DNA of 64,000 nt from Christensenellales bacterium (GTDB lineage: Bacteria; Bacillota; Clostridia; Christensenellales; UBA1242). The position numbers were made by a program, and so were the translations under genes. The notes under the pieces are model-generated. The model was not told the DNA's origin. It searched no databases and saw nothing but the letters and a program-made list of their open reading frames with translations. The DNA is taken from NCBI GenBank assembly GCA_051889995.1, contig JBJFDL010000002.1, positions 81,051 to 145,050 on the forward strand. The letters run 5' to 3'. This document shows positions 1 to 64,000 of this stretch, one piece after another. How positions within the stretch are numbered: the first letter of the stretch is position 1; each line of letters begins with the position of its first letter.

Positions 1-722
1 TGAAATAATGTCATATACTTATTCTTTTCGTATATTTCGTAAATTCTTTCAATTTCTTTTTCTAGAATTTGGTCATTGCTTAAGTTTTTGTATTCAGTAT
101 TATTTTTCTTTAATGAAGTGATATATTTTGAATAAGCTCTATCAGCTAAACCTTCAATGCCATATTCTTCTAAAGCAAATTCAATTAATTTATCTTCAAC
201 TACTTCTTCTTCTACAATTCTTTTATAAGTGTAAGTGCCATCAGCATTTTTAATTCTTTCGACTGTTTTGGTGTATGGAGCAAAAGATGTAACTGTTTCT
301 TCTGTCTCTTCATTAGAAATTGGCAAACTTAATTCTTCTTTTTCAATAATTTCATCAGCAAATTCTTTTATATTGGAATTAATAGCTTTAAAAGTTTCAG
401 TATAAACCTCATTTTTTTGTGCTATTGAAAGTTCTCCAAATTCTTCTTTTGCTTTAATAACAAGCAATTCTCTATCAATTAAATCTTCCATTGTTCTTTT
501 AACAGCTTCTTCAGTTGTCATATTATAACTTTGAACATAATCATAACCAAAACTGTTATAACCTTGAATTAAATCTTTCATTGTTATTTGAACGCCGTCT
601 GTTTTAGCAACAACCTGTGCTAAATATTTATCATTATTTATTGTAACAAGTGAGCAAGCCGAAAATAAGCAGTTTACTCCTAGTAATAAAATAAGTGCTA
701 ATGCAGTTAGTATCTTTTTCAC
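1..722 (-). CDS. PrsA/SurA-N-like lipoprotein (putative foldase/peptidyl-prolyl isomerase); C-terminal part lies outside the window
   Basis: Open minus-strand frame from the window edge to GTG at 720-722, with GGAG at 730-733 seven nt upstream. N-terminus VKKILTALALILLLGVNCLFSAC is a signal peptide plus lipobox Cys. Position beside mfd fits the Firmicute pth-mfd-prsA-like neighbourhood. Confidence 0.5.
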   Translation of the reverse strand, partial: MKKILTALALILLLGVNCLFSACSLVTINNDKYLAQVVAKTDGVQITMKDLIQGYNSFGYDYVQSYNMTTEEAVKRTMEDLIDRELLVIKAKEEFGELSIAQKNEVYTETFKAINSNIKEFADEIIEKEELSLPISNEETEETVTSFAPYTKTVERIKNADGTYTYKRIVEEEVVEDKLIEFALEEYGIEGLADRAYSKYITSLKKNNTEYKNLSNDQILEKEIERIYEIYEKNKYMTLF

Positions 723-812
723 AATTCTACTCCTTGTTTTTAAGTCTTTGATAATAAAATCAAACATTTTACTTTATATTATAATATAAAGATTAAAAAA
801 TTGCAATTATTT

Positions 813-3800
813 TTAAAGGTTTATTAAAATATTAATTAAGTTTTTTAATTTTTCTATCACTGGTGCATTAAAATTAAATTCAATTGTTGGCAATGTTCTA
901 AATTTTAAACTTGCTTGCCTACTATAACTAGTTAATAATTTTTGAATTTTTTCATTTAATACATCATCTTTTTCATAGAATTCAATAAAAGTTTTATCTC
1001 CATTACAGAAAAAGCGTTTTGCATTGAGTTCAACAAGTAAATTTTTTAATTGAGCAACCAAAATTAAGGATTTTAATTCATTAGGAATGTTACCATATTT
1101 TTCACGCAAAACATTTTCCAGTTTTAATTTATCTTCATTAGTTTTAATTTGGGAAATCTCTTCATAAATTTTTAATCTGTTAGACTCATTTTCAATATAT
1201 GTTTGTGGAATAAACGAACTTAATGTAACTTCCATCTTGCAATCGTTTTGCTTCTTTAATTCTTTACCTTTTAATTCTTCGACAGCTTCTTTTAGAAGTC
1301 TTGCATACATATCATAACCGACTTTCTCAATGTGCCCACTTTGTTCAACGCCTAAAATTGAACCTGCTCCTCTAATTTCCAAATCACGCATAGCTATTTT
1401 AAAGCCACTTCCAAGTCCAGAAAACTCACTCATACTAGCAAGTCTTTTATAACCTTCTTCGCTTAAGTTTAAACTTGATGCATACGTAAAATATGCATAA
1501 GCTTGTTCATTACTTCTGCCGACTCTTCCACGCAATTGATATAATTGACTTAAGCCTAATTTATCACTATTAACAATAATGATTGTGTTTGCTTTTGGTA
1601 AATCTATTCCATTTTCAATTAATACAGTTGAAATTAAAATTTTAACTTCTTCTTCATAAACGTTATTAATAATTTTTTCAAGTTGTCTTTTATCCATTTG
1701 TCCGTGAGCAACTGCCAAAGGTATGTCTGGAAAAAGATTTTTAATGCTTTGAGCAAAAGTGTTAATACTCTCAACTTTATTATAAACAATAAGAACTTGT
1801 CCATTTCTGTTTAATTCACGATTTATTGCTTCTTTAACCATACCCGTTGAATATTCGGCAACTATTGTTTGAATTGGCAAACGACTTTTGGGTGGCGTGT
1901 CGATTATTGAAATATCTCTAACGCCAATCAAACTCATATTTAAAGTTCTTGGAATAGGTGTTGCTGAAAGCGTTAAAACATCTATATCATTTTTTAGATT
2001 CTTTATCTTTTCTTTATCTTCAACCCCAAATCGTTGTTCTTCATCTAAAACAAGTAATCCTAAATCTTTAAATTCAACATCTTTACTTAATAGTCTATGT
2101 GTTCCACAAATAACATCAATTTCACCATTCTTTAATTTTTCTAATATAGCTTTAGCTTCTTTATTTGTCTTAAATCTGTTTAAGACTTCAATTTTTACAG
2201 AAAAACTCGACATTCTTGCAATACAAGTTTTATAATGCTGTTCAGACAAAATTGTTGTTGGTGCAAGAATTGCAACTTGTTTGCCACTTAAAACAGCTTT
2301 AAAAACTGCTCTTAATGCAACCTCTGTTTTACCATATCCAACATCTCCACAAACCAGCCTATCCATAGTCTTATTGTTTTGCATATCATTTTTAATATCT
2401 GCAATTGCTTTTTCTTGATCACTAGTTAAAGCAAATGGAAATGCGTTTTCAAAGGCTAATTGAACATCATCATCACTGGCAAATTTAAAGCCTTTTGCCT
2501 TATCTCTTTTTGCGTAAAGTGTTAGTAAATCAAAAGCTAGGTCTTTAATTTTGCTTTTAACTTTTATTTTTTCTTTTATAAAATCAGTGGTTCCTAATTT
2601 GTTTAGTTTTGGATTTTCACTTTCGCCAACAAATTTTGTTATTAAATTTGTTTTTTCACTTGGCAAATATAAAGTGTCTCCACCATAAAATTCTAAAACA
2701 ATATAGTCCTTTTCTACACCGTTAAAACTGACTTTTTCTATAGCTTTGCATTTGCAAATACCGAATGTTTCATGAACACAATAATCGTTGATTTCGGGCG
2801 TGAAAAACACCTTTTTAATTTTGTTATCAAGAACAACCTTTTTTGCACCATAAATATTGTAATTTCCCAGAACAAAAATTTTATCTTCATTAAAAATTGT
2901 CCCAAACTGTGTTGTGTTAACAATAATATTAATTTCACTTTTTTTAATTTGATTATAGTTTATTACGATTTCGCTATGCAATGAATTATTTTGCAAAAAC
3001 TCTTTCATCTTAATTGCTTTTTCATTATTCTCACAAGATAAGATAATTGTGTATTTCCTACCATAAAAACTAATAATATCTTCGAGTAGAAAGTTAAAAT
3101 TGCCGTTATAATTCTTAACAAAGCTTCCCAAAAAACTATGAACAGCATTGCTTGTAAATATTTTATTGCTTGTGTTTAAATTTAAAAATGCTAAACAAGT
3201 ATTTTGAGTTTCAAAAACTTTATTTTTTTCTATCAAGCACTTTTTGTGTTCTTCAAGCAAAACGCCATCATAAATTAGCGAATTACTAGATGAAATAAAA
3301 TTAACATATTCGTTGTTAATGCTATCAACAATAACTTTTGGTTCAATAAAAATTACTATTCCATCTGTTAAATAATCTAATATCGAAGAATTAAAATTTT
3401 CAATAAAAGGGAAAAAGAAATTTGATTTCAAATTTTCCTTTATTAGTATTTCATTTTTTAAAGATACAAGTTTGTTCTGTTGTTCAACATTTTTCGACGT
3501 TTTGATTGCTTTTTCGATGGCATCTAAAACTCCTGATTTAACATTTTCATCACAACAAAAATCTGAAGGACAAATTGTAATACTTTTCTCATCTTGAATT
3601 ATTTCATAGGTTTCCAAACTAAAACTAGAAATTCTTTCTATTTCTTCATCAAAAAAACTTATTCTATATGGAAGATTAGAATTAATAGGATAAACCGAAA
3701 GCAAGTCGCCTTTAACAAAGAATTCCCCTTTATCATTAATCTCATCGACATTTCTGTATCCGCTTAAAATCAATTTTTGAATTATGTTTTTTAATTTGTA

Positions 3801-4214
3801 ATTATCAGCCAAATTCAAATGAATTAATAAGTTTTCAAAGTTAGATGCATTCAAAAATCTTTGAGTTAAAGCCTTGCTGTTCAAAATTAAAACATCTATC
3901 TCTTTATTTATTAATTTGAAACAAGCAAGTAAAAAGTTTTTTAAATTTTCATCATTACCAAAAGGGTTATAGGCATAGTTTTCAATTCTATTGTTTAAAA
4001 CAAAGGTTCTTAAGCCCAAACTATTTAATTGACTTTCGTATTTATACGCTTCAACAGTGCTATCAATAACTACGATTTTTTGTTTTTCAATAAATTTTAA
4101 GATAAAGGAAATTTCATTAAAATTCAAACCAAAACAAGAGCAATTTTTATTGCTCTTTAAATCATTTAATAGGTCTAAAATTTTAGAATTATCTTTATCT
4201 AGTATGCTAATCAT
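813..4214 (-). CDS. mfd: Transcription-repair coupling factor Mfd
   Basis: 1133 aa. Walker A GDVGYGKTEVA, DEEQRFG box, RGRVGRS motif. Immediately downstream of pth with a 4-nt overlap. Confidence 0.95.
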   Translation of the reverse strand: MISILDKDNSKILDLLNDLKSNKNCSCFGLNFNEISFILKFIEKQKIVVIDSTVEAYKYESQLNSLGLRTFVLNNRIENYAYNPFGNDENLKNFLLACFKLINKEIDVLILNSKALTQRFLNASNFENLLIHLNLADNYKLKNIIQKLILSGYRNVDEINDKGEFFVKGDLLSVYPINSNLPYRISFFDEEIERISSFSLETYEIIQDEKSITICPSDFCCDENVKSGVLDAIEKAIKTSKNVEQQNKLVSLKNEILIKENLKSNFFFPFIENFNSSILDYLTDGIVIFIEPKVIVDSINNEYVNFISSSNSLIYDGVLLEEHKKCLIEKNKVFETQNTCLAFLNLNTSNKIFTSNAVHSFLGSFVKNYNGNFNFLLEDIISFYGRKYTIILSCENNEKAIKMKEFLQNNSLHSEIVINYNQIKKSEINIIVNTTQFGTIFNEDKIFVLGNYNIYGAKKVVLDNKIKKVFFTPEINDYCVHETFGICKCKAIEKVSFNGVEKDYIVLEFYGGDTLYLPSEKTNLITKFVGESENPKLNKLGTTDFIKEKIKVKSKIKDLAFDLLTLYAKRDKAKGFKFASDDDVQLAFENAFPFALTSDQEKAIADIKNDMQNNKTMDRLVCGDVGYGKTEVALRAVFKAVLSGKQVAILAPTTILSEQHYKTCIARMSSFSVKIEVLNRFKTNKEAKAILEKLKNGEIDVICGTHRLLSKDVEFKDLGLLVLDEEQRFGVEDKEKIKNLKNDIDVLTLSATPIPRTLNMSLIGVRDISIIDTPPKSRLPIQTIVAEYSTGMVKEAINRELNRNGQVLIVYNKVESINTFAQSIKNLFPDIPLAVAHGQMDKRQLEKIINNVYEEEVKILISTVLIENGIDLPKANTIIIVNSDKLGLSQLYQLRGRVGRSNEQAYAYFTYASSLNLSEEGYKRLASMSEFSGLGSGFKIAMRDLEIRGAGSILGVEQSGHIEKVGYDMYARLLKEAVEELKGKELKKQNDCKMEVTLSSFIPQTYIENESNRLKIYEEISQIKTNEDKLKLENVLREKYGNIPNELKSLILVAQLKNLLVELNAKRFFCNGDKTFIEFYEKDDVLNEKIQKLLTSYSRQASLKFRTLPTIEFNFNAPVIEKLKNLINILINL

Positions 4215-4762
4215 ATTTTAAAACTTGTGTTTTCAACCTTTCCAGATTTTTTAATATAGTCAATTAAAAATTCATTTGTTTTTTCAAAAACTTTATCAAA
4301 ACTTTCGTCTTCTTTAATTTTACTTAAAACATAGTCTAAAATGGGAATTTTTTTACCATTATTTATGCCAATACGAAGTCTTTTAAAATTTTCGCTGTTT
4401 AATTTTTTAACTATATCACGCATTCCATTATGTGTTCCAGCACTTCCATCTTTTCTAAAACGAACTTCACCTACTAATAAATCATAATCATCATATATAA
4501 CTAAAATATCGTCTACTGTAGCTTTAAATTTTTTCATAAAATTTAGCACACAATCTCCGCTATTATTCATAAATGTTGTTGGTTTAACAAAAATTACCTT
4601 TTCACCATTAAAGTTTGTTTCTAAAAAATCACCTTGATATTTTCTTTTGCTAATTTCTAGGTTATTCGCTTTTAAAAATGCATCGACAGTTTTAAAGCCT
4701 ATGTTATGATATGTGTTCTTATAATTATCTCCAATGTTTCCTAATCCAAAAATTAAAATCAT
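4211..4762 (-). CDS. pth: Peptidyl-tRNA hydrolase
   Basis: 183 aa. Canonical N-terminus LIFGLGNIGDNYKNTYHNIGF and GTHNGMRD motif. pth-mfd synteny. Confidence 0.95.
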   Translation of the reverse strand: MILIFGLGNIGDNYKNTYHNIGFKTVDAFLKANNLEISKRKYQGDFLETNFNGEKVIFVKPTTFMNNSGDCVLNFMKKFKATVDDILVIYDDYDLLVGEVRFRKDGSAGTHNGMRDIVKKLNSENFKRLRIGINNGKKIPILDYVLSKIKEDESFDKVFEKTNEFLIDYIKKSGKVENTSFKI

Positions 4763-5068
4763 ACTCTTATTATATCACAACTTTTTCATTTTGTAACAAA
4801 AATTTAAGTAATTATTTTTTTTCTATATTTTCTACTTAATTACATTTTTTAAAGTAATATTTTTTTACTTTTATAATTTCACAATATTTGATAGCAGTTT
4901 TTATAGAAATATTATAGATGGTTAAAATAAACTAAAACATTAACAAAAAAATAACTTAAAAATAAATCGAATAACTATAAAAAGCAAAATTAACTAAATA
5001 TAAGAGAATATGTATTTTACAAACTTAAACTATCATTTTTAAATAAAAAATCAAGGATATTACCTTGA

Positions 5069-5923
5069 TTAAATTTTTTTATTATTTGATAATTTAGTAT
5101 TTTCTTCTAGTGTTTGATTTTTAATAACACTAAAATCTAAAATTTGAGAATTTGATTTAACAACGCAATTCTCCAAAATGGAATTTTCAATCTTACAATT
5201 ACTTTCAATTATAGAATTTGTAATGCAACAATTAGAAGAAATTACACTATCTTTTAATATTAAACTTTTGCCCCTAATAACCACATTATTTTCTATTACA
5301 ACTCCACCTTCAATATTGGTTTTAGCATCAATAAAGGTTCCGTTAAAATCTTTTATTATAACCCCATTACTCATGTGATAATTTAATATTCGTTTCTTCA
5401 AAATGTTTATTGCATTAAGAAAACTGTGTTCGTCTAAAACTTTAACAAAATCTTCTTCATTAAAAACTTGTTCTTGTGGATTATAGACTTTTTCAACGCT
5501 TCTTAAATAGTTTTGTTCAAAAGCAAATCCCCTATTAAATTTTAATGCGCATAAATTTTTTAATGTAAAATAATCTAAAATTTCATAGATTGTTCTTTTT
5601 GTAATTAATGGAGTATCTGAAAATAGCACCAAAACATATTTTTTATCATCTAAATTTTGCTTAATAATTTTTATAATATCATCTTGTCCATCATAGTCAA
5701 TTACTTTAACATTCAAATTTTCGCAAGCATTTAAAATATAATCAAAACCACTTATGCCAAACATTTCACGCTTTGAAAAGTCAGTTTTATATTTCATTTT
5801 TAATATTAAAACCAAAAAGTCATCATATTCGCTTGTTTTATTAATATTTTTAAGTAATTGCGTAATGTTTTCATCAGTTATATCAGTCATTTTTTCGCTT
5901 TCTTGTTCTAAAATTTCAATCAT
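5069..5923 (-). CDS. Degenerate GlmU-like protein (nucleotidyltransferase-like N-half plus short left-handed beta-helix)
   Basis: 284 aa. VLVLFSDTPLITKRTIYEIL resembles the GlmU YGDVPLI segment. C-terminal hexapeptide repeats (IEGGVVIENNVVIRGKSLILKDSVISSNCCITNSIIESNCKIENSILENCVV). Lacks the LAAGxGTRM motif and most of the acetyltransferase domain. Sits where glmU lies in Firmicutes. Confidence 0.45.
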   Translation of the reverse strand: MIEILEQESEKMTDITDENITQLLKNINKTSEYDDFLVLILKMKYKTDFSKREMFGISGFDYILNACENLNVKVIDYDGQDDIIKIIKQNLDDKKYVLVLFSDTPLITKRTIYEILDYFTLKNLCALKFNRGFAFEQNYLRSVEKVYNPQEQVFNEEDFVKVLDEHSFLNAINILKKRILNYHMSNGVIIKDFNGTFIDAKTNIEGGVVIENNVVIRGKSLILKDSVISSNCCITNSIIESNCKIENSILENCVVKSNSQILDFSVIKNQTLEENTKLSNNKKI

Positions 5924-5959
5924 ATTTTTCTTCCTTTATTTAAAAATTTTGTTTTAATT

Positions 5960-6403
5960 TTATCGTTTTTTTCTAAAATAATTAGTTAAAATTGCACCAC
6001 ATTCTTCTTCCAAAATTCCACCTGTAACTTTAGCTTTATGATTAAAGCCTTTTATGTTTAATTCTTCATATTTTTCAACTTCTAACCCATATTTTTTATC
6101 ATAAGCGCCAAAGTATATTTCATCAATTCTACTTGATAGTATTGCACCATAACACATTAAACATGGTTGCAAAGTTACATAAATTTTGCATCCACTTAAA
6201 TTCCATGATTTTAATTTTTTGCTTGCCTTATAAATTGCAATCATTTCAGCATGAAGTAATGCACATTTTTTATGTTCTTTTTTGTTAAATGCTTTTCCAA
6301 TAATTTTTTCACCTTTTACTATAACTGCGCCAACAGGAACTTCATCTTTCATTGATGCTTTAAACGCTTCTTTTAGCGCTAATTTCATAAATTTTTCTTC
6401 CAT
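5960..6403 (-). CDS. tadA: tRNA adenosine(34) deaminase
   Basis: 147 aa. CDA zinc motifs HAEMIAI and PCLMCYGAI. Start overlaps the rlmH stop (TAATG). Confidence 0.9.
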   Translation of the reverse strand: MEEKFMKLALKEAFKASMKDEVPVGAVIVKGEKIIGKAFNKKEHKKCALLHAEMIAIYKASKKLKSWNLSGCKIYVTLQPCLMCYGAILSSRIDEIYFGAYDKKYGLEVEKYEELNIKGFNHKAKVTGGILEEECGAILTNYFRKKR

Positions 6404-6876
6404 TATTTATGATATCCTTTATTATTAATAATTGTAAATGCACGATATAATTGCTCAACAAAAATTACTCGCATAAGATTGTGTGGAAATGTCATTTTTG
6501 AAAAAGAAATTTTTTCTTGTGAACTATTTTCAACATCTAAACTTGTCCCATAACTTCCACCAATAATAAAAGTTATTTCACTTATTCCATCAACTTGCTT
6601 TTTAGAAATAAAACTTGAAAACTCTTCACTACTCAATTCTTTTCCTTTTAGAGATAATAAAACATTAAATTTAGATAAATTTTGACAAATTCTTTTTCCT
6701 TCATCTTCTTTTATTTTATTTATTTCGCTAGAAGTTGGATTATTAAAATTTGTTTCCTTTAATTCAATAATATTAAACTTACAATAAGCAGATAATCGTT
6801 TTTCATATTCTTTTACTGCATCACTCCAAAATTTTTCTTTCAAATTTCCGACACAAACAAGATTAATTGTTATCAT
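6403..6876 (-). CDS. rlmH: 23S rRNA (pseudouridine1915-N3)-methyltransferase RlmH
   Basis: Motifs IGGSYG and FPHNLMRVIFVEQLYRAF. Preferred start is MITINLVCVGN at 6876, overlapping the upstream TGA stop as ATGA. Confidence 0.9.
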   Translation of the reverse strand: MITINLVCVGNLKEKFWSDAVKEYEKRLSAYCKFNIIELKETNFNNPTSSEINKIKEDEGKRICQNLSKFNVLLSLKGKELSSEEFSSFISKKQVDGISEITFIIGGSYGTSLDVENSSQEKISFSKMTFPHNLMRVIFVEQLYRAFTIINNKGYHK

Positions 6877-7994
6877 AATAGCCCCCAAATAAATGTAGAA
6901 ATAGTTATAAACGCCCCTAAAAAGAAGGTCGCTATTATGAAAATTTTATCTCTAAATCGTAGTTTTTCCTTAGGATAATTATCTTGAAAGAAAACCTCTT
7001 CAGTAGACTTTGGCTGATACAGATTTTCCATCACAATTGGTTGCACATTTTCAATAAACTCATGATTTGTCAATTCGCCTTCAACATACGAATTTTCTCT
7101 GTCAGCTTTCCCAAACGATTTTTTAATGTTGTGTATTAAATTTTTAAAGTTATCAAAGCTTGTGTTAGCAAGCAGTGCAACAATAAGCCTAATTAGCAAA
7201 GCAATTAAAAGAATTATTAGAAGAACAACAAAGAATATTGCTGTTAGCCAATTTTGAGTTAAAAAATAATTTAACTTATCATAGAAACTACCAAACAGCC
7301 ATCCATTTGCCTCTGCAAATGATAAATATATGTTAATAAAATTATTAACAAAGTGAATTATGATTGCTGGCCATATACTTTTTCCTACAATGGAAACAAA
7401 GCCAATTAGGCAGCCTAAAATTGTTGCGTAGAAAAACTGAACAATGTTTAAGTGCATAAGTCCAAAACATATTGAACTAATGATTAAACTATGCTTAACA
7501 CTAATACTGGAAAACATTCCACGCATTAAAATTCCTCTATGCATATATTCTTCACAAAATGCTGGCAAAATTGCAACGCATAAAACATTAACTAGAAAAC
7601 TCACAAACGAATAACTTTCACCACTGCTAGATGATGAAGAAGGAGTGTATCCAAAAGCTTGAATAAGTCCATTAAAAATTGAACTAACAAAAATGTTTAA
7701 AACAAAAGCAATTAATCCTATTAAAAAAGAAATTAACACCACTTTTGATGATATTTTTTTAAAACCTATGTCATTAAATGTTTCTTTTTGTCTTTTTTTA
7801 AAAAACAACCTATAAAAAAGCGTTGGAACAACAACCATAATAATTACTTGAATTATTACAGTTGAAATTATGTCTTGTAAAACATTTGGAACATTAGAAA
7901 GAAAATTAAATTGAAATAAAACCCTTACGCCAACAAATAGACATAATGAGATAAAATATATTAAACTAATCTTTAAAAAGCGACTTTTTTGCAT
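6873..7994 (-). CDS. CPBP-family intramembrane metalloprotease (CAAX-protease-like)
   Basis: Polytopic membrane protein with EEYMHRG, FGLMH and IIHFVNN motifs. Start moved to MQKSRF (ATG 7994), which has AGGAG upstream. Confidence 0.8.
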   Translation of the reverse strand: MQKSRFLKISLIYFISLCLFVGVRVLFQFNFLSNVPNVLQDIISTVIIQVIIMVVVPTLFYRLFFKKRQKETFNDIGFKKISSKVVLISFLIGLIAFVLNIFVSSIFNGLIQAFGYTPSSSSSSGESYSFVSFLVNVLCVAILPAFCEEYMHRGILMRGMFSSISVKHSLIISSICFGLMHLNIVQFFYATILGCLIGFVSIVGKSIWPAIIIHFVNNFINIYLSFAEANGWLFGSFYDKLNYFLTQNWLTAIFFVVLLIILLIALLIRLIVALLANTSFDNFKNLIHNIKKSFGKADRENSYVEGELTNHEFIENVQPIVMENLYQPKSTEEVFFQDNYPKEKLRFRDKIFIIATFFLGAFITISTFIWGLL

Positions 7995-8001
7995 ATATCT
8001 C

Positions 8002-8931
8002 CTATAAAAATAACACTGATAAAATCCATGAAAGAACTCCAAAAATTATTGAAACAACATAAAAATCATATTTTTTAATCGAATTGTTAGCATCTTTCAA
8101 TTCATTTTTATTAATAATTGTGCGTTTATAATTGTTTCTTTTCCTTAAAAAAGATAATAGATGATAAATTATAATTATTCCCAAGACAAACAAAATACAC
8201 GCAATTATAATGTAGTTTGTGGATAAAAACTTATAATCAAAAAATGATGGATTAATATAGTTTATTGTTAAAACTGCTCCATTATTAATAAAATGTAGCA
8301 AAAAACAAGAAAAAAAGTTTCGAGTATACAAATAAACTAATGCCAAAAGAACGCCCAGCAAAAATTGGTAAATTGTTTGGTGAATGTTTAAATGAATTAT
8401 TGTAAAAAACAATGCAGACATCACAACAGCAGTAACATCACCTTTTTCTCTTAAGCCGTTAAATATCACTCCCCTAAAAACCAATTCTTCAATTAACGGA
8501 GCAAAAATTGCTAACGAAAAAAATAAAATTAAAAACGCTTGAAGTGGTGGCAAATTCAAAGAAATTGATGATGATAAAAATCCAATTTGTGTTAAAAACT
8601 CATCAATAACATTAATTAATGGACTTATTAAAAACACACAAGTAAGTCCAATAAGCAGTATTAAAAAAATATCACCAACTTTGATTTTTTCTTTAAAATA
8701 ATAACTTGTTTTAACTTTACATTTTGCCTTTAAAATTAAATAAACAATCAAAAATCCAATTTGATTTAAAAACAAAGCAATTATTTGATAAACTAAAGTT
8801 TGGTCAAATCCTTCAGTGCCAAAAACAGACATTAAAATTGTAAGAACAAAAATACCTACAATATTAGGTATAACCAATGCTAAAATAAAACATAGACTGC
8901 TTGCTCTAACTGTATAACTATTTTCTTGCAT
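8002..8931 (-). CDS. CPBP-family intramembrane metalloprotease (CAAX-protease-like)
   Basis: Motifs EELVFRG, TIIHLN and LLHFINN in a multi-TM protein. Tandem with the paralogue downstream. Confidence 0.8.
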   Translation of the reverse strand: MQENSYTVRASSLCFILALVIPNIVGIFVLTILMSVFGTEGFDQTLVYQIIALFLNQIGFLIVYLILKAKCKVKTSYYFKEKIKVGDIFLILLIGLTCVFLISPLINVIDEFLTQIGFLSSSISLNLPPLQAFLILFFSLAIFAPLIEELVFRGVIFNGLREKGDVTAVVMSALFFTIIHLNIHQTIYQFLLGVLLALVYLYTRNFFSCFLLHFINNGAVLTINYINPSFFDYKFLSTNYIIIACILFVLGIIIIYHLLSFLRKRNNYKRTIINKNELKDANNSIKKYDFYVVSIIFGVLSWILSVLFL

Positions 8932-9048
8932 ACTAAATTATAACAAATTTAAAATCTTTTTTCAAATCTTTTTATAAATTAATAAAATATACTTAATTAA
9001 ACAAATTTCTGTTGTTAAAAGTTTATAAAAGGAATATACTAATAATGT

Positions 9049-10011
9049 ATGAACAAAAAAGATGAAATAAAAATCAAAGAAGAAAAAGTTTTAGATAAGG
9101 AATTTAAAAACTTAAATAAAATTGAAGATGCTGAAATAAAAGAAGAAGAATGTTTAATGAAACTTAACGCAACAAAATCTAAGGCTGGAGAAAAAATAAC
9201 TAAAAGTAAAATTTTAGATAACACAACTAAGAAAGGTAAAATTTTACGCAGTATTATTGTTTTTTCAATCTTTGCTGCATTAATAGTTGGTGGATTTTTT
9301 GCATTAAAACAAACAGGGTTATTATCAAAATTTAATAATCTTGAAGATGTTAAAAATTTTATTTTATCTGGTGGAAATTTTAGTATCATCATTTTTATGT
9401 TAATACAATTTTTACAAGTTACAGTTTTACCAATACCGGCAGCTATAACAACAATTGCTGGTGCACTAGTATTTGGACCTTTAAAAACCTTGATTTTAAG
9501 TTTTATAGCCATAATGTTAGGAAGTTTTTTTGCTTTCTTTTTAGGTAGAGTTTTTGGCAAAAAAATTTTAATTTGGATTGCCGGCAAAGAAGATGCAGAA
9601 AAGTGGACAAAAAAATTAACCAATGGAAAATATTTGTTTTTTTTGATGATGCTATTCCCTATTTTTCCTGATGATATTTTATGTATTGCAGCAGGTGTTA
9701 CAAATATGAGTTTTAAATTTTATTTTTTCACAAATTTAATTTCAAGACCACTAGCACTAATTTCTTTATGTTACTTTGGAAGTGGGGCAATAATTCCTTT
9801 TAAAGGAACTGGATTAATTTTTTGGGCAATAATAGTTGTAGTTATTGCTATCATATTTTTCCTTTCATTGAAATATCAAGATAAAATCGAAAACGCTGTT
9901 GATATTTTAGCAAGTAAAATGGGAAGAAAAAAAACACAGACACAAAAAGTTAAAATAGAAACATTAAATATTAACGACGGCGACGACACTAACAACACTG
10001 CTTCAAATTAA
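9049..10011 (+). CDS. TVP38/TMEM64 (DedA-related) family membrane protein
   Basis: VLPIPAAITTIAGALVFGP...FFLGRVFGKK and LFPIFPDDILCIAAGVTNMSF are typical family motifs. Confidence 0.8.
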   Translation: MNKKDEIKIKEEKVLDKEFKNLNKIEDAEIKEEECLMKLNATKSKAGEKITKSKILDNTTKKGKILRSIIVFSIFAALIVGGFFALKQTGLLSKFNNLEDVKNFILSGGNFSIIIFMLIQFLQVTVLPIPAAITTIAGALVFGPLKTLILSFIAIMLGSFFAFFLGRVFGKKILIWIAGKEDAEKWTKKLTNGKYLFFLMMLFPIFPDDILCIAAGVTNMSFKFYFFTNLISRPLALISLCYFGSGAIIPFKGTGLIFWAIIVVVIAIIFFLSLKYQDKIENAVDILASKMGRKKTQTQKVKIETLNINDGDDTNNTASN

Positions 10012-10051
10012 TTAAGAGCAAACTAAATTGCATAAAATTAAAAAATAATTT

Positions 10052-10082
10052 AAAAAAAAATGTAGCAAAAGCTACATTTTTT
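10052..10082. terminator. Bidirectional intrinsic terminator
   Basis: ATGTAGC-aaaa-GCTACAT stem flanked by an A-run and a T-run, between convergent genes. Confidence 0.7.
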
Positions 10083-10183
10083 AGTTATTTCAAGTTTATA
10101 ATTATTTCCTTCATTTATCTAATTAATTTTAATTTGTTAAATAAAGTATTTTTCTCACGCTTTGTTTATATTTAATTCACAAA

Positions 10184-11276
10184 TCAATTTTGACAGTTAA
10201 TTAAATATGAAAGGACGAAGTCTTCTAATTCGCCATTCATAACAGCATCAACATCACTTGTTTCATAATTAGTTCTATGGTCTTTAACAAGAGTGTAGGG
10301 ACAAAAGATATAACTTCTTATTTGGTTTCCCCACTCTATTTTTTGTTGTTCACCAGATATTTCACTAATTTCATTTAAATGCTGTTGCTCCTTAATTAAC
10401 AATAACTTACTTTTTAAAATTTTTAAGCAAGTTTCTTTGTTCTGTATTTGGCTTCTTTCATTTTGACAACTTACAACTATGTTGGTTGGCAAATGTGTTA
10501 TTCGAACAGCACTTTCTGTTTTGTTTATATGTTGTCCACCTGCACCACTACTTCTAAATGTGTCTATTTTTAAATCTTGCGGATTTATATTAACCTCTTC
10601 ATCGTTGATAATTTCGGGAATAACTTCAACGCTAGCAAATGTTGTGTGCCTTCTTTTGTTTGAATCGAAGGGCGAAATTCTAACAAGTCTGTGAACGCCT
10701 TTTTCACTTTTCATTTTTCCATACGCATTTTCACCACTTATTGTGAATGAAAGGCTTTTATAACCGACATCTTCTTTTAAATAATCGTTAACAACAAGTT
10801 TTAAATTTTCTTTTTCACAATATCTTGTATACATTCTAAAAAGCATTTCTACAAAATCATAACTCTCCGTTCCACCTGCTCCCGAATGAAGCATAACCAA
10901 AGCGTTAAGATTATCGTATTTTTTGTTTAATAATGTATCTAAATATAAAGAATTTGTTTTTTCACACAACGAAGTTAATTCAGCACTGATTATGTTTTCA
11001 TATTCAAGTTTTTCTTCTTCTTGCAGACCATCTAGCATATTAATGTCATTTTTTATATTTTTAAATTGAACATCAATCTCTTTCAACAAATCTAACTCTT
11101 TTTGTTTTTTTGCTAATTCTTTGCTCACTTCAATCAATTTTTGAGAATTAGAATATATGCTATCTTCATTCAATTCATCCTTTAATTTTTCAACGTCTTT
11201 TTTATTGCCTTCAAAGACAGTTACTGATTGTTAAAATTTGTTTTTCTAATTCTTGCAACTTGTCTAAATTTAACAT
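10184..11276 (-). CDS. prfB: Peptide chain release factor 2 (needs a programmed +1 frameshift at 11213)
   Basis: SPF motif (RISPFDSNKRRHTTF) and GGQ ([23 protein letters not shown]). A 21-codon leader ORF MLNLDKLQELEKQILTISNCL from ATG 11276 ends at an in-frame TGA. The +1 frame continues into the main ORF. Confidence 0.92.
11211..11216 (-). promoter_or_regulatory. prfB +1 frameshift site CTT TGA
   Basis: Minus-strand CTT(11216-11214) TGA(11213-11211) followed by A. Frame arithmetic links ATG 11276 to the downstream ORF only through a +1 shift. Confidence 0.85.
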
Positions 11277-11405
11277 ATCTTTCCCCTTTTTGAATAATAT
11301 AGCAAATGATTTTTGTTTTGTCAAATAGTTAATAAAAATAAAACAATAAATACATTTTTCCAACAAAAAAGTCCTGTATGGACCTTTTTTATTATTATCA
11401 GTTAA

Positions 11406-11945
11406 TTATTCTTTTTCTTCTGTGTTTGAAGTTTCATTTTCTTCAACAATTATATCAGCTTCTTTAACAACACTGCTAGCATTTTGTTCAGTAACAGTTC
11501 CAACAAGTTGTGTTTGTTCTTGCTTTCTTATTTGGTAAACTGTTATCCATCTAAACACTACACAAAGAACTGGTAAGACAGCACCATAAATACCCAAAAA
11601 CCAAATGAATATAAAAGCAATTAAAGTTTCAATTATTGCAAGTGTTATAAACCCAGGTTTAGACTGATAATATTTTTCAGCTTTTCTGTTAACTAAAATT
11701 ATTGAAAATACACCTAAAACGATGTAAGCAATTGCAAAAGCAAGAAATACTCCACCTATTAATAAAATAACATCTATTGTCAAAAATGATGTATCTTCGC
11801 CTAATTCTTGCATTAAATTTATTGTTTCAGTTAAAATCATATCAGATGCTAATAAAATTACTAATGAAATTAATAGCCAAAATCCTCCTGTAATTAAATT
11901 AATAATCCCTGAAGTTAAAGTATATTTTGCGCCCTTTTTTTCCAT
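11406..11945 (-). CDS. Hypothetical membrane protein (about 4 TM, acidic C-tail)
   Basis: 179-aa ORF with hydrophobic segments and a weak hairpin plus T-run downstream. No recognisable motif. Confidence 0.55.
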   Translation of the reverse strand: MEKKGAKYTLTSGIINLITGGFWLLISLVILLASDMILTETINLMQELGEDTSFLTIDVILLIGGVFLAFAIAYIVLGVFSIILVNRKAEKYYQSKPGFITLAIIETLIAFIFIWFLGIYGAVLPVLCVVFRWITVYQIRKQEQTQLVGTVTEQNASSVVKEADIIVEENETSNTEEKE

Positions 11946-12010
11946 AATATTCCCCTTTATAATATATTAAATAGATTTTTAAATTTTAATCATAAATTTA
12001 ATTTTTTTTC

Positions 12011-12550
12011 TTATTTTGTTTGACAATTTGGACAATTTAGGTTTTCATCTAATATCGCTCCACAAGAGTCACATCTTTTAATTTCTTTATTTTCAATTGG
12101 TTGTTCTGAAGCAATATTTTTTTGTGCTTCTAAAAGTTTTGCCTGTTTTTCTTTTTCTAATTTTTCTTTTCTTTTAAATGTTGCTATGCTTGCAACAACG
12201 CCTAAAAGAGTGAACACTATTGCCATAATTTCATCATAGCAAACAGCAAGTAGAACATTAGTGTTTGTTGCCAAAATATTGAAAATCGATAAAATTGATT
12301 CTGAAGTCATTAACGACAAAGTTAATATTAAAGCAAAAGCATTAATTAAAATTGATAAAACACTCACCCAAACATAACATAAAGCATTTGTTTTGCTAAA
12401 TTTAGAATATACTAAAATTGCAAGATATGCCGAAGCCAATGAAATAATTGAAGCGAAAACACCAATATAATAAAATAATCCCCAAACAACTCCACCCACA
12501 AGCATTATGCCTAAGCTAAGAAGTAGTGATAGCAGAACATTTCTCTTCAT
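12011..12550 (-). CDS. Hypothetical membrane protein with C-terminal zinc ribbon
   Basis: Start set at MKRNVLLSLLL (ATG 12550, AGGAGAG upstream). About 4 TM, then CDSCGAILDENLNCPNC. Promoter TTGACA-17-TATATT at 12571-12599. Confidence 0.6.
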   Translation of the reverse strand: MKRNVLLSLLLSLGIMLVGGVVWGLFYYIGVFASIISLASAYLAILVYSKFSKTNALCYVWVSVLSILINAFALILTLSLMTSESILSIFNILATNTNVLLAVCYDEIMAIVFTLLGVVASIATFKRKEKLEKEKQAKLLEAQKNIASEQPIENKEIKRCDSCGAILDENLNCPNCQTK

Positions 12551-12936
12551 AATCTCTCCTTTACAAACAAAATATAACAAAATACTACATTATTGTCAAC
12601 TTATTTAGTGGTATTGTCATAAAATAACGCAAGTTATTAAAAATTTTTCATTTTTTTAATCTTATAATCCTTATTCATATTTATGTATACTAAAAACAAA
12701 AAACAATTATGATAAAAGTTATTCATAAACAAAAAAACAATTTTTTCGTTTATTTTTCAAAATGTTTAATCAAAATTAATTTTTATTTGTTCTTAATTAG
12801 TTTTTCTTAAAATCTAAATTGTATTAAATTTTAAAGATTATTTTTATTTAAATTTTTCTTTATATTTTAAAATTAAATTAGATTATTTTTTAATATTTCT
12901 TTATTTCAATTGTCTATTTTCTAATTTTAATAATGT

Positions 12937-12976
12937 TAAAAAAATCGCCAATATTTTTGAATGTTTGGCGACTTTT
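12937..12976 (-). terminator. Intrinsic terminator after tRNA-Thr
   Basis: Minus sense TCGCCAA-loop-TTGGCGA followed by T7. Confidence 0.7.
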
Positions 12977-12981
12977 AATTT

Positions 12982-13057
12982 TGGAGCTGATACCGGGACT
13001 CGAACCCGGGGCAGCTGCATTACCAATGCAGTCCTCTACCACCTGAGGTATATCAGC
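12982..13057 (-). tRNA. tRNA-Thr (anticodon GGU), CCA encoded
   Basis: Reverse complement GCTGATATACCTCAGGTGGTAGAGGACTGCATTGGTAATGCAGCTGCCCCGGGTTCGAGTCCCGGTATCAGCTCCA folds as a cloverleaf. Anticodon loop TTGGTAA, T-loop TTCGAGT. Confidence 0.93.
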
Positions 13058-13207
13058 ATGGGGGCTATTTACCCCAATTTATAATTTTCATAAGTTAAAA
13101 ATTTCGTGTAGAAAAGATTATTTTATTATATTGTTAAATTTTATATAAAATAATAACTTAATTAATAAATTATTTTGTTGTAAATTTTAAGTTTTAATTA
13201 AATAATG

Positions 13208-14125
13208 TTAATTCAGTATTCTCAAATCTTTACCAGTAAAATTATATTTAAGCGAAATTTCTTTACAAACTAATCTTGAAAAAAATCTTTCATTATATTT
13301 AATTCTTAAATCATTTAAAGTCAAATTAGATGTGAATATTGTTAGTTTGTTTTTATCTTGCCTTGCATTTAATAAAATTAATAAATATTCTTTTGTTACA
13401 TTATTAATCATATTTTCAGCACCTAAGTCGTCAATTAATAAAACATCTGGTTCAATTAATTCTGTTAATGATTTATCACCTTTAAAATCATAGTTTACAT
13501 TATAAAAATAATTATTTACTTCAAAAGATGATTTTCCTAATCCATAATTATTTTTTAAAATCATTGATTTTAGAAGACTTTTTGCAATAAAAGTTTTACC
13601 CGTCCCGGTTGCACCTGAAAATAATATTGTATTGATTTTTGTTTTATCAAGATTTAATAAAATTTCTATTAACTTTGTTTTTTCTTGACAGTCTTGATAC
13701 ACACTTAAGTCTAAATCTTCAAGAGTAGGATGTTTATCTAACTTCATATTAGCAATTTCTAACAATCTATTTTTATATTCTCTATCCAAACAATCACAAA
13801 TTTTGTTGTCAACAACTCCCGAATCTTTACAAATTGGACAATCAAATTTTGGTAAAATTTTATTTATATCTTTGCCACTTTCTTGAATTAAATTCACTAA
13901 TTGATTTTTTGTTGTTTTAACTAATGCGTTTAAATTTTCACAATCTTTGCCATCTCTTTCCTTTTTAGCTATTTCAATTTTCAATTCACCAAGTTTATTT
14001 GATAGTTCTAGAATTTCAGGAACATCATAACAACTATTTAAATAAATTTTTGCATCTAAAATTCTTTGTAATTTTTTCTGTTGAAAATCGTGAAAAGTTT
14101 TATCAAAAATTTCATTTTTATTCAT
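13208..14125 (-). CDS. dnaI: DnaI/DnaC-type replicative helicase loader (AAA+)
   Basis: Walker A GATGTGKTF, Walker B LLIDDLG, N-terminal Cys cluster CPICKDSGVVDNKICDC. Directly follows the DnaD-domain gene. Confidence 0.8.
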   Translation of the reverse strand: MNKNEIFDKTFHDFQQKKLQRILDAKIYLNSCYDVPEILELSNKLGELKIEIAKKERDGKDCENLNALVKTTKNQLVNLIQESGKDINKILPKFDCPICKDSGVVDNKICDCLDREYKNRLLEIANMKLDKHPTLEDLDLSVYQDCQEKTKLIEILLNLDKTKINTILFSGATGTGKTFIAKSLLKSMILKNNYGLGKSSFEVNNYFYNVNYDFKGDKSLTELIEPDVLLIDDLGAENMINNVTKEYLLILLNARQDKNKLTIFTSNLTLNDLRIKYNERFFSRLVCKEISLKYNFTGKDLRILN

Positions 14126-15561
14126 TAAATATCAATCTCCTTTAAATTATCAAATAAACGGTTAACTTCTTCATCAGTATAACTTCTTGTGTTCATATTA
14201 AGTTCGTTATTTGAATTATTTACACTTAAATTTAAATTTTGTGCTTTTGCCTTTTCAACGCTGTTGATGTCTTTTTCGTGAAAATTTGCTAAAACTTTAT
14301 TTAAATATTGATATGGTTGAGTTTTCCCTTGCGAAATACTTATTGCATATTCTAACAATTCTTCTCCGATTAGCCAATCGTTAGTCCAAATATTGTAAAC
14401 TTCTCTATCTCGGTTAGTTACTATCCTTTTAATTGATAATTTTTCGAAAATATCCTTAATTTTTTCATCAACTAAATTTAGTTGTTGAATATACTCAACT
14501 ATTGCATCTAGTGAAACAATACCTTGTTTGTATAATTTTTGAATGACAATATCCATTTGTTCTAATGAATTATTTTCACTTTTAAAACAGAATTTTGCTA
14601 TTGTTTTTAGCGTTTCATCACTATAACCTTTATATAACCAAACATTTATGTAATTGTCTATGACTGGTTCTAAGTTTTCAAAATATAAGCCTAATTTCGA
14701 TGTTATTTCCCTTGCAAGGTCAAGATAATGCTTTTTATTATTTTCGTGGTTTTCAATTTCATCAATAGATAGAAGTTGTAAAGAATGATATTTTGTAAGT
14801 TTGGCATCAAGAGCCTTCATTCCACCTTTTTTCTTTAAAAATTTTGCCACTTCAATTATGGTTGAATCCGTGAAGAAGAAACTTTTCGTCCACTTTAAAT
14901 ACATATCTCTTTCTTCAAGCGTTGCACTGCGGTTAATTCCTAAAACAACAAAAATATTTTTAATATTTTCACTTGTTAACGTTAATTCTTCTAGTTTTTT
15001 CTCGACTTTTTTAACTGTTAATATTTTTTCTCCAATCCAATTTTTTGCAACAGATATAATATATTTTGGAGCAACATTATCACCTTTTGTTTCCACACAA
15101 TACTTAATTATCATTAGCATTGCTTCTTTTTCTAGTTTATCTTTTTCAATAAATTCTACAAAATCTTTAAATTCGTTTGGAGAAAGTGCTCTGTTTAATA
15201 AACTTTGACATGCAATATAAAAATCACCATATTTTTCTTCATCTATTCGTTTAAATTTTACAACCTTGTTATCTAAATTTAAAAAAACAATGTCTAGTTT
15301 TTCCATATCTACAATTTGCAAAACACCTTGTTCTTGCCAATATTTTAAATGTTCTTCAACTTCTTGTTTGGTCATATTTAAACTTTCGCAAAAATTTTCA
15401 AGAGTGTTAACATCGCTTTCTAAGTCACAAAAAACTAATCCTTGCAAATAAACTTTCACTGCACCTTCTGGACTTGATGGCATAAAGTAATGTAAAAACA
15501 CATTACTAACTAATGTAAATTGCTTTTCTCTAAAGTCGATGCTATATTTCGCAAATGCCAT
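14125..15561 (-). CDS. dnaB: DnaD-domain replication initiation / membrane attachment protein (Bacillus DnaB-type)
   Basis: 478 aa, the size and position of Firmicute dnaB upstream of dnaI. Repeated DnaD-like helical modules. Motif-level call only. Confidence 0.65.
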   Translation of the reverse strand: MAFAKYSIDFREKQFTLVSNVFLHYFMPSSPEGAVKVYLQGLVFCDLESDVNTLENFCESLNMTKQEVEEHLKYWQEQGVLQIVDMEKLDIVFLNLDNKVVKFKRIDEEKYGDFYIACQSLLNRALSPNEFKDFVEFIEKDKLEKEAMLMIIKYCVETKGDNVAPKYIISVAKNWIGEKILTVKKVEKKLEELTLTSENIKNIFVVLGINRSATLEERDMYLKWTKSFFFTDSTIIEVAKFLKKKGGMKALDAKLTKYHSLQLLSIDEIENHENNKKHYLDLAREITSKLGLYFENLEPVIDNYINVWLYKGYSDETLKTIAKFCFKSENNSLEQMDIVIQKLYKQGIVSLDAIVEYIQQLNLVDEKIKDIFEKLSIKRIVTNRDREVYNIWTNDWLIGEELLEYAISISQGKTQPYQYLNKVLANFHEKDINSVEKAKAQNLNLSVNNSNNELNMNTRSYTDEEVNRLFDNLKEIDI

Positions 15562-15696
15562 ATTCTTTCTCCCCTTTTCCTTACATTATATAATGTTTTT
15601 AAAATATTTTCAATTATTAAACAAGATTTTTTTTATTTTGTTATTTTTATTTTTAAGTTCACATATATTTGTAATAAATAAAAAAAGGACAAGCCT

Positions 15697-17223
15697 ATGC
15701 AAAAATTAATGAAAAAGAAAAAAATAATAATAATTGTGTCATGTATTTTAGTGTGTGCTATAATTCTATCTTCAGTTTTAATATTCAAAACAGCTAAAAC
15801 GAATTTTATAGCAAAATACAGTAAAAATGTAAACGAGTATTCTTTAAATATAAATTTAGATTGCGAGAATAAAACTTTAGATATACAGCAAGAAGTTAAC
15901 TATATTAACACAACTGAAGATGTTGCATTAAAGTCAATATATTTTCATATATATCCAAGAGCCTTTTGCGAGGGAGTGGTTAACAAACCCGTCAGCACAC
16001 TCAATTCTTCCAAAGCCTATCCAAATGGCGAAAATTACGGCGATTTTGAACTTAAAACATTAAAGGTTAATAACTTTGATGTATCTCCTCGCTATTCTAA
16101 CGTGGATAAAGATATTTTAATTGTAGATTTAAGCGAAGAACTTTTACCTAAAAAGAGTGTAAAAATATATTTTGAATATAGCGAACTATTACCTAACATT
16201 TCCCACAGATATGGTTATGGTGAAAACACGATTAATTTGGGGAATTTTTTTCTAATTGCTTGTGTATATGATGAAAACGAAGGATTTTTTGATAATTCAT
16301 ACCACTACAATGGCGACCCATTTTATAGCGATATATCAAATTTTAATATTGATATAACTTACGACTCAAAATATTCTTTGGCTTCAACCGGGATAGTGAT
16401 AAGTGAAACAACAAATGAAAATGTAACTAACAAAAAAATTTCTGCAAAAGCCGTTAGAGATTTTGCAATGATTTTATCGGATAAATTTAATAATATTAGT
16501 GAAAACATAGATGGAATTGAAATTAATTATTATTATTATCAAGATAAATATCCTGAAAAAAGTTTGCAAACTTGTATAAAAAGTGTTTTAACCTTTAATG
16601 AATTGTTCGCTAAATATCCATATTCTTCTCTATCCATATGCGAAAGTAACTTTGTTTATGGCGGAATGGAATATCCAAACATTGTATTTATTAGTGATAA
16701 TCTTGAAAATTACGAGGACCACACTTACACTATGGTTCATGAAATTGCCCATCAATGGTGGTATGGGGTTGTTGGAAACAATGAATTTAAATATGGTTTT
16801 TTAGATGAAGGCTTAACAGAATATTCAACTTATCTGTTTTTTGAAAAAAATCAAGAATACGAATTGAATATTGATGATATGATTAAAAACACAACTAACA
16901 GTTATCTACTTTTTATTGATGTTTATAAAGAAGTTTTTGGCAAAGTGGATACAACAATGTTGCGTAGTTTAGATGAATATAACACAGAACCAGAATACAT
17001 TTATATGGCTTATGTGAAAGGTCTTTTAATGTTTGACGCATTGAACACTTTAGTTGGAGAATCTAAATTTATAAAATCTCTAAAATTTTACTACAATGAA
17101 AACATGTGTAAAAATGCAACACCATCAGATTTAATTTATGCTTTTAATAAAGTATGTGGAAAAGATTTAGAAAACTTCTTTAAAAGTTGGTTTAATGGAA
17201 GCGTTATAATCGAAAGTTTATAA
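15697..17223 (+). CDS. M1-family zinc metallopeptidase, membrane-anchored/secreted
   Basis: HEIAHQWWYGVVGNNEFKYGFLDEGLTEY is HExxH-x18-E. N-terminal signal/anchor KKIIIIVSCILVCAIILSSVLIF. Confidence 0.85.
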   Translation: MQKLMKKKKIIIIVSCILVCAIILSSVLIFKTAKTNFIAKYSKNVNEYSLNINLDCENKTLDIQQEVNYINTTEDVALKSIYFHIYPRAFCEGVVNKPVSTLNSSKAYPNGENYGDFELKTLKVNNFDVSPRYSNVDKDILIVDLSEELLPKKSVKIYFEYSELLPNISHRYGYGENTINLGNFFLIACVYDENEGFFDNSYHYNGDPFYSDISNFNIDITYDSKYSLASTGIVISETTNENVTNKKISAKAVRDFAMILSDKFNNISENIDGIEINYYYYQDKYPEKSLQTCIKSVLTFNELFAKYPYSSLSICESNFVYGGMEYPNIVFISDNLENYEDHTYTMVHEIAHQWWYGVVGNNEFKYGFLDEGLTEYSTYLFFEKNQEYELNIDDMIKNTTNSYLLFIDVYKEVFGKVDTTMLRSLDEYNTEPEYIYMAYVKGLLMFDALNTLVGESKFIKSLKFYYNENMCKNATPSDLIYAFNKVCGKDLENFFKSWFNGSVIIESL

Positions 17224-17284
17224 ATTTTTAAAATTTTATAATAATTTTGTAATCATTACACATCATAGTGTTAGGAGGTATACT

Positions 17285-17443
17285 ATGAATAATATGTATA
17301 GACCTGGTGAAGAAGCGCCAGAAAGTGGCAACTACATTGCCTATGATGTTAATGGTAAATGTGGTGGTTCAGTTTATCTTGAAAAGGGTCAAAGATTTCC
17401 AGCAACTCAACACAGTGGAAGTTATTATCAAAAACAAGATTAA
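17285..17443 (+). CDS. YjzC-family small protein (52 aa; below the ORF-track cut-off)
   Basis: ATG 17285 preceded by TAGGAGGTATACT. MNNMYRPGEEAPESGNYIAYDVNGKCGGSVYLEKGQRFPATQHSGSYYQKQD matches the PGE.AP.SG.Y...L.KG..FP signature as I remember it. Terminator follows. Confidence 0.6.
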   Translation: MNNMYRPGEEAPESGNYIAYDVNGKCGGSVYLEKGQRFPATQHSGSYYQKQD

Positions 17444-17447
17444 TAAT

Positions 17448-17482
17448 AAAAAGAATTTAGACAAAATCTAAATTCTTTTTTT
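17448..17482. terminator. Bidirectional intrinsic terminator (yjzC-like / eno)
   Basis: AGAATTTAG-acaaaat-CTAAATTCT with flanking A and T runs. Confidence 0.75.
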
Positions 17483-17492
17483 ATAAATTCTA

Positions 17493-18809
17493 CTATTTTT
17501 TTATTGATGTAAAAACTCTTTTTCCTAAATATCTTGCTTTTTTATTTAGTTCTTCTTCAATTCTTATTAATTGATTATATTTTGCAACTCTATCTGTTCT
17601 GCTAGGAGCACCTGTTTTAATTTGCCCAGTCGACAACGCAACAACAAGGTCGGCAATTGTTGTGTCTTCCGTTTCGCCACTTCTATGAGATACTACGGCA
17701 GTAAAATTATTTTCTCTTGCTTTGTTTATTGTTTCTATCGTTTCTGTTAATGTTCCAATTTGATTAACTTTAATTAAAATTGAATTAGATAGTTTTTGGT
17801 CAATTCCAACATTTAAGCGTTGAATATTTGTTACATATAAATCATCACCAACAATTTGAATTTTATCTCCTAATTCCTTATTAAATAATTTCCAGTCTTC
17901 AAAATTTTCTTCGCCAAAAGCGTCTTCAATAGAAATTATAGGATACTTATCAATTAACTCTTTAAAATAATCTATAAACTCTCTTGTTGTGAACATTCTA
18001 CCAGTTTTCCAGAAAAAGTAATAATCATCTTTTCCTTTTTTAATGGCCTCATTTTTCATCTCGCTTCCAGCAACATCAATTGCAAACATAAAGTCTTTAC
18101 CAAGTTTATAACCTGCTTTCTTAACAGCTTTTACAAGATATTCAAAAACTTCTTCATCGTTTTTAAAATTTGGAGCAAATCCTCCTTCATCGCCAACACT
18201 TGTAGCATAACCATCTTGTTTTAAAACGCTTTTTAAGTTATGAAAAACTTCAACACACATTTTAAGAGCTTCACTCCAACTTTTTGCCCCAACTGGCATA
18301 ATCATAAATTCTTGAATATTAACATTGTTATCTGCGTGTTTCCCACCATTAACTACGTTCATCATTGGAACAGGCATAATATATTCGTCACTTTCTTTTA
18401 AATATCTAAATAAACTCAAGCCTTTTTTATTAGCACCAGCTTTCGCACAAGCAAGTGAAACCCCTAAAATGGCGTTTGCACCCAATTTTCCCTTATTTTC
18501 TGTTCCGTCAAGTGCAATCATCTTTCTGTCAATCTCTTCCTGATTAAAAACACACATACCTACTATTTCTTTACTAATAATTTTATTAACATTTTTAACA
18601 GCCTTTTCTACACTTTTTCCTAGATAATTATCTTTATCTCCATCTCTTAATTCTATTGCTTCAAATTTACCAGTGGATGCTCCAGATGGAACTGATGCTC
18701 TTCCAGAAAATTCACCATCAACATAAACGTCAACTTCAACTGTTGGATTACCGCGACTATCTAATATTTGACGCGCCCATATTTTTGTAATTAAATTTTT
18801 TTCTTCCAT
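17493..18809 (-). CDS. eno: Enolase
   Basis: 438 aa. [40 protein letters not shown]. Ends with tandem TAG TAG. Confidence 0.97.
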
Positions 18810-18880
18810 ATTCCCCTCTTTTTAAAAGTATAGCAAAAACAAAAAATAAAAACAAATAAAAAAATAGGAAAATAAATTTC

Positions 18881-20158
18881 CTATTCATACATACCTCTAA
18901 TTAAATGTTCATCTTCTTTCGGTCTAGAGTTTGTGTTAACTTCTTTGTTTTCCGTTTTGTTATCTTTTGGTTTTTTATCTTTATTGGATTTTACATTGTT
19001 ATTAATATTACTTTTGTTGTTTTTTTGTATAATCTCTGTATTTTCATTAGTTTCTTTATTTAGGTTCACATTAGTTTTTATTTCAGGTTTTATAAATTCT
19101 TCATATTCCTTTTGTGAAATATTATCTAAATAATATGGAGTATTATATTTGATTTCATCTAACTTACTATCAAATTCTTCACTTGACTCACAAATTTCAT
19201 CATCTTTAGGAGCTTTAAATTTACCAATAATTTTAGGTTTGTTTTTATATCTCGCACAATAAAGTTGATAGTCAAATTTTAAGTCCATAGCTTTAAACAT
19301 CATTGAATCATCAATTGAAGGGTCATATTCAAAGTAATCATTACTTTCAATTTCATAATAATCTGTAAGACTTTTAAAGCATTCTTCTTTTACGTCTTTG
19401 TTATCTCTTTCATCAACGCAATCAGTCTTAACAAAAAGTCTTCTAGGATACATCATTTCTTGGAAGTATTCATCATAAATTCCAAACTTATCAAAGTGTT
19501 CCAATCTTTTGTTAAATCTGTCAACCATAAATTCTTCATATTCCGGACAAAGTTCATATAACAAATCGTAATTATAGTATATAAATTTATCAATAATTTC
19601 TTGATTGGTATCCATATTTGTAAATGCCGTGTTAGTGAAAACCTTTTTAGAAAGTTCTTCATAAGGCATTTCACGCCATTTTTTTGTTCTTTTATCAAAA
19701 AATGCAGATTCTTTTTTAAATGATTTTAATATTCTTCGGGTAAGTCTTTGCCTTTTTTTATTAATACGAGTAGAATTTTTAGGAGTTAAATTCATCTCGG
19801 TTGTTCGCATTTTTTCATAATATCTACGCACTTTTCTATTGGTTCTTGGCAATTTTACCATTGCGTTAAAACTAGCTCCGCATATAGTTCGGTTACTAAA
19901 CATAATTCCTGTTGGAATAATATGTATAAGTGATTGTAACATAGCAGGATCTATCGCTCCAAGAGTTATAAGTTGATATCCCATGCAAAATAATCCAATT
20001 CCTAAAAAAAACGGAGAAGTATATCTTAAACCAAAGGCTAATATTTTAGAAGACAAATTTTCGTATGCAAGTTCCATATCTAATAAACTTAATGGATATT
20101 TTTTTCCATCAACTGTAATTTTACACACTTTGCATTTTTTGGATAATAACTTTTTCAT
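18881..20158 (-). CDS. Hypothetical protein (N-terminal membrane hairpin, basic linker, acidic/Lys-rich tail)
   Basis: 425-aa ORF with promoter TTGACT-17-TATACT (20176-20204) and AAAGGAG RBS. No recognisable family. Confidence 0.55.
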   Translation of the reverse strand: MKKLLSKKCKVCKITVDGKKYPLSLLDMELAYENLSSKILAFGLRYTSPFFLGIGLFCMGYQLITLGAIDPAMLQSLIHIIPTGIMFSNRTICGASFNAMVKLPRTNRKVRRYYEKMRTTEMNLTPKNSTRINKKRQRLTRRILKSFKKESAFFDKRTKKWREMPYEELSKKVFTNTAFTNMDTNQEIIDKFIYYNYDLLYELCPEYEEFMVDRFNKRLEHFDKFGIYDEYFQEMMYPRRLFVKTDCVDERDNKDVKEECFKSLTDYYEIESNDYFEYDPSIDDSMMFKAMDLKFDYQLYCARYKNKPKIIGKFKAPKDDEICESSEEFDSKLDEIKYNTPYYLDNISQKEYEEFIKPEIKTNVNLNKETNENTEIIQKNNKSNINNNVKSNKDKKPKDNKTENKEVNTNSRPKEDEHLIRGMYE

Positions 20159-20418
20159 AAGTGCTCCTTTGAAATAGTATATATCTTTTTGTAAAATTAG
20201 TCAATAGCAAAAATTATTTTCAAAGTTTAAAATTAATTTCAATAAAAATTACAATTTAAAGTTAATTTAATTTCATATATATAAAACAAAATAATATTGC
20301 TTAAAATTTTAAAATAATTAAGTAGGGAAAATCTTCTCGCAAAACGAGTTTCAAAATTTGCTTTTTTTATTTTATGTTTAATTTTTTATTTGTTAATTAC
20401 AAATAGTTTTATGTTTGA

Positions 20419-21684
20419 TTACTTATATGGTAGCACCGAGATATTCATATTTATTTCACACGCATCTAAATAGTCTTCTCCGTATTGCCTTAAAATTTTG
20501 ATTAGCGACTTTTTGTCATGCTTATAGAATTTTTCATAAAATTGAAAGATGTCTATTTTTTGGTTTTTTGTATATTCTAAACTTTTTTGAACACTATCAT
20601 TAATTTTTTCTTTCAATTTATCTGTTAATGCTTCTGTTAAATAATTTTCAATGCTATACATAATTTTTATATCTTTTGGCCTTTCATTTATAACTTCAGA
20701 TAAATAACAATAAATTCTAAAATCGACATCAAAACATAATTTATTATCACGATAAACTTCTTTTATTTTAATTTTTGATTTTTCAATTTCCACACTGACT
20801 TTACTGTTATCATAATATTTATCTGTAACATTTTCAACAAAAATTGCACCTTTATAACTTTTCTTATTTAAGTAACTAAAACCCGTCACTAATTCTTTGC
20901 TTAATTCATCAAAAAATTTACCTTTTTTAAATATTGCACTTTTGCCTTCATTTTGAACTAGTGGCTCAACCTTTGTTTCACTGCCAGAGTTACTTGAACC
21001 ACCAGAACTAGCACCAACCACTCCACCACTACTCCCTGATTGTTGAGTGTCAGATGAACCTTCTTGTCCCCCTTGCGAATCTCCACTAATTCCTTGAGAA
21101 ATTAATGGCATACTTGTAATTGCCGAAAAAGAATAGTAGTCATTAAAAAAATCACCAAGTGTTACAACATTTGCTGTCAAGAATAATTTTGAATTAAATC
21201 CTAAGTTGTTTTGAATACTCGAGCTCGAATTATTATTTAATTCGGCTGAAGTTTCTAATAAATTCTTTGCACTACCAGTTGTGTAGACTAAAATGGTTGA
21301 AAGTGTAATTTTTGAATTTCGATACATATATTCAAAAATATTCATTAAATCTTCTTCCTTAATGCTGTCGCTTAAAATGATAATATTTGTATGTTCTAAT
21401 CCAATCTCTTTACCTAATTTAATACTTAAATTGTTTAAGCAATCAAAAACAGTTTTACCATCATCTTCAATGATATCTAAATTTTCATTATTACTTATAT
21501 TACTTTGTGGCGTAATAATTTGCAATGCAACTGTAAAATTATCATTTTTTTTATCTATGCTGATTCCCGTAACAATTGCTCTAGTGTTAGTTTGTGCCGG
21601 GATTCCCACAGAAAAAGGTAAATATACAACAAACAATAAGGTAATTAAAAACAAATATTTATGTCGCAAGATATTTTTTATCAT
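20419..21684 (-). CDS. Ger(x)C-family spore germination protein (C subunit)
   Basis: Third gene of a gerA-type operon. N-terminal IVTGISIDKK and overall GerAC-like layout. Gly/Ser-rich insert. No lipobox Cys. Confidence 0.7.
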   Translation of the reverse strand: MIKNILRHKYLFLITLLFVVYLPFSVGIPAQTNTRAIVTGISIDKKNDNFTVALQIITPQSNISNNENLDIIEDDGKTVFDCLNNLSIKLGKEIGLEHTNIIILSDSIKEEDLMNIFEYMYRNSKITLSTILVYTTGSAKNLLETSAELNNNSSSSIQNNLGFNSKLFLTANVVTLGDFFNDYYSFSAITSMPLISQGISGDSQGGQEGSSDTQQSGSSGGVVGASSGGSSNSGSETKVEPLVQNEGKSAIFKKGKFFDELSKELVTGFSYLNKKSYKGAIFVENVTDKYYDNSKVSVEIEKSKIKIKEVYRDNKLCFDVDFRIYCYLSEVINERPKDIKIMYSIENYLTEALTDKLKEKINDSVQKSLEYTKNQKIDIFQFYEKFYKHDKKSLIKILRQYGEDYLDACEINMNISVLPYK

Positions 21685-22774
21685 TTTTTTTCTCCTTAAA
21701 ACTTGCTATTACTAAAAGTATTGGCAACATAAAAATAAAACCTAAAACAATAATACCTATTTTGTCATAATAAAATTTTGTAACGCTTTGACTGTTAATT
21801 TGAGCAATAAACTTGGAAATGAAAATTATGCTAACAACAATAATACTGGTGTAATCTTTTTCATAGTTAAATATCTGTTTAAAACAATAACTGATGCCAT
21901 ATGTTAGCAAGGAACACTCTAAAATTATCATTGGAATACCCATTGTGGCAGTAAATATATCAATTTTAAAATAACTGTAACTAGTCGAACCAAATTGAGT
22001 CATTTTAATTAAACTTTCTTGAACAAAAGGTGCAATATTTCCTAAAATTGAAATAAACAAAATATAAAATCCAACTATAAGAATCAAAATTAACAAACAA
22101 ACCCATAGAATAGTTCTATAATAACCATGACTTTTACTAACTACATTTTCCATAAATGTAAATAGAAAAATAAATTCACTTGACTGAAGCAATAAATATA
22201 GCAAAGCTTTAGAAAATTCGCTTGGAGTATGGTCAAAAAGTGGTAATAAGTTTTCGAAATTCGCATTTTTAACGCCTATTATCATAGTAGCAACTAAAAG
22301 TAGAAATCCAAATGGAACTAAAATTTGATAACAACGAGAAATTGTTTTTATTCCTTTAATCGATAAGTAAGCAAAGATTGCAAATATTGGTATAACAAAC
22401 ATAGTCCAATTTATGTCTGAGTAAATTGAATCGTAAAGTAATTCTGACATTTGATAATCGGCAAGTAATAATTTAAAAAAGAAAATAAATGCCAAAATTA
22501 ATAAAACAATTTTAGTAACAAAAGCGCCAAGAAGTTTTTCGAGAATTTGTTTAAAACTCATTCCTTGGTTTTTTTCTATACAAAAACAAACTAGAAATGT
22601 GAATAATAAATTAATAACGCAAGCAATAAAACTTGTTATTACACTATCGTTACCAACAACTCTTGCTTGTAAAGAATTTTCCATAATGGGACGCATTGAT
22701 AAAAAAATACCAAGCAATATTACACATAATGCATTTGTGCTTATTTTACTATTCTTTATCGTCATCTTTAACAC
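21659..22774 (-). CDS. GerAB-type spore germination permease (B subunit)
   Basis: 371 aa, about 10 TM, APC-like. Overlaps both neighbouring ger genes. Confidence 0.75.
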   Translation of the reverse strand: MLKMTIKNSKISTNALCVILLGIFLSMRPIMENSLQARVVGNDSVITSFIACVINLLFTFLVCFCIEKNQGMSFKQILEKLLGAFVTKIVLLILAFIFFFKLLLADYQMSELLYDSIYSDINWTMFVIPIFAIFAYLSIKGIKTISRCYQILVPFGFLLLVATMIIGVKNANFENLLPLFDHTPSEFSKALLYLLLQSSEFIFLFTFMENVVSKSHGYYRTILWVCLLILILIVGFYILFISILGNIAPFVQESLIKMTQFGSTSYSYFKIDIFTATMGIPMIILECSLLTYGISYCFKQIFNYEKDYTSIIVVSIIFISKFIAQINSQSVTKFYYDKIGIIVLGFIFMLPILLVIASFKEKKNDKKYLAT

Positions 22775-24335
22775 CTTGCCTTATTATATTTTTCTGCTTG
22801 AAGGAGTTTGGCCTTTCTCGCATATTTTTGATATTTCCCTTAAAAATAAAGTCTTTAAAATCATTCGTTACATATGGTGCCATAGGTGACATATACTCTG
22901 CCCCATAACTATCAAAATCGCATAAATATGCGAACACAAAAATTAATCCAATACAAATTCCAACAATGCCCATAATTGTTCCCATTAGTGTTAATAAGAA
23001 TCTTAATATTCTTAAAACTTTTGTTCCTTCGGGAATCAAGTATATGGCAATACTACTAAGTGCAACAATCATAATTGTTGGAGCACTAGCAAGATTGCTT
23101 TTAACTGCAGTATCGCCTAAAATTAATGCACCAATAATGTTAAAAGAACTTCCTAAACTTTTAGGTGTTCTAACACTCGCTTCATATAATATTTCGAACA
23201 TAAAAAATGCAAATAAAACTTCAATGGCCGGAGGCATAGGAATATTTTGTGAACTATTAATTAATGTAACCAAAAACTTAAGAGGTAAGGCTTTATAGTG
23301 ATATAATTGCATAGAAATATAAATTCCTGGCATAGTTAAAGCAAGAATTAACCCTAATAATCTTAAAAATCTTAAAAAACTAACTTTCGTATTTTCTTCG
23401 TAATAGTCTTCACTCGCTTGCAAGTCTTCAATTAACAAAAATGGTAAAGTTAAGGCAATAGGGCTTCCATCAACCAATATTACAACTCTTCCTTCAAGCA
23501 TTTTACCAACAACAATATCTGGCTTTTCAGTAAATCCAATCTGTTTAAAAATGCTGTTTGGTTTTTCTTCTAAATAGTCTTGTAAATAATAACTATCTAA
23601 AACTCCATCGATGTCAATTTGTTTTAATCGTTTTTTTATTTTCTTAACAACTTTTTTATCGGCAATACTTGTTAGATATAAAATGCTAACCTTTGTTTGA
23701 GTATATCTTCCTATAAATAGATTTTCAATTTTTAAATCATTAGTGCTAAGACGCTTTTTGATTAAATTAATGTTTGTGTTTATGTCTTCGATAAAACCTT
23801 CCCTTGGTCCACGAACTACATTATTATTAGGGGGTTCAACAACTGCTCTTTTTTCAAGCTTTTTAGAATTGATTAATAATCCTTCATTAACGCCTTCAAT
23901 TAACAAAACTTTTTCGCCACGAGTTAATTTGTTAATAAAATCTTTTTCGCTTTTACCAGAAGTTATTTCACCAGAATAAAGAACTTTTTCAGCTAAAAAC
24001 TTGGCAATAATACTATAAAACTCATCTTTTTTTACCGTTTTAAATTCTTTTTTATTATTTTTTGCAACATTTGTATTGATTTTTATGGTATTATTTTTTT
24101 TAATTATTTTTTTATGTATTATTAAAGGTTTATTAAGATTAATATTTTTATATTTATCTTCTCCATCATAAATAGGTTTTAAAATATCACTGCTGACCAC
24201 ATCAAAGTCGGCAAACTCTTCAAAAAAAAGTAATGCAAATCTTCTATCAAATGCAGAAAAATAACGAATTTTTAAACTTTCATTATCGTTAAATTTCTTT
24301 TTTAAATTGTCGACTCGTTTCTTAAGACTTAACAT
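22749..24335 (-). CDS. GerAA-type spore germination protein (A subunit)
   Basis: GPREGFIEDINTNINLIKKRL signature followed by a C-terminal multi-TM domain. Confidence 0.85.
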   Translation of the reverse strand: MLSLKKRVDNLKKKFNDNESLKIRYFSAFDRRFALLFFEEFADFDVVSSDILKPIYDGEDKYKNINLNKPLIIHKKIIKKNNTIKINTNVAKNNKKEFKTVKKDEFYSIIAKFLAEKVLYSGEITSGKSEKDFINKLTRGEKVLLIEGVNEGLLINSKKLEKRAVVEPPNNNVVRGPREGFIEDINTNINLIKKRLSTNDLKIENLFIGRYTQTKVSILYLTSIADKKVVKKIKKRLKQIDIDGVLDSYYLQDYLEEKPNSIFKQIGFTEKPDIVVGKMLEGRVVILVDGSPIALTLPFLLIEDLQASEDYYEENTKVSFLRFLRLLGLILALTMPGIYISMQLYHYKALPLKFLVTLINSSQNIPMPPAIEVLFAFFMFEILYEASVRTPKSLGSSFNIIGALILGDTAVKSNLASAPTIMIVALSSIAIYLIPEGTKVLRILRFLLTLMGTIMGIVGICIGLIFVFAYLCDFDSYGAEYMSPMAPYVTNDFKDFIFKGNIKNMRERPNSFKQKNIIRQGVKDDDKE

Positions 24336-24444
24336 ATATTTATTTTTAAACTAAAAATAACTTTTATGTATAAAAAGCAAAAAACACACTAGTTAATGTG
24401 TAATATTTTTCATCACTAATGTGTTTTCGAATTTATTAATTGTT

Positions 24445-25668
24445 TTATTTTATATTAATAACTTTAATAAAATTTTTCTTTCCCTTTTTAATTATATATT
24501 CTTCTTTAATAGGTAAAATTAATCTAAAATCAGTAATTTTTGTATCATCAATAATAACTGCACCTTGTTCTATCATTCTTCTAGCATCGCTTTTTGATGA
24601 AAACAAACTTGTTTGAACTAGCAAATCACAGACATTAATTTCACTTTCAATTTTAATTTCTTCAGTTGGCATATTTTCGTAATTTGCTTTACCAAATATG
24701 TTTGAAACCATATCTAAAACTTTATCGGCTTCTTCTTTTCCGTGAACAAGTTTTGTTACTTCATAAGCCATTTTCCTTTTGGCAACCAAAATGTCACCTT
24801 TTAAAAGTTCGTTGATTTCTTCAATAGGAATACGTGTTAAAAGTTTCATAACTTTTTCGACGTCTTTATCATCTACGTTATAGAAGTATTGATAAAATTC
24901 ATAAGGAGAAGTTTTGTTAGGATCAACCCATAATGCACCTTTTTCAGTTTTACCCATTTTAATTCCTTCGTAATTTGTTAACAAAGGATGAGTGAATGCC
25001 TCTAGTGGCTTATTCTCTTGACCTTCTTTGAAGTTCATTTTTCTGCTCAATTCAACACCAGCAACAATATTGCCCCATTGGTCACTTCCACCAAATTCAA
25101 GTTCACAATCATACTTTTTGTTAAGATAAGCAAAGTCATAAGCTTGCATTAACATATAACCCATTTCAAAAAATGTTAATCCACCATTGTTTAATCTTCT
25201 TGAATATGCTTCAGAAGCAAGCATTTTATTAACATTAAAATGAACACCAACATCTCTCATAAAATCGATATAGCTATAATCTTTAAACCATTCGGCATTA
25301 TTAACAATTAATGCTTTATTTTCACCTTCAAGGTCTACAAAGCGACCAATAATTTTTTTGATGGCTTCATAATTATTGTTAAGAAATTCATCATCAACCA
25401 TTTTTCTCATCGTAGATTTTCCACTAGGGTCACCAATTTTTGCAGTTGCCCCACCTAAAACAACCAAAACTCTATGCCCTGCTTCTTGCAAATATCTTGC
25501 TATGATTAGCGGAAAACAATGTCCTATGTGCAAACTGTCGGCTGTTGGGTCAATGCCAATATATGCTGTTGTTTTAGGACCATTTAATATTTTTTTAACT
25601 TCTTCAAGGTTTGTTGCTTGATAAATATATCCTCGTTCTTCTAATTTTGTAAATAAATCTTTTTCCAT
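24445..25668 (-). CDS. tyrS: Tyrosine--tRNA ligase
   Basis: HIGH (SLHIGHCFPL), KMGKT (KMSKS-type), C-terminal S4-like domain. 407 aa. Confidence 0.95.
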   Translation of the reverse strand: MEKDLFTKLEERGYIYQATNLEEVKKILNGPKTTAYIGIDPTADSLHIGHCFPLIIARYLQEAGHRVLVVLGGATAKIGDPSGKSTMRKMVDDEFLNNNYEAIKKIIGRFVDLEGENKALIVNNAEWFKDYSYIDFMRDVGVHFNVNKMLASEAYSRRLNNGGLTFFEMGYMLMQAYDFAYLNKKYDCELEFGGSDQWGNIVAGVELSRKMNFKEGQENKPLEAFTHPLLTNYEGIKMGKTEKGALWVDPNKTSPYEFYQYFYNVDDKDVEKVMKLLTRIPIEEINELLKGDILVAKRKMAYEVTKLVHGKEEADKVLDMVSNIFGKANYENMPTEEIKIESEINVCDLLVQTSLFSSKSDARRMIEQGAVIIDDTKITDFRLILPIKEEYIIKKGKKNFIKVINIK

Positions 25669-25794
25669 ATTTTCTCCTTAAATAAAAAAGTCTTCTACTC
25701 GGTAGAAGACTATATAGCAAAAAACTTCCACCAAATGAAAGGATTAAACAATTTCGTAATAGTAATATAATTTTGCTAAACTAATCATATAGTT
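25669..25794 (-). promoter_or_regulatory. tyrS leader with terminator/antiterminator alternative (compact T-box-like, tentative)
   Basis: Minus sense: terminator AGTCTTCTAC-cgag-TAGAAGACT-T6 (25684-25712). Just upstream, UUUGGUGGAAG can pair with the 5' terminator arm and carries UGGU. A 21-nt loop holds UAC codons. Confidence 0.35.
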
Positions 25795-25823
25795 ATGATA
25801 CAATATTAATTGCTATTTGTCAA
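25795..25823 (-). promoter_or_regulatory. Sigma-A-type promoter of tyrS
   Basis: TTGACA (25823-25818), 17 nt, TATCAT (25800-25795). Confidence 0.6.
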
Positions 25824-25824
25824 T

Positions 25825-26760
25825 TCAAAAATCACTTTTTTTCAAAAATTCTGTTACATCAAATTTCTCATTAAAATTAGGTATAAAGTACTCGTCACTC
25901 GACGATTTTTCTTGTATAAAGGCATTTTCAAAATTCAAATTAATTAAATGTCTTACTACTCTCTTATATTCTAATTCACTAACACAATTTTTTAGAATTT
26001 TATGTTGTTTTGCCTTATAATAAGGTGTGTATTGACTCATTAAACTAACAATAGTTTGATTTCCAAGTTTATCATTGATAAAATCAACAATTTTAATGCT
26101 ATCATTAGTTGCTTGTGGTAACACTAAATGCCTTACTATTATTCCTTTGATAAGTTTATTTTTTTCATTATATACATCTTCAGGAATAATCTTTCTTGCC
26201 ATTAGTAAACTTTGGCTTGCAAACTTAAAATAATCTTCTGCTTTTGAATATTCTAATGACAAATTACTGTCAAAATATTTTAAATCAAACAAGAATATAT
26301 CAACATAATCTTTTAATTTTTGAATTGTTTCAGGTTTTTCATATCCACTCGTATTCCACATAATGGGAAGTTTTGGTCGATATATTTTTAACGCTTCAAT
26401 AATTTCATCAGTGAAGTGCGTTGGAGTTACTAAATTAATATTTTCGACATTGCTGTTATCCAATTTTTTAAATATTTCAGCTAGTTGTGTAACGCTAATT
26501 TCTTCCCCTTTATTGTTATGACTTATCTCGGCGTTTTGGCAAAAAATACATTTTAAATTACAACCTGAGAAAAAAATTGTGCCACATCCATTTCCCCCAC
26601 AGACAATTGGCTCTTCGTAATAATGTCTTTTAACACTATTAATCTTTAAATTTTTTGATTTACAGAATCCGACCTTGCTATCTCTATCAATATTACAATT
26701 TCTAGGACATATATTACAATGTTTCATATTTAATTTTAACTCTTTTAACCAAAAATACAA
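25825..26760 (-). CDS. Radical SAM protein, PflX-like (pyruvate formate-lyase activase homologue family)
   Basis: CNLKCIFCQN is CxxxCxxC. N-terminal CNICPRNCNIDRDSKVGFC cluster is typical of the PflX/COG1313 family. Confidence 0.75.
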   Translation of the reverse strand: MYFWLKELKLNMKHCNICPRNCNIDRDSKVGFCKSKNLKINSVKRHYYEEPIVCGGNGCGTIFFSGCNLKCIFCQNAEISHNNKGEEISVTQLAEIFKKLDNSNVENINLVTPTHFTDEIIEALKIYRPKLPIMWNTSGYEKPETIQKLKDYVDIFLFDLKYFDSNLSLEYSKAEDYFKFASQSLLMARKIIPEDVYNEKNKLIKGIIVRHLVLPQATNDSIKIVDFINDKLGNQTIVSLMSQYTPYYKAKQHKILKNCVSELEYKRVVRHLINLNFENAFIQEKSSSDEYFIPNFNEKFDVTEFLKKSDF

Positions 26761-26824
26761 AATAAATAAAAATCATTTTTTTTATTTTAAGCGTTATGTT
26801 ATAATGAAAATATAGGAGTAAAAT

Positions 26825-27604
26825 ATGAATAAAATAGTAGTAATTACAGGTGCTTCTAGTGGACTAGGACTTTGCTTGTATAATATGTATAAAGAAAAAG
26901 GCGATACACCAATTTGCATTGCGAAAGATGAAGCAGAAAATATTGATAATTTTTATTTAGCAAATGTTAACGATGAAGAAAGAATTATTGAAGTCTTTAA
27001 TCAAATAAAAGAAAAATATGGTCATATTGATATTTTAATTAATAATGCTGGATTTGGAATTTCAGGAAGCATTGAACTTGAAAAATCAAGTTTGGTTAAA
27101 AACTTGATGGATGTTAATTTTATAGGTGCATTTTATTGCTATAAATATGCTCTTCCACTTATGAGTAGTGGTGCAAAAATTATTAATATGAGTTCAATTT
27201 GTGCTTTAATTCCTATTCCCTACAGAGGTTTTTATTGCTGTTCAAAATCTGCTTTACATTCAATGAGTTTAGCAACATATATGGAACTAAAAAGAAGTAA
27301 AATTTCAGTCGTTTCTGTTTGTCCTGGTCAGTTTAAAAGTAATTTCGAAAAAAATAGAATTAAAAGTTATGAAACAAGTGATAGATATAAAAATTCCGTA
27401 GCCAACACAGCAAAAGCGCTTGAAAATGATAACAAAAGAATGCCTGTAGAAAAGGTCGCAAAAATTATTATTAAGCAAACTTATAAGAAAAATCCTAAAC
27501 CTATCAAGGTTATTGGTTTTCAATATAAAGTCTTTTATTTCTTCTCTAGAATTTTACCAACACGAATGTTCTTATATTTTGTCAACAAATTTTTAGGAAA
27601 ATAA
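26825..27604 (+). CDS. SDR-family oxidoreductase
   Basis: ITGASSGLG, NNAG, and the S...YCCSK catalytic motif. Confidence 0.85.
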   Translation: MNKIVVITGASSGLGLCLYNMYKEKGDTPICIAKDEAENIDNFYLANVNDEERIIEVFNQIKEKYGHIDILINNAGFGISGSIELEKSSLVKNLMDVNFIGAFYCYKYALPLMSSGAKIINMSSICALIPIPYRGFYCCSKSALHSMSLATYMELKRSKISVVSVCPGQFKSNFEKNRIKSYETSDRYKNSVANTAKALENDNKRMPVEKVAKIIIKQTYKKNPKPIKVIGFQYKVFYFFSRILPTRMFLYFVNKFLGK

Positions 27605-27675
27605 ATATTAAAATTATTTGTCAATTAAAAATTTATTTGTTATAATTAAAAAAAATAAAATAAAGAGGTAATATT

Positions 27676-28194
27676 ATGCGTAAATTATCAGATATATTAT
27701 CCACCATTTGTTTGCTACCCATTATATTTGTAACTTTCATTCCAAATTTTATATGGTTTTCAATTTCAAAGGAAAGTGTTGCTACGATGAATTATGGAAT
27801 TATAAAATTCTTAGGAAATTTTTCTTATTGGAAAGAATATTTTTCTATAAGAGGATATTCTTTTACAAGTGTTTTCGTCGTTTTAATAGACATTTTATTG
27901 GTTTTAATTTTGATTGCAACACTTGCATACATAGTTTTATTTGTAATTAGTTTATTAGACTATAATTTCAAACTTGCAAAACCATTAAAAAAATGGATAT
28001 CTTTAGGGCTAATTATTGCATCTAGCCTTGTAATAATTTTAACAACAATTAACTCATTTGTATTATCAATTCCAATAGAATTAATCGACGGAACAGAAAT
28101 TTTAATTGGCACCGGCGTTTATCTTTCATTATTCACATTGATAGGTTCAATTTTTGCATTTATTATAAACACCAAAAAGGTTTCTAATGAATAA
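27676..28194 (+). CDS. Hypothetical membrane protein
   Basis: 172 aa, about 5 TM, AGAGG RBS. No family recognised. Confidence 0.55.
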   Translation: MRKLSDILSTICLLPIIFVTFIPNFIWFSISKESVATMNYGIIKFLGNFSYWKEYFSIRGYSFTSVFVVLIDILLVLILIATLAYIVLFVISLLDYNFKLAKPLKKWISLGLIIASSLVIILTTINSFVLSIPIELIDGTEILIGTGVYLSLFTLIGSIFAFIINTKKVSNE

Positions 28195-28214
28195 TTAAAT
28201 TTATAAACAGAAAA

Positions 28215-28244
28215 TAAAAAGATGTTGTTTAGACATCTTTTTTC
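28215..28244. terminator. Bidirectional intrinsic terminator
   Basis: AAAGATGT-tgtttag-ACATCTTT plus T-run. Confidence 0.7.
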
Positions 28245-28271
28245 ATAAAAAAAACCTATGATTTTTTCAAA

Positions 28272-29342
28272 TTATAGGTCATTTTTATTATTATTTTCAT
28301 TTTCTAAATTTTCTGCAGAATTACTATTTTCAATATTTATATTTTGTTCTTTATTCTCTTTTAAATTTTCACTAATATCACCAATAATTGTCTTTACATT
28401 GTGAGTCGCTAATGCATCCTCTAACTCATCTTTTTCAGTCTTCTTTCTGGCTTTCTTTGGTTTGGATAAATATTTAACCCTATTTAAAAATCCTTCGCCA
28501 TAAGCTTCAATTACAGATGTGCTAAATAAAAATGCTTTATCATCAATTTCAAATACAATTTTTTGTAAGTTTCTAGCTTCATATTTATTAACTAAACAAA
28601 GTAATATTTTTTTATCAACTTTGGAATAAGCTCCTTTACCATTAATTAGCGTTGCGCCACGATATAGTTTTTTAATTATTGCTTGTGAAATTTCTTCATT
28701 CTTATCACTAATAATGTAATAGGCTTTTGTTCCTTTTCCACCATCTAACACAAAGTCAGTGATTTTCCCAGATAGAAAAATTGCTATAAATGTATAAAGT
28801 GAAACAACTAACCCATGAGCTGCAAAACTTAAAATCAAAACTAATAAATCAACTAAGAAAATAATATTTCCAATTTTAAGATCAGGATTTAATTCGTGAA
28901 GAATTTTACCCAACATTTCTCCACCACCAGTGCTTGCTCCACCTCTCACCACTAATCCTGTTCCAACACCCATAAGCACTGCTCCAAAAATTGTGGCTAA
29001 AAATAAATCATGTAAATTTAAATCTATTTTAAGGTATTCAATACAAATAGAATATAATACAATTCCTAAAACAGAATAAAAGAAATATCTTTTACCTAAA
29101 ATTTTAATAGCAAAGAATATTAGAACAATATTGAATAAAATATATAATATTGTAGGTGAAATATCTATAATATTTCCTTGTCTTAATAAATCGGTTATAA
29201 CGGCTGCTAAACCTGAAAATCCACCTGGTGCTATTCCATTTGAATAGAAAAAACTATTAAATGCAAATCCCATCATAAATATTCCTACAAAAATACATAA
29301 AAAATCAAAAATCGTTGATAAATATTTATTTTTTAATTGCAT
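28272..29342 (-). CDS. YitT-family membrane protein (DUF2179 C-domain) with low-complexity tail
   Basis: Multi-TM N-half (GIAPGGFSG) and a DUF2179-like soluble domain (YYIISDKNEEI...LINGKGAYS). Asn/Glu-rich C-terminal extension. Confidence 0.7.
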   Translation of the reverse strand: MQLKNKYLSTIFDFLCIFVGIFMMGFAFNSFFYSNGIAPGGFSGLAAVITDLLRQGNIIDISPTILYILFNIVLIFFAIKILGKRYFFYSVLGIVLYSICIEYLKIDLNLHDLFLATIFGAVLMGVGTGLVVRGGASTGGGEMLGKILHELNPDLKIGNIIFLVDLLVLILSFAAHGLVVSLYTFIAIFLSGKITDFVLDGGKGTKAYYIISDKNEEISQAIIKKLYRGATLINGKGAYSKVDKKILLCLVNKYEARNLQKIVFEIDDKAFLFSTSVIEAYGEGFLNRVKYLSKPKKARKKTEKDELEDALATHNVKTIIGDISENLKENKEQNINIENSNSAENLENENNNKNDL

Positions 29343-29393
29343 ATTTTCCTCCTTTAACCAAATATTTTATTCTAAAATTTTAATTTAAGCAAC

Positions 29394-29430
29394 AAAAAAC
29401 GGAAAAACAAATTTTGAAATTCCGTTTATA
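29394..29430 (-). terminator. Intrinsic terminator after rplA
   Basis: Minus sense AAACGGAA-loop-TTCCGTTT followed by a T-run. Confidence 0.65.
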
Positions 29431-29438
29431 TGCTAATT

Positions 29439-30128
29439 TTAGTTTGTTTTATAGTTAACTCTAATTCCAGGTCCCATTGTAGAAGCAAGATTAATACTTT
29501 TTAAGTATGTTCCTTTGCTTGCTGCTGGTTTTGCTTTTACAATTGCTTGCATTAAAGCATTAAAGTTTTCAGTAAGTTTTTCTTTACCGAAACTTGCTTT
29601 ACCAATAATAACGTGAACTATATTATTTTTATCAAGTCTATATTCAACTTTACCAGCTTTAACATCATTAATAGCTTTAACTACATCTGTTGTAACTGTT
29701 CCACTCTTTGGATTTGGCATTAAACCTTTAGGTCCTAAAATTTTAGCGCAACGACCAACTAATCCCATCATATCTGGAGTTGTGATACAAACATCAAAAT
29801 CTAAGAAATTTTGATTTTGAATTTTTGCAACTACTTCTTCAGCACCAACAATATCAGCACCTGCTTTTTCAGCCGCATCGGCAGCATCACCTTTAGCAAT
29901 AACTAATACTCTAACATTTTTACCTGTTCCATTTGGTAAAACAACAACACCTCTAACTTGTTGGTCAGCATTTCTACCATCTACACCAAGTTTAACGTGC
30001 AATTCAATTGTTTCATCAAATTTTGCTTTACTTGTGTTTAATGCTAATTCAATTGCTTCGTCAACTTCATATATTTTAGAACGGTCAACTAATTTAGCAT
30101 TTTCTACATATCTTTTACTCTTTTTCAT
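29439..30128 (-). CDS. rplA: 50S ribosomal protein L1
   Basis: 229 aa. [14 protein letters not shown] and VVLPNGTGK motifs. Follows rplK. Confidence 0.97.
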
Positions 30129-30171
30129 TTTTTTCTCCTTTTGGTTTTAACGAGAACCGTAGTCCTCTCCC
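30129..30171 (-). promoter_or_regulatory. Structured leader ahead of rplA (candidate L1-binding autoregulatory hairpin)
   Basis: Minus sense GGGA-GAGGAC-tacg-GTTCTC-GTTAAAACCAAAAGGAGAAAAAA-ATG. Contains GGGAG...GACU. A paralogous element precedes rplK. Confidence 0.45.
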
Positions 30172-30175
30172 ATAA

Positions 30176-30601
30176 TTAATCTACGACTGTTACACCCATA
30201 CTTCTTGCTGAACCTGCAATCATACTGCAAGCACTTTCAAGACTAGATGCATTTAGGTCTTCCATTTTTGTTTTAGCGATTTCTTCAATTTGTGCTTTTG
30301 TGATTTTAGCAACTTTATCTCTATTAGATTTAGCGCTTCCTTTTTCAATTCCACAAGCTTTTTTAATTAAAACTGTTGCAGGTGGAGTTTTTAAAACAAA
30401 ACTAAATGTTCTGTCTTCATAAGCTGTAACAATAACTGGAATAATATATCCAACTTTATCTTGAGTTCTTTCATTAAATTGTTTTAAAAATTCCATTGTT
30501 GGAACGCCGTGTGGTCCTAATGCTGAACCTACGCTTTGACCTGGAGTAGCTTTTCCACCAGGTAATTGAAGTTTAATAACTGCTTTAACTTTCTTTGCCA
30601 T
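30176..30601 (-). CDS. rplK: 50S ribosomal protein L11
   Basis: 141 aa. [25 protein letters not shown]. Confidence 0.97.
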
Positions 30602-30647
30602 ATTTTTTCTCCTTTTTGGTGGTTAACGAAAACCTTTGTTTTCTCCC
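30602..30647 (-). promoter_or_regulatory. Structured leader ahead of rplK (paralogue of the rplA leader hairpin)
   Basis: Minus sense GGGA-GAAAAC-aaag-GTTTTC-GTTAACCACCAAAAAGGAGAAAAAAT-ATG. Same architecture as 30129-30171, with compensatory stem changes. Confidence 0.45.
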
Positions 30648-30696
30648 ACTGATTTATTCAAACGGCTATTAACCGATTAAATACATTTTGTTTTTT

Positions 30697-31224
30697 TTAC
30701 ATAATTTTTCTTACTTCATCAAGATTAACATCTACTTGATTTTCTCTACCAAACATTTCTACTGAAATTTTGGCTGTTAAATTATCTTTATCAATTGAAG
30801 ACACTACGCCGATTTGTCCATTTAATGCGCCTGCTAAAATTTCAACTTGGTCACCAATTTTTAGTGTAATATCAACTTCTGTTTTTTCTAGTCTCATTTT
30901 AACAATTTCTTCTTCTGTTAATTCTAATGGTCTAGCATTAGGACCAACAAAACTTGTAATACCACGAGTTCTTGTTATTGCATGCCAAATATCATCACCG
31001 TAAATCATTTTAACTAAAATATATGTTGGCATTAATTTTCTTGTAACAATAACTTTTTTGCCATTTTTTTCTTCAACAACATCTTCTGTTGGAATTACAA
31101 TATCAAAAATTCTGTTTGAAAGATTATTCTTTTCAATAACTCTTTTTAAATTTTCTTGAGCTACATTTTCATAACCGGGATTAGTGTGTAGTACATACCA
31201 CTTTGCTTCTGTGTTCATTTCCAT
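30697..31224 (-). CDS. nusG: Transcription termination/antitermination factor NusG
   Basis: 175 aa. WYVLHTNPGYENV N-terminus and a C-terminal KOW domain. secE-nusG-rplK synteny. Confidence 0.95.
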   Translation of the reverse strand: MEMNTEAKWYVLHTNPGYENVAQENLKRVIEKNNLSNRIFDIVIPTEDVVEEKNGKKVIVTRKLMPTYILVKMIYGDDIWHAITRTRGITSFVGPNARPLELTEEEIVKMRLEKTEVDITLKIGDQVEILAGALNGQIGVVSSIDKDNLTAKISVEMFGRENQVDVNLDEVRKIM

Positions 31225-31235
31225 AATAAAAACTC

Positions 31236-31460
31236 CTAACCAATTAACAATTTAAATAACCAAGAAAGCAATCTATCTATGCCAAACAAAACGACAGTGA
31301 AAAAAATAACAACGCCTAAAACAACTAATGTTTGTTTACAAACCTTTCCAAAACTTGGCCAGGTAACTTTTTTAAGTTCTGAAACAATTTCTTTAGTTCC
31401 TTTAGCAACTTTGTTTTCTTTTTTAACCTTTTCTTTACTTGTGTTAGTATTATTTGCCAT
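31236..31460 (-). CDS. secE: Preprotein translocase subunit SecE
   Basis: 74 aa. ELKKVTWPS followed by a single TM. Conserved position. Confidence 0.9.
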   Translation of the reverse strand: MANNTNTSKEKVKKENKVAKGTKEIVSELKKVTWPSFGKVCKQTLVVLGVVIFFTVVLFGIDRLLSWLFKLLIG

Positions 31461-31479
31461 AAAATTTACTCCTTATGTG

Positions 31480-31629
31480 TTATTTTGTTTCTTTATGCGT
31501 TGTATGTTTTTTACAGAAAGGACAATATTTACTTAACTCTATTCTATCTGGAGTGTTCTTTTTGTTTTTCATATTATCATAATTTCTATGTTTACATTCT
31601 GTGCACGCAAGTGTAATTTTATCTCTCAT
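31480..31629 (-). CDS. rpmG: 50S ribosomal protein L33
   Basis: [49 protein letters not shown]. Start at ATG 31629 with GAGAGGTG RBS. The longer track ORF is an upstream extension. Confidence 0.93.
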
Positions 31630-31764
31630 AACTGCACCTCTCACTAAAAAATTAGCACCCATAAGATGCTAATTTATTCTAACATTTATTTAATACCTTG
31701 TCAACAGTTTTTTTAATATTTTTAATATTTTTTACTTGATATAAAATTAACAATATTTTTAGTC

Positions 31765-33399
31765 TTAATCTTTTTCGCTTAAACTAATTTTCCCACTTAT
31801 TGTAGTTACATCAATTATTGATGTTGTTGAAGAGGTTTCTGGGAATATTTTTGTATATTCATAATATCCATCTTCATTTTTATCACCACTAAATGCAGAC
31901 ACAATCGTTCCACCAAGAGCAATGTTTAATTTATTATTTTTATTTTTAAAGTGAACTTTATATTGCTTTGTTGCATCCGTTGTTGCTGCTGGAACAGAAA
32001 TTGTAATATTTCCACTATCTGTTTTTAATGTTGAAGTTCCATTGAATGCATAATAACTTGCATTAACTCCACCCGTTTCACTTTCAGCTGTAACATTTCC
32101 ACAAAGATTTGTTAACTTAATTTGACCTGATGTTGTTTTTGCAATCAATTCTTTGGTAATTTCGCTTTTATTATAATTAATTTCTACTGTTCCTGATGTT
32201 GCTGAAACTTCTGTCTTTAATGATTTTAATTCATTAATTACAACTCTTCCACTTTCAGAACTAATTTGAAGATTATTATAAATTCCTGCATTTTCATCGC
32301 TTGATGTTTTTCCCAAATTAAGTGTTCCAGATTTAACAATAAAGTTTGCAAAATTTGATGTTGCTGTTGTTGTTCCAATTTGATTAATTGTCGTTGTTCC
32401 ACTTTCATTTCTACAATCGATAGCACCGTTTAATTTATCAATTTTAATTGTTCCATTTTTAGTATTAAATATTCCAGTTCCTTTAATTTCTTTGACTTCA
32501 ATGTAACCAGTTGTAATTTGGCTATCTAGTAATCCAAAATTAACATTTCCATAAATTTTATCTGCTTTAATTGCTGGATTATTTCCTGTTACTGTTAGGT
32601 TTCCACCAATAACTGCTCCACCTTGCTCGTAACCTATTGATTTAAAAGTAAAATTGCCAGTGTTAGAAATGATTTCTACATTTCCTAAATATTCATTATC
32701 GATTGTAACTTTACCAAGATATGTAACGATTTTTAGGTTTGAACCACTTTCCATTTTAATGTTATCTAAATTTATTGTGCCTTTTGCAGAACTAACAGCA
32801 ACACTGATATCTGACGTTGATACTCTAACATCTTTTACTAAACTGTTTTTTGCAAAAGAAATATTACCTTTATCAGTTTTTAAATTATATTCTGCACTCA
32901 ATAGTTCTTCTGGAACATAAATGATAACAGATGAATTACCATAAGTTAAGATTCCTTTAGGTTCAATTAATTTGATTGTAAATTCTGAACCATTTCTAAT
33001 TGTTGCCATATTAAGACTATCAAATTTATTAACTGCAACTGTGTTGTTTTCGTCTTGAATATCTTGAATTTCAGTTGTTAAGACATCATTGTTTATAAAG
33101 CCCATATAATCGTTGTGGATAACAATTCTTAAATTATTATTTACTGTATCTTTGATGGTTTCATTTGCATTTGGCATAATTGTTATATCATAATTATTTG
33201 TTTCAACATTAACTTTTGTAACGCTGTTTTTCATATCGGTAAATATTGCAAAATTATCATCGTGATTAGAACGATATTTAAATCCAAACAAACTCATGTC
33301 TGGAAATATAAATAATATGCCTGCAAATATGGCAACAGCAAAAAGTGCTACTACAATCAAAATTACAACATATTTAATAAGATTCTTGATTAGTTCCAT
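31765..33399 (-). CDS. Membrane-anchored beta-strand-repeat protein (DUF4097 / putative-adhesin-like)
   Basis: Start at MELIKN (ATG 33399, AGGAG RBS) and an N-terminal TM. Repeated motifs of type T.SG.I.I/L (TDSGNITISV, TTSGQIKLTNL, ATSGTVEINY, SESGRVVINEL, TISGKISLSE). Confidence 0.5.
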   Translation of the reverse strand: MELIKNLIKYVVILIVVALFAVAIFAGILFIFPDMSLFGFKYRSNHDDNFAIFTDMKNSVTKVNVETNNYDITIMPNANETIKDTVNNNLRIVIHNDYMGFINNDVLTTEIQDIQDENNTVAVNKFDSLNMATIRNGSEFTIKLIEPKGILTYGNSSVIIYVPEELLSAEYNLKTDKGNISFAKNSLVKDVRVSTSDISVAVSSAKGTINLDNIKMESGSNLKIVTYLGKVTIDNEYLGNVEIISNTGNFTFKSIGYEQGGAVIGGNLTVTGNNPAIKADKIYGNVNFGLLDSQITTGYIEVKEIKGTGIFNTKNGTIKIDKLNGAIDCRNESGTTTINQIGTTTATSNFANFIVKSGTLNLGKTSSDENAGIYNNLQISSESGRVVINELKSLKTEVSATSGTVEINYNKSEITKELIAKTTSGQIKLTNLCGNVTAESETGGVNASYYAFNGTSTLKTDSGNITISVPAATTDATKQYKVHFKNKNNKLNIALGGTIVSAFSGDKNEDGYYEYTKIFPETSSTTSIIDVTTISGKISLSEKD

Positions 33400-33511
33400 A
33401 TAACTTCTCCTATTGAACAATTATAACATAATATCAATAAATTTGCAATAGATTTTAATAAAATATGGTTCCAATCATATTGTCAAAAATTTTTGAATAA
33501 TATATTACAAT

Positions 33512-34186
33512 ATGATAAGGGTGTTTAAAATCAACAAAAAAATTATAATAGTTACGCTAATTGTTATTGTTTACGTATTATTTTGTAGCATTGATTTTTC
33601 GCAAAAAACACTTGCAAATTCATATAAAACGCCCTATATTTTAATTGATCCTGGTCATGGTTCACTAGATGGTGGAGCAGTTGGTTTAACAACTGGTGTT
33701 AAGGAAAGCGATTTAAATTTGGAATATGCCAAAACCTTAAAGTCATATTTTGATAGTATGAATTTTAAAGTCGAATTAATTAGAAACACTGAAAGCGCAT
33801 TAGATGAAGATAAATATGAAGACATGCTTAAAAGAAAAGAAAAAATAGAAAACAGTAACTGTGATATTTTTATCTCCATACATATGAATAAGTTTACTCT
33901 TTCCTCATCAATTGGTGCACAAGTTTTTTTTAAAATAGATGATAAACAAAGTGAAAATTTAGCTGTTTGTGTTCGAGATTTACTTATAAAAAATGTAGAG
34001 GATGCACGAAAATTGGTATTACAAGGTGATTATCTCGTTTTAAATAGTGCCAAATGCCCTGCAATTTTGGTGGAATGTGGCTTTTTGAGTAACAAAAAAG
34101 ATGAATTAAGACTACAAACTAAAGAATTTAGAGAAAAACTCTGTTATCAAATTTTTTGTGGCACAATAAAATATTTAAACATATAA
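33512..34186 (+). CDS. cwlD: N-acetylmuramoyl-L-alanine amidase, CwlD-like (germination-specific)
   Basis: ILIDPGHGSLDGGAVG, ISIHMN, ILVECGFLSN. Size (224 aa) and N-terminal anchor are typical of CwlD. Confidence 0.8.
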   Translation: MIRVFKINKKIIIVTLIVIVYVLFCSIDFSQKTLANSYKTPYILIDPGHGSLDGGAVGLTTGVKESDLNLEYAKTLKSYFDSMNFKVELIRNTESALDEDKYEDMLKRKEKIENSNCDIFISIHMNKFTLSSSIGAQVFFKIDDKQSENLAVCVRDLLIKNVEDARKLVLQGDYLVLNSAKCPAILVECGFLSNKKDELRLQTKEFREKLCYQIFCGTIKYLNI

Positions 34187-34200
34187 AAGTTATTGTTATA

Positions 34201-34237
34201 AAAAATCTCCTACCAAATTGATACAGGAGATTTTTTA
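34201..34237. terminator. Bidirectional intrinsic terminator
   Basis: AAAATCTCCT-13 nt-AGGAGATTTT with T-run. Confidence 0.75.
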
Positions 34238-34265
34238 TTATAACAAGTATGTTTAAATTTTAAAA

Positions 34266-36275
34266 TTATTCATTTGGCTTTTTGGTCTTTGTTTCTTCTT
34301 CGATTTTTTCCATTTCTTTTAATTCCGTCAAAGCTTGTGACCAAACAGAGAATGGGTTTTTAGAGCCTTTTTCAAATAATTTAAAAGTCTCATTCTTTTC
34401 AACAGAATTCATAAGTATTCTGTAAGCGATATAGTCTAAATCATATTCGCTACAAGGTTTGCCATACATTTCAAGGTCATCTAATGAATTATATTTTAAA
34501 GGAAGATGATATACAACATTTTTAACAGCTTGGAACAAATCGCCAATTGATAGTGGTTTACTTGTTGAATCAATTGTGTCGGCAATTGAAATGGCAATGT
34601 TTTCAATATCATTAAAATTTAACTTAACAAATAATTCACAGAATTTATCTCGATTTGCAGTTTCAATTTGTTGAAGTTTCTTTTCTAATGAAACAATTTC
34701 TTTATTTTTTCTTTCATATTTAGATTTAAACAATTCTTGAGTGTCTTTTAATTTAAATGAATCTAAACATGTTTTAATTTCGTGTTCTGTGTAAGATTCC
34801 GTATTAATTATATTTAAAATTTCGTTATATATATCATCTAAAATGTCTTTGTTATAGTTCAAAACACTGATATATTCAGGATTTTTATTAAAGAAATTAT
34901 TTATTATGCGTTTATCACGAGAAACATCGTCAGTTTTTTCTTTGTTTGAGCATTCCAAAAATTTAAATAAAACATTTTCACCGATATATTGATATTTATT
35001 TTTTAATTCGTTACATAGTTTATTAAAATTTTTATAGTTTTTATTACGATTTGTCTTTTTATATTCTTCCCATATTTTTTGAAAATCATTTTCTGTAACT
35101 TTTGTTAAGCCTTTTTCTTCTAGTAATGCTTCAATAAACTCTAAATTTTCTAATCTCGCTTTTGTGTTATTAAGCTTACCCGTAAATCTTTCAATTAAAA
35201 GTTCTTTAGCAAATTCATAATTATCCTCATTTGTTTCAAAGATATAATCATAAATAAAGTAAGGATTAATCCAATAACCATCGCCTGCAAAACTAACAGT
35301 TTCAAGCAGTTCTGCCTTTGCAAGTCGTCTTGAACTTGGCGAATAACAACAGTTTATAAAATCAGGTGCACGATTTGTATACTTAGTGATTCTAGCAGGT
35401 TTATCTTCATCTAAATTTTCATGCATTTTTTTGTTTTCACTAAAAATATATTCACCTGCAATAGCATTATTGTTAATATCTTTAAGTGGCAACATAAAGA
35501 AATTTAATGAAGGATAATCACTAAACTTTTCATGTCCAGCATCCCATGTTGGGTCAAAATAATAGTAGCCATCTATATTATATTTTTCATCTTTAACATA
35601 AATTATTAAATTTGCATGATAAGCATGCGCTGTTTTTCCATCTTCTGATACTTTAACCATATTAATATATGGTTTAAGATTTTTAGAATCAACTTCTTCT
35701 AAAAATGCACTTAACAAATTAGCATAGCCAACACAAACAATTTTTTCACTATTCAATACACCATAAATTGACCTAGATTTTGAATAATGTTCAAAAAAGT
35801 CATTAATTTTATATGTAGGAGATGTTACGCTAATGTATCCATATAATAACTTTTCTAAAGGCGAGAAGTTATGTTTTTTGATTTCGTTTGTAATACTTTT
35901 AACTTTATTATTAGCATTTTCAACTTCTTTTAAATCCCAAGTCATTTCCAAGTCTTCAAATCCAAATGAAATACCTCTTTTTGCTAAATATGTTTCAACA
36001 TTTTTAATTTTGTCCCATTCTTCGTTTCTAAAAACATACTTATAAGAAGATGATGAAAATCCAAGGTTATGTGGTTCAACACCAATATATTTAAAGACAT
36101 TAATTATTTCAGCCAAAGTTTTTTCATCTGCATTGATGTAAAATTCTGGTCTTTCAATAAATAACATTTTCCATTTTTCTTTACTCTTCTTTTCAAAATA
36201 TTTTCTTTCTTGACGTAATACTTCAATACCTTCTTCTGTCGTTAAGTAATCACTTGAAACTATTAGTTTATACAT
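34266..36275 (-). CDS. Cytoplasmic protein with transglutaminase-like Cys-His-Asp core
   Basis: 669 aa. KIVCVGYANLLSAFL (Cys), then AHAYHANLIIYV (His), then YYYFDPTWD (Asp), with spacing typical of the transglutaminase-like fold. Long helical C-terminal half. Confidence 0.5.
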   Translation of the reverse strand: MYKLIVSSDYLTTEEGIEVLRQERKYFEKKSKEKWKMLFIERPEFYINADEKTLAEIINVFKYIGVEPHNLGFSSSSYKYVFRNEEWDKIKNVETYLAKRGISFGFEDLEMTWDLKEVENANNKVKSITNEIKKHNFSPLEKLLYGYISVTSPTYKINDFFEHYSKSRSIYGVLNSEKIVCVGYANLLSAFLEEVDSKNLKPYINMVKVSEDGKTAHAYHANLIIYVKDEKYNIDGYYYFDPTWDAGHEKFSDYPSLNFFMLPLKDINNNAIAGEYIFSENKKMHENLDEDKPARITKYTNRAPDFINCCYSPSSRRLAKAELLETVSFAGDGYWINPYFIYDYIFETNEDNYEFAKELLIERFTGKLNNTKARLENLEFIEALLEEKGLTKVTENDFQKIWEEYKKTNRNKNYKNFNKLCNELKNKYQYIGENVLFKFLECSNKEKTDDVSRDKRIINNFFNKNPEYISVLNYNKDILDDIYNEILNIINTESYTEHEIKTCLDSFKLKDTQELFKSKYERKNKEIVSLEKKLQQIETANRDKFCELFVKLNFNDIENIAISIADTIDSTSKPLSIGDLFQAVKNVVYHLPLKYNSLDDLEMYGKPCSEYDLDYIAYRILMNSVEKNETFKLFEKGSKNPFSVWSQALTELKEMEKIEEETKTKKPNE

Positions 36276-36548
36276 TTATATCCCCCTACAAAAACTAGTC
36301 TAATTTATTATAATGCGTGTGACGAAATTTGTCAATATCAAATATTTTTTTAATTGTCTTTCATTAAGATTAAAATCAAAGTATAATTAAAAGCTCATTT
36401 AAAAACTACTATCTCTTATTAAACTTATATTTCTTTCTTTTAATTGTGAATGAAAAAGCGTATAATAAAACAACAAAACTAAAAAAGCAGACAAATAGGA
36501 AACTATTAATCTGCTAATTTTAAATATTTAGTAAATTCTTATAAAACT

Positions 36549-38384
36549 TTACTCTAAAATCGCTTTAATACGACGAACGCCCGCACTGCTTGCCTCTTCT
36601 TTTGTTATTTTAAATTTTCCAAGTTCACTAGTATTGCTTACATGAGGTCCTGTGCAAATTTCTTTTGAAACATCGCCAATTGTATAAACCGAAACGATTT
36701 CGGGATATCTTTCAATAAATTGATGTTCAGCCCCAACTTCAACAGCCTTTTGTTTTGGCATTTCTTCTTTCGTAACAACTAAACCTTGACTAATCCAATC
36801 ATTTACCAAATCTTCAACTTGTTTAATTTCCTCTTCTGTCAATTTATGGTCACAAGGAAAGTCAAAACGCAATCTTTCATTTGTAATATTTGAGCCCATT
36901 TGATGTGATTCTTTACCTAAAACATTTTTTAATGCAGCATTTAGTAGATGTGTTGCAGTATGATATTTTGTTGTCATTTCACCAGTGTTTGCAAGACCAC
37001 TTTTAAACTCACCTTCTTTAATTGCTTTTGATTTTTCTTGGTGTTCTTTAAAAGCATTTTTAAATCCTTCTTCATCAACAGTGAAATTAATTTCATTTGC
37101 TAATTCAATGGTTAATTCAAGAGGAAAGCCAAATGTATCATAAAGTCTAAAAGCCGTTTTACCATTTATTTCATCTTTTATGTCTTCACCATTTTGCTTT
37201 GCAAATTCTTTATGCCTTTTAATTCCGTTAATTACTTTATCAAATTCTTTCAAACCTTGTTCCAAAGTTTTGTTGAACTTTTCTGTTTCTTTTAATATTT
37301 CATTTAAAATATATTCTTCATTTTGTTTTAAGCGAGGATAAGCTTCGTCGTAAATTTTTTCAATAAAAATTTTAGCGCAATTAATTAAATCTTCACTCTT
37401 CAAATTTAAACTTTTTGCATATCTAATTGCTCTGCGTAGTAATCTTCTTAAAATGTATCCTGCCCCCAAATTCGATGGAAGAAGACTGTTTTCATCGCCT
37501 ATTAACATAACAGCTGTTCTAATGTGGTCAGCAATTATTCTCATTGCTTTTGTCGCTTTTTCATTTTCTTCATATTTTTGTGAACTTGCAGTTTCAAGAT
37601 ATTTTATTACATCGTAAAACAAGTCAGTTTTATAAACATCATTTAATCCATTCAAAAACATCAAACATCTTTCAAAGCCAAAGCCCGTGTCAACATTTTT
37701 GTTGTCTAGAGGCAAATAACCATCTTCAGCTCTTTTATATTGCATATACACGTCATTACCAATTTCAACATATCTTCCGCAATCACATTCAATATCACAA
37801 TCTTTTGAGCATTTTTCTTCTCTAATTGGATAGAACCACTCATTATCTGGTCCACAAGGAGTGTCAACAGTTCCTTCTAACTCCCAGAAATTATTTTCTT
37901 TTCCGTTCGGCTTTTTACCTAAATAATAGATATTTTCTTCTTTTATTCCTAAATTTTTAAGATAGTTTGCTGTTTCAGTATCTTTTGGGGCATGTTCATT
38001 TCCAGCAAAAACGCTTGAACATATTTTATCTTTATCAAGTCCAAAAACCTCTGTTAACAATTCTACTGTCCAAGCAGTTTTTTCTTTTTTAAAATAATCA
38101 CCTAAACTCCAGTTTCCCATCATCTCAAAGAATGTGCAGTGAGAACTATCGCCTACTTCATCAATATCTACAGTTCTAACACACCCTTGAACATTACATA
38201 GCCTTGTTCCACTGGGATGTTTTTTACCTAATAAATAAGGCATTAAAGGTTGCATTCCTGCAACATTAAACATAACCCCAGTTGTGCCATCACCTATTAA
38301 AGAAACAGCACCAATGTTTACGTGTCCTTTTCCTTCATAAAATTTTATCCACTTATCTCTTAATTCTTTTGATGTAATTTTCAT
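36549..38384 (-). CDS. alaS: Alanine--tRNA ligase, short form (catalytic plus editing domains, no C-Ala domain)
   Basis: FNVAGMQP, HCTFFEMMGNWSLGDYFK, DTGFGFERC. Editing HTATHLLNAAL and CTGPHV. Ends ...GVRRIKAILE at 611 aa. Confidence 0.85.
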   Translation of the reverse strand: MKITSKELRDKWIKFYEGKGHVNIGAVSLIGDGTTGVMFNVAGMQPLMPYLLGKKHPSGTRLCNVQGCVRTVDIDEVGDSSHCTFFEMMGNWSLGDYFKKEKTAWTVELLTEVFGLDKDKICSSVFAGNEHAPKDTETANYLKNLGIKEENIYYLGKKPNGKENNFWELEGTVDTPCGPDNEWFYPIREEKCSKDCDIECDCGRYVEIGNDVYMQYKRAEDGYLPLDNKNVDTGFGFERCLMFLNGLNDVYKTDLFYDVIKYLETASSQKYEENEKATKAMRIIADHIRTAVMLIGDENSLLPSNLGAGYILRRLLRRAIRYAKSLNLKSEDLINCAKIFIEKIYDEAYPRLKQNEEYILNEILKETEKFNKTLEQGLKEFDKVINGIKRHKEFAKQNGEDIKDEINGKTAFRLYDTFGFPLELTIELANEINFTVDEEGFKNAFKEHQEKSKAIKEGEFKSGLANTGEMTTKYHTATHLLNAALKNVLGKESHQMGSNITNERLRFDFPCDHKLTEEEIKQVEDLVNDWISQGLVVTKEEMPKQKAVEVGAEHQFIERYPEIVSVYTIGDVSKEICTGPHVSNTSELGKFKITKEEASSAGVRRIKAILE

Positions 38385-38393
38385 TTTTTTCTC

Positions 38394-38975
38394 CTAACTA
38401 TTTGTTTCATCTAGATATGTTGCTTGTAAGTCTGCAAGATGGAATAAAAATGCCACAGGATATTTATAAAACGCACTACTTAGCGCATAACTTCCTCCCA
38501 ACACACGAGTATCATATCCACCCATATGCCAATTTATTGCCATAGCTTCTTCTCTTGTTAATTTCATAAAACCAGAAATCATATATACTGATTTTTCACC
38601 ATGCCCATAAGGCAAAAGTTCATCGACTGTGTAATATGGAACTTGAACCCATGCGCCATCTACTTTTGTGTTACGCATTTCTTCTTTATAGAAATCTACT
38701 TTACAAATATCATGCAACAATGCAATTATTGCAATGCTTTCGTCACTAATTTTTTCTGAATAATTTTCGCCATATTCATTAACGACTATTCGTTTAAATC
38801 TTCTAAATGTATTTAAAGAATGTTCAACCAATCCACCCCTATGACAAGAATGGAATTTTGAACTTGCTGGTGCAGTAAAAAAATCGCTGTTCTCTAAATA
38901 ATTAAGCAAATTTTCTGCGCCTTCTCTTTTTATGTTATCTTTAAAAATTTTAACAAATTCTTCTTTTGTATCCAT
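38394..38975 (-). CDS. HD-domain phosphohydrolase
   Basis: FHSCHRGGLVEHSLN and ALLHDICK (the H...HD signature). Stops (TAG) 9 nt before the alaS start. Confidence 0.75.
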   Translation of the reverse strand: MDTKEEFVKIFKDNIKREGAENLLNYLENSDFFTAPASSKFHSCHRGGLVEHSLNTFRRFKRIVVNEYGENYSEKISDESIAIIALLHDICKVDFYKEEMRNTKVDGAWVQVPYYTVDELLPYGHGEKSVYMISGFMKLTREEAMAINWHMGGYDTRVLGGSYALSSAFYKYPVAFLFHLADLQATYLDETNS

Positions 38976-38984
38976 AAAAATCTC

Positions 38985-39569
38985 CTAATTATAAAAATCT
39001 ATTCTGGCATTGAGCAACTTATAATATTTTATTGCCTCTTTTCTTAATTTGGAACGTTCAAAAAATATATTTTCTGTTGTTCTCCAAACGAACACCCATG
39101 CAATTATTAAAATCATTTCAGAAAACAAACTAAATTTCTCGACTATTTTAATTAATGCATATAACCCTAACGCTAAAACGCTTAAAATCATAAGATATAT
39201 GCATTCAACTTTATTGCTATATAGTCTATCATTTATATCGCTTACTTTTTTTTCGAAATAATTTCTGTATGCCAATTTAATCATACTTTTATCTTCACGA
39301 GTAAATTCTTTCGTGTTATTAATTTTTATATTCAAATGTTTTTCAAGTTTTATGTTGTCAGTGTTTTCGTTAACAAATCTTGCAAAATCACTAGTGATTA
39401 TTGTGTCTTCCCCCTCACTCAATTTTGACACAAGGTCATCTTTATTTTCGGCTTTTACATAAATTAAGGCTTCATCATTTTCATTAATAATTTCGCCGTT
39501 TTCAAATTCTATTTGTTGAAATTCATTTTTTAACTCTTTTAACATCTTTATATTTTTAAACATAAACAC
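38985..39569 (-). CDS. Hypothetical membrane protein
   Basis: 194 aa. Soluble acidic N-half, two C-terminal TM segments. No family recognised. Confidence 0.5.
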   Translation of the reverse strand: MFMFKNIKMLKELKNEFQQIEFENGEIINENDEALIYVKAENKDDLVSKLSEGEDTIITSDFARFVNENTDNIKLEKHLNIKINNTKEFTREDKSMIKLAYRNYFEKKVSDINDRLYSNKVECIYLMILSVLALGLYALIKIVEKFSLFSEMILIIAWVFVWRTTENIFFERSKLRKEAIKYYKLLNARIDFYN

Positions 39570-39592
39570 CTACTAATTAATATAATACAAAA

Positions 39593-39628
39593 ATGATAAA
39601 AAAAAGGCAAGTATTTTTGCCCTTTTTA
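39593..39628 (-). terminator. Intrinsic terminator
   Basis: Minus sense GGCAA-loop-TTGCC followed by T8. Confidence 0.6.
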
Positions 39629-39634
39629 ATTCGC

Positions 39635-40108
39635 TTAATCTTTTAATTCTTTCAAGAATGTTTTTAGGTTGTTATAATATTCTTCCTCTAATCCCATTAA
39701 AGTTTGTAAAACTTCATATAGTTCACCATTTGTATCTTTATAGTCACATAAATCTTTATAACAAGTAGTCGTTCCCATAACAGAACCTAACAACATCATT
39801 TCTGCAAGATGTCTTGTGCTCCTATCTGCAAGTGTTGTAACTTTAATGCTAGTGAATAACCTTGCTTTTTCAAACATATTATTATCCTTGGGTTCAACTT
39901 TAATTTTTTCGCATACTGTTAAAAGTTTTGCCTTAACCGAATTATAACCGTCTTTTTCTTTTTTTAGTTCTTTAAGAAAACATTGGTCTTCTGTCACTTT
40001 TTCGATTTCATTTATTGATTGAATAGCAGTAGAAATATTTTGATAAATTGCATTCACAAAATCTTCTAATTTTTTTTCTTCCTCTTTAATTATTTCTTCT
40101 TTTTCCAT
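39635..40108 (-). CDS. Hypothetical helical protein
   Basis: Start set at MEKEEIIKEEEK (ATG 40108) after AAAGGAGAAAATT. No motif recognised. Confidence 0.5.
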   Translation of the reverse strand: MEKEEIIKEEEKKLEDFVNAIYQNISTAIQSINEIEKVTEDQCFLKELKKEKDGYNSVKAKLLTVCEKIKVEPKDNNMFEKARLFTSIKVTTLADRSTRHLAEMMLLGSVMGTTTCYKDLCDYKDTNGELYEVLQTLMGLEEEYYNNLKTFLKELKD

Positions 40109-40262
40109 AATTTTCTCCTTTAAATTAAGCATTTGCATAATAAAAATATTTATACTTAAAACTTTTACCATATAAACTCATAATTTAATTTTTTAATAAA
40201 AGTAAAAAAACAATAAGAATTAGTTTAAGCAATTTGAAACTTGAAAAATAATTATAAAGATT

Positions 40263-40319
40263 AGAGCAGAAATGAAGTGACCCCTACTGGGTTCACTTCA
40301 TAAAAATATGCTCTTTTTT
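40263..40319 (+). terminator. Orphan strong hairpin plus T6 on the plus strand (terminator-like; possible small RNA 3' end)
   Basis: AGAGCA..ATGAAGTGACCC-ctact-GGGT(T)CACTTCAT..TGCTCT-TTTTTT. There is no plus-strand gene upstream. Confidence 0.4.
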
Positions 40320-40383
40320 GTTGAGATAATTAAATATGATTTATAAATTAAAGTTTTGGTTTTTGAACCTAATTTGAATGTTT

Positions 40384-40422
40384 AAAAAATGAGCTATGTA
40401 GTTTTATATAGCTCATTTTTTT
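40384..40422. terminator. Bidirectional intrinsic terminator after the lipoprotein gene
   Basis: ATGAGCTAT-8 nt-ATAGCTCAT flanked by A5 and T6. Confidence 0.75.
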
Positions 40423-40429
40423 AATGTTT

Positions 40430-42820
40430 TTATTCGGATGCAATATCAAATTCATTTGCATTTGGTTCGTGGTCAAAGAAATGTATTATAAAACCATAAT
40501 CTGTGCCTATATTTTTAATGTAACATACACTGCTTGTAAACACAAACTTAAATTTACTTGCATTTGATAAACTGATAGTTGAATAATCAGATATTTCTGT
40601 GTCATCTGCGTTTTTGATTGTCCAACTGCCATTTGTTCCAGTTATTTCATTTAATGAATGTAAAACAGTTTGAAGTGTGTCCCCTGTAGTGAACAAACGA
40701 TAGTCAGCATAAACTGTTTTATCATCGGTTGTGGTGCCGTAGAATGATTTGCATATATTTGAATTTTCATCTTGATAATAACTAAAACCGCCTAAACTAA
40801 CAATGATGCTTTCTGCATTAATTGTTCCAAAGTTATCGGAAGCAACATTAGTGATAGTAAACCCAATGTTATAATCTGATGAATTTAATTCTAGGCCATT
40901 TGTATTTAATATAAATTTCTTATATCTGCAATTTCCTTCTTTGCCTGGAACATCAGTTAATGTGCCAGTTGCACTTGTTGTTCCATATTCACCAAGATTA
41001 ACACCTTTACCTAACACACTCCACGATAGTCGCAAGCCTTCGTAATATGCATCTGGGCCAAGCCCAAACATTATAATTGCTTCGCCATTTTCATTAAGTT
41101 GTAAGCTAAAGCCGTTTTCATTGTATATAAAACTTTTCAAATCAGCAAATTCTTCTTTTTGAACATCCCAAGTGTATTTTACACCAATAATATATTCGGT
41201 GCTATCAATTGTTTTTTTAACATACTCGGCAGTATAAGTTGAGCCGTGAGGTGTGTATTTATCTTCTTCCCAGTAGAAATTTACAATATCGTTGGCTGTG
41301 TCATTTCCAGTAAAATATATTGTTGCTGTATAAGTTCCAGCACCTATTGCACTAAATTGCCACATATTATTATAGTTTTCTGATTTATAACTTACAGTAA
41401 CGCTATCAGTTTTTTCGGCAAAAAATTGCGAGGTATAATCAAAATAATCAAACGATAAAACACTTGGCATAATACTATCAGAATCATAAGTATATTGGTT
41501 GGTGCTTACTGTTGGTCTAGGAATAAGATACGAACCCTTATTAACCGTAAGTTTTATTAAAAATGGCTCAGACTCCTCGTATAAATTTTGATACTCTTCA
41601 TTAGGCACAAACTTAACTTTTGCTGTTAATTGTTCGCCATTTTGTTGTGCATTGTAAGAAGGCACTACTGAGTCGCTATAAAAAGGCACTGCAACAAAAT
41701 TTCCATAATTTAATAATTGTGAAAGATTATTTTCATATTCTTCGCCGTTACCAAGATTGTTAAGAGTTATTGTTTCTTGAGCTGTTTCTTGCCCTGCCTT
41801 TAATATTAAATAAAATTCGCCACTAGAAAAATAATCGTTTGTGTGATAATAGTTGTTTTCTTCGTTTGCCAACATATCATTAAATGTAACATCTTTACTT
41901 ACACTTTTTGTAACATTAAATGCCCAAGTGTATTGTAAACCACCATAAGTATCATAATTATCAGATGTAAGTTCTTCGTTTACAATGGTAAATGGTGCTT
42001 TTAAAATTTCTATTTTTTGGAAACTTGAATAGGTTGCATAGAAATTATTTGTTTCTTTAATTTTTGCACAAATCAAATATTCGCCTGGTGTAATTTCACT
42101 TAAATGGTCATAAGTATCATCAGATAAATTATATAACATATATTCTTCTGCATACTCTTGCGGAGTTAACAAGTTGTCGGGCATATTATTTTTAACATTA
42201 TAATATTCTAGCATACCTTCAGAACCATCAACTTTTTTCATAAGAATATAAAGCCCATCTATTTGACTGTTTGAAACAATCTCATCGTTTGTTTTAACAA
42301 TCAAATTAACAGCACTTTCTTTTGTGCCAAAGAAAATAACATTGTTATCTGTAATTGTTTTGCCACCCATAGAGTTAACATTTGTTGTTAAATCTAGTTC
42401 GTAATCTAAAGTGTTTGCAACTGCATAGACCTCGGCGGTAAGCGATACAGTTGACCCCATATAAGTAAAATTAATTGTGTAGGTGCCAACATCAAGTGTA
42501 TTTGATTCAATTTTTTCTAAGTATGAAGATAATTCTAATTCAATAGGGTTTGAAGAATGTCCTTCGTAAAACTCAATTTTAACTGAAACATTTTGCAAGC
42601 TTAAAGTTTCTGTTGAATCGTCCGAAAAGCGGGCAGTAATCTCAAAACTACCTAGCCCAGCATTATCGCCATAATGACAGGCTATAGATGAGCTTTGATT
42701 TGAAAATTTTACATCAAGGTAACTAAAAGTTTTTTCGCCACACGCTGATAACATTAAAAAAGCTGGAATTATCAAAAACATAGCAAGCAAATAGGTTAAA
42801 AAGGATTTTTTCTTTACCAT
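40430..42820 (-). CDS. Large surface lipoprotein, function unknown
   Basis: Start set at MVKKKSFLTYLLAMFLIIPAFLMLSACGEK (ATG 42820, GGAGGAG RBS). Signal peptide plus lipobox LSAC. About 797 aa, beta-rich and repeat-like. Confidence 0.65.
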   Translation of the reverse strand: MVKKKSFLTYLLAMFLIIPAFLMLSACGEKTFSYLDVKFSNQSSSIACHYGDNAGLGSFEITARFSDDSTETLSLQNVSVKIEFYEGHSSNPIELELSSYLEKIESNTLDVGTYTINFTYMGSTVSLTAEVYAVANTLDYELDLTTNVNSMGGKTITDNNVIFFGTKESAVNLIVKTNDEIVSNSQIDGLYILMKKVDGSEGMLEYYNVKNNMPDNLLTPQEYAEEYMLYNLSDDTYDHLSEITPGEYLICAKIKETNNFYATYSSFQKIEILKAPFTIVNEELTSDNYDTYGGLQYTWAFNVTKSVSKDVTFNDMLANEENNYYHTNDYFSSGEFYLILKAGQETAQETITLNNLGNGEEYENNLSQLLNYGNFVAVPFYSDSVVPSYNAQQNGEQLTAKVKFVPNEEYQNLYEESEPFLIKLTVNKGSYLIPRPTVSTNQYTYDSDSIMPSVLSFDYFDYTSQFFAEKTDSVTVSYKSENYNNMWQFSAIGAGTYTATIYFTGNDTANDIVNFYWEEDKYTPHGSTYTAEYVKKTIDSTEYIIGVKYTWDVQKEEFADLKSFIYNENGFSLQLNENGEAIIMFGLGPDAYYEGLRLSWSVLGKGVNLGEYGTTSATGTLTDVPGKEGNCRYKKFILNTNGLELNSSDYNIGFTITNVASDNFGTINAESIIVSLGGFSYYQDENSNICKSFYGTTTDDKTVYADYRLFTTGDTLQTVLHSLNEITGTNGSWTIKNADDTEISDYSTISLSNASKFKFVFTSSVCYIKNIGTDYGFIIHFFDHEPNANEFDIASE

Positions 42821-43204
42821 AATCTCCTCCTTTTTTTTGTTTATTATATCATAATTAAAAACAAAAAGCAAATTAATTATTAAATAAATATAGGTAATCA
42901 AAATGCAAAAAAAAGACCTTGGTCTAGTATTTTTGAAACAAGTTTAAAGAAAAAAGAGAACTATACTTTTTTGTATGATTCTCTTTTTGCAAGTTTCAAT
43001 AGCGCCTAACCTTACCTTCCTTATTGATTTTTATATGAAACATTTTTGCATTACAATGATATATTTTTAAATATATCTTTTTGCCGAATTGAATAAAATA
43101 TCGTTAAAACTTCACATTGCAATAAATCTATGCAATGTAATGTTTTATTATAAAAGTAATTAAAGTTAGTTGACGTTTTAAATTTGTTAATTTTCAACAT
43201 TAAA

Positions 43205-43429
43205 TTACGATGCAATTTTTTTAACAAATTTTTCTAAAGTTTTTAAAGACTTTTCATCTTTGATTTCTTTAACTAGTTCTACGATTAAAGCCAATTTTGT
43301 GTTAGTTTCTCTTTCTGTTTCCAAATCTTTTGCTATTTCACTAATTGCTTCACCACAATAAGGGCAAAACTCAAAATTATTTTCTAATTCTTGATTACAA
43401 TTACTGCAATTTATCATACTAATTTCCAC
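43205..43429 (-). CDS. Zinc-ribbon small protein
   Basis: CSNCNQELENNFEFCPYCGE followed by a helical tail. Start lies 2 nt after the upstream stop. Confidence 0.6.
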   Translation of the reverse strand: MEISMINCSNCNQELENNFEFCPYCGEAISEIAKDLETERETNTKLALIVELVKEIKDEKSLKTLEKFVKKIAS

Positions 43430-43431
43430 TC

Positions 43432-44610
43432 CTATGCTTCTTTTTCATCAATAGTTTCATTTAATTTTTCTTTTATTATATTATAACAAGTAGATAGTAA
43501 ACATTTCTTTTTCTTTCTTTCTCTGTGAACTGCTTTTTGTATGTTCAAGTTTTCTGGATAAATATTATTGCCACCTTCTTGAATTACAAATTCATTGTTG
43601 TCCTCCACGTATGCTGAAAATACATTATATCTTTTAGAAGCATACATTGGCTTTTTACCTTTTGGTGTTCTAACATATTGAGATTGTCCTGAAACGTGAT
43701 AGGTATTATTTTCTAGTTTACCTGGTGTGTTACCATTGCAAACAAATACTGCATCGCAAGGAAGTTGTCCGTTAAAATTTTTTCTTGCTGAAACTTCTCC
43801 TCTTGCTGTGCTTGTTTTATTTTTCATATTTGTTTGAATACCAATTGTGGCATTTCGTTTGCGTCTATCTCTGCCAACTTTTTCAACATTCAATATCACA
43901 CTTACACCAGTATTTAAATAATGCAATCTTGAAACGCCATCACGAACATACTTATCTTTCAATTCATTAAATGCTTCTTCAAAAATATCACGACCAATTT
44001 CTTTAATTATTGTGTGTTCTTGAAAGCCTCTCATTAAATAAAGGTCTATATCTAACAAAATTTTATCACTTAATGAGAAGAATTTTTTTATATCATTAAT
44101 TAATCTTTGTTTTCTTTTATTTAAACCAAAATAAAGAGCTTTATTGTTTTGAATTGAAGCAGTTCTTAAATATTTTAATTGCCATTCTTCTCCAAGTAAA
44201 TCACCACCAAAAATTACTATTGTTTTACCACGAGGATTTACTGATGATAAGTTGTTTATAATTTCATCATTTTTACCTGTGCAGATGCCTTTTTGAGGGT
44301 TACTTGTATCAAAATAATTAGTTGAACAATAGAATATTAAGTTTAAAGATTCTTGGTTTCTCTTCAATGTGATAGTTTCATTACTAATAATGCTATAATC
44401 TTCACTTAAAACTTCATTAACATAGTCATCAACTGTTGGTGTTCCTAAGTTTTCAACTACATCATTCGTTGCTAAATTAACTTTACTGATTTTATAATTT
44501 TCTAAAAGGTCTGCGTCTTTTTTGGGAAAATTTTCTTCGTAAAATTTTTCTAATATATAATTATTTTTTTCAGGATTTGTATAAGGACCCTTTTTTCCGT
44601 AATCTGCCAT
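43432..44610 (-). CDS. Hypothetical protein, possibly a degenerate metallophosphoesterase-fold paralogue
   Basis: 392 aa. IVIFGGDLLGEEW resembles the GD motif II, but DxH, GNHD and GHxH are not evident. TAATG overlap with the upstream phosphoesterase gene. Confidence 0.45.
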   Translation of the reverse strand: MADYGKKGPYTNPEKNNYILEKFYEENFPKKDADLLENYKISKVNLATNDVVENLGTPTVDDYVNEVLSEDYSIISNETITLKRNQESLNLIFYCSTNYFDTSNPQKGICTGKNDEIINNLSSVNPRGKTIVIFGGDLLGEEWQLKYLRTASIQNNKALYFGLNKRKQRLINDIKKFFSLSDKILLDIDLYLMRGFQEHTIIKEIGRDIFEEAFNELKDKYVRDGVSRLHYLNTGVSVILNVEKVGRDRRKRNATIGIQTNMKNKTSTARGEVSARKNFNGQLPCDAVFVCNGNTPGKLENNTYHVSGQSQYVRTPKGKKPMYASKRYNVFSAYVEDNNEFVIQEGGNNIYPENLNIQKAVHRERKKKKCLLSTCYNIIKEKLNETIDEKEA

Positions 44611-45743
44611 TATATTGTTTTAACCTCCTCGTTATAAAGAGTTTTTATTTTATTTGCTAAATCATCAACTTTAATGTCGTATTTATTACATTTTACAAGG
44701 TTTTCTATTTCTAATTTTACATTAGGTTCATTATATTCTTCCATATATTTTTGTGCTGGAGTTGAAAATTCATCTTTAGTATTTTTTAATAATGGGAATT
44801 TAGATACGTTCCACATAATTGGACTTTCTGTGTTTTTGGTTCTTGCATTATATGAAGGATTTTTAGCAAAACTTATATCAAATAAGTTAACATTTGGTTT
44901 TGTTACATCCATTGAATATGCTGTTGTAAATTCACTATCGCCTTGCAATGCTGGTGCACTTTCGATTATTAATTCTTGTAATCTTGTTGAAACCAAACGA
45001 CCATTATCATAAACTGGAACTTCAATCACATATCTACCATTAACGTCTGCGTGGAAATGACCAGATAATACTAAATTTGGGAAAATTTTAAATCTTCTAA
45101 AAATTGCTTCACATTTATTATACATATTATCTAGCGCTGCGGCTTTTGTTGTTGCTTTGCCACTGCCATGAGTAACAAATACATAATAAGGTTCTTTATC
45201 GACATTAATTTTTAATAATACATTATATTGGAAATAAGTTATACCTAAACAATCCAACACCAAGCGTGTTAAGCTTAAATTTGCATTACGATTTCGACTT
45301 CCTTGTTCGCCGTCATGATTTCCCCCAACGCCAAACAATATTTTATCTTTAATTTTGCTTAAACATTGTTTTCCTAAAATTGCTGAATTCATATTATTTA
45401 ACTTACTCATATGAGCGTTTGAAGCACCATCTAGTGTGCTCATTGTGAAAGTATCACCTGAAAGCACAGCGTATGCATTTGATGTTTTATTTAAAAACTC
45501 GCTAGCTTTATCAAATCTCTTCTTATCCATACCTTCATCAAAAAAATGTATGTCAGCCAAATTCATTAAGCAAATATGTGTAAAATCTTTTAAATCAAGT
45601 TCTGCATAAGATAAAACTTCAGGGTCAAAAGCTGAACTACCAGCAACATCACCAGCAAAGTCTATAATTGTTTTATTTTTTTGTTTATCTATTTTTAAAT
45701 TTTCAATATTTTCACTTTTTTCTAATAAAAATTTTCTATCCAT
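44610..45743 (-). CDS. Calcineurin-like metallophosphoesterase
   Basis: All five motifs in order: LADIHF, SGDTF, GGNHDGE, THGSG, SGHFHAD. Confidence 0.8.
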   Translation of the reverse strand: MDRKFLLEKSENIENLKIDKQKNKTIIDFAGDVAGSSAFDPEVLSYAELDLKDFTHICLMNLADIHFFDEGMDKKRFDKASEFLNKTSNAYAVLSGDTFTMSTLDGASNAHMSKLNNMNSAILGKQCLSKIKDKILFGVGGNHDGEQGSRNRNANLSLTRLVLDCLGITYFQYNVLLKINVDKEPYYVFVTHGSGKATTKAAALDNMYNKCEAIFRRFKIFPNLVLSGHFHADVNGRYVIEVPVYDNGRLVSTRLQELIIESAPALQGDSEFTTAYSMDVTKPNVNLFDISFAKNPSYNARTKNTESPIMWNVSKFPLLKNTKDEFSTPAQKYMEEYNEPNVKLEIENLVKCNKYDIKVDDLANKIKTLYNEEVKTI

Positions 45744-45780
45744 CTAAAACCTCGTGTGTAATTTAATATCGTTTATTTTA

Positions 45781-46341
45781 TTAATTTTCTAATGTTTCTT
45801 CTTTTTTCGCATTCTTACTTTCAATCTTTTTGTCAGAAGAAATTTTAGCTTGTTTTTTATTTTCTATTTTTTCTTTAGCTGAATATAAAACTTCTCTTTC
45901 TTTTAGTAAATTATAGTATTCTTCTTCGCTTTCTCTAAGTTGATTTACTTCTTTATCAGTTCTCTCTTTAATGTTTAAACTCTCTTGTTGAAGTTTGGAA
46001 ATTTGAGAATAATTTAAATATGAGAACAAACCACAAAGCGCAGTTACTGTAATGCTAATTCCAAAAATTATTCCAAATGCTAAGGTTGATAATGGACTAA
46101 TTAATGCGCAAATTGAACCCAAGGCTCCAAAAACTCCAAAAATAACATTTTTTACTATTGAACGTTTTTTATTGATGATTTTTTTATTAATTTCATCAAT
46201 TTTATCTTCTTTTTCAATTAATAATTTTCTAATAATTTTGCAATTTTGTCTTTTAATATCACTCCAGGGTTCTAACAACTCGTTAATTTCTTTTAATCTT
46301 TTATTGATTTCTTTTCTCATAATTCTACAAAATTCCCCCAA
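45781..46341 (-). CDS. Membrane protein with a TM hairpin flanked by coiled-coil segments
   Basis: 186-aa track ORF (TTG start; the ATG at MRKEIN, 46320, is an alternative). Central hydrophobic hairpin VIFGVFGALGSICALISPLSTLAFGIIFGISITVTALCGLF. Confidence 0.55.
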   Translation of the reverse strand: MGEFCRIMRKEINKRLKEINELLEPWSDIKRQNCKIIRKLLIEKEDKIDEINKKIINKKRSIVKNVIFGVFGALGSICALISPLSTLAFGIIFGISITVTALCGLFSYLNYSQISKLQQESLNIKERTDKEVNQLRESEEEYYNLLKEREVLYSAKEKIENKKQAKISSDKKIESKNAKKEETLEN

Positions 46342-46359
46342 TTTCTCTAAATTAATTAT

Positions 46360-46388
46360 ATTATATATTCGTTGAATAGACTTGTCAA
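46360..46388 (-). promoter_or_regulatory. Sigma-A-type promoter of the 46341-43205 cassette
   Basis: TTGACA (46388-46383), 17 nt, TATAAT (46365-46360). Confidence 0.6.
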
Positions 46389-46404
46389 TATTAAATTTTT
46401 TAAA

Positions 46405-47031
46405 TTAGTATAGTTCTCTATTAGCTTTGCTAAATTCACAACCACAATAGTTTTGCCTATACATTTCATATTTTTTTGATAATTCTATGCTACGTTTATA
46501 ACCATCTTTCTTTTTAAAATCTGAAACTAGATATTTTACCTTTTCATTACAAATTTCTATACCAATATTATTTAGTATATCACTGTTTTTGTAGGGACTT
46601 ACAGTTAAGGTAGTTGTTAAATAATCAAAATCATGCTCTTCAGCATATTTTTTTGCTCTTAAAAGTCTTAAGTGAAAACATTTTTCACAACGACTTCCAC
46701 CTTCTTTTTCTTTTTCCAAACCTTTAACATAAGCTAAAAAATCATTATGATTATATGGAATTGAAACAAATTTTACATCTGCAAAATATTCTTCATTAAA
46801 TTTTTTTATAAACTTTTCTGCTTCAGCATTTCGTTTTTTAAACTCTTCTTCAGTGTCCATATTAGGATTATAAAAAAATACCGTTATTTCAAAATTTTTA
46901 TATATTCTTTCAAGCACACTACTAGAACAAGGGGCACAGCAAATATGCAACAACAAACTGGGCTTATTTTGTAAGCCTTCGATAAGTTGTTCCATCTTTA
47001 AATTAAAATCAATTTTATTCATCACGTTCAT
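46405..47031 (-). CDS. queH: Epoxyqueuosine reductase QueH (DUF208)
   Basis: LLLHICCAPCS, GGSRCEKCFHLR, YCGCEFS cysteine motifs. 208 aa. Confidence 0.85.
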   Translation of the reverse strand: MNVMNKIDFNLKMEQLIEGLQNKPSLLLHICCAPCSSSVLERIYKNFEITVFFYNPNMDTEEEFKKRNAEAEKFIKKFNEEYFADVKFVSIPYNHNDFLAYVKGLEKEKEGGSRCEKCFHLRLLRAKKYAEEHDFDYLTTTLTVSPYKNSDILNNIGIEICNEKVKYLVSDFKKKDGYKRSIELSKKYEMYRQNYCGCEFSKANRELY

Positions 47032-47201
47032 TATAACAAATTAATTAATTTCTGTCAATGTCACAATTTAAATCATAAGTATGTATAGTTTTGTATCAAT
47101 TAAAATTATGCATCTTCTTTTGCTCTGTATAATTCTATATTATTGAGCTAATGATAGTAAGATTTAATATGTATGCGTAATAATATAACTTTAATTTATA
47201 T

Positions 47202-47230
47202 TTGACATTTTCTGCAAGTTGTAGTATACT
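47202..47230 (+). promoter_or_regulatory. Sigma-A-type promoter abutting the lipid kinase start codons
   Basis: TTGACA (47202-47207), 17 nt, TATACT (47225-47230). ATGs at 47234 and 47240, no SD. Confidence 0.5.
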
Positions 47231-47233
47231 TTT

Positions 47234-48136
47234 ATGGTTATGAAGTGCTTATTTGTTTACAATCCAAACAGTGGGAAAGGAAAAATTGTTAAAAAAGAAG
47301 AATATATTATTAATAAATTGAGAGAAAAGTATGATGTTGTTGACGTTATAAGAACTCAATATCCTAATCATGCAAAAGAAATCGCCGAAACACTTGCTTT
47401 TAATTATGACACCTTGGTTATTAGTGGTGGTGATGGCACTTTAAACGAAGTTATTAATGGATTGGCAGAAAAAGAAAATGCTCCAATTATTGGATATATT
47501 CCAACAGGAACTGTTAATGATATTGCCCATTCACTACATATTTCTACAAACATAAAAAAAGCTGTTAAAATAATATTAAAAGGCAAGGTTTTTAATCACG
47601 ATATTTTTAAGGTAAACAATAAATATGGTATGTATGTTTGTGCTACAGGATTGTTTACTCAAGCAAGTTATTCAACACAACAAGAGAAGAAAAAAAATTG
47701 GGGAAGTTTGGCATATTATTTCGATGCAGTGCCAAGAATTTTCAAAACCGAACCAATTGAAGTTGAACTGCATTATGGAAATACAAAATTATATAAAAAT
47801 TGTTCTATTTTTTTAGCAATTAATTCGCGATATGTCGGTGGACAAAAGGTTAATCCTCATGCAGAACTTGATGATGGATATGTTGATGTTGTTATGGTTG
47901 AAAGCCCTAGAAGAAAAAAATTTAGCATTATTGGGTTATTCTCTACCTTAAAATTATTTATTTTTGGAATTAACTATTCAAAAAATCGTAAAGGTTTTAC
48001 TTATTTAAAACTTAAAGACTTTGATGTTAAAATTAGAAATAAAACTACAACTATTAATCTTGATGGTGAAGGTGTTAAAGAAGAAAAATTTAATTTTAAA
48101 GCGATAGAAAAAGGAGTTAAAATTTTTGTAAAATAA
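47234..48136 (+). CDS. Diacylglycerol/lipid kinase (YegS/BmrU family)
   Basis: FVYNPNSGKG and ISGGDGTLNEVINGL. About 300 aa. The start may be the second ATG at 47240. Confidence 0.85.
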   Translation: MVMKCLFVYNPNSGKGKIVKKEEYIINKLREKYDVVDVIRTQYPNHAKEIAETLAFNYDTLVISGGDGTLNEVINGLAEKENAPIIGYIPTGTVNDIAHSLHISTNIKKAVKIILKGKVFNHDIFKVNNKYGMYVCATGLFTQASYSTQQEKKKNWGSLAYYFDAVPRIFKTEPIEVELHYGNTKLYKNCSIFLAINSRYVGGQKVNPHAELDDGYVDVVMVESPRRKKFSIIGLFSTLKLFIFGINYSKNRKGFTYLKLKDFDVKIRNKTTTINLDGEGVKEEKFNFKAIEKGVKIFVK

Positions 48137-48140
48137 TATT

Positions 48141-50099
48141 ATGGAAAAAGGAAATTTTGATAAAAATACATATTTATACAGATTAAATTACGTTCTAGTT
48201 TTTATTATTGGAACATTAGCACTAGAAATCGCTGCATTTATTTCACTAAACTTTGGATATTTACCTAAATATATCTTTTTTGATATAGCCTTTATTTTAA
48301 TATACTCTGCAGTTTTATTTTTAGTTTCAAACGATACAGCCAGATTTGTTTTAGTGATTATTGCTTTTAGTATTCAGTTTTTACTAAATAGCATTAATGT
48401 TTGCTACTATAAAATGCTTGGTGATATTTTTAGTTTTGACTTATTAAAACTTGGAAACGAAACAGCAAAATGCTTTGAATTAGATTTTCTAGATTATAAA
48501 GGTTTAGCAATTAATATAATAACTTTAATTCTATCAATCTTGACTTTAGTGTATGTTTTTAAACGTAGAAACAGAATAAAATTAAAACCTATCAAAAAAA
48601 GTTTTTGGCCATCTCTCGCTATTATTCTTGCAATATTTTTCTGCTTTGGTGGAACAGGTGTTGGCAGTCAACTGGTTGCAGAAAGTTTACTTGCAGACTG
48701 TGAAACAACTGATGCATTCTACATCGCTAAAAGTGATACTTACCTTTATGACCATTTCACTTTCAAAGCAGAAGCTTTTAAAAAATTTGGCACTTGGGGA
48801 TTTTACATAAAAAGTATAGACAATATTATCTCTCCTAAAGAAAAATTAACTTCTAGCGAAATGCAAGAATTAGAAGATTATCTTCAAGCCGGTGTTGTAG
48901 CCGAAAATACATCTGCCCCACTTTATGGTCAAAATTTAATAACAATTATGCTTGAAAGTTTTGAGTGGTTCGCTATTGACCCATACTTAACTCCAACATT
49001 ATATGAAATGAAAACGAGCACTGCTCAAGCATTTACTAACTTTAGAGCAAAAAATAAAACAAACGTTAGTGAAAATATAGCAATGATGGGAAATATGCCT
49101 AAGGACTATACTTTCATGGATTTAAGCAAGGGCGACTTTTCTCCATCAAATTCTCTTGCATATATGTTTAAGCAAAAAGGTTATACTGCAAACTTTTTCC
49201 ACAATAATGATGGTGGTTTTTATGATAGAAGTAATGTTAACACAAGATTTGGATTCGAAAAAGTATACGCAATGCAAGATGTGAATGATGGAAAAATTTG
49301 CGAATGGGGTGACTGGCATTTAGAAACTGACTTCTTTGAAGAACTTAAAACTATAATTGCACCTACAGACCAAAACTTCTATTCGTTCTATACTACTGTT
49401 GGAACGCACGGACCTCATACAAACTTAAATCCAAGATTAAGTGAATATTTTGAGATTTATGATAATAATCTTGAAAATATTAAACAATGGCTTGAAGATG
49501 AGGGATATCAATACCCTACTGACAAAGTTTATCAAACTCGTTTAAAACAATTTAAATGTGCTGCTATGGACACAGATAGATTAGTTAAAAATATTATCGA
49601 TTACTTAACGGAAAACAATTTAATTGACACAACAACAATAATTTTATATTCAGACCACAACTGCTATTATAATGATTTGAATTTAATGGTGAGATATGGT
49701 GGAAAGGAATATGATACAGAATCAAGCGAAGTTCATAATATACCATTTATGATATATAGCAAAACTCTTGGTGGCGCAGTGAATGACACTTTCTGTAGCA
49801 CTTATGATATTTATCCTACAATTTGCGAATTGTTTGGATTAAGTTATAATAAAAATTTAACACAAGGTTACAATGTTTATTCTAGTGAAATAGATAAAAC
49901 GGTGTTTGTTTCTCTTTTAACAGGAGCTATTTTCACAGATAATATCTATTCTTATAACATCCAAGATGTTTATACTAAAGATACTATGACAGAAGAAGAA
50001 ATTTATAATTTTCAACTAGGTGGCATTGAGTTTTACGAAAAACAATACACAATTGATAAGATTTATGCTAATGGTTTATTAAATGTGAAAGGCAAATAA
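48141..50099 (+). CDS. ltaS: LTA synthase family protein (membrane sulfatase-fold)
   Basis: Five N-terminal TM segments, then a sulfatase-like domain (ITIMLESFE, TVGTHGPH, LYSDHN). Confidence 0.8.
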   Translation: MEKGNFDKNTYLYRLNYVLVFIIGTLALEIAAFISLNFGYLPKYIFFDIAFILIYSAVLFLVSNDTARFVLVIIAFSIQFLLNSINVCYYKMLGDIFSFDLLKLGNETAKCFELDFLDYKGLAINIITLILSILTLVYVFKRRNRIKLKPIKKSFWPSLAIILAIFFCFGGTGVGSQLVAESLLADCETTDAFYIAKSDTYLYDHFTFKAEAFKKFGTWGFYIKSIDNIISPKEKLTSSEMQELEDYLQAGVVAENTSAPLYGQNLITIMLESFEWFAIDPYLTPTLYEMKTSTAQAFTNFRAKNKTNVSENIAMMGNMPKDYTFMDLSKGDFSPSNSLAYMFKQKGYTANFFHNNDGGFYDRSNVNTRFGFEKVYAMQDVNDGKICEWGDWHLETDFFEELKTIIAPTDQNFYSFYTTVGTHGPHTNLNPRLSEYFEIYDNNLENIKQWLEDEGYQYPTDKVYQTRLKQFKCAAMDTDRLVKNIIDYLTENNLIDTTTIILYSDHNCYYNDLNLMVRYGGKEYDTESSEVHNIPFMIYSKTLGGAVNDTFCSTYDIYPTICELFGLSYNKNLTQGYNVYSSEIDKTVFVSLLTGAIFTDNIYSYNIQDVYTKDTMTEEEIYNFQLGGIEFYEKQYTIDKIYANGLLNVKGK

Positions 50100-50114
50100 T
50101 TTTTGCCTTTTTTG
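50088..50114 (+). terminator. Intrinsic terminator overlapping the ltaS stop
   Basis: AAAGGCAAA-taatt-TTTGCCTTT plus T-run. Confidence 0.7.
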
Positions 50115-50173
50115 TTTTTATACTTCTTGACAAAAATAAAAAATTATTGTAACATAATTTAAAGGAGAACATT

Positions 50174-51019
50174 ATGAAAATTGATGAAATAAAAAATGCT
50201 CTTAAAAGAAACATTTATAAAAGCGAACACAACAATAAAAAATATTTTATAGCAACAGATATTGCTGTTGCTTTAGAATTAGATATAAATCTTTTCTTTA
50301 ATTCAACAAAAATGGTAGAAGATAAATTAAGAAAAATATCATATCCAATCAAAAGTATGTATCATGATTTCTATGACACAATTGATGAACATATCGATAT
50401 TCAAATTTCCTATGAGGGTTTAGTTTTTGCCTTAGGTGAATATTGGAAAAATTGTGAAGATAAAACCGAACGCGAAACTGCTCACAAAGCAGCCTTAATT
50501 ATGAAATCATTAGTTAAGCCTTACTACCAAAGCAGAATAGATGCAAGAAAAATATATTCTACAACAACAAAATATTTTAGATCTCTTATCAAAAAAGCAG
50601 TTGAAAACGAACGTTATTCTAATTTAAGTGCTCAGTTAAGCAATGTTTATTCAACAATTATCTGTAGTTATTACAATGTCGGTTACAGAGAAGATGTTCA
50701 AATTCAAAAGATTGGAGCAGATAAAAACTATCTTGATTTTATTTCTACTAAAGAACTTGCAGATTTATCTACTATTCAATCTTATATTCTTGATGAAGTG
50801 GACAAAAATCCAAAAACAAATTTTATAAAACTAGCAGATAAAAAAGCAAGAGAGCTACGTTCAGCTTTTATTTTAAAATATGGCGAAACTCCACTTCGCT
50901 ATAATTCACATAATAACACACCAACAAAAATGAAAAATGAAATCACTAAATTATTAAAAGAATATAAATTAGATGATGAAAACATAAAAAATGAAAATGA
51001 AATTGAAACACTAAAATAA
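50174..51019 (+). CDS. Hypothetical protein, DinD / Bro-N-like (tentative)
   Basis: 281 aa. N-terminal KKYFIATDIAVALE and a C-terminal half (STKELADL...ARELRSAFILKYGETP) reminiscent of DNA-damage-inducible protein D. Resemblance is from memory only. Confidence 0.35.
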   Translation: MKIDEIKNALKRNIYKSEHNNKKYFIATDIAVALELDINLFFNSTKMVEDKLRKISYPIKSMYHDFYDTIDEHIDIQISYEGLVFALGEYWKNCEDKTERETAHKAALIMKSLVKPYYQSRIDARKIYSTTTKYFRSLIKKAVENERYSNLSAQLSNVYSTIICSYYNVGYREDVQIQKIGADKNYLDFISTKELADLSTIQSYILDEVDKNPKTNFIKLADKKARELRSAFILKYGETPLRYNSHNNTPTKMKNEITKLLKEYKLDDENIKNENEIETLK

Positions 51020-51056
51020 CTTTAATAATTATTTAAAAAATGCAAAAACTATAAGT

Positions 51057-51845
51057 ATGAAAAAGATATTTATAGTTTTTATTTTTTTATTGATTTTCGC
51101 TTGTGGATGCCAAAAAAACGACACATCTTCTGTTGTTTCATTAATTAATGTAAATGATATAGTTATTAATAAAAGTCACATTTATATTGACAAAGGCGAC
51201 TCACTGGTTTTGTTAGCACAAGTCTTCCCTTTTAATGCAGATAATCAAAACATAATTTGGAAAAGTGACAATGAAGATATTGCCAGCGTTGATGGCGAAG
51301 GATTAGTTACTGGTATAACAGAAGGAAGAACAGTTATTACAGCAGAAAGTGAAGATGGGGGTTTTACAGACAAATGTGTAGTTTATATTTCCACTCCTAA
51401 ATTAAATTACTCAAATTATCCAAATAATCAAATTAGTTCTTCAAATGGCTTACCAAATATTAAACGTTTAGCAGAAGAAGATAATATTAATTATGACTAT
51501 GATTTTCAAGAAAAAATTAATAATACAACTGATGACGTAAGTGATAATAACAATATAATTCAAGATGATATAAGCGATAGTAATATTTTGAAAAATTTTG
51601 AGAAAACACAAAAATTGTTTGAAAGCACAATGCAAGAGTTTTATGAACAATTTAATGAAATTAACAATATTATTGAAAATACTGATGAACAAGATATAAA
51701 TTATTTTTATGAATTTAAATACAACTCACAAGGGTTAAATGAAGATGATTTAAATGAAGATAAGTTTGTTAAATATAAAGATGAAAAAACTTTAATTCGT
51801 GAATATAACAGAGAAATTGAAGAAAATAACCAAACTATTGCTTAA
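51057..51845 (+). CDS. Lipoprotein with Big_2 (bacterial Ig-like) domain and acidic tail
   Basis: MKKIFIVFIFLLIFACGC lipobox. IIWKSDNEDIASVDGEGLVTGITEGRTVITAES is a typical Big_2 segment. Confidence 0.7.
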   Translation: MKKIFIVFIFLLIFACGCQKNDTSSVVSLINVNDIVINKSHIYIDKGDSLVLLAQVFPFNADNQNIIWKSDNEDIASVDGEGLVTGITEGRTVITAESEDGGFTDKCVVYISTPKLNYSNYPNNQISSSNGLPNIKRLAEEDNINYDYDFQEKINNTTDDVSDNNNIIQDDISDSNILKNFEKTQKLFESTMQEFYEQFNEINNIIENTDEQDINYFYEFKYNSQGLNEDDLNEDKFVKYKDEKTLIREYNREIEENNQTIA

Positions 51846-51932
51846 TATTATCTACTTATAAGCAATGCTAAAAATTAATTTGTATTATTTGACTTTTATA
51901 AATTCTACGATATAATATTGTAGAGGTTCAAT

Positions 51933-52625
51933 ATGATTAGTTACGTAAGTTTAAATAATTTAATTTCAAAAATTAAAGAAAAAAAGATTAAAAATGCTGT
52001 TTTTGATTTTGATGGAACGCTTATTAATTCAGAGCCTTATCATTTTCAAGCTCATAAAATAATTATGAAAAAATTAGCAAATCATAATTTAACAAAAGAA
52101 GAGTATGTTAAAAAATTTTTAGGACACACAAATGAAGAAACTTATGCTATCTTTGAAAAAGAACATAATTTAAATTTAAATATTGAAGAAATAATTAAAG
52201 AAAAACTTAGTATTACAAATCATCTTTTAATTAACGACAAAGTGAAGATATTTGATTACTTTTTTAAATTGACAAGTGAACTTCAAGATGTAAATTTTTA
52301 TATATTGTCTAATAGCAACGCTGACATTATTGTCGAAATGCTAAAAATAAATAACTGTCTTAACTATTTTAAAAAAATATATTCACTTCCCGACTTAAAT
52401 CTTAACAAGGAATATTTTATAGAAAATTTTGAAAATTTAGCAAATATTGATAGAAAATCTACGGTTATTTTTGAAGACAGTAATTCAAAATTAAAACTTG
52501 CAAAAAAACTTAATTATGCTCTTGTAGTTGGCGTTGAAACAGATATGAATGCTGGCCAATTAATTGATGCCGAAGATATAATAAAAGTTGATAAAGATGG
52601 TAAAACACATATGACAAACATATAA
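51933..52625 (+). CDS. HAD-family hydrolase (beta-phosphoglucomutase-like subfamily)
   Basis: AVFDFDGTLINSEP motif I and FEDSNSKLKLAKK motif III/IV region. Promoter TTGACT/TATAAT and an SD upstream. Confidence 0.75.
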   Translation: MISYVSLNNLISKIKEKKIKNAVFDFDGTLINSEPYHFQAHKIIMKKLANHNLTKEEYVKKFLGHTNEETYAIFEKEHNLNLNIEEIIKEKLSITNHLLINDKVKIFDYFFKLTSELQDVNFYILSNSNADIIVEMLKINNCLNYFKKIYSLPDLNLNKEYFIENFENLANIDRKSTVIFEDSNSKLKLAKKLNYALVVGVETDMNAGQLIDAEDIIKVDKDGKTHMTNI

Positions 52626-52850
52626 TAAAGTTAATACAATTAAAGCACCTACACCAAATATTAATAAGTGTAAGTGTTTTTTATTTAAGTTTTAATATAT
52701 AATCAAAAATAATTTTTTACGTAGTTTATAATTAATACTTTTATTTATGTTATATTAATTCTTTAAAATTTGAATTGTTGAAAAATATAACTGATTTAAA
52801 TTTAACATTCTAAAAAATTTATGTTCTAATATTAAATTGTTTAGATTGAA

Positions 52851-52884
52851 TAAAAAGAACATATTTTAAAATATGTTCTAAAAA
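52851..52884 (-). terminator. Intrinsic terminator closing the 59043-52954 operon
   Basis: Perfect palindrome AGAACATATTTTAAAATATGTTCT (52856-52879) with flanking A and T runs. Confidence 0.65.
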
Positions 52885-52953
52885 TCTTAAACAAACAGCG
52901 AAAAATATATAATTTTTTAAAAATAAAATTTAAATATATTGTTTTTTATGGTA

Positions 52954-55002
52954 TTAATAAATATCTTTTACATCAAGTGGTAAATCATCATAAGAAGAAT
53001 AAGCGTTCACTTGAAAAATAGAATCTTCATAACCTATTGCGCTATTTAATGAATAGTTAAACGCAAGCACTATAGTAGCATTTCTAACATAACTATTGTT
53101 AATTGAAGACTGTGTATAATATGTTACTGGGCTAAAAATATATTCAAACAAACCAAAATTTGCAACATTAGTTGATAAGTATGCCGAAATGGTTCCAACA
53201 CAAGAATTTCCAGCATAATTTAAAGCGACATCTTTAATGTTAGAATAACTGTTTGAAACACTCCCAAAATTATTGTAAGAACAAATGCCACCAACCAACA
53301 AGGCATTGCTTGTTTTAACATTAAAATTCCCACTAAAACCACATTTATCAATAACAGCTAATGGAGAATATAAATAAGCACAAATCCCTGCAACAAAACA
53401 TTCTGTTTCTCCACTAACATTAAATTCACTTTCACAAAGTGAGTTTATTATTTTAGGACTATATATTACATTGTTAATATTGGCATACATATTAGCGTAT
53501 GTTATTCCACCAATATAGCATCCACTTAAACTGTTTGCTACAATATTCCCTTCAAATTTTGAATGGTTAATATTAGAATAGTTAATTGATGTTACTCCTC
53601 CTGCATAAACAATTGCAGACTTTGATTCAATTTCAATATTCGCACTGTTGATTGAATTTTTTATATCGCCAAAATTAAAAGTAGTAATTCCACCAACTAA
53701 AATTTCCAATTTGACTTCATCTTCTTCTGTTAAACTATTAACAGATAGTTTTCCTGAATTTACACAATCTTTAATTTCGCCATAATTTTCAATTACAAAC
53801 GCTGATATTGTTGGATTCCATTTTTCATTTGTTGATTGCGTAATATTTGCTTTATTTAATGAGTTATTAATTGCTCCTTTATTAATTCTAACAAATGCAC
53901 TCGAATCAACAGTTTCTAAATTTATTTCACCAATAACTTTTGAATTTACTATCTCACCATTATTAATTTTTGAGTAAGGAGAAAAATAAACATCTTTTGA
54001 AGAGTTATTCTTTATGTTTGCCGTAATGTTAATTTCACAATTTTTAATTTTTCCATTGTTTTCAAGCGCTATTATTGAAAGATTTTGTTCATTATTAACA
54101 ATATTAATTTCTTTTTCTATTATAACATTAAATTTAACATCTTCAATTTTGCCATTGTTCTCTTTTACTAAAAATGAATAATCTTCACCTACATCTTCTT
54201 CAATATTCACATTAATTATGCAATTTTTAAAATAACCTTTAAGATTTTCAATTAATGCTTTATTTTTTTGCTTGTTGAATGTTATTGTATGTCCATTTCC
54301 ATCAATACTACATTTATTTTTATTTGTATATATTTCTTCATTAAAAACCAAATCATCACAAAGTTTACTTTTTAAATTTTTGTTTATTGCATTAACAAAT
54401 TGAGTCTCATTATTAATTTTTAATGGATATAAATTTGTTCCTAACCCAAATATATTGCCAATCACTATTAAAACAACGCCAATAAATAAAAATCCACTTA
54501 AAACAATGCTTGATGTTAAAATTAATTTTTTCCTAAATTCATAAGACATTTTCTTCTTGGGAAGTAAAATTTCTGCCCTATTTGCAACTATGATTTCATC
54601 ACGCAGTGTATAAATTTTTTTTATATTATTAATGATTTCTTCATTTTTAAATAAGAGTTTATATTTCTTTTTTAGTTCTTTTCGCCTATCTAGAATGGCA
54701 AGCATTTCAATAGGATAAATTGTTTTATTGACATAAAAGCGTAAACTTCTTTGTGCATAATGTTTAAATTTTTGTTGCAATTCAAAAGGTTCTTCAATTT
54801 TTGTAAATTCGTTAAATTTTGCAAGTTTTTCTTCATATTCTTTTATAATGCTTCTGCTTTTAAAAAGATAACAAACAGAAAGGATTGGAAAACGACCAAA
54901 GGAAATATTTAAATTTTCATCACTAAAAAGACTAGCCTTAAATTTAATAAGGTTATCATCTTTTATAGCTTGAAAAATATTTTTATAATCTACTTTTTCC
55001 AT
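52954..55002 (-). CDS. Single-pass membrane protein with cytoplasmic N-domain and extracellular GLUG-like repeat domain
   Basis: TM LILTSSIVLSGFLFIGVVLIVIGNIF at about aa 160-185. Repeats include LVGGITTFNFGDIKNS, YAGGVTSINYSNINHS, YIGGITYANMYANINN, FVAGICAYLYSP, LVGGICSYNNFGSVSNS. Confidence 0.55.
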   Translation of the reverse strand: MEKVDYKNIFQAIKDDNLIKFKASLFSDENLNISFGRFPILSVCYLFKSRSIIKEYEEKLAKFNEFTKIEEPFELQQKFKHYAQRSLRFYVNKTIYPIEMLAILDRRKELKKKYKLLFKNEEIINNIKKIYTLRDEIIVANRAEILLPKKKMSYEFRKKLILTSSIVLSGFLFIGVVLIVIGNIFGLGTNLYPLKINNETQFVNAINKNLKSKLCDDLVFNEEIYTNKNKCSIDGNGHTITFNKQKNKALIENLKGYFKNCIINVNIEEDVGEDYSFLVKENNGKIEDVKFNVIIEKEINIVNNEQNLSIIALENNGKIKNCEINITANIKNNSSKDVYFSPYSKINNGEIVNSKVIGEINLETVDSSAFVRINKGAINNSLNKANITQSTNEKWNPTISAFVIENYGEIKDCVNSGKLSVNSLTEEDEVKLEILVGGITTFNFGDIKNSINSANIEIESKSAIVYAGGVTSINYSNINHSKFEGNIVANSLSGCYIGGITYANMYANINNVIYSPKIINSLCESEFNVSGETECFVAGICAYLYSPLAVIDKCGFSGNFNVKTSNALLVGGICSYNNFGSVSNSYSNIKDVALNYAGNSCVGTISAYLSTNVANFGLFEYIFSPVTYYTQSSINNSYVRNATIVLAFNYSLNSAIGYEDSIFQVNAYSSYDDLPLDVKDIY

Positions 55003-55007
55003 ATTGT

Positions 55008-55721
55008 TTATTTTTTAATTTTTACTTTCCTTTCTTTTGCCCATTTATCTAAAACTTCAAACAAGTATGCTTCGTTAACATCTTGATTTTGCACGACAGT
55101 GTTAATGAAATCTTTACTAATCTTATATTGATATGCTAAATCATTAATTGCTTTCCCTTGATTTTCAAGTTCGGAAAGCATTATTTTGTGGTCTTTTTTA
55201 ATTTCTTCTAAAGTTTTTGCATTTTCTATAACACTTCCTGCAACTTCTTTGTTAATAAACTCACCAACTCCTTGCAAATTTTTACTGTAAGTGTCCATAC
55301 TTTTTTGCAAATCTTTAACAGAATAAGAATTTTCTTTTGCTTCAATTAAATTTCCAATTTTTTGAATTTGTGCCTCAACTTTTCCCTCTAAATTATTCAT
55401 ATTGATAATTTTTTTCTCAACTTCATTAAAACTATTTAAAAGTTTATCAATTTCATTTGAATATTTATTTGATGCAATTAAAAATTGGTCGACTTTTTGT
55501 GTTAATTGATTTGATTTTTCTGCTTGATTGGCCAGCAAAGAATATATGGAGGACATTTTATCTTTAACTTCACCAGAAAGGGCGATATTTAATTTATCAA
55601 CATCTTCTTTTACTAAAAAATATGTTCCAGTAAATTCTTTTAAATTTTCTTGAAGTGGTATTAAAAGATTACGATAATCAATAAATGCTGTAATTAATTC
55701 TTTTAATTGTTCGTTTTCCAT
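55008..55721 (-). CDS. All-helical / coiled-coil protein, function unknown
   Basis: 237 aa with heptad-like Lys/Glu/Asn-rich sequence. AGGGGA RBS inside the end of the helicase gene. 19-nt overlap with it. Confidence 0.55.
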   Translation of the reverse strand: MENEQLKELITAFIDYRNLLIPLQENLKEFTGTYFLVKEDVDKLNIALSGEVKDKMSSIYSLLANQAEKSNQLTQKVDQFLIASNKYSNEIDKLLNSFNEVEKKIINMNNLEGKVEAQIQKIGNLIEAKENSYSVKDLQKSMDTYSKNLQGVGEFINKEVAGSVIENAKTLEEIKKDHKIMLSELENQGKAINDLAYQYKISKDFINTVVQNQDVNEAYLFEVLDKWAKERKVKIKK

Positions 55722-58153
55722 TTTTTATTCCCCTTTATTTTTTTCAAATTTTCTCTATTAATTTTAATGATTTCCTTTTGTGTTTCTAATTCGCCTTTAA
55801 CCAAATCAATAATTAATCGACAAACTTCTGGATTGTCAATAAAATCATTATAATAACTTACAACACTCGCATCAAGTTTTTCGCTTTTGTATTGCATATT
55901 TTCCAAAAATTCTAATAGTTTTTGGTCATTAGAGATTAAAAATTGTTGTCTAGCTTCTTCAAATAAGCCCGCTTGCCAAAATTTTATTCCTGCTTCTCTT
56001 GGTTTTTGTTTGAAAACATATTCTTTATAGATTTCAATTCTCGCTAATTGTTCGTTTAAAATTTGTTCATCTTGAAGTTTTTCTGCATAGAATTTTGCAT
56101 TTTCAAATTGTCCTAGTTTAATAAATTCATAAATTCTATCTATTATTTCATCTTGCTCTAATTCAACTTTGCTTATAATTTTTGTAAATTCTTCAAAAGT
56201 TTTTTCACCATTTAATATTTCGAAATTACGTTTAAAGAAATTATCAAAAACTTTCACATTTTCATTTTCAAAGACGAATAAGTTGTGCTTTGCTCTAGAT
56301 AATCCAACATAAAACAAATTAAAATAATATCTGTAAACAGAATTTTCATCAGCTTTTTTATGATTTAATTTTAAATTTTCTAGATATTTCCATTTTCCAC
56401 TATTATTAGAAATCAAATTCCATAGCAAAACTGTATCTCTTTCTAACCCTTTTACTTCACTGATGGTCAAAACTTCTTGTTTTTTAAAGATTTTTTTAAC
56501 TTCTTCTTTTTGTTCATTCGAATTGACTAATATTGTAAAGTTTTCAAATTTTTGATTTTTTAATTTATCAATAAAATGTCTATCGAAAGTGCATACAAGT
56601 TTTGTGAAATCATCTTCATCTACGCTTTCATTTTTAATAACAAAATTATGAAGTCCAAATTGTTCAATATTTATTTGTCCTAATTCATCTAATAAATCAA
56701 CTATTTTTTTATTGTTACGATAATTCGCTTTTAATGTTTTAACGTTTAATAAATCTTTCTCATACATTAATCGTTTAAGATAAGCAAAATTAAAATATGA
56801 AGGATTAATCATCTGCAAAGCATCGCCAACACAAAACATTTTAATACTTATTTTCTTTAATAAATATAAATTAATTTGAGTAAAATCTTGCACTTCATCA
56901 ATTATTGATAAACTATATTTAGGAATTTTATTTACCATAAAAAGTAATTTTCTAGAAATAATATTATTGTCAATTGCTGATTTTGATAGATATTTTTCAT
57001 ATTCTTTAGCTAATAGATAAATTATTTCGCATTCCTCTCTTGTAAAACTGTTTTCACGCAAAGAAATGTATTTTTCAAGTGACAAAATATCGTTTGGATT
57101 ATCTTCATCACACCAACCAAAAATCATACCATAAATTTCTTTATATAAAAGAGCATTTGAAATTTTACTAATTTTTTTCATTCTGTTAAGTAAATTATGA
57201 TTGCTGATGTTTGGCAAAAAATCTTTTTCAAATGTTTCACTGGTTGTTATTTCTATGTCTTCGTTCGTTATTTTTTTATACAAATCTTCAAGTAATAAAT
57301 AATCAACTTTGCTGTCTAGATATTCGATAATTGATTTAATTTGAGAAATAATACTTTTTTCATTATTATCCACCAAAGTTAAACCTAATCTTTTTTCAAT
57401 GGCTTTTTTGTGTTCCTTATCAAGATAAACAATTTTATTGTTTTCATAATCATTAACAAAATCAATTAAACTTTTCTTATAAAGTTCAATTTTGTTTTTT
57501 GTATCTAAAAGTAATGCCCTAGAAAATGTTGTGTATAAAATTTTTCCACCATAATTTTTAGATGCAACAAAAATTATTTTGCTTGTGCATATATTTGTTT
57601 TACCACTTCCAGCAACACCTTGAACAAGCACATTTTCATTTTCTATATTCACTATTTCTTGCTGTTCTTTATTTAACAAAGGCAAATTGACGTATTTTGC
57701 AAAACTTACATAATATAATTTTTTTAGATTATCTTCACTAATATTTTTAGAATCACAAGTGGCAACTATATTAAAACTATTTATGTTTTTTTGATAAGAA
57801 ATTATTCTGCTATCGTGATTTTTGATTTTTTTTCCATCAAAATTTGATGCAAAAAAAACTATATCAAAAGGCGAAATATTTTTAATATTTTGAAAACCAA
57901 ATTTAACATAAAAACAAAATTTTTTATCAAAAGTTTGTATCTTAAAAGAATTGCATTTTGTTCTTAAAAACATATTTTTAAAATCATTAAGTTTTGTTTG
58001 CAAAGCTTCGCCAATTTTTAGGATAAAATCGTCAATAGAAATAAGTTTTTTTGTTTGCATCAAAAACCTTTCAACCTTAAAAATGCTAGATTGAGATGAA
58101 AGATATTGTTTGTTTAAGTTAACAGATAATGTTTGAGATGCAATATTTTCCAT
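55703..58153 (-). CDS. SF1 UvrD/HelD-like helicase-family ATPase with unknown N-domain and TPR-like C-tail
   Basis: VLVQGVAGSGKTNI (Walker A), IIDEVQDF (motif II), CVGDALQ, LKANYRNN, VKGLERDTVLL, FYVGLSRAKHNLFVFE (motif VI). Confidence 0.8.
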   Translation of the reverse strand: MENIASQTLSVNLNKQYLSSQSSIFKVERFLMQTKKLISIDDFILKIGEALQTKLNDFKNMFLRTKCNSFKIQTFDKKFCFYVKFGFQNIKNISPFDIVFFASNFDGKKIKNHDSRIISYQKNINSFNIVATCDSKNISEDNLKKLYYVSFAKYVNLPLLNKEQQEIVNIENENVLVQGVAGSGKTNICTSKIIFVASKNYGGKILYTTFSRALLLDTKNKIELYKKSLIDFVNDYENNKIVYLDKEHKKAIEKRLGLTLVDNNEKSIISQIKSIIEYLDSKVDYLLLEDLYKKITNEDIEITTSETFEKDFLPNISNHNLLNRMKKISKISNALLYKEIYGMIFGWCDEDNPNDILSLEKYISLRENSFTREECEIIYLLAKEYEKYLSKSAIDNNIISRKLLFMVNKIPKYSLSIIDEVQDFTQINLYLLKKISIKMFCVGDALQMINPSYFNFAYLKRLMYEKDLLNVKTLKANYRNNKKIVDLLDELGQINIEQFGLHNFVIKNESVDEDDFTKLVCTFDRHFIDKLKNQKFENFTILVNSNEQKEEVKKIFKKQEVLTISEVKGLERDTVLLWNLISNNSGKWKYLENLKLNHKKADENSVYRYYFNLFYVGLSRAKHNLFVFENENVKVFDNFFKRNFEILNGEKTFEEFTKIISKVELEQDEIIDRIYEFIKLGQFENAKFYAEKLQDEQILNEQLARIEIYKEYVFKQKPREAGIKFWQAGLFEEARQQFLISNDQKLLEFLENMQYKSEKLDASVVSYYNDFIDNPEVCRLIIDLVKGELETQKEIIKINRENLKKIKGNKKWKTNN

Positions 58154-58161
58154 TTGCTTTC

Positions 58162-59043
58162 CTATAAATTATTTAACAGAATTTTTCCATTTAAAACGTC
58201 ATTTAAATTAAAACTTTCTTCACCAACTTTAAATTGACCTTTATTTAAATTGATAGAAAATTTATTTTTATTTTCTTCAATATTTTTTCTTTGAAGTTTT
58301 ATTAATTCTTCATTTTGTTTAATATAAAACTTTTCGACTTTTTCTCTTATTAATTTAAGTGCTTCTTCCTTATTTTGATATTGCGAACGATTTTTTTGAA
58401 CTTTAACAGTTATTTGAGTTGGCAAATGTTTTACCACAACTGCACTTAAAGTTCGATTGATATGTTGACCACCAGCACCACTCGCTTTTGTAGTTTTTAT
58501 GCTTAAAAGTTTTTCATCAAAAGTTTCTAGTTTGGTTTTTTCTTCAAGTGCAACTATTTTTGCAATTTCATATTCTTCTTTGTTTAATATTTGATATATA
58601 CCAATATAATTTTTTACATTGGTAAAGACATTTATTCCCGAAGCAATAATTTCAACCTTACTATCAAAACTTTTTATTCCCTTGGTGCATTCTTCACCCA
58701 AAACTAATAAAATCATATCCATTAACATTGATAAAATATTAGAAGATTTGGCACTAATTTCAATTTTAACATTTTGAAATAATTTCTCTTCATTTTTAAA
58801 GAGTTCATTTCGTAATTCTATTGCACATCTTTTTGCTCCATCAAGTTTATCTTCTTCAATAAAAAATTTAAAATCATTATATAAATTTACAATATTTTTT
58901 AAACTTTTTTGAACATTAAGATAATGCATAAATTGTTTATTATCGCTTACAATTTCAACGTATTCTAATAATTTATTGGCTTCATTATATTCAATTACTT
59001 TTGCATCAAGCAATTCAATAATTTCAACATCAAGTAATTCCAT
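58162..59043 (-). CDS. RF1-derived class-I release factor paralogue: GGQ domain intact, decoding region degenerate
   Basis: [43 protein letters not shown] is close to the prfB GGQ region. RF1-like N-terminal helices. No PxT or SPF. About 60 aa shorter than RF1. Confidence 0.8.
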
Positions 59044-59048
59044 ATTTA

Positions 59049-59077
59049 ATTATAACAAATTTATATCTCATTTGCAA
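59049..59077 (-). promoter_or_regulatory. Sigma-A-type promoter placed for a leaderless RF-like transcript
   Basis: TTGCAA (59077-59072), 17 nt, TATAAT (59054-59049), 5 nt, ATG (59043). No SD. Confidence 0.5.
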
Positions 59078-59159
59078 AAAATTAATCAATTTTTTTCTAG
59101 ATAAGTTTTTTATGTATTTTAAATCGTATATTTATCAAGCATTCAAATTTAATAATTTA

Positions 59160-59575
59160 GAAAACATAGTTTACTTCTTGTGCTTTACAAAGCCCATTGT
59201 TTTCAAACCATCACAAATTATGTTGTATTGGTCTTTCTGTAACGCCATAATGAAATACTAAATTTCTAATTGAAATCAATTTACAGTCAAGATGTTCTAA
59301 ATATCTAAACAACTTTTTAAGTAGAAAAATTTTTGTGTAAATATATTTAACATTTCCTTCAATGTCTTTATCTTATGTGTCATATAAATTACAAACTAAA
59401 TATTCTTCGTTGTCATCTAAATTAGCAAATCTCTTTTCATAGTCATAATAAAACCTTTGGCCATGCGACCTTTAAAATATTCTTTGTTCCTTTTTTTGAA
59501 GTGTTCAATTTTATCTCGCAATTGCATTTTCTTTAGGTAATTTATATATAACCTTCTTTCATCACAGTATACTTG
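59160..59575 (-). pseudogene. Decayed ORF (possibly GNAT-acetyltransferase-like) with frameshifts and in-frame stops
   Basis: Minus-strand reading gives MKEG../VIYKLPKENAIAR/DKIEHFKKRNKEYFKG/FYYDYEKRFANLDDNEEYLVCNLYDT*DKDIEGNVKYIYTKIFLLKKLFRYLEHLDCKLISIRNLVFHYGVTERPIQHNL*WFENNGLCKAQ across three frames. Confidence 0.4.
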
Positions 59576-59605
59576 CTTTGATTATAACACTTTTTTTATA
59601 AATAA

Positions 59606-59634
59606 TTGACTTTTTAATTATTTTAGACTAAAAT
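59606..59634 (+). promoter_or_regulatory. Sigma-A-type promoter placed for a leaderless ATPase transcript
   Basis: TTGACT (59606-59611), 17 nt, TAAAAT (59629-59634), 6 nt, ATG (59641). No SD. Confidence 0.55.
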
Positions 59635-59640
59635 AAAATA

Positions 59641-60366
59641 ATGACACAAACAATTTTAAAAAATTTATTTGTTGAAAGCAAGAATATTAATAAATATCCT
59701 TTTAATTTACCTATTTTCAAACACGATTTGAATATAAATTTTTCTAAGCCAGTAACTTTTTTGGTAGGAGAAAATGGCTCGGGTAAAAGTACACTACTTG
59801 AAAATCTTGCAAATTGTCTTGATTTTAATGTGTTAGGTGGAAATAAAAATCATATTTTAAATTCTAGTGAAAATCTAGATAATTTAGAGATTTCTAATTA
59901 TATGAAACTTAGTTTCTTTTATAGGATTTCTAAAGGTTTTTTCTTTAGAGCTGAAAGTTTTTTTGAGTTTGCGCAATATATTGATTATCTAGCAAAAGAT
60001 GATAGATCAATTTACTTTGGATATGGTGGAAAATCTTTACAAAAAAGATCACATGGGGAATCTTTTATTGAATTGTTTGGAAAATTTAAAGATGGAATTT
60101 TTATTTTAGACGAACCAGAAGCAGCTTTATCACCGGAAAGACAATTGACGCTTATGGCTATGATAGAAGAAAAAATTAAAAAATATAATTGTCAATTTAT
60201 AATTGCCACACATTCGCCGATATTAATAACTTTACCTAGTGCTGAAATCTTCGAAATTGATGAAAATGGTGAAATTTGCAAAAAAAGATATGATCAAACT
60301 AAACAATTTGATTGGTATAAACGGTTTATTTCTAATCCTCAAAAATATCTAAATTATTTATTGTAG
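59641..60366 (+). CDS. Stand-alone ABC/AAA_21-type ATPase
   Basis: LVGENGSGKSTLLE (Walker A), ILDEPEAALSP (Walker B), IATHSP (H-loop). 241 aa. Confidence 0.75.
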   Translation: MTQTILKNLFVESKNINKYPFNLPIFKHDLNINFSKPVTFLVGENGSGKSTLLENLANCLDFNVLGGNKNHILNSSENLDNLEISNYMKLSFFYRISKGFFFRAESFFEFAQYIDYLAKDDRSIYFGYGGKSLQKRSHGESFIELFGKFKDGIFILDEPEAALSPERQLTLMAMIEEKIKKYNCQFIIATHSPILITLPSAEIFEIDENGEICKKRYDQTKQFDWYKRFISNPQKYLNYLL

Positions 60367-60378
60367 GATAATTAGAAT

Positions 60379-60741
60379 ATGTATTTCAATTTTAATGAAA
60401 ATGTTGACTTAGTTTATGGAAAGTATCGATCTACGATTATTAATGTTAAAAAAAAATCTATTTGGATGATTAATAATAAATTCTATAGAATTTTAAAACT
60501 GTTAAAAGATGGTAATTGTATTGAAAAAATTACCACAAACACTAAAATTATTATTGAAAAATTAAAAATATTAGAATCAAATTTTCTTGGTAAAATTTCT
60601 GAACAATATATAAACAATAATAAAAACAAATACGATTTATGGAATATAAATATGGTTTGGTTACCATTAACTAATTCTTGCAACTGTTTGTGCTGTTTTG
60701 TTTGCATTAATTATTTTTTTGTGTTACGATGCAAAAGTTGA
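60379..60741 (+). pseudogene. 5' fragment of a radical SAM/SPASM-type peptide maturase (RRE-like N-domain), truncated at the repeat array
   Basis: The N-terminal about 100 aa resemble a PqqD/RRE-like domain (YRILKLLKDGNCIEKI). LPLTNSCNCLCCFVC is a garbled CxxxCxxC site. The ORF then ends where the 130-bp repeats begin. Confidence 0.5.
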
Positions 60742-61198
60742 TACGAGTGACAAACAAATTAAAAAACAGTCCATTAGCGACTGTTTTAGTTTGGCAGGCG
60801 AAGTAGGATGTTTGCACGAACCCACTGGCTTGTCGTGGGAAAACGAAGTTTTAATGCGCAGCAAACGAGTCTACGAGCGACAAACAAATTAAAAAACAGT
60901 CTATTAGCGACTGTTTTAGTTTGGCAGGCGAAGTAGGATGTTTGCACGAACCCACCGACTTGTCGTGGGAAAACGAAGTTTTAATGCGCAGCATACGAGT
61001 CTACGAGCGACAAACAAATTAAAAAACAGTCCATTAGCGACTGTTTTAGTTTGGCAGGCGAAGTAGGATGTTTGCACGAACCCACCGACTTGTCGTGGGA
61101 AAACGAAGTTTTAATGCGCAGCATACGAGTCTACGAGCGACAAACAAATTAAAAAACAGTCCATTAGCGACTGTTTTAGTTTGGCAGGCGAAGTAGGA
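60741..61198. repeat. Tandem array, 3 full 130-bp units plus partial units, each with a pseudo-tRNA-Trp 3' fragment and a terminator hairpin
   Basis: Units start at 60749, 60879 and 61009, with a partial unit at 61139 running into the genuine tRNA. Only 3-4 mismatches between units. Each contains TGGCAGGCGAAGTAGGA (the tRNA 3' 17-mer) and AACAGTC-n7-GACTGTT. Confidence 0.9.
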
Positions 61199-61257
61199 CT
61201 CGAACCCACGACCAACGGTTTTGGAGACCGCGACTCTACCAACTGAGCTATTCGCCT
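61182..61257 (-). tRNA. tRNA-Trp (anticodon CCA), CCA encoded
   Basis: Reverse complement AGGCGAATAGCTCAGTTGGTAGAGTCGCGGTCTCCAAAACCGTTGGTCGTGGGTTCGAGTCCTACTTCGCCTGCCA folds as a cloverleaf with anticodon loop CTCCAAA. Confidence 0.92.
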
Positions 61258-61310
61258 ATATATCTATTAAGTTTTACATTGTGCTATTAACGTTCTTTCG
61301 TTTGGTAGAC
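61239..61310. repeat. 72-bp direct repeat, copy 1 (tRNA-Trp 5' 19 nt plus 53 nt of upstream leader)
   Basis: Identical to 61427-61498 except for one base (G/A at 61292 vs 61480). Confidence 0.9.
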
Positions 61311-61426
61311 CCAAGGTCTTCCTCTTGTTTTAATCTCGTCTTTGTCTTGCCATTCCAAATACTCGTTAAAAGCAAGAACTTCCGTTTCGCTTCTTCTCAC
61401 TCCCCTGTGAGCGCTCAACTCTAGTT

Positions 61427-61498
61427 CCAACTGAGCTATTCGCCTATATATCTATTAAGTTTTACATTGTGCTATTAACATTCTTTCGTTTGGTAGAC
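61427..61498. repeat. 72-bp direct repeat, copy 2 (orphan tRNA-Trp 5' fragment plus leader, promoter-proximal)
   Basis: Same 72-mer as 61239-61310. In minus sense it continues AGGCGAATAGCTCAGTTGG-AAC-TAGAGT, then diverges into a 116-nt insert. Confidence 0.9.
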
Positions 61499-61530
61499 AA
61501 AATTTCAAATATTTTATTAATAACAGCATA

Positions 61531-61559
61531 ATTTTAGCATAACTTTATGTGGTTGTCAA
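61531..61559 (-). promoter_or_regulatory. Sigma-A-type promoter upstream of the tRNA-Trp locus
   Basis: TTGACA (61559-61554), 17 nt, TAAAAT (61536-61531). Confidence 0.6.
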
Positions 61560-61581
61560 GAAAATTATTATAATTTAAAAT

Positions 61582-61644
61582 AAAAGCACAAGAACTCATT
61601 TCCGTATTTTTTTAGGAAACGAGTTCACGTTTTTTTGTGCTTTT
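61582..61644. terminator. Long composite hairpin terminator after the dacB-like gene
   Basis: AAAAGCACAA/TTGTGCTTTT outer stem, GAACTC/GAGTTC and TTTCC/GGAAA inner stems, T-rich flanks. Confidence 0.7.
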
Positions 61645-61661
61645 ATATTAATAAGTTATAT

Positions 61662-62831
61662 TTAGTTTGCAATGCTATAATTTTCAATAATCTTATGGAA
61701 GATATCTTTGAATGTCGATTTTTCAACTGATTGTTTTGAAATAATATTTACCTCTCCTAAAACTTCACCATCTTTCACAATATAAACTTTACCTACAATT
61801 TGCTTTTCTTTTATTGGTGCTTCTAAAGTTTCATAATCAAATTTTAGTTTAATATCGCTTGTTTCCCCCCTTCTTTCAAGAGAATAAAAATCAGTTTCAA
61901 AGGCTAAATTAATTTCTTTAGCATTCCCCGATTTAACTTCAAGAGTTTTTGTGATATTTTCATCTTTTGAAATAATTTGTTTGTTTTCAAAATTATTAAA
62001 ACCATAATTTAATAATGTTGTTGTGATTGAAAATCTTTCTTTAGTTGTTTTTGCGCCAATAACAACAGAAACTAAACGCATATTGTTCTTTTTTGATGAT
62101 GCACTTAAACAATATCCCGCCTCATCAGTAAAGCCTGTTTTTCCAATATCGCAACCTTTATATTGTCGTATTAAAATATTTGTGTTCACTAACTCTGTTC
62201 TTCGTCCACTTTCATGTATAATTTCATCTATCCAAATATTTGAATATTTAAAATATAATTCATGTTTAATTTCTTCGGACAAAAGTTTGGCAATATCTTC
62301 TGCACATGAATATTGTTCTTCTTCGCTTGGTAAGCCCGAAGCATTAGCATAATGCGTGTTACTTAATCCTAGTTCATTTGCTCTTTCATTCATCATATTA
62401 ACAAAGCCTTCTTCGCTTGAAGCAATACATTCTGCAAGAGCGACAGATGAATCGTTTGCTGATGCAATGATAACGCTTTTTAATAACTCTTCAACAGTGT
62501 ATTCTTTATTTGCATCTAAAAATGCTTGTGAACCTTCTTGGCTTGCTGCGTGCTCACTTATCACAACCTTTTGGTCTAAGGCTAACTCACCTTTTTCTAT
62601 TTTTTCAATTGTAATTAAACTAGTCATAAGTTTTACCATACTTGCGACTTCCAAATGCTCTTGCTCGTTATGATTTGCTAAAACCTTTTTTGTGTTATAA
62701 TCAACTAGAATGTAAGATTTAGCATCAAGTGATGAAAGTTGATTTTCAGCATAAACATTAATTTGTTCTTTAGGAAAAAATAAGATTGCTGAAGATAAAA
62801 TTAATATTAAACAAACTATAATCTTTTTCAT
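61662..62831 (-). CDS. D-alanyl-D-alanine carboxypeptidase (S11, DacB/DacF-like)
   Basis: Start set at MKKIIVCLILIL (ATG 62831, AGAGGGGAA RBS). SxxK (ASMVKLMT), SxN (IASANDS), KTG (GKTGFT). Confidence 0.85.
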   Translation of the reverse strand: MKKIIVCLILILSSAILFFPKEQINVYAENQLSSLDAKSYILVDYNTKKVLANHNEQEHLEVASMVKLMTSLITIEKIEKGELALDQKVVISEHAASQEGSQAFLDANKEYTVEELLKSVIIASANDSSVALAECIASSEEGFVNMMNERANELGLSNTHYANASGLPSEEEQYSCAEDIAKLLSEEIKHELYFKYSNIWIDEIIHESGRRTELVNTNILIRQYKGCDIGKTGFTDEAGYCLSASSKKNNMRLVSVVIGAKTTKERFSITTTLLNYGFNNFENKQIISKDENITKTLEVKSGNAKEINLAFETDFYSLERRGETSDIKLKFDYETLEAPIKEKQIVGKVYIVKDGEVLGEVNIISKQSVEKSTFKDIFHKIIENYSIAN

Positions 62832-62878
62832 AATTCCCCTCTTATGTTTATTTTTTGAAATAAAAGTAAAATTATTCA

Positions 62879-63481
62879 TCAATAGATTATAATAAATGTA
62901 GAAGTTAAAAATGGCGTTAAAATCATTTCCAAAATTAAAACAATTAATAGTGCACCGAAAACAACGCCGAATGTTATAAGGCTTTTTTGACAATTAGAAA
63001 GATATGAACCATTACATAATGTTAAGTGTCTGCAAAGCATTATTAATGTTAAGAACAATATAAGATAAGCCAAATATAAAATGAGCATTATTAGCGAATA
63101 TAAAATTCCAAAAAATCCAAAGCATATAATTATAACCAACAAATTAAAAAAAATAAAATAACTTAAGTATAACATAAGTCCAAAACATAAAAAACTTAAA
63201 TATTTATTAAAATTTAATAAAAATATTATAATAGATAAAATCAGCATCAAAAAAAATCGTTTAATAAAAAACGAAAAAATCGTTATATCGCACTTTAAAT
63301 ATGAATAAAATGCTTTATCAATTAAATTTGAAATTGTTATATATTTATTAGCGTTTACAACAGTTATAATTGCAATGATTATGCCTAATAAAATTATTGA
63401 CAACATAAAAATTAAAAAAATATTTTGTGAAAATATTTTTGCTTTCAAGTCATCTTTTATTTTTTTAATTTCATTAAACAT
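62879..63481 (-). CDS. Polytopic membrane protein, SpoIIM-like (tentative)
   Basis: 200 aa, about 5 TM. N-terminal IFSQNIFLIFMLSIILLGIIIAIITV and C-terminal LEMILTPFL resemble B. subtilis SpoIIM (LYLFVSVLFLMGVIFGAVIV ... EAYLSPVL). Lies between spo0A and the dacB-like gene. Confidence 0.45.
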   Translation of the reverse strand: MFNEIKKIKDDLKAKIFSQNIFLIFMLSIILLGIIIAIITVVNANKYITISNLIDKAFYSYLKCDITIFSFFIKRFFLMLILSIIIFLLNFNKYLSFLCFGLMLYLSYFIFFNLLVIIICFGFFGILYSLIMLILYLAYLILFLTLIMLCRHLTLCNGSYLSNCQKSLITFGVVFGALLIVLILEMILTPFLTSTFIIIY

Positions 63482-63508
63482 AATATATTATATTGTTAAA
63501 TATAATAA

Positions 63509-64000
63509 TTAATACATTTCTTTAATCTTATCAACACACTGATAAATAAATTCTCTAGAAGATGGAGTTTCAGTGAATTCTTGATTGAAAATTTTATTCC
63601 AATCTTTTTCTTCATGATTTGCATAAGCACATTTTATCGCATTTCTAATATTTCTATCTATATTCACTAGATTAGTTTTAAAACTTGCAGCAACAATAGG
63701 GTAACACTCTTTATTTAAACAATTATGCATTACACTGTTTTCTAAAATTAGCATTATGCTTAATTTAAGATAATCCTTTCCTTTTAATTTTGGAGAAAAA
63801 CCAATATCAAGTAAAAAATCATTTACTGTAGTTTCTAAATTATCATTTAAAGGAAGTTCGTTTTCAAAATTAACTTCTTTTATTTCATTTATATATTTTT
63901 CTAAGACATCAAGTTTGACAACATTTATAACTTTATTGTCACAAATAAAATTATCACTAATAATAACAACCTTGCTTCTGTTCTTAAATATTTCATTAGT
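63509..64000 (-). CDS. spo0A: Sporulation master regulator Spo0A (C-terminal part; N-terminus outside the window)
   Basis: The frame stays open to the window edge. ...LLDIGFSPKLKGKDYLKLSIMLILENSVMHNCLNKECYPIVAASFKTNLVNIDRNIRNAIKCAY... matches the Spo0A_C signature (IGVPAHIKGY.YLR.AI ... LYP.IA..F.TT.SRVERAIRHAIE.AW). Confidence 0.85.
   Translation of the reverse strand, partial: TNEIFKNRSKVVIISDNFICDNKVINVVKLDVLEKYINEIKEVNFENELPLNDNLETTVNDFLLDIGFSPKLKGKDYLKLSIMLILENSVMHNCLNKECYPIVAASFKTNLVNIDRNIRNAIKCAYANHEEKDWNKIFNQEFTETPSSREFIYQCVDKIKEMY

Follow-up and report, generated by a model that had tools for sequence, protein, structure and literature searches.

What is the function of an operon that joins a peptide release factor paralogue, stripped of its stop-codon-reading elements, to a superfamily 1 (SF1) helicase, a coiled-coil protein and a single-pass membrane protein? 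Here, we address this question for such an operon in a Christensenellales bacterium (GCA_051889995.1, contig JBJFDL010000002.1), using the 64,000-nucleotide stretch of DNA around it (the window) together with related genomes. We tentatively suggest, at a little under an even chance, that the operon encodes a dedicated module for ribosome rescue and quality control that would be associated with the membrane. PADLOC gave no system-level match to the cassette and a literature search returned no published description of an operon with this composition, in line with the preliminary description of this DNA, which had recognized no known system.

Layout of the operon and its position in the window

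The four minus-strand ORFs are packed exactly as had been proposed. The gene for the RF1-derived release factor paralogue (gene 1; 58162–59043; 293 aa) has an intact GGQ domain and ends in a TAG stop codon. It is separated by an 8-nt gap from the gene for the UvrD-type SF1 ATPase/helicase (gene 2; 55703–58153; 816 aa), which is assigned from Pfam, motifs and a structural model. The start of gene 3 (55008–55721; 237 aa), encoding the coiled-coil protein P3, overlaps the helicase stop by 19 nt, and a 5-nt gap then leads to gene 4 (52954–55002; 682 aa), which encodes the single-pass membrane protein P4 as judged from alignments and an AlphaFold model.

The unit was thought to be delimited by a single consensus promoter and a palindromic terminator, and both elements are borne out. 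The promoter-like site on the minus strand (59049–59077) comprises a −35 TTGCAA, a 17-nt spacer and a −10 TATAAT with an upstream TG, and ends 5 nt before the ATG of the RF-like gene. By itself, such a site is not significant in AT-rich DNA (62 sites found versus 54.7 expected); however, comparative data rescue the call. Of the 23 RF-like orthologues whose start is secure, 16 carry TGnTAnnnT ending 6 to 7 nt before the ATG, compared with 1.1% of random positions, and 14 of these 16 also have TTG at −35. Because the −10 element ends only 5 nt before the ATG, the operon mRNA is predicted to be leaderless, and appears so from the sequence, a feature that had previously been overlooked. On the opposite side, a terminator-like element on the minus strand (52848–52879; hairpin at 52856–52879) consists of a 10-bp AT-rich stem, a 4-nt loop and a U-run (a T-run in the DNA). 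The hairpin folds at −11.1 kcal/mol (z = −4.0), and none of 200 shuffles was as stable; it is absent from a consensus scan because its stem has fewer than three G-C pairs. It sits between the convergent P4 and HAD genes.

The surroundings had been taken to suggest an accessory island. The AT-rich gap 3′ of the P4 gene is present (20% GC), and so are the tRNA-Trp gene and the att-like repeats; however, all four repeat copies lie within 60790–61200 and do not bracket the cassette. The GC content of the cassette equals the genome background, Pfam scans of nine flanking ORFs (46.4 to 63.5 kb) revealed no integrase, and searches of phage and plasmid collections found no close relative of the helicase (no phage match, and only partial plasmid matches at 29% identity). 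These observations and a level of conservation like that of RelA and GpsA (see below) argue against an accessory island, a tRNA-linked integrative island included, and it is well supported that the operon is not a mobile island. A gene for a small AAA_21/PtuA-like ATPase lies divergently upstream of the cassette, in this window only.

Domain architecture of the four proteins

The RF-like protein contains a Pfam RF-1 domain at residues 175–258 (2.9e-22, 79 bits), whereas the same scan gave no PCRF match. For its orthologues, RF1 models are the best full-length scorers, with alignments covering positions 3–343 of the prfA model, and domains 1, 2 and 4 are recognizable in the protein. GGQ is kept in 70 of 70 members of the family, which comprises more than 100 clusters at 50% identity, and the context of the GGQ loop is conserved among relatives as in RF1. 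Canonical RF1 (PrfA), which has the same four-domain layout, reads stop codons via the PxT loop and GGxE; in the RF-like family, by contrast, the PxT loop is 3–12 residues shorter and the GGxE of the α5 tip is deleted in all aligned members, and an anticodon-loop deletion is found in 70 of 70 genes. Thus, the protein had been aptly described as a decoding-deficient RF1-like GGQ protein, and its sequence gives good support for an RF1-derived class-I release factor that has retained the GGQ centre and lost both stop-codon-reading elements.

Assignment to a known class was considered and rejected three times. The window protein scores 86.6 bits against the prfA models (TIGR00019/NF001859; cut-off 423.25) and is the most degenerate copy (86 bits versus 145–291 bits in relatives); seven orthologues also fall below the cut-offs of 400–423 of the RF1 models. 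With scores so far under the cut-offs and with PxT and GGxE deleted, the protein is not a canonical RF1. It is not PrfH, given 69 bits versus 166.65 (TIGR03072), the presence of domain 1 and the SF1 helicase neighbour, nor ArfB, given 33 bits versus 100 (NF006718), a match confined to the GGQ loop and the retention of domains 1, 2 and 4.

A canonical prfB (RF2) is located in the same window outside the operon (10184–11276, minus strand; 430.8 bits versus a cut-off of 370), and has a CTT TGA +1 frameshift site (ATG, later TGT CTT TGA A). TAG terminates 10 of the 50 long ORFs in the window, with the next in-frame stop a short distance beyond. Because TAG stops are in use, RF1 function is needed, and the RF-like protein cannot supply it. 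Thus, gene 1 is an extra, codon-blind factor and not a sole prfA orthologue that decodes normally. A canonical prfA was not directly seen in the same genome; the sole canonical prfA context that we encountered adjoins Sua5-type genes, whereas the RF-like gene adjoins the helicase gene.

The helicase matches Pfam UvrD-helicase (4.7e-10), AAA_19 and UvrD_C_2, and belongs to a family of more than 850 homologues. SF1 motifs I to VI are readable in its sequence, and GSGKT, DEVQD, GDALQ, NYRN, KGLERD and VGLSRAK are invariant across 60 helicase sequences, confirming that the SF1 motif set is complete. In the structural model (pLDDT 82, pTM 0.80), the motor has a ∼190-aa helical insert in 1A, as well as a 2A domain, and is framed by an N-terminal alpha/beta domain (residues 1–150) and a helical-repeat C-terminal domain (residues 634–814), both of which are unique to the family and conserved across it. 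Altogether, the prediction that the protein is an active ATPase/helicase of SF1 and has end domains specific to its family is well supported.

Placement within SF1 is less specific. Sequence searches returned weak PcrA, UvrD and helicase IV matches only (the last, to the E. coli protein, in 3 of 12 helicase orthologues), and Foldseek returned generic SF1 matches (TM 0.24–0.36, 10–14% identity to solved structures) that single out no specific family. The nearest solved relatives are DNA helicases, with Foldseek being without power to separate DNA from RNA SF1 enzymes. Among the structural matches, the HelD entries 6wvk, 8qn8 and 6yys (E about 1e-9, TM 0.24–0.30) are not ahead of UvrD, Upf1 and IGHMBP2, which match equally well. 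Moreover, the long N-terminal coiled coil with which HelD enters the secondary channel is absent from the model, in which residues 1–150 form mixed strands and short helices with H40–52/H55–65 as the longest hairpin. Therefore, the initial labelling of the protein as HelD-like finds no support in a specific sense. HelD, UvrD, PcrA and GajB (SF1A) share with the helicase the 1A/2A motor and all SF1 motifs, as reflected in weak Pfam, NCBIfam, PADLOC and Foldseek matches. The matches to the GajB models of PADLOC are partial and weak (best 2e-12); Gabija was rejected, because its GajA partner is lacking in the operon and the annotated contexts show no adjacent OLD or TOPRIM gene.

P3 matches no family, and its profile matches are to coiled coils only and non-specific, as expected for the all-helical protein that had been anticipated. 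It is 236–244 aa long in nearly all species, with 14 invariant residues among 40 orthologues and a conserved basic C-terminal tail, W-A-x-x-R-K-V-K-x-K-K. For P4, the AlphaFold model (pLDDT 86) has an N-terminal helical domain, one TM helix at about residues 154–184, in agreement with the single-pass topology previously proposed, and a long beta-helix. The best PDB matches are weak, both to the beta-helix of IgA1 protease (E about 1e-2) and to ankyrin repeats; in alignments, the N-terminal domain is ankyrin-like and cytoplasmic with an invariant G-R-F-P-x-L-S. Pfam GLUG (PF07581) is detected in 5 of 38 P4 orthologues (best 2e-11), the window copy not being among them, as it has no Pfam match and no GLUG at E ≤ 0.1. 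The model thus lends good support to a predicted architecture in which a single TM helix connects an ankyrin-like domain inside the cell to a right-handed beta-helix of the GLUG type on the outside. In most relatives, a fifth gene, which had escaped notice before, encodes a small membrane protein with two TM helices; the operon in the window is without it.

Conservation and gene order

The helicase family is present in at least 176 species genomes, mostly of Christensenellales-type Clostridia, and a single gene order was found in the 80 loci examined, so that the four genes are co-conserved as a unit. The helicase gene is present in 80 of 80 loci, the P3 gene in 79 and the P4 gene in 72, the absences falling where contigs end. 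Of the 75 loci with upstream sequence, 69 (92%) have the RF-like gene immediately upstream, and the reading frames within the cassette abut or overlap. In one locus (L039), the RF-like gene has moved and is now next to the P4 gene, five loci have helicase, P3 and P4 genes without an adjacent RF-like gene, and in another (L089) a P3–P4 pair stands alone. Thus, the core of the operon is helicase–P3–P4, and the RF-like gene is a frequent addition to it, a division that had previously been overlooked. Lineages differ in what flanks the cassette, with at least four different contexts, demonstrating that it is the unit itself that is kept. Across 12 species with synteny, the mean pairwise identity is 63% for the helicase and 67% for P3, on par with GpsA (70%) and RelA (57%); the RF-like protein (40%) and P4 are fast-evolving. 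It is, therefore, well supported that the operon is ancient, selectively maintained and lineage-specific to Christensenellales-type Clostridia.

Possible functions of the operon

In the proposed mechanism, the helicase would be anchored at the membrane in a complex with P4 and P3, joined in relatives by the small membrane protein, and would act there. The helicase would spend ATP on remodelling a jammed translation complex as its substrate, either by pulling on mRNA or by acting on the ribosome itself, which it would split or clear. Without need of a stop codon, the codon-blind RF paralogue would bind the ribosome, occupy the A site and hydrolyse peptidyl-tRNA. Precedents exist for the individual activities. 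PrfH and ArfB are GGQ paralogues with stop-codon-independent peptide release (PMC6514570, PMC12829566), and in E. coli collided ribosomes are rescued by a helicase, HrpA (PMC11419001). In Firmicutes, ArfB is reported to be missing (PMC6514570), so that a niche is left open.

PrfH (RFH) resembles the RF-like protein in being a class-I RF paralogue with GGQ and with a codon-recognition domain that is degenerate, both PxT and SPF being absent; it frees peptides on stalled ribosomes without a stop codon, and its operon partner is a nucleic-acid enzyme (PMC6514570, PMC12829566). However, PrfH lacks domain 1, which the RF-like family keeps, its partner is the ligase RtcB, not seen in the annotated cassette contexts, instead of an SF1 helicase and membrane proteins, and it is sporadic and horizontally spread, whereas the RF-like family occurs in one Clostridia lineage and is strongly conserved there. 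ArfB/ICT1, another GGQ protein, likewise hydrolyses peptidyl-tRNA with no codon being read, but it consists of the bare GGQ domain and a basic tail with which it explores the vacant mRNA channel. The RF-like protein, by contrast, has retained domains 1, 2 and 4 and lacks a tail of this kind; in the present operon, a basic tail is found on the separate protein P3. The systems formed by HrpA, or by RQT/Slh1 with Vms1/ANKZF1, in which a helicase uses ATP to clear stalled ribosomes (PMC11419001) and an RF-fold hydrolase frees the chain, offer a functional analogy only: HrpA and Slh1 belong to SF2, the RF fold of Vms1 is the archaeo-eukaryotic one, and none is homologous to the operon proteins. Vms1 has an RF-type domain and ankyrin repeats and works with an ATPase at the membrane (in part PMC6514570); in the operon, unlike in Vms1, the parts are separate polypeptides.

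Some features count against rescue. The extracellular beta-helix of P4 has no obvious role in it, the helicase is of the UvrD type, the RF-like copy is degenerate and fast-evolving, and the canonical prfA was not directly seen. In addition, the five cores without an RF-like gene and the solitary P3–P4 pair imply that the RF gene may be an add-on and that the primary job of the system is possibly a different one. These loci, the unaltered domains of the helicases encoded in RF-lacking loci and the similarity of the UvrD-type core to DNA helicases would suit a membrane-anchored machine, made up of the helicase, P3 and P4 plus the small membrane protein, for DNA or RNA processing or another envelope-linked task (e.g., repair, uptake or segregation), or a relay of surface signals, with the RF paralogue an independent backup release factor that shares the promoter. 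We consider this unlikely in view of the RF-like gene being adjacent in 92% of loci, where reading frames abut or overlap, of the relocated gene in L039 that is still beside the cassette, and of the conserved promoter, whose position at the very start codon of the RF-like gene makes this gene the first cistron of the operon.

The preliminary description had offered two functions. In one, an anti-phage or abortive-infection module, the beta-helix or the helicase would sense infection and the GGQ protein would release chains early, so that translation stops. This is conceivable given the weak GajB matches of the helicase, a marginal match of P3 to the DruC model of PADLOC (6e-4), the PtuA-like neighbour, the variable flanks, the rapid evolution of the RF-like protein and P4, and the existence of phage RF-1-domain families. 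However, defence systems that are known tend to have a patchy distribution and to spread horizontally, while this family appears confined to one order-level lineage with fixed gene order and no close phage or plasmid relative, and its helicase and P3 are conserved like RelA and GpsA. As PADLOC also recognizes no system, no nuclease or other usual effector partner is present, GC content is at background and no att sites bracket the unit, we regard defence as quite improbable. The second proposal was that a HelD-type ATPase removes RNA polymerase that has stalled and that the RF paralogue releases the ribosome coupled to it. Its translation half fits better than defence, and is the part that we retain; its RNA polymerase half has no specific support. 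Blocked transcription–translation complexes are a recognized rescue problem (PMC13584721), the significant matches returned by Foldseek include HelD structures (6wvk at rank 10, E 1.7e-9), 3 of 12 orthologues weakly match E. coli helicase IV, and the ∼190-aa insert in 1A could serve as a clamp arm. Nevertheless, we hold the full proposal to be very unlikely: the mixed alpha/beta N-terminal domain offers a short helical hairpin in place of the HelD arm, HelD matches no better than UvrD, Upf1, IGHMBP2 and Sen1, and the membrane partners are left unexplained.

By joining a codon-blind RF paralogue to a helicase motor and membrane partners, the operon represents an undescribed unit in a gut Clostridia lineage that may be a ribosome-rescue machine. 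In its boldest form, which is doubtful but worth stating, it would be a new membrane-tethered ribosome quality-control machine in which the SF1 helicase clears or splits stalled ribosomes, perhaps those active in secretion, a dedicated, codon-independent hydrolase derived from RF1 frees the chain, and the coiled-coil and ankyrin/GLUG proteins act as a scaffold. If this were true, the operon would be a convergent equivalent of the RQT plus Vms1/ANKZF1 pathway of eukaryotes, and its RF-like proteins would join ArfB and PrfH as the third independent class of GGQ rescue factors in bacteria.

The RF1-derived GGQ protein

The first gene of a four-gene cassette on the minus strand (59043-58162, 293 aa) encodes RF-like, in which Pfam recognizes an RF-1 domain at residues 175-258 and gives no match to PCRF. 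RF-like scores 86.6 bits against the prfA profile (cut-off 423), 75 bits against prfB and 69 bits against prfH (cut-off 166.65). Alignment of the family and its orthologues with canonical RF1 and RF2 places a 3-12-residue deletion precisely on the PxT/SPF tripeptide loop, with a second deletion at the GGxE of the alpha5 tip, while GGQ is kept in all 70 members examined. The better-preserved orthologues align over their full length to RF1 models (positions 3-343) and score higher against RF1 than RF2 (145-291 bits, all below the cut-off). Because full-length alignment to RF1 goes together with the loop deletions and an intact GGQ, RF-like is, as judged from these alignments, an RF1-derived paralogue in which the codon readers are gone but the catalytic domain, domain 1 and a shell of domains 2 and 4 remain. 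The alignments thus show a protein that is predicted to be catalytically intact but codon-blind, as a preliminary description of this DNA had proposed in calling it a decoding-deficient RF1-like GGQ protein. Relatives with >90% identity occur solely within the same species and the next level is ∼30%; an exhaustive HMMER search returned >100 clusters (50% identity) of 290-345-aa proteins with full-length matches at 26-38% identity. By its conserved motif, the family is one selected for catalysis.

RF-like appears to be additional to the canonical release factors. The window encodes a canonical RF2 (prfB, 10184-11276, minus strand; 430.8 bits versus a cut-off of 370), and the short ORF upstream of it ends in CTT TGA A, the sequence at which RF2 genes classically undergo programmed +1 frameshifting. 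TAG terminates 10 of the 50 long ORFs in the window, and almost all of these ORFs have a further in-frame stop 0-29 codons downstream. This usage and the nearby in-frame stops indicate that TAG is a working stop and that RF1 activity is needed, which RF-like cannot supply as it lacks PxT. We infer that RF-like is an extra release factor and that the RF1 of this genome is encoded elsewhere; the case in which RF-like is the sole decoding prfA, raised in the preliminary description, would not apply, given prfB in the window and the missing PxT. No canonical prfA was found within the cassette-bearing loci examined, and an RF1 match (P0020) considered as the prfA of a cassette-bearing genome was rejected because it belongs to a different assembly. 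TAG read-through at 36549-39569 (minus strand) was also rejected, since the three consecutive genes there belong to unrelated families, encoding a DUF2207-like membrane protein, a protein with an HD domain and an AlaRS-like protein of 611 aa. These genes share one frame and each is separated from the next by TAG plus 9 nt; the shared frame is due to chance.

Operon structure and conservation

RF-like is followed by the genes for an SF1 ATPase (here, the helicase; 58153-55703, 816 aa), the coiled-coil protein P3 (55721-55008, 237 aa) and the membrane protein P4 (55002-52954, 682 aa), all on the minus strand; 8 nt separate RF-like from the helicase, the helicase and P3 genes overlap by 19 nt, and 5 nt lie between P3 and P4. 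These coordinates match the four ORFs described previously exactly, and the terminator reported at 52856-52879 indeed folds as a hairpin (−11.1 kcal/mol, z = −4.0) followed by a U-run. The GC content of the cassette is 23-28%, without compositional deviation in a window that is AT-rich throughout. Upstream, TTGCAA-17-TATAAT with a preceding TG stops 5 nt short of the RF-like ATG (59049-59043 interval). Promoter-like matches number 62 in the window DNA versus 54.7 expected; because such matches occur at background frequency, the site alone proves nothing. However, of the 23 RF-like orthologues whose start is secure, 16 have a TGnTAnnnT extended −10 ending 6-7 nt before the ATG (1.1% at random positions), 14 of them with an additional TTG at −35. 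Loci from other genomes with an extended −10 near the RF-like ATG are L007-L022, L046, L051, L062, L066 and L080. The window site has the same layout but a 5-nt spacing, and the orthologue comparison supports it as a candidate promoter. Thus, the consensus promoter proposed earlier is present and gains its weight from recurrence in orthologues rather than from the match itself. With an extended −10 lying 5-7 nt from the ATG, a Shine-Dalgarno sequence is impossible there and the first cistron would be leaderless, as the operon mRNA probably is.

With one genome scanned per species, at least 176 species carry the helicase, mostly labelled Clostridia, Christensenella, Christensenellaceae, Christensenellales, Catabacter and Ca. 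Stercoripulliclostridium, from gut, rumen and digester samples. In the best 80 loci, the helicase (80/80), P3 (79/80) and P4 (72/80) occur in constant order, and the P3 and P4 absences fall at contig ends. RF-like lies directly upstream of the helicase in 69 of these 80 loci, 75 of which have upstream sequence; no RF-like gene is nearby in five of the 75 (L025, L026, L027, L032 and L036), and in one (L039) an RF1-like paralogue lies on the other strand just past P4 (13276-14385, minus strand; 160 bits, below the cut-off), suggesting that the linkage outlived a rearrangement. The linkage noted from the window alone is therefore co-conserved. A P3-P4 pair alone was found in locus L089 (7246-9869; family profiles, E = 8e-81 and 3e-84), where neither a helicase nor an RF-like gene occurs within 8 kb; this pair sits between lysine-biosynthesis genes and mnmE/smpB. 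Flanking genes are common to the closest clade alone (gpsA upstream in 14/58 loci, a HAD gene downstream in 15/55) and otherwise differ, so that, by gene content, it is the cassette itself and not its flanks that is preserved. No remnants of gpsA, relA, rubrerythrin or tmk were found in the 597-nt upstream spacer or the whole window, whose context is, by this comparison, rearranged relative to the nearest relatives. Among 12 syntenic species, mean pairwise identity is 63% for the helicase, 67% for P3, 70% for GpsA, 57% for RelA and 40% for RF-like. A helicase-RelA co-divergence test in these species gave correlations of about zero throughout, including GpsA versus RelA (r = 0.2); because the clade is star-like, this test is uninformative and mean identities alone were used. 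We conclude that the four-gene unit is a translationally coupled operon kept by selection.

The helicase and its membrane partners

All SF1 motifs are invariant across 60 helicase sequences, showing, at the level of motifs, an intact SF1 motor. The AlphaFold model (pLDDT 82, pTM 0.80) divides into four: an N-terminal alpha/beta domain, domain 1A bearing a helical insert of ∼190 residues, domain 2A and a C-terminal domain of helical repeats. Foldseek matches it indiscriminately to UvrD, PcrA, IGHMBP2, Upf1, Sen1, Dna2 and HelD (10-14% identity, TM 0.24-0.36), and sequence searches give nothing better than weak matches to PcrA, UvrD and helicase IV. Homologues number >850, the best 120 at 51-57% identity, and comparison of RF-lacking with RF-bearing loci revealed no domain-specific difference that would mark an RF-docking domain. 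No phage match of the helicase was found; plasmid matches are partial (29-30% identity) and to orphan genes. UvrD-domain proteins of Shigella flexneri pINV (L087, 4272-7184) and a Cetobacterium megaplasmid (L088, 4161-7022) were rejected as relatives, their similarity being in the motor domains and P3, P4 and RF-like neighbours being absent. These orphans are ∼950-970 aa long, with 29-30% identity to the helicase motor domains, and the pINV gene adjoins virK and capU and apparently has no annotated function.

Of 74 full-length P3 orthologues, nearly all measure 236-244 aa, and across 40 aligned orthologues 14 residues are invariant and the basic tail is conserved; PDB-sequence profile searches and per-member Pfam scans returned compositional coiled-coil matches alone. 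The N-terminal domain of the P4 model (pLDDT 86) is helical, contains the invariant motif GRFPxLS and has weak ankyrin matches; it is followed by a TM helix (154-184) and a long beta-helix, for which the top PDB matches are IgA1-protease beta-helices. Positive charges before the TM helix suggest a cytoplasmic N-terminus, and the model shows P4 as a predicted membrane anchor with its beta-helix outside. P4 agrees with the preliminary description in being a predicted membrane protein; as for the GLUG repeats, Pfam GLUG matches 5/38 orthologues (best 2e-11) but not the window copy. In 49/62 loci, a fifth gene 3' of P4, overlapping or abutting its stop, encodes P5, a two-TM protein of 73-91 aa (e.g., L004, 13255-13530; L006, 13142-13408; L090, 10256-10477), which is missing from the window. 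For the linked SF1 motor and membrane proteins, no specific family exists in Pfam, NCBIfam, PADLOC or PHROGs.

Possible functions of the cassette

PrfH and ArfB provide precedents for codon-independent GGQ factors (PMC6514570, PMC12829566) and HrpA for a rescue helicase (PMC11419001); Firmicutes reportedly lack ArfB (PMC6514570). We tentatively suggest a joint mechanism in which P3 and P4, with P5 in relatives, would keep the helicase at the membrane, this motor would remodel a jammed translation complex and RF-like would hydrolyse peptidyl-tRNA without a stop codon. That the operon is a distinct rescue machine is possible but doubtful. The RF-less loci and the lone P3-P4 pair point to a hierarchy that runs from P3-P4 through helicase-P3-P4 to the full cassette; that a core system with another job gained RF-like as a backup release factor strikes us as rather unlikely. 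HelD-type RNAP recycling coupled to release, as put forward in the preliminary description, is very improbable: the helicase model lacks the long N-terminal coiled coil diagnostic of HelD, and HelD is indistinct among the SF1 matches.

A role in defence or abortive infection is improbable. PADLOC gave weak generic GajB matches to the helicase and a marginal DruC match, but no partner genes for either. The tRNA-Trp 3' end recurs in four att-like copies, all of them within 60790-61200 and none flanking the cassette. They belong to a region with a 130-nt tandem repeat (60742-61198; 3.5 copies, 98% identical), the unit of which starts with the tRNA-Trp 3' end (TTTGGCAGGCGAAGTAGGA), and a separate 72-nt direct repeat (61239-61498, 99%) that includes the first 19 nt of tRNA-Trp and its upstream region; these repeats, confined to ∼700 nt, resemble att sites left behind by successive integrations at tRNA-Trp. 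Nearby (59641-60741, plus strand) lies a small AAA_21/AAA_15 ATPase gene, weakly PtuA-like, followed by a 120-aa ORF with a Cys-rich end (SCNCLCCFVC) exactly at the tandem-repeat start, which may be a truncated radical-SAM-type gene. The att placement, the mobile-element and PADLOC results and the housekeeping-level conservation argue against the accessory defence island that had been proposed; a lineage-fixed defence system is possible.

A 2019 survey of bacterial release factors lists RF1, RF2 and two extra GGQ families, ArfB and PrfH (PMC6514570). We found no published description of the RF-like family or operon in the full-text literature or this survey, in line with the preliminary view that no such system is described. 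RF-like would be a GGQ paralogue of the stop-codon-independent type, set apart by its new partners and a new architecture. Beside ArfB and PrfH, it represents a third family of considerable size (>100 clusters at 50% identity, with a linked helicase in at least 176 species) that is RF1-derived and has kept domain 1 and lost the codon readers. Even a purely regulatory link within the operon would place four or five uncharacterised protein families in a defined genomic context and leave a conserved leaderless promoter architecture on record. Should the link be functional, the cassette would make it testable how partner proteins can retarget a release factor, whether bacteria evolved helicase-plus-hydrolase rescue independently, and how stalled ribosomes are handled in Christensenellales-type Clostridia, an abundant and poorly studied gut lineage.

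Follow-up and report, generated by a model that had tools for sequence, protein, structure and literature searches.

Bacterial GGQ factors have been sorted into four families, RF1, RF2, ArfB and PrfH, and a 2019 survey of these factors mentions no family linked to a helicase (PMC6514570). Codon-independent rescue is known for two of them, ArfB and PrfH with RtcB (PMC6514570, PMC9304027); the latter pair rescues and repairs damaged ribosomes (PMC9304027, PMC6514570), and ArfB is reported to be missing from Firmicutes (PMC6514570). A helicase that rescues collided ribosomes has been described in HrpA (PMC11419001). We found no published description of a helicase-linked family of release factor (RF)-like proteins in the literature. 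The protein analyzed here is encoded at positions 58162–59043 of the window, the whole 64-kb stretch of DNA that was studied, and with its homologs it would be a new GGQ-factor family with a new set of partners.

Among the described systems, PrfH with RtcB offers the best functional analogy. PrfH, like the RF-like protein, is an RF paralog with a GGQ motif, a degenerate codon domain that lacks the tripeptide and an operon-linked nucleic acid enzyme. It differs in being about 200 residues long and without domain 1, whereas the RF-like family keeps domain 1, with a new conserved motif. The partner of PrfH is the RtcB ligase, while those of the RF-like protein are an SF1 helicase and two further proteins, and PrfH spreads horizontally, whereas the RF-like module appears to be inherited vertically in one clostridial clade. 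With the stand-alone rescue factors ArfB, ICT1 and mtRF-R (C12orf65) the protein would share codon-independent hydrolysis if it is indeed codon-blind. ArfB, however, consists of a GGQ domain and a basic C-terminal tail, about 140 residues in all, and has none of the domains 1, 2 and 4 that are found in the RF-like protein.

The RF-like protein and its relation to RF1

The RF-like gene (58162–59043, minus strand) is an ATG-to-TAG open reading frame (ORF) encoding 293 residues and is the first gene of a four-gene operon. The sole domain that Pfam reports in the protein is the RF-1 domain PF00472 (E = 2.9e-22, 79.3 bits against a cut-off of 35), which spans residues 175–258 (58270–58521, minus strand) and represents the GGQ, peptidyl-tRNA hydrolase domain; the GGQ itself is formed by residues 191–193 (codons at 58465–58473). 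The PCRF domain (PF03462) stays below Pfam significance in this protein and is matched by most family members, one of which is labeled "PCRF domain-containing protein" by NCBI.

A profile of 52 family members searched against the PDB sequences aligned to residues 5–342 of E. coli RF1 with E = 5e-49, followed by RF2 (about 1e-37 to 4e-39), PrfH (5e-24) and ArfB (1e-10). The same order of scores, RF1 before RF2, PrfH and ArfB, was obtained for the window protein against NCBIfam. An AlphaFold model calculated from the family alignment (pLDDT 81) displays the RF domain order, and its top Foldseek matches are ribosome-bound RF1 and RF2 (E = 5e-14), on whose full-length structures it superposes, with PrfH lower. 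The likeness to RF1 thus goes far beyond what chance would give. RF1 is therefore the best match in both sequence and structure; it shares the GGQ domain and is collinear with the RF-like protein over domains 1–4, and the latter appears to be an RF1 derivative along its whole length. The first-pass annotation of this DNA had called the N-terminal domain and the extreme C-terminus RF1-like, and both descriptions hold: domain 1 aligns in the profile and structure comparisons, and the terminal NLNDVLNGK aligns with the end of RF1.

The NCBIfam scores of the protein lie well below the cut-offs of every established family. It obtains 86.6 bits against 423 for RF1 (prfA, TIGR00019) and 80.5 against 400 for NF001859, 75 against 370 for RF2 (prfB, TIGR00020), 69 against 166.65 for PrfH (RFH, TIGR03072) and 33 against 100 for ArfB (NF006718), the last match being confined to the GGQ core (residues 175–204). 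The RF2 tripeptide SPF is absent, and the ORF runs without interruption. The gene is also placed differently from prfA, which is encoded with prmC, whereas the RF-like gene is encoded with a helicase operon. By all the criteria tested for RF1, RF2, PrfH and ArfB the protein lies outside these families, and it belongs to the class-I RF superfamily only. The earlier view that its architecture is unlike that of ArfB or PrfH is in line with these results, since domains 1 and 2/4 are present, no RtcB neighbor is found and the PrfH score is far below its cut-off.

The family retains the scaffold of RF1, with domain 1, a trimmed domain 2/4 and domain 3, but the three elements through which catalysis is tied to recognition of the stop codon are gone. 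RF1 has PxT, a GxGGxE tip, His/Thr readers and a switch loop; the RF-like family lacks all of these and is 25–67 residues shorter. In the profile alignment, the insertions and deletions that separate the family from RF1 coincide with the tip of helix α5, the PxT/His-Thr loop and the switch loop. In RF1, GxGGxE at the helix α5 tip (GTGGDE, residues 118–123 in E. coli) serves to read the first stop-codon base. The window protein has EISAKSSN here (residues 95–102; 58738–58761, minus strand), with AKS--SN aligned to GxGGxE, and the domain-2 G.GG motif is indeed gone, as had been proposed. The RF1 PxT loop and the His/Thr readers of the third base (PxT loop and GRIHTS, residues 188–198 in E. coli RF1) are deleted at a site corresponding to 58558–58605 (minus strand), and the switch loop with the domain-4 motif GDRSxRIRTYNYPQGRVTDHR is replaced at 58210–58272 (minus strand). 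A search of the 293-residue sequence found neither PxT nor SPF, and its one proline, P208, is that of HLPT, as first noted. The profile alignment, in which a conserved tripeptide and intact domains 2/4 might have come to light, instead showed the decoding tripeptide to be absent and deletions at the decoding elements. Two of the initial estimates needed revision. The segment before the GGQ is about 42 residues shorter than in E. coli RF1 (GGQ at 191 versus 233) and not about 60, the protein overall being about 67 residues shorter; and the GGQ region, said to be nearly identical to that of the RF2 encoded in the window, matches it at 17 of 23 positions and is better called similar.

The same picture was obtained across 115 superfamily sequences. 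Conservation peaks in the GGQ core, where 56% of positions are identical to E. coli RF1, while identity is 0% at the α5 tip, 8% in the PxT loop and 4% in the switch loop. Gaps make up 26–34% at the α5 tip and PxT loop and 3% at the switch loop, and no conserved replacement motif was found at any of the three sites in these sequences. The former decoding regions vary in both length and sequence between subfamilies. Codon reading thus seems to have been given up, and not re-invented, in the superfamily, and the loss of the motifs suggests that the RF-like protein is codon-blind. The GGQ core, by contrast, is under the constraint seen in true RFs, an argument for the protein working in the peptidyl-transferase center.

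The wider family and the release factors of its host

Homolog and locus searches with single sequences gave only near-identical copies and an ordinary RF1 from Tenacibaculum; the family emerged when profiles were used. A word-indexed profile search returned about 55 clusters of 308–339 residues with 270–380 bits, well separated from canonical RF1, which begins at 174 bits. An exhaustive profile search that covered 1.84 billion cluster representatives gave 203 representatives at E < 1e-30, and among the best 150 of these 203 matches, 114 are 280–360 residues long and lack PxT, GxGGxE and RTYNY. The superfamily therefore comprises at least 114 clusters at 50% identity, of 300–335 residues and all without these motifs, and, by these sequence measures, is discrete from canonical RF1. 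Its hosts are uncultured Clostridia metagenome-assembled genomes (MAGs) from rumen and other gut-type samples, the sources being taken from MAG, isolate and sample names.

Three subgroups can be told apart by a domain-1 motif and by the context of the GGQ. Subgroup A, which includes the window protein, has SVE[IV]MSDxKLY and the GGQ context GGQHINKTESAV; subgroup B has LTYEEVLLDKKLFL and GGQHINTTDSAI; and subgroup C, the least degenerate, has APE[IV]IAD and GGQNVNKVETA. The domain-1 motif (58921–58959, minus strand, in the window; family consensus SVEIMSDHKLYNFY) is invariant or nearly so in the family and is not conserved in RF1, and it may form a partner-binding surface. The window protein is the shortest and most derived member of subgroup A, and the near-invariant ECQDERSQ of domain 3 reads KVQKNRSQ in it; its activity may for these reasons differ from that of the family.

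The RF-like gene is under purifying selection. Its dN/dS is about 0.15 against orthologs of 96% identity and 0.11–0.18 in gene pairs with measurable divergence; two other pairs, nearly identical and thus differing by very few substitutions, gave 0.3–0.6. The ORF is uninterrupted in five independent assemblies, and a reading of the gene as a pseudogene was rejected on the dN/dS. Upstream of the gene lies a promoter-like site (TTGCAA, 17 nt, TG-n-TATAAT; 59049–59078, minus strand) that ends 5 nt before the ATG, and no Shine-Dalgarno sequence was found before this ATG. The two observations together imply that the mRNA is leaderless, with a transcription start predicted from the sequence. A -35 and an extended -10 element, 5–7 nt before the ATG, are present in most of the subgroup-A loci examined (L002, L085, L093, L095–L102); the exceptions are L094, in which the arrangement is not evident, and L088 and L091, in which the spacing differs. 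The RF-like genes of subgroup B have a Shine-Dalgarno sequence.

The window also encodes RF2, which served as the comparator. Its prfB gene (10184–11276, minus strand) carries the programmed +1 frameshift site CTT TGA at 11211–11216 and the SPF motif. Of 51 long ORFs in the window, 37 end in TAA, nine in TAG and five in TGA. The TAG set includes eno, which terminates with TAG TAG, and the ORFs with stop codons at 38394–38396 and 43432–43434, in agreement with the first-pass annotation, and several of the TAG stops overlap the TAGGAG ribosome-binding site of the next gene. UAG is thus a real stop codon in the window, and it is one that RF2 cannot read. Neither the 64-kb window nor any of the retrieved loci contains a canonical prfA, and the closest canonical RF1 (P0078) was traced to an unrelated assembly. 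Given that TAG ends nine of the 51 ORFs and that RF2 is of the normal SPF type, a canonical RF1 must presumably exist in the host; this, with the full loss of the decoding elements, would make the RF-like protein an extra paralog.

A four-gene operon with an SF1 helicase

The RF-like gene opens a tight minus-strand operon in which it is followed by genes for a helicase, a coiled-coil protein and a membrane protein. The helicase gene starts 8 nt past the RF-like stop codon, and its Shine-Dalgarno sequence overlaps the RF-like TAG; the helicase and coiled-coil genes overlap by 19 nt, and 5 nt separate the latter from the membrane-protein gene. This spacing suggests that the four genes are translationally coupled. 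Wherever a related locus extends far enough to reveal them, all four are present (about 25 loci from three subfamilies, with a GC content of 24–51%), and the RF-like gene is obligately linked to the helicase operon. The loci belong to subgroup A (L002, L004, L085–L102), subgroup B (L107–L112) and subgroup C (L118, L121, L122 and L128, from organisms with 35–51% GC), and the gene order is kept across the three except for insertions in L118 and L122. Of the four proteins the helicase is best conserved, with 38–57% identity to the copy in the window (62–88% among the subgroup-A helicases), followed by the coiled-coil protein (33–49%), the RF-like protein (24–35%) and the membrane protein (25–33%).

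Domain and motif searches identified the second gene product (55703–58153, minus strand; 816 residues) as a UvrD-like helicase/ATPase of superfamily 1 (SF1). Its Walker A motif GSGKT lies within 57596–57619, DEVQD at 56885–56899 and SRAK at 56288–56299, all on the minus strand. Because GSGKT, DEVQD, VGDALQ and SRAK are invariant among its homologs, the helicase should hydrolyze ATP. The protein further contains a private N-terminal domain (residues 1–150) and a helical C-terminal region (residues 640–816). The structural model of the helicase is of middling quality (pLDDT 73; the Walker A region is poorly modeled), and its Foldseek matches are weak (E about 1e-5, TM about 0.2), PcrA/UvrD being mixed with Upf1, SETX and nsp13. 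Sequence and structure place the protein in SF1, within which they do not separate the UvrD/PcrA type from the Upf1/SETX/nsp13 type, or RNA from DNA as substrate.

The third gene (55008–55721, minus strand) encodes a helix-rich protein of 237 residues, predicted to be of the coiled-coil type, that is kept in all complete loci. The fourth (52954–55002, minus strand) encodes a membrane protein of 682 residues with one transmembrane helix at 54442–54525. The best-conserved part of this protein is its cytoplasmic N-domain (residues 1–130), which contains FGRFPILS (54877–54900) with an invariant FGRFP, while the ectodomain is variable, fast-evolving and rich in repeats (NNGxI...). Such a fast-evolving ectodomain would fit a sensing or conflict system equally well and to that extent counts against rescue. 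Pfam, NCBIfam, PHROGs, PADLOC and the PDB sequences gave nothing significant for the 237- and 682-residue proteins or for the N- and C-terminal domains of the helicase.

In several subgroup-A genomes the operon has a common chromosomal position: upstream of it lie RadC, two ABC transporters, RelA and gpsA, and on its downstream side are HAD hydrolases and rubrerythrin. The window too has a downstream HAD gene, on the opposite strand; its operon adjoins a PtuA/AAA_21-like ATPase and a rearranged tRNA-Trp locus. No member of the module was found among IMG/VR viral contigs and GenBank phages, and a plasmid collection gave only partial helicase matches of 28–30% identity to stand-alone UvrD-like proteins (Shigella pINV, Cetobacterium); the queries for the plasmid and phage collections were module proteins other than the RF-like one. 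An origin of the module from a mobile element was rejected on these grounds. The synteny between relA/gpsA and HAD/rubrerythrin, together with the absence from the viral and phage sets, points to vertical inheritance, and the module shows the pattern of a lineage-specific element and not of a mobile island.

Possible functions of the module

The reading that we prefer, with a probability of slightly below one half (about 0.45), is that the RF-like protein is a codon-independent peptidyl-tRNA hydrolase that serves ribosome rescue or quality control together with an ATP-driven helicase. Its entry into the ribosomal A site would need no codon reading, and it would hydrolyze peptidyl-tRNA in the peptidyl-transferase center. 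Target choice and gating would be supplied by its partners and not by the mRNA codon: using ATP, the helicase would act on ribosomes that have stalled or collided, or on the mRNA they carry, by recognizing or remodeling them, and the coiled-coil and membrane proteins would serve as the membrane tether of the putative complex. The module might then provide lineage-specific rescue or quality control, possibly for membrane-associated translation.

Several features of the locus could also be read as those of a conflict or defense system, in which the sensor is the helicase, for foreign nucleic acid, or the membrane protein, for events at the cell surface, and the RF-like protein is the effector. 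It would then either abort translation by releasing peptides prematurely (abortive infection) or, like PrfH-RtcB, counter toxins that jam ribosomes. Toxicity, which an abortive-infection effector should have, is to be expected of a codon-blind RF without a gate; the membrane-protein ectodomain evolves fast; and in the window the operon lies next to the PtuA/AAA_21-like ATPase and the rearranged tRNA-Trp locus. In PADLOC, the best helicase matches are GajB-type UvrD helicases (E = 2e-12) and the 237-residue protein matches DruC marginally (E = 6e-4). The Gabija scores are weak, however, and Gabija needs both GajA and GajB, whereas the operon has neither GajA nor another known partner, and the RF-like and membrane proteins have no PADLOC match. 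The defense-island and mobile contexts of defense helicases are not the setting of the module in most genomes, and its one syntenic housekeeping locus in subgroup A is unlike a fast-turnover island. With no members in viral contigs or phage genomes and partial helicase matches in plasmids, we consider a defense role rather unlikely. Somewhat more doubtful is a non-catalytic or non-ribosomal role, with the RF-like protein acting as a tRNA-shaped adaptor or regulator (a recruiter of the helicase to ribosomes or another RNP, for example) or with its GGQ cleaving another ester away from the ribosome. The near-invariant SVEIMSDxKLY of domain 1, absent from RF1, suggests a new binding partner, and conservation is poor on the surfaces of domain 2/4 contacting the decoding center; yet the GGQ and some 55 residues around it are as strictly conserved as those of true RFs, a pattern difficult to account for unless catalysis takes place in the peptidyl-transferase center.

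The two remaining explanations concern the status of the gene. That the RF-like protein is the only RF1 of its host, terminating at UAG and UAA by a divergent mode of decoding, would fit the absence of a canonical prfA from the window and the fetched loci. We regard it as highly improbable, as none of the known decoding elements survives, the subfamilies share no motif that replaces them, the score of 87 bits is far from the TIGR00019 cut-off of 423, the obligate linkage to a helicase operon is unlike that of any prfA, and common TAG stops, including that of eno, demand an efficient RF1. Least probable of all is a decaying, functionless RF1 duplicate. The window copy is the shortest and most derived, with substitutions at near-invariant domain-3 residues, but the dN/dS of 0.11–0.18 and the intact ORF in five independent assemblies speak against decay, as do the more than 100 divergent clusters that keep the GGQ and the architecture and the conservation of the operon.

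If the preferred reading, a codon-independent hydrolase in rescue or quality control, is extended to the whole module, the RF-like proteins would be a fifth bacterial GGQ family: the RF1-derived, codon-blind and dedicated catalytic subunit of a membrane-tethered SF1-helicase machine for rescue or surveillance. This machine would be a core module passed on vertically among uncultured Clostridia of gut and rumen and a convergent counterpart of Upf1-eRF1. We put this forward as a tentative proposal. The module unites three unusual features, namely an RF1 scaffold without codon reading, a genetic weld to a helicase, and occurrence in Firmicutes, a phylum reported to be without ArfB. Should it act on ribosomes, gut and rumen bacteria that are abundant but uncultured would possess a new pathway of rescue or surveillance, and the protein would offer a natural experiment on how accommodation of domain 3 can be triggered without the decoding-center switch. 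For controlled peptide release, an RF that acts independently of codons and is gated externally in an ATP-dependent way might also become a useful tool.

HrpA and Upf1-eRF1 likewise join an ATP-driven helicase to the handling of stalled or terminating ribosomes, and the likeness to both is one of analogy only. HrpA is a DEAH helicase of SF2 without a dedicated RF, whereas the operon helicase belongs to SF1. Upf1 is an SF1 helicase that works with a release factor; its homology to the operon helicase covers the SF1 core only and is no better than that of PcrA/UvrD, and Upf1-type structures are found among the top Foldseek matches of the operon helicase.

A predicted leaderless transcript for the RF-like gene

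The RF-like gene (58162–59043, minus strand), which encodes the RF1-derived GGQ protein and opens the four-gene operon, is preceded by a promoter-like site consisting of a −35 element and an extended −10 element (59049–59078, minus strand). This site is conserved upstream of the RF-like genes of the related subgroup A loci L002, L085, L093 and L095–L102, in which the gene starts at position 10001 in most, at 6866 in L095 and at 2970 in L096. The end of the site lies 5–7 nt from the RF-like ATG, and no Shine-Dalgarno sequence is present in the window or in these loci. This spacing and the lack of a Shine-Dalgarno sequence lead us to predict, from sequence, a leaderless transcript in subgroup A only; the RF-like genes of subgroup B have a leader with a Shine-Dalgarno sequence.

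The upstream flank and the tRNA-Trp repeats

Between the RF-like operon and a set of tRNA-Trp repeats, and divergent from the operon, lies a gene (59641–60366, plus strand) encoding a 241-residue AAA_21 ATPase that is PtuA- or AriA-like (PADLOC E ~1e-17) and far shorter than a typical PtuA. Related genomes carry gpsA and relA at this position, indicating that the upstream flank was rearranged in the window's lineage.

The repeat region (60742–61498) surrounds a tRNA-Trp(CCA) gene (61182–61257, minus strand), the only element that Rfam recognised there. Directly downstream of the tRNA are three tandem units of 130 nt each, 97% identical, and in each of them a copy of the tRNA 3' end (…GGGTTCG…TACTTCGCCTGCCA) is accompanied by a hairpin (AAAACAGTCGCTAATGGACTGTTTTTT). 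At 61427–61498 the tRNA 5' end and its upstream region occur again as a 72-nt duplicate. This arrangement resembles the traces of several rounds of integration or duplication at a tRNA attachment site.

Module insertions and plasmid relatives of the helicase

Two subgroup C metagenome loci carry the four-gene module with an insertion, of ~4.6 kb at the junction of the RF-like gene and the helicase gene in L118 (8001–15778) and of ~1.7 kb between the helicase and coiled-coil genes in L122 (4443–11306). Among plasmid-encoded proteins, those most closely related to the helicase core are uncharacterised 970-residue "UvrD-helicase domain-containing" proteins, with 29% identity over residues 320–631. 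These proteins, exemplified by L130 (156713–159625 of Shigella flexneri plasmid NZ_CP034933.1), are common across large S. flexneri plasmids (IncF replicons in the one plasmid examined), where virK and capU adjoin the gene.

Other translation genes in the window

The genuine RF2 gene, prfB (10184–11276, minus strand), has a classic programmed +1 frameshift, with 21 codons followed by CTT TGA at 11211–11216; a strong internal Shine-Dalgarno sequence is not obvious upstream of the shift site. The alanine–tRNA ligase (36549–38384, minus strand) has only 611 residues, compared to the ~870 usual for bacterial AlaRS, and matches NF002436, a model for the short form, over its whole length with 752 bits.
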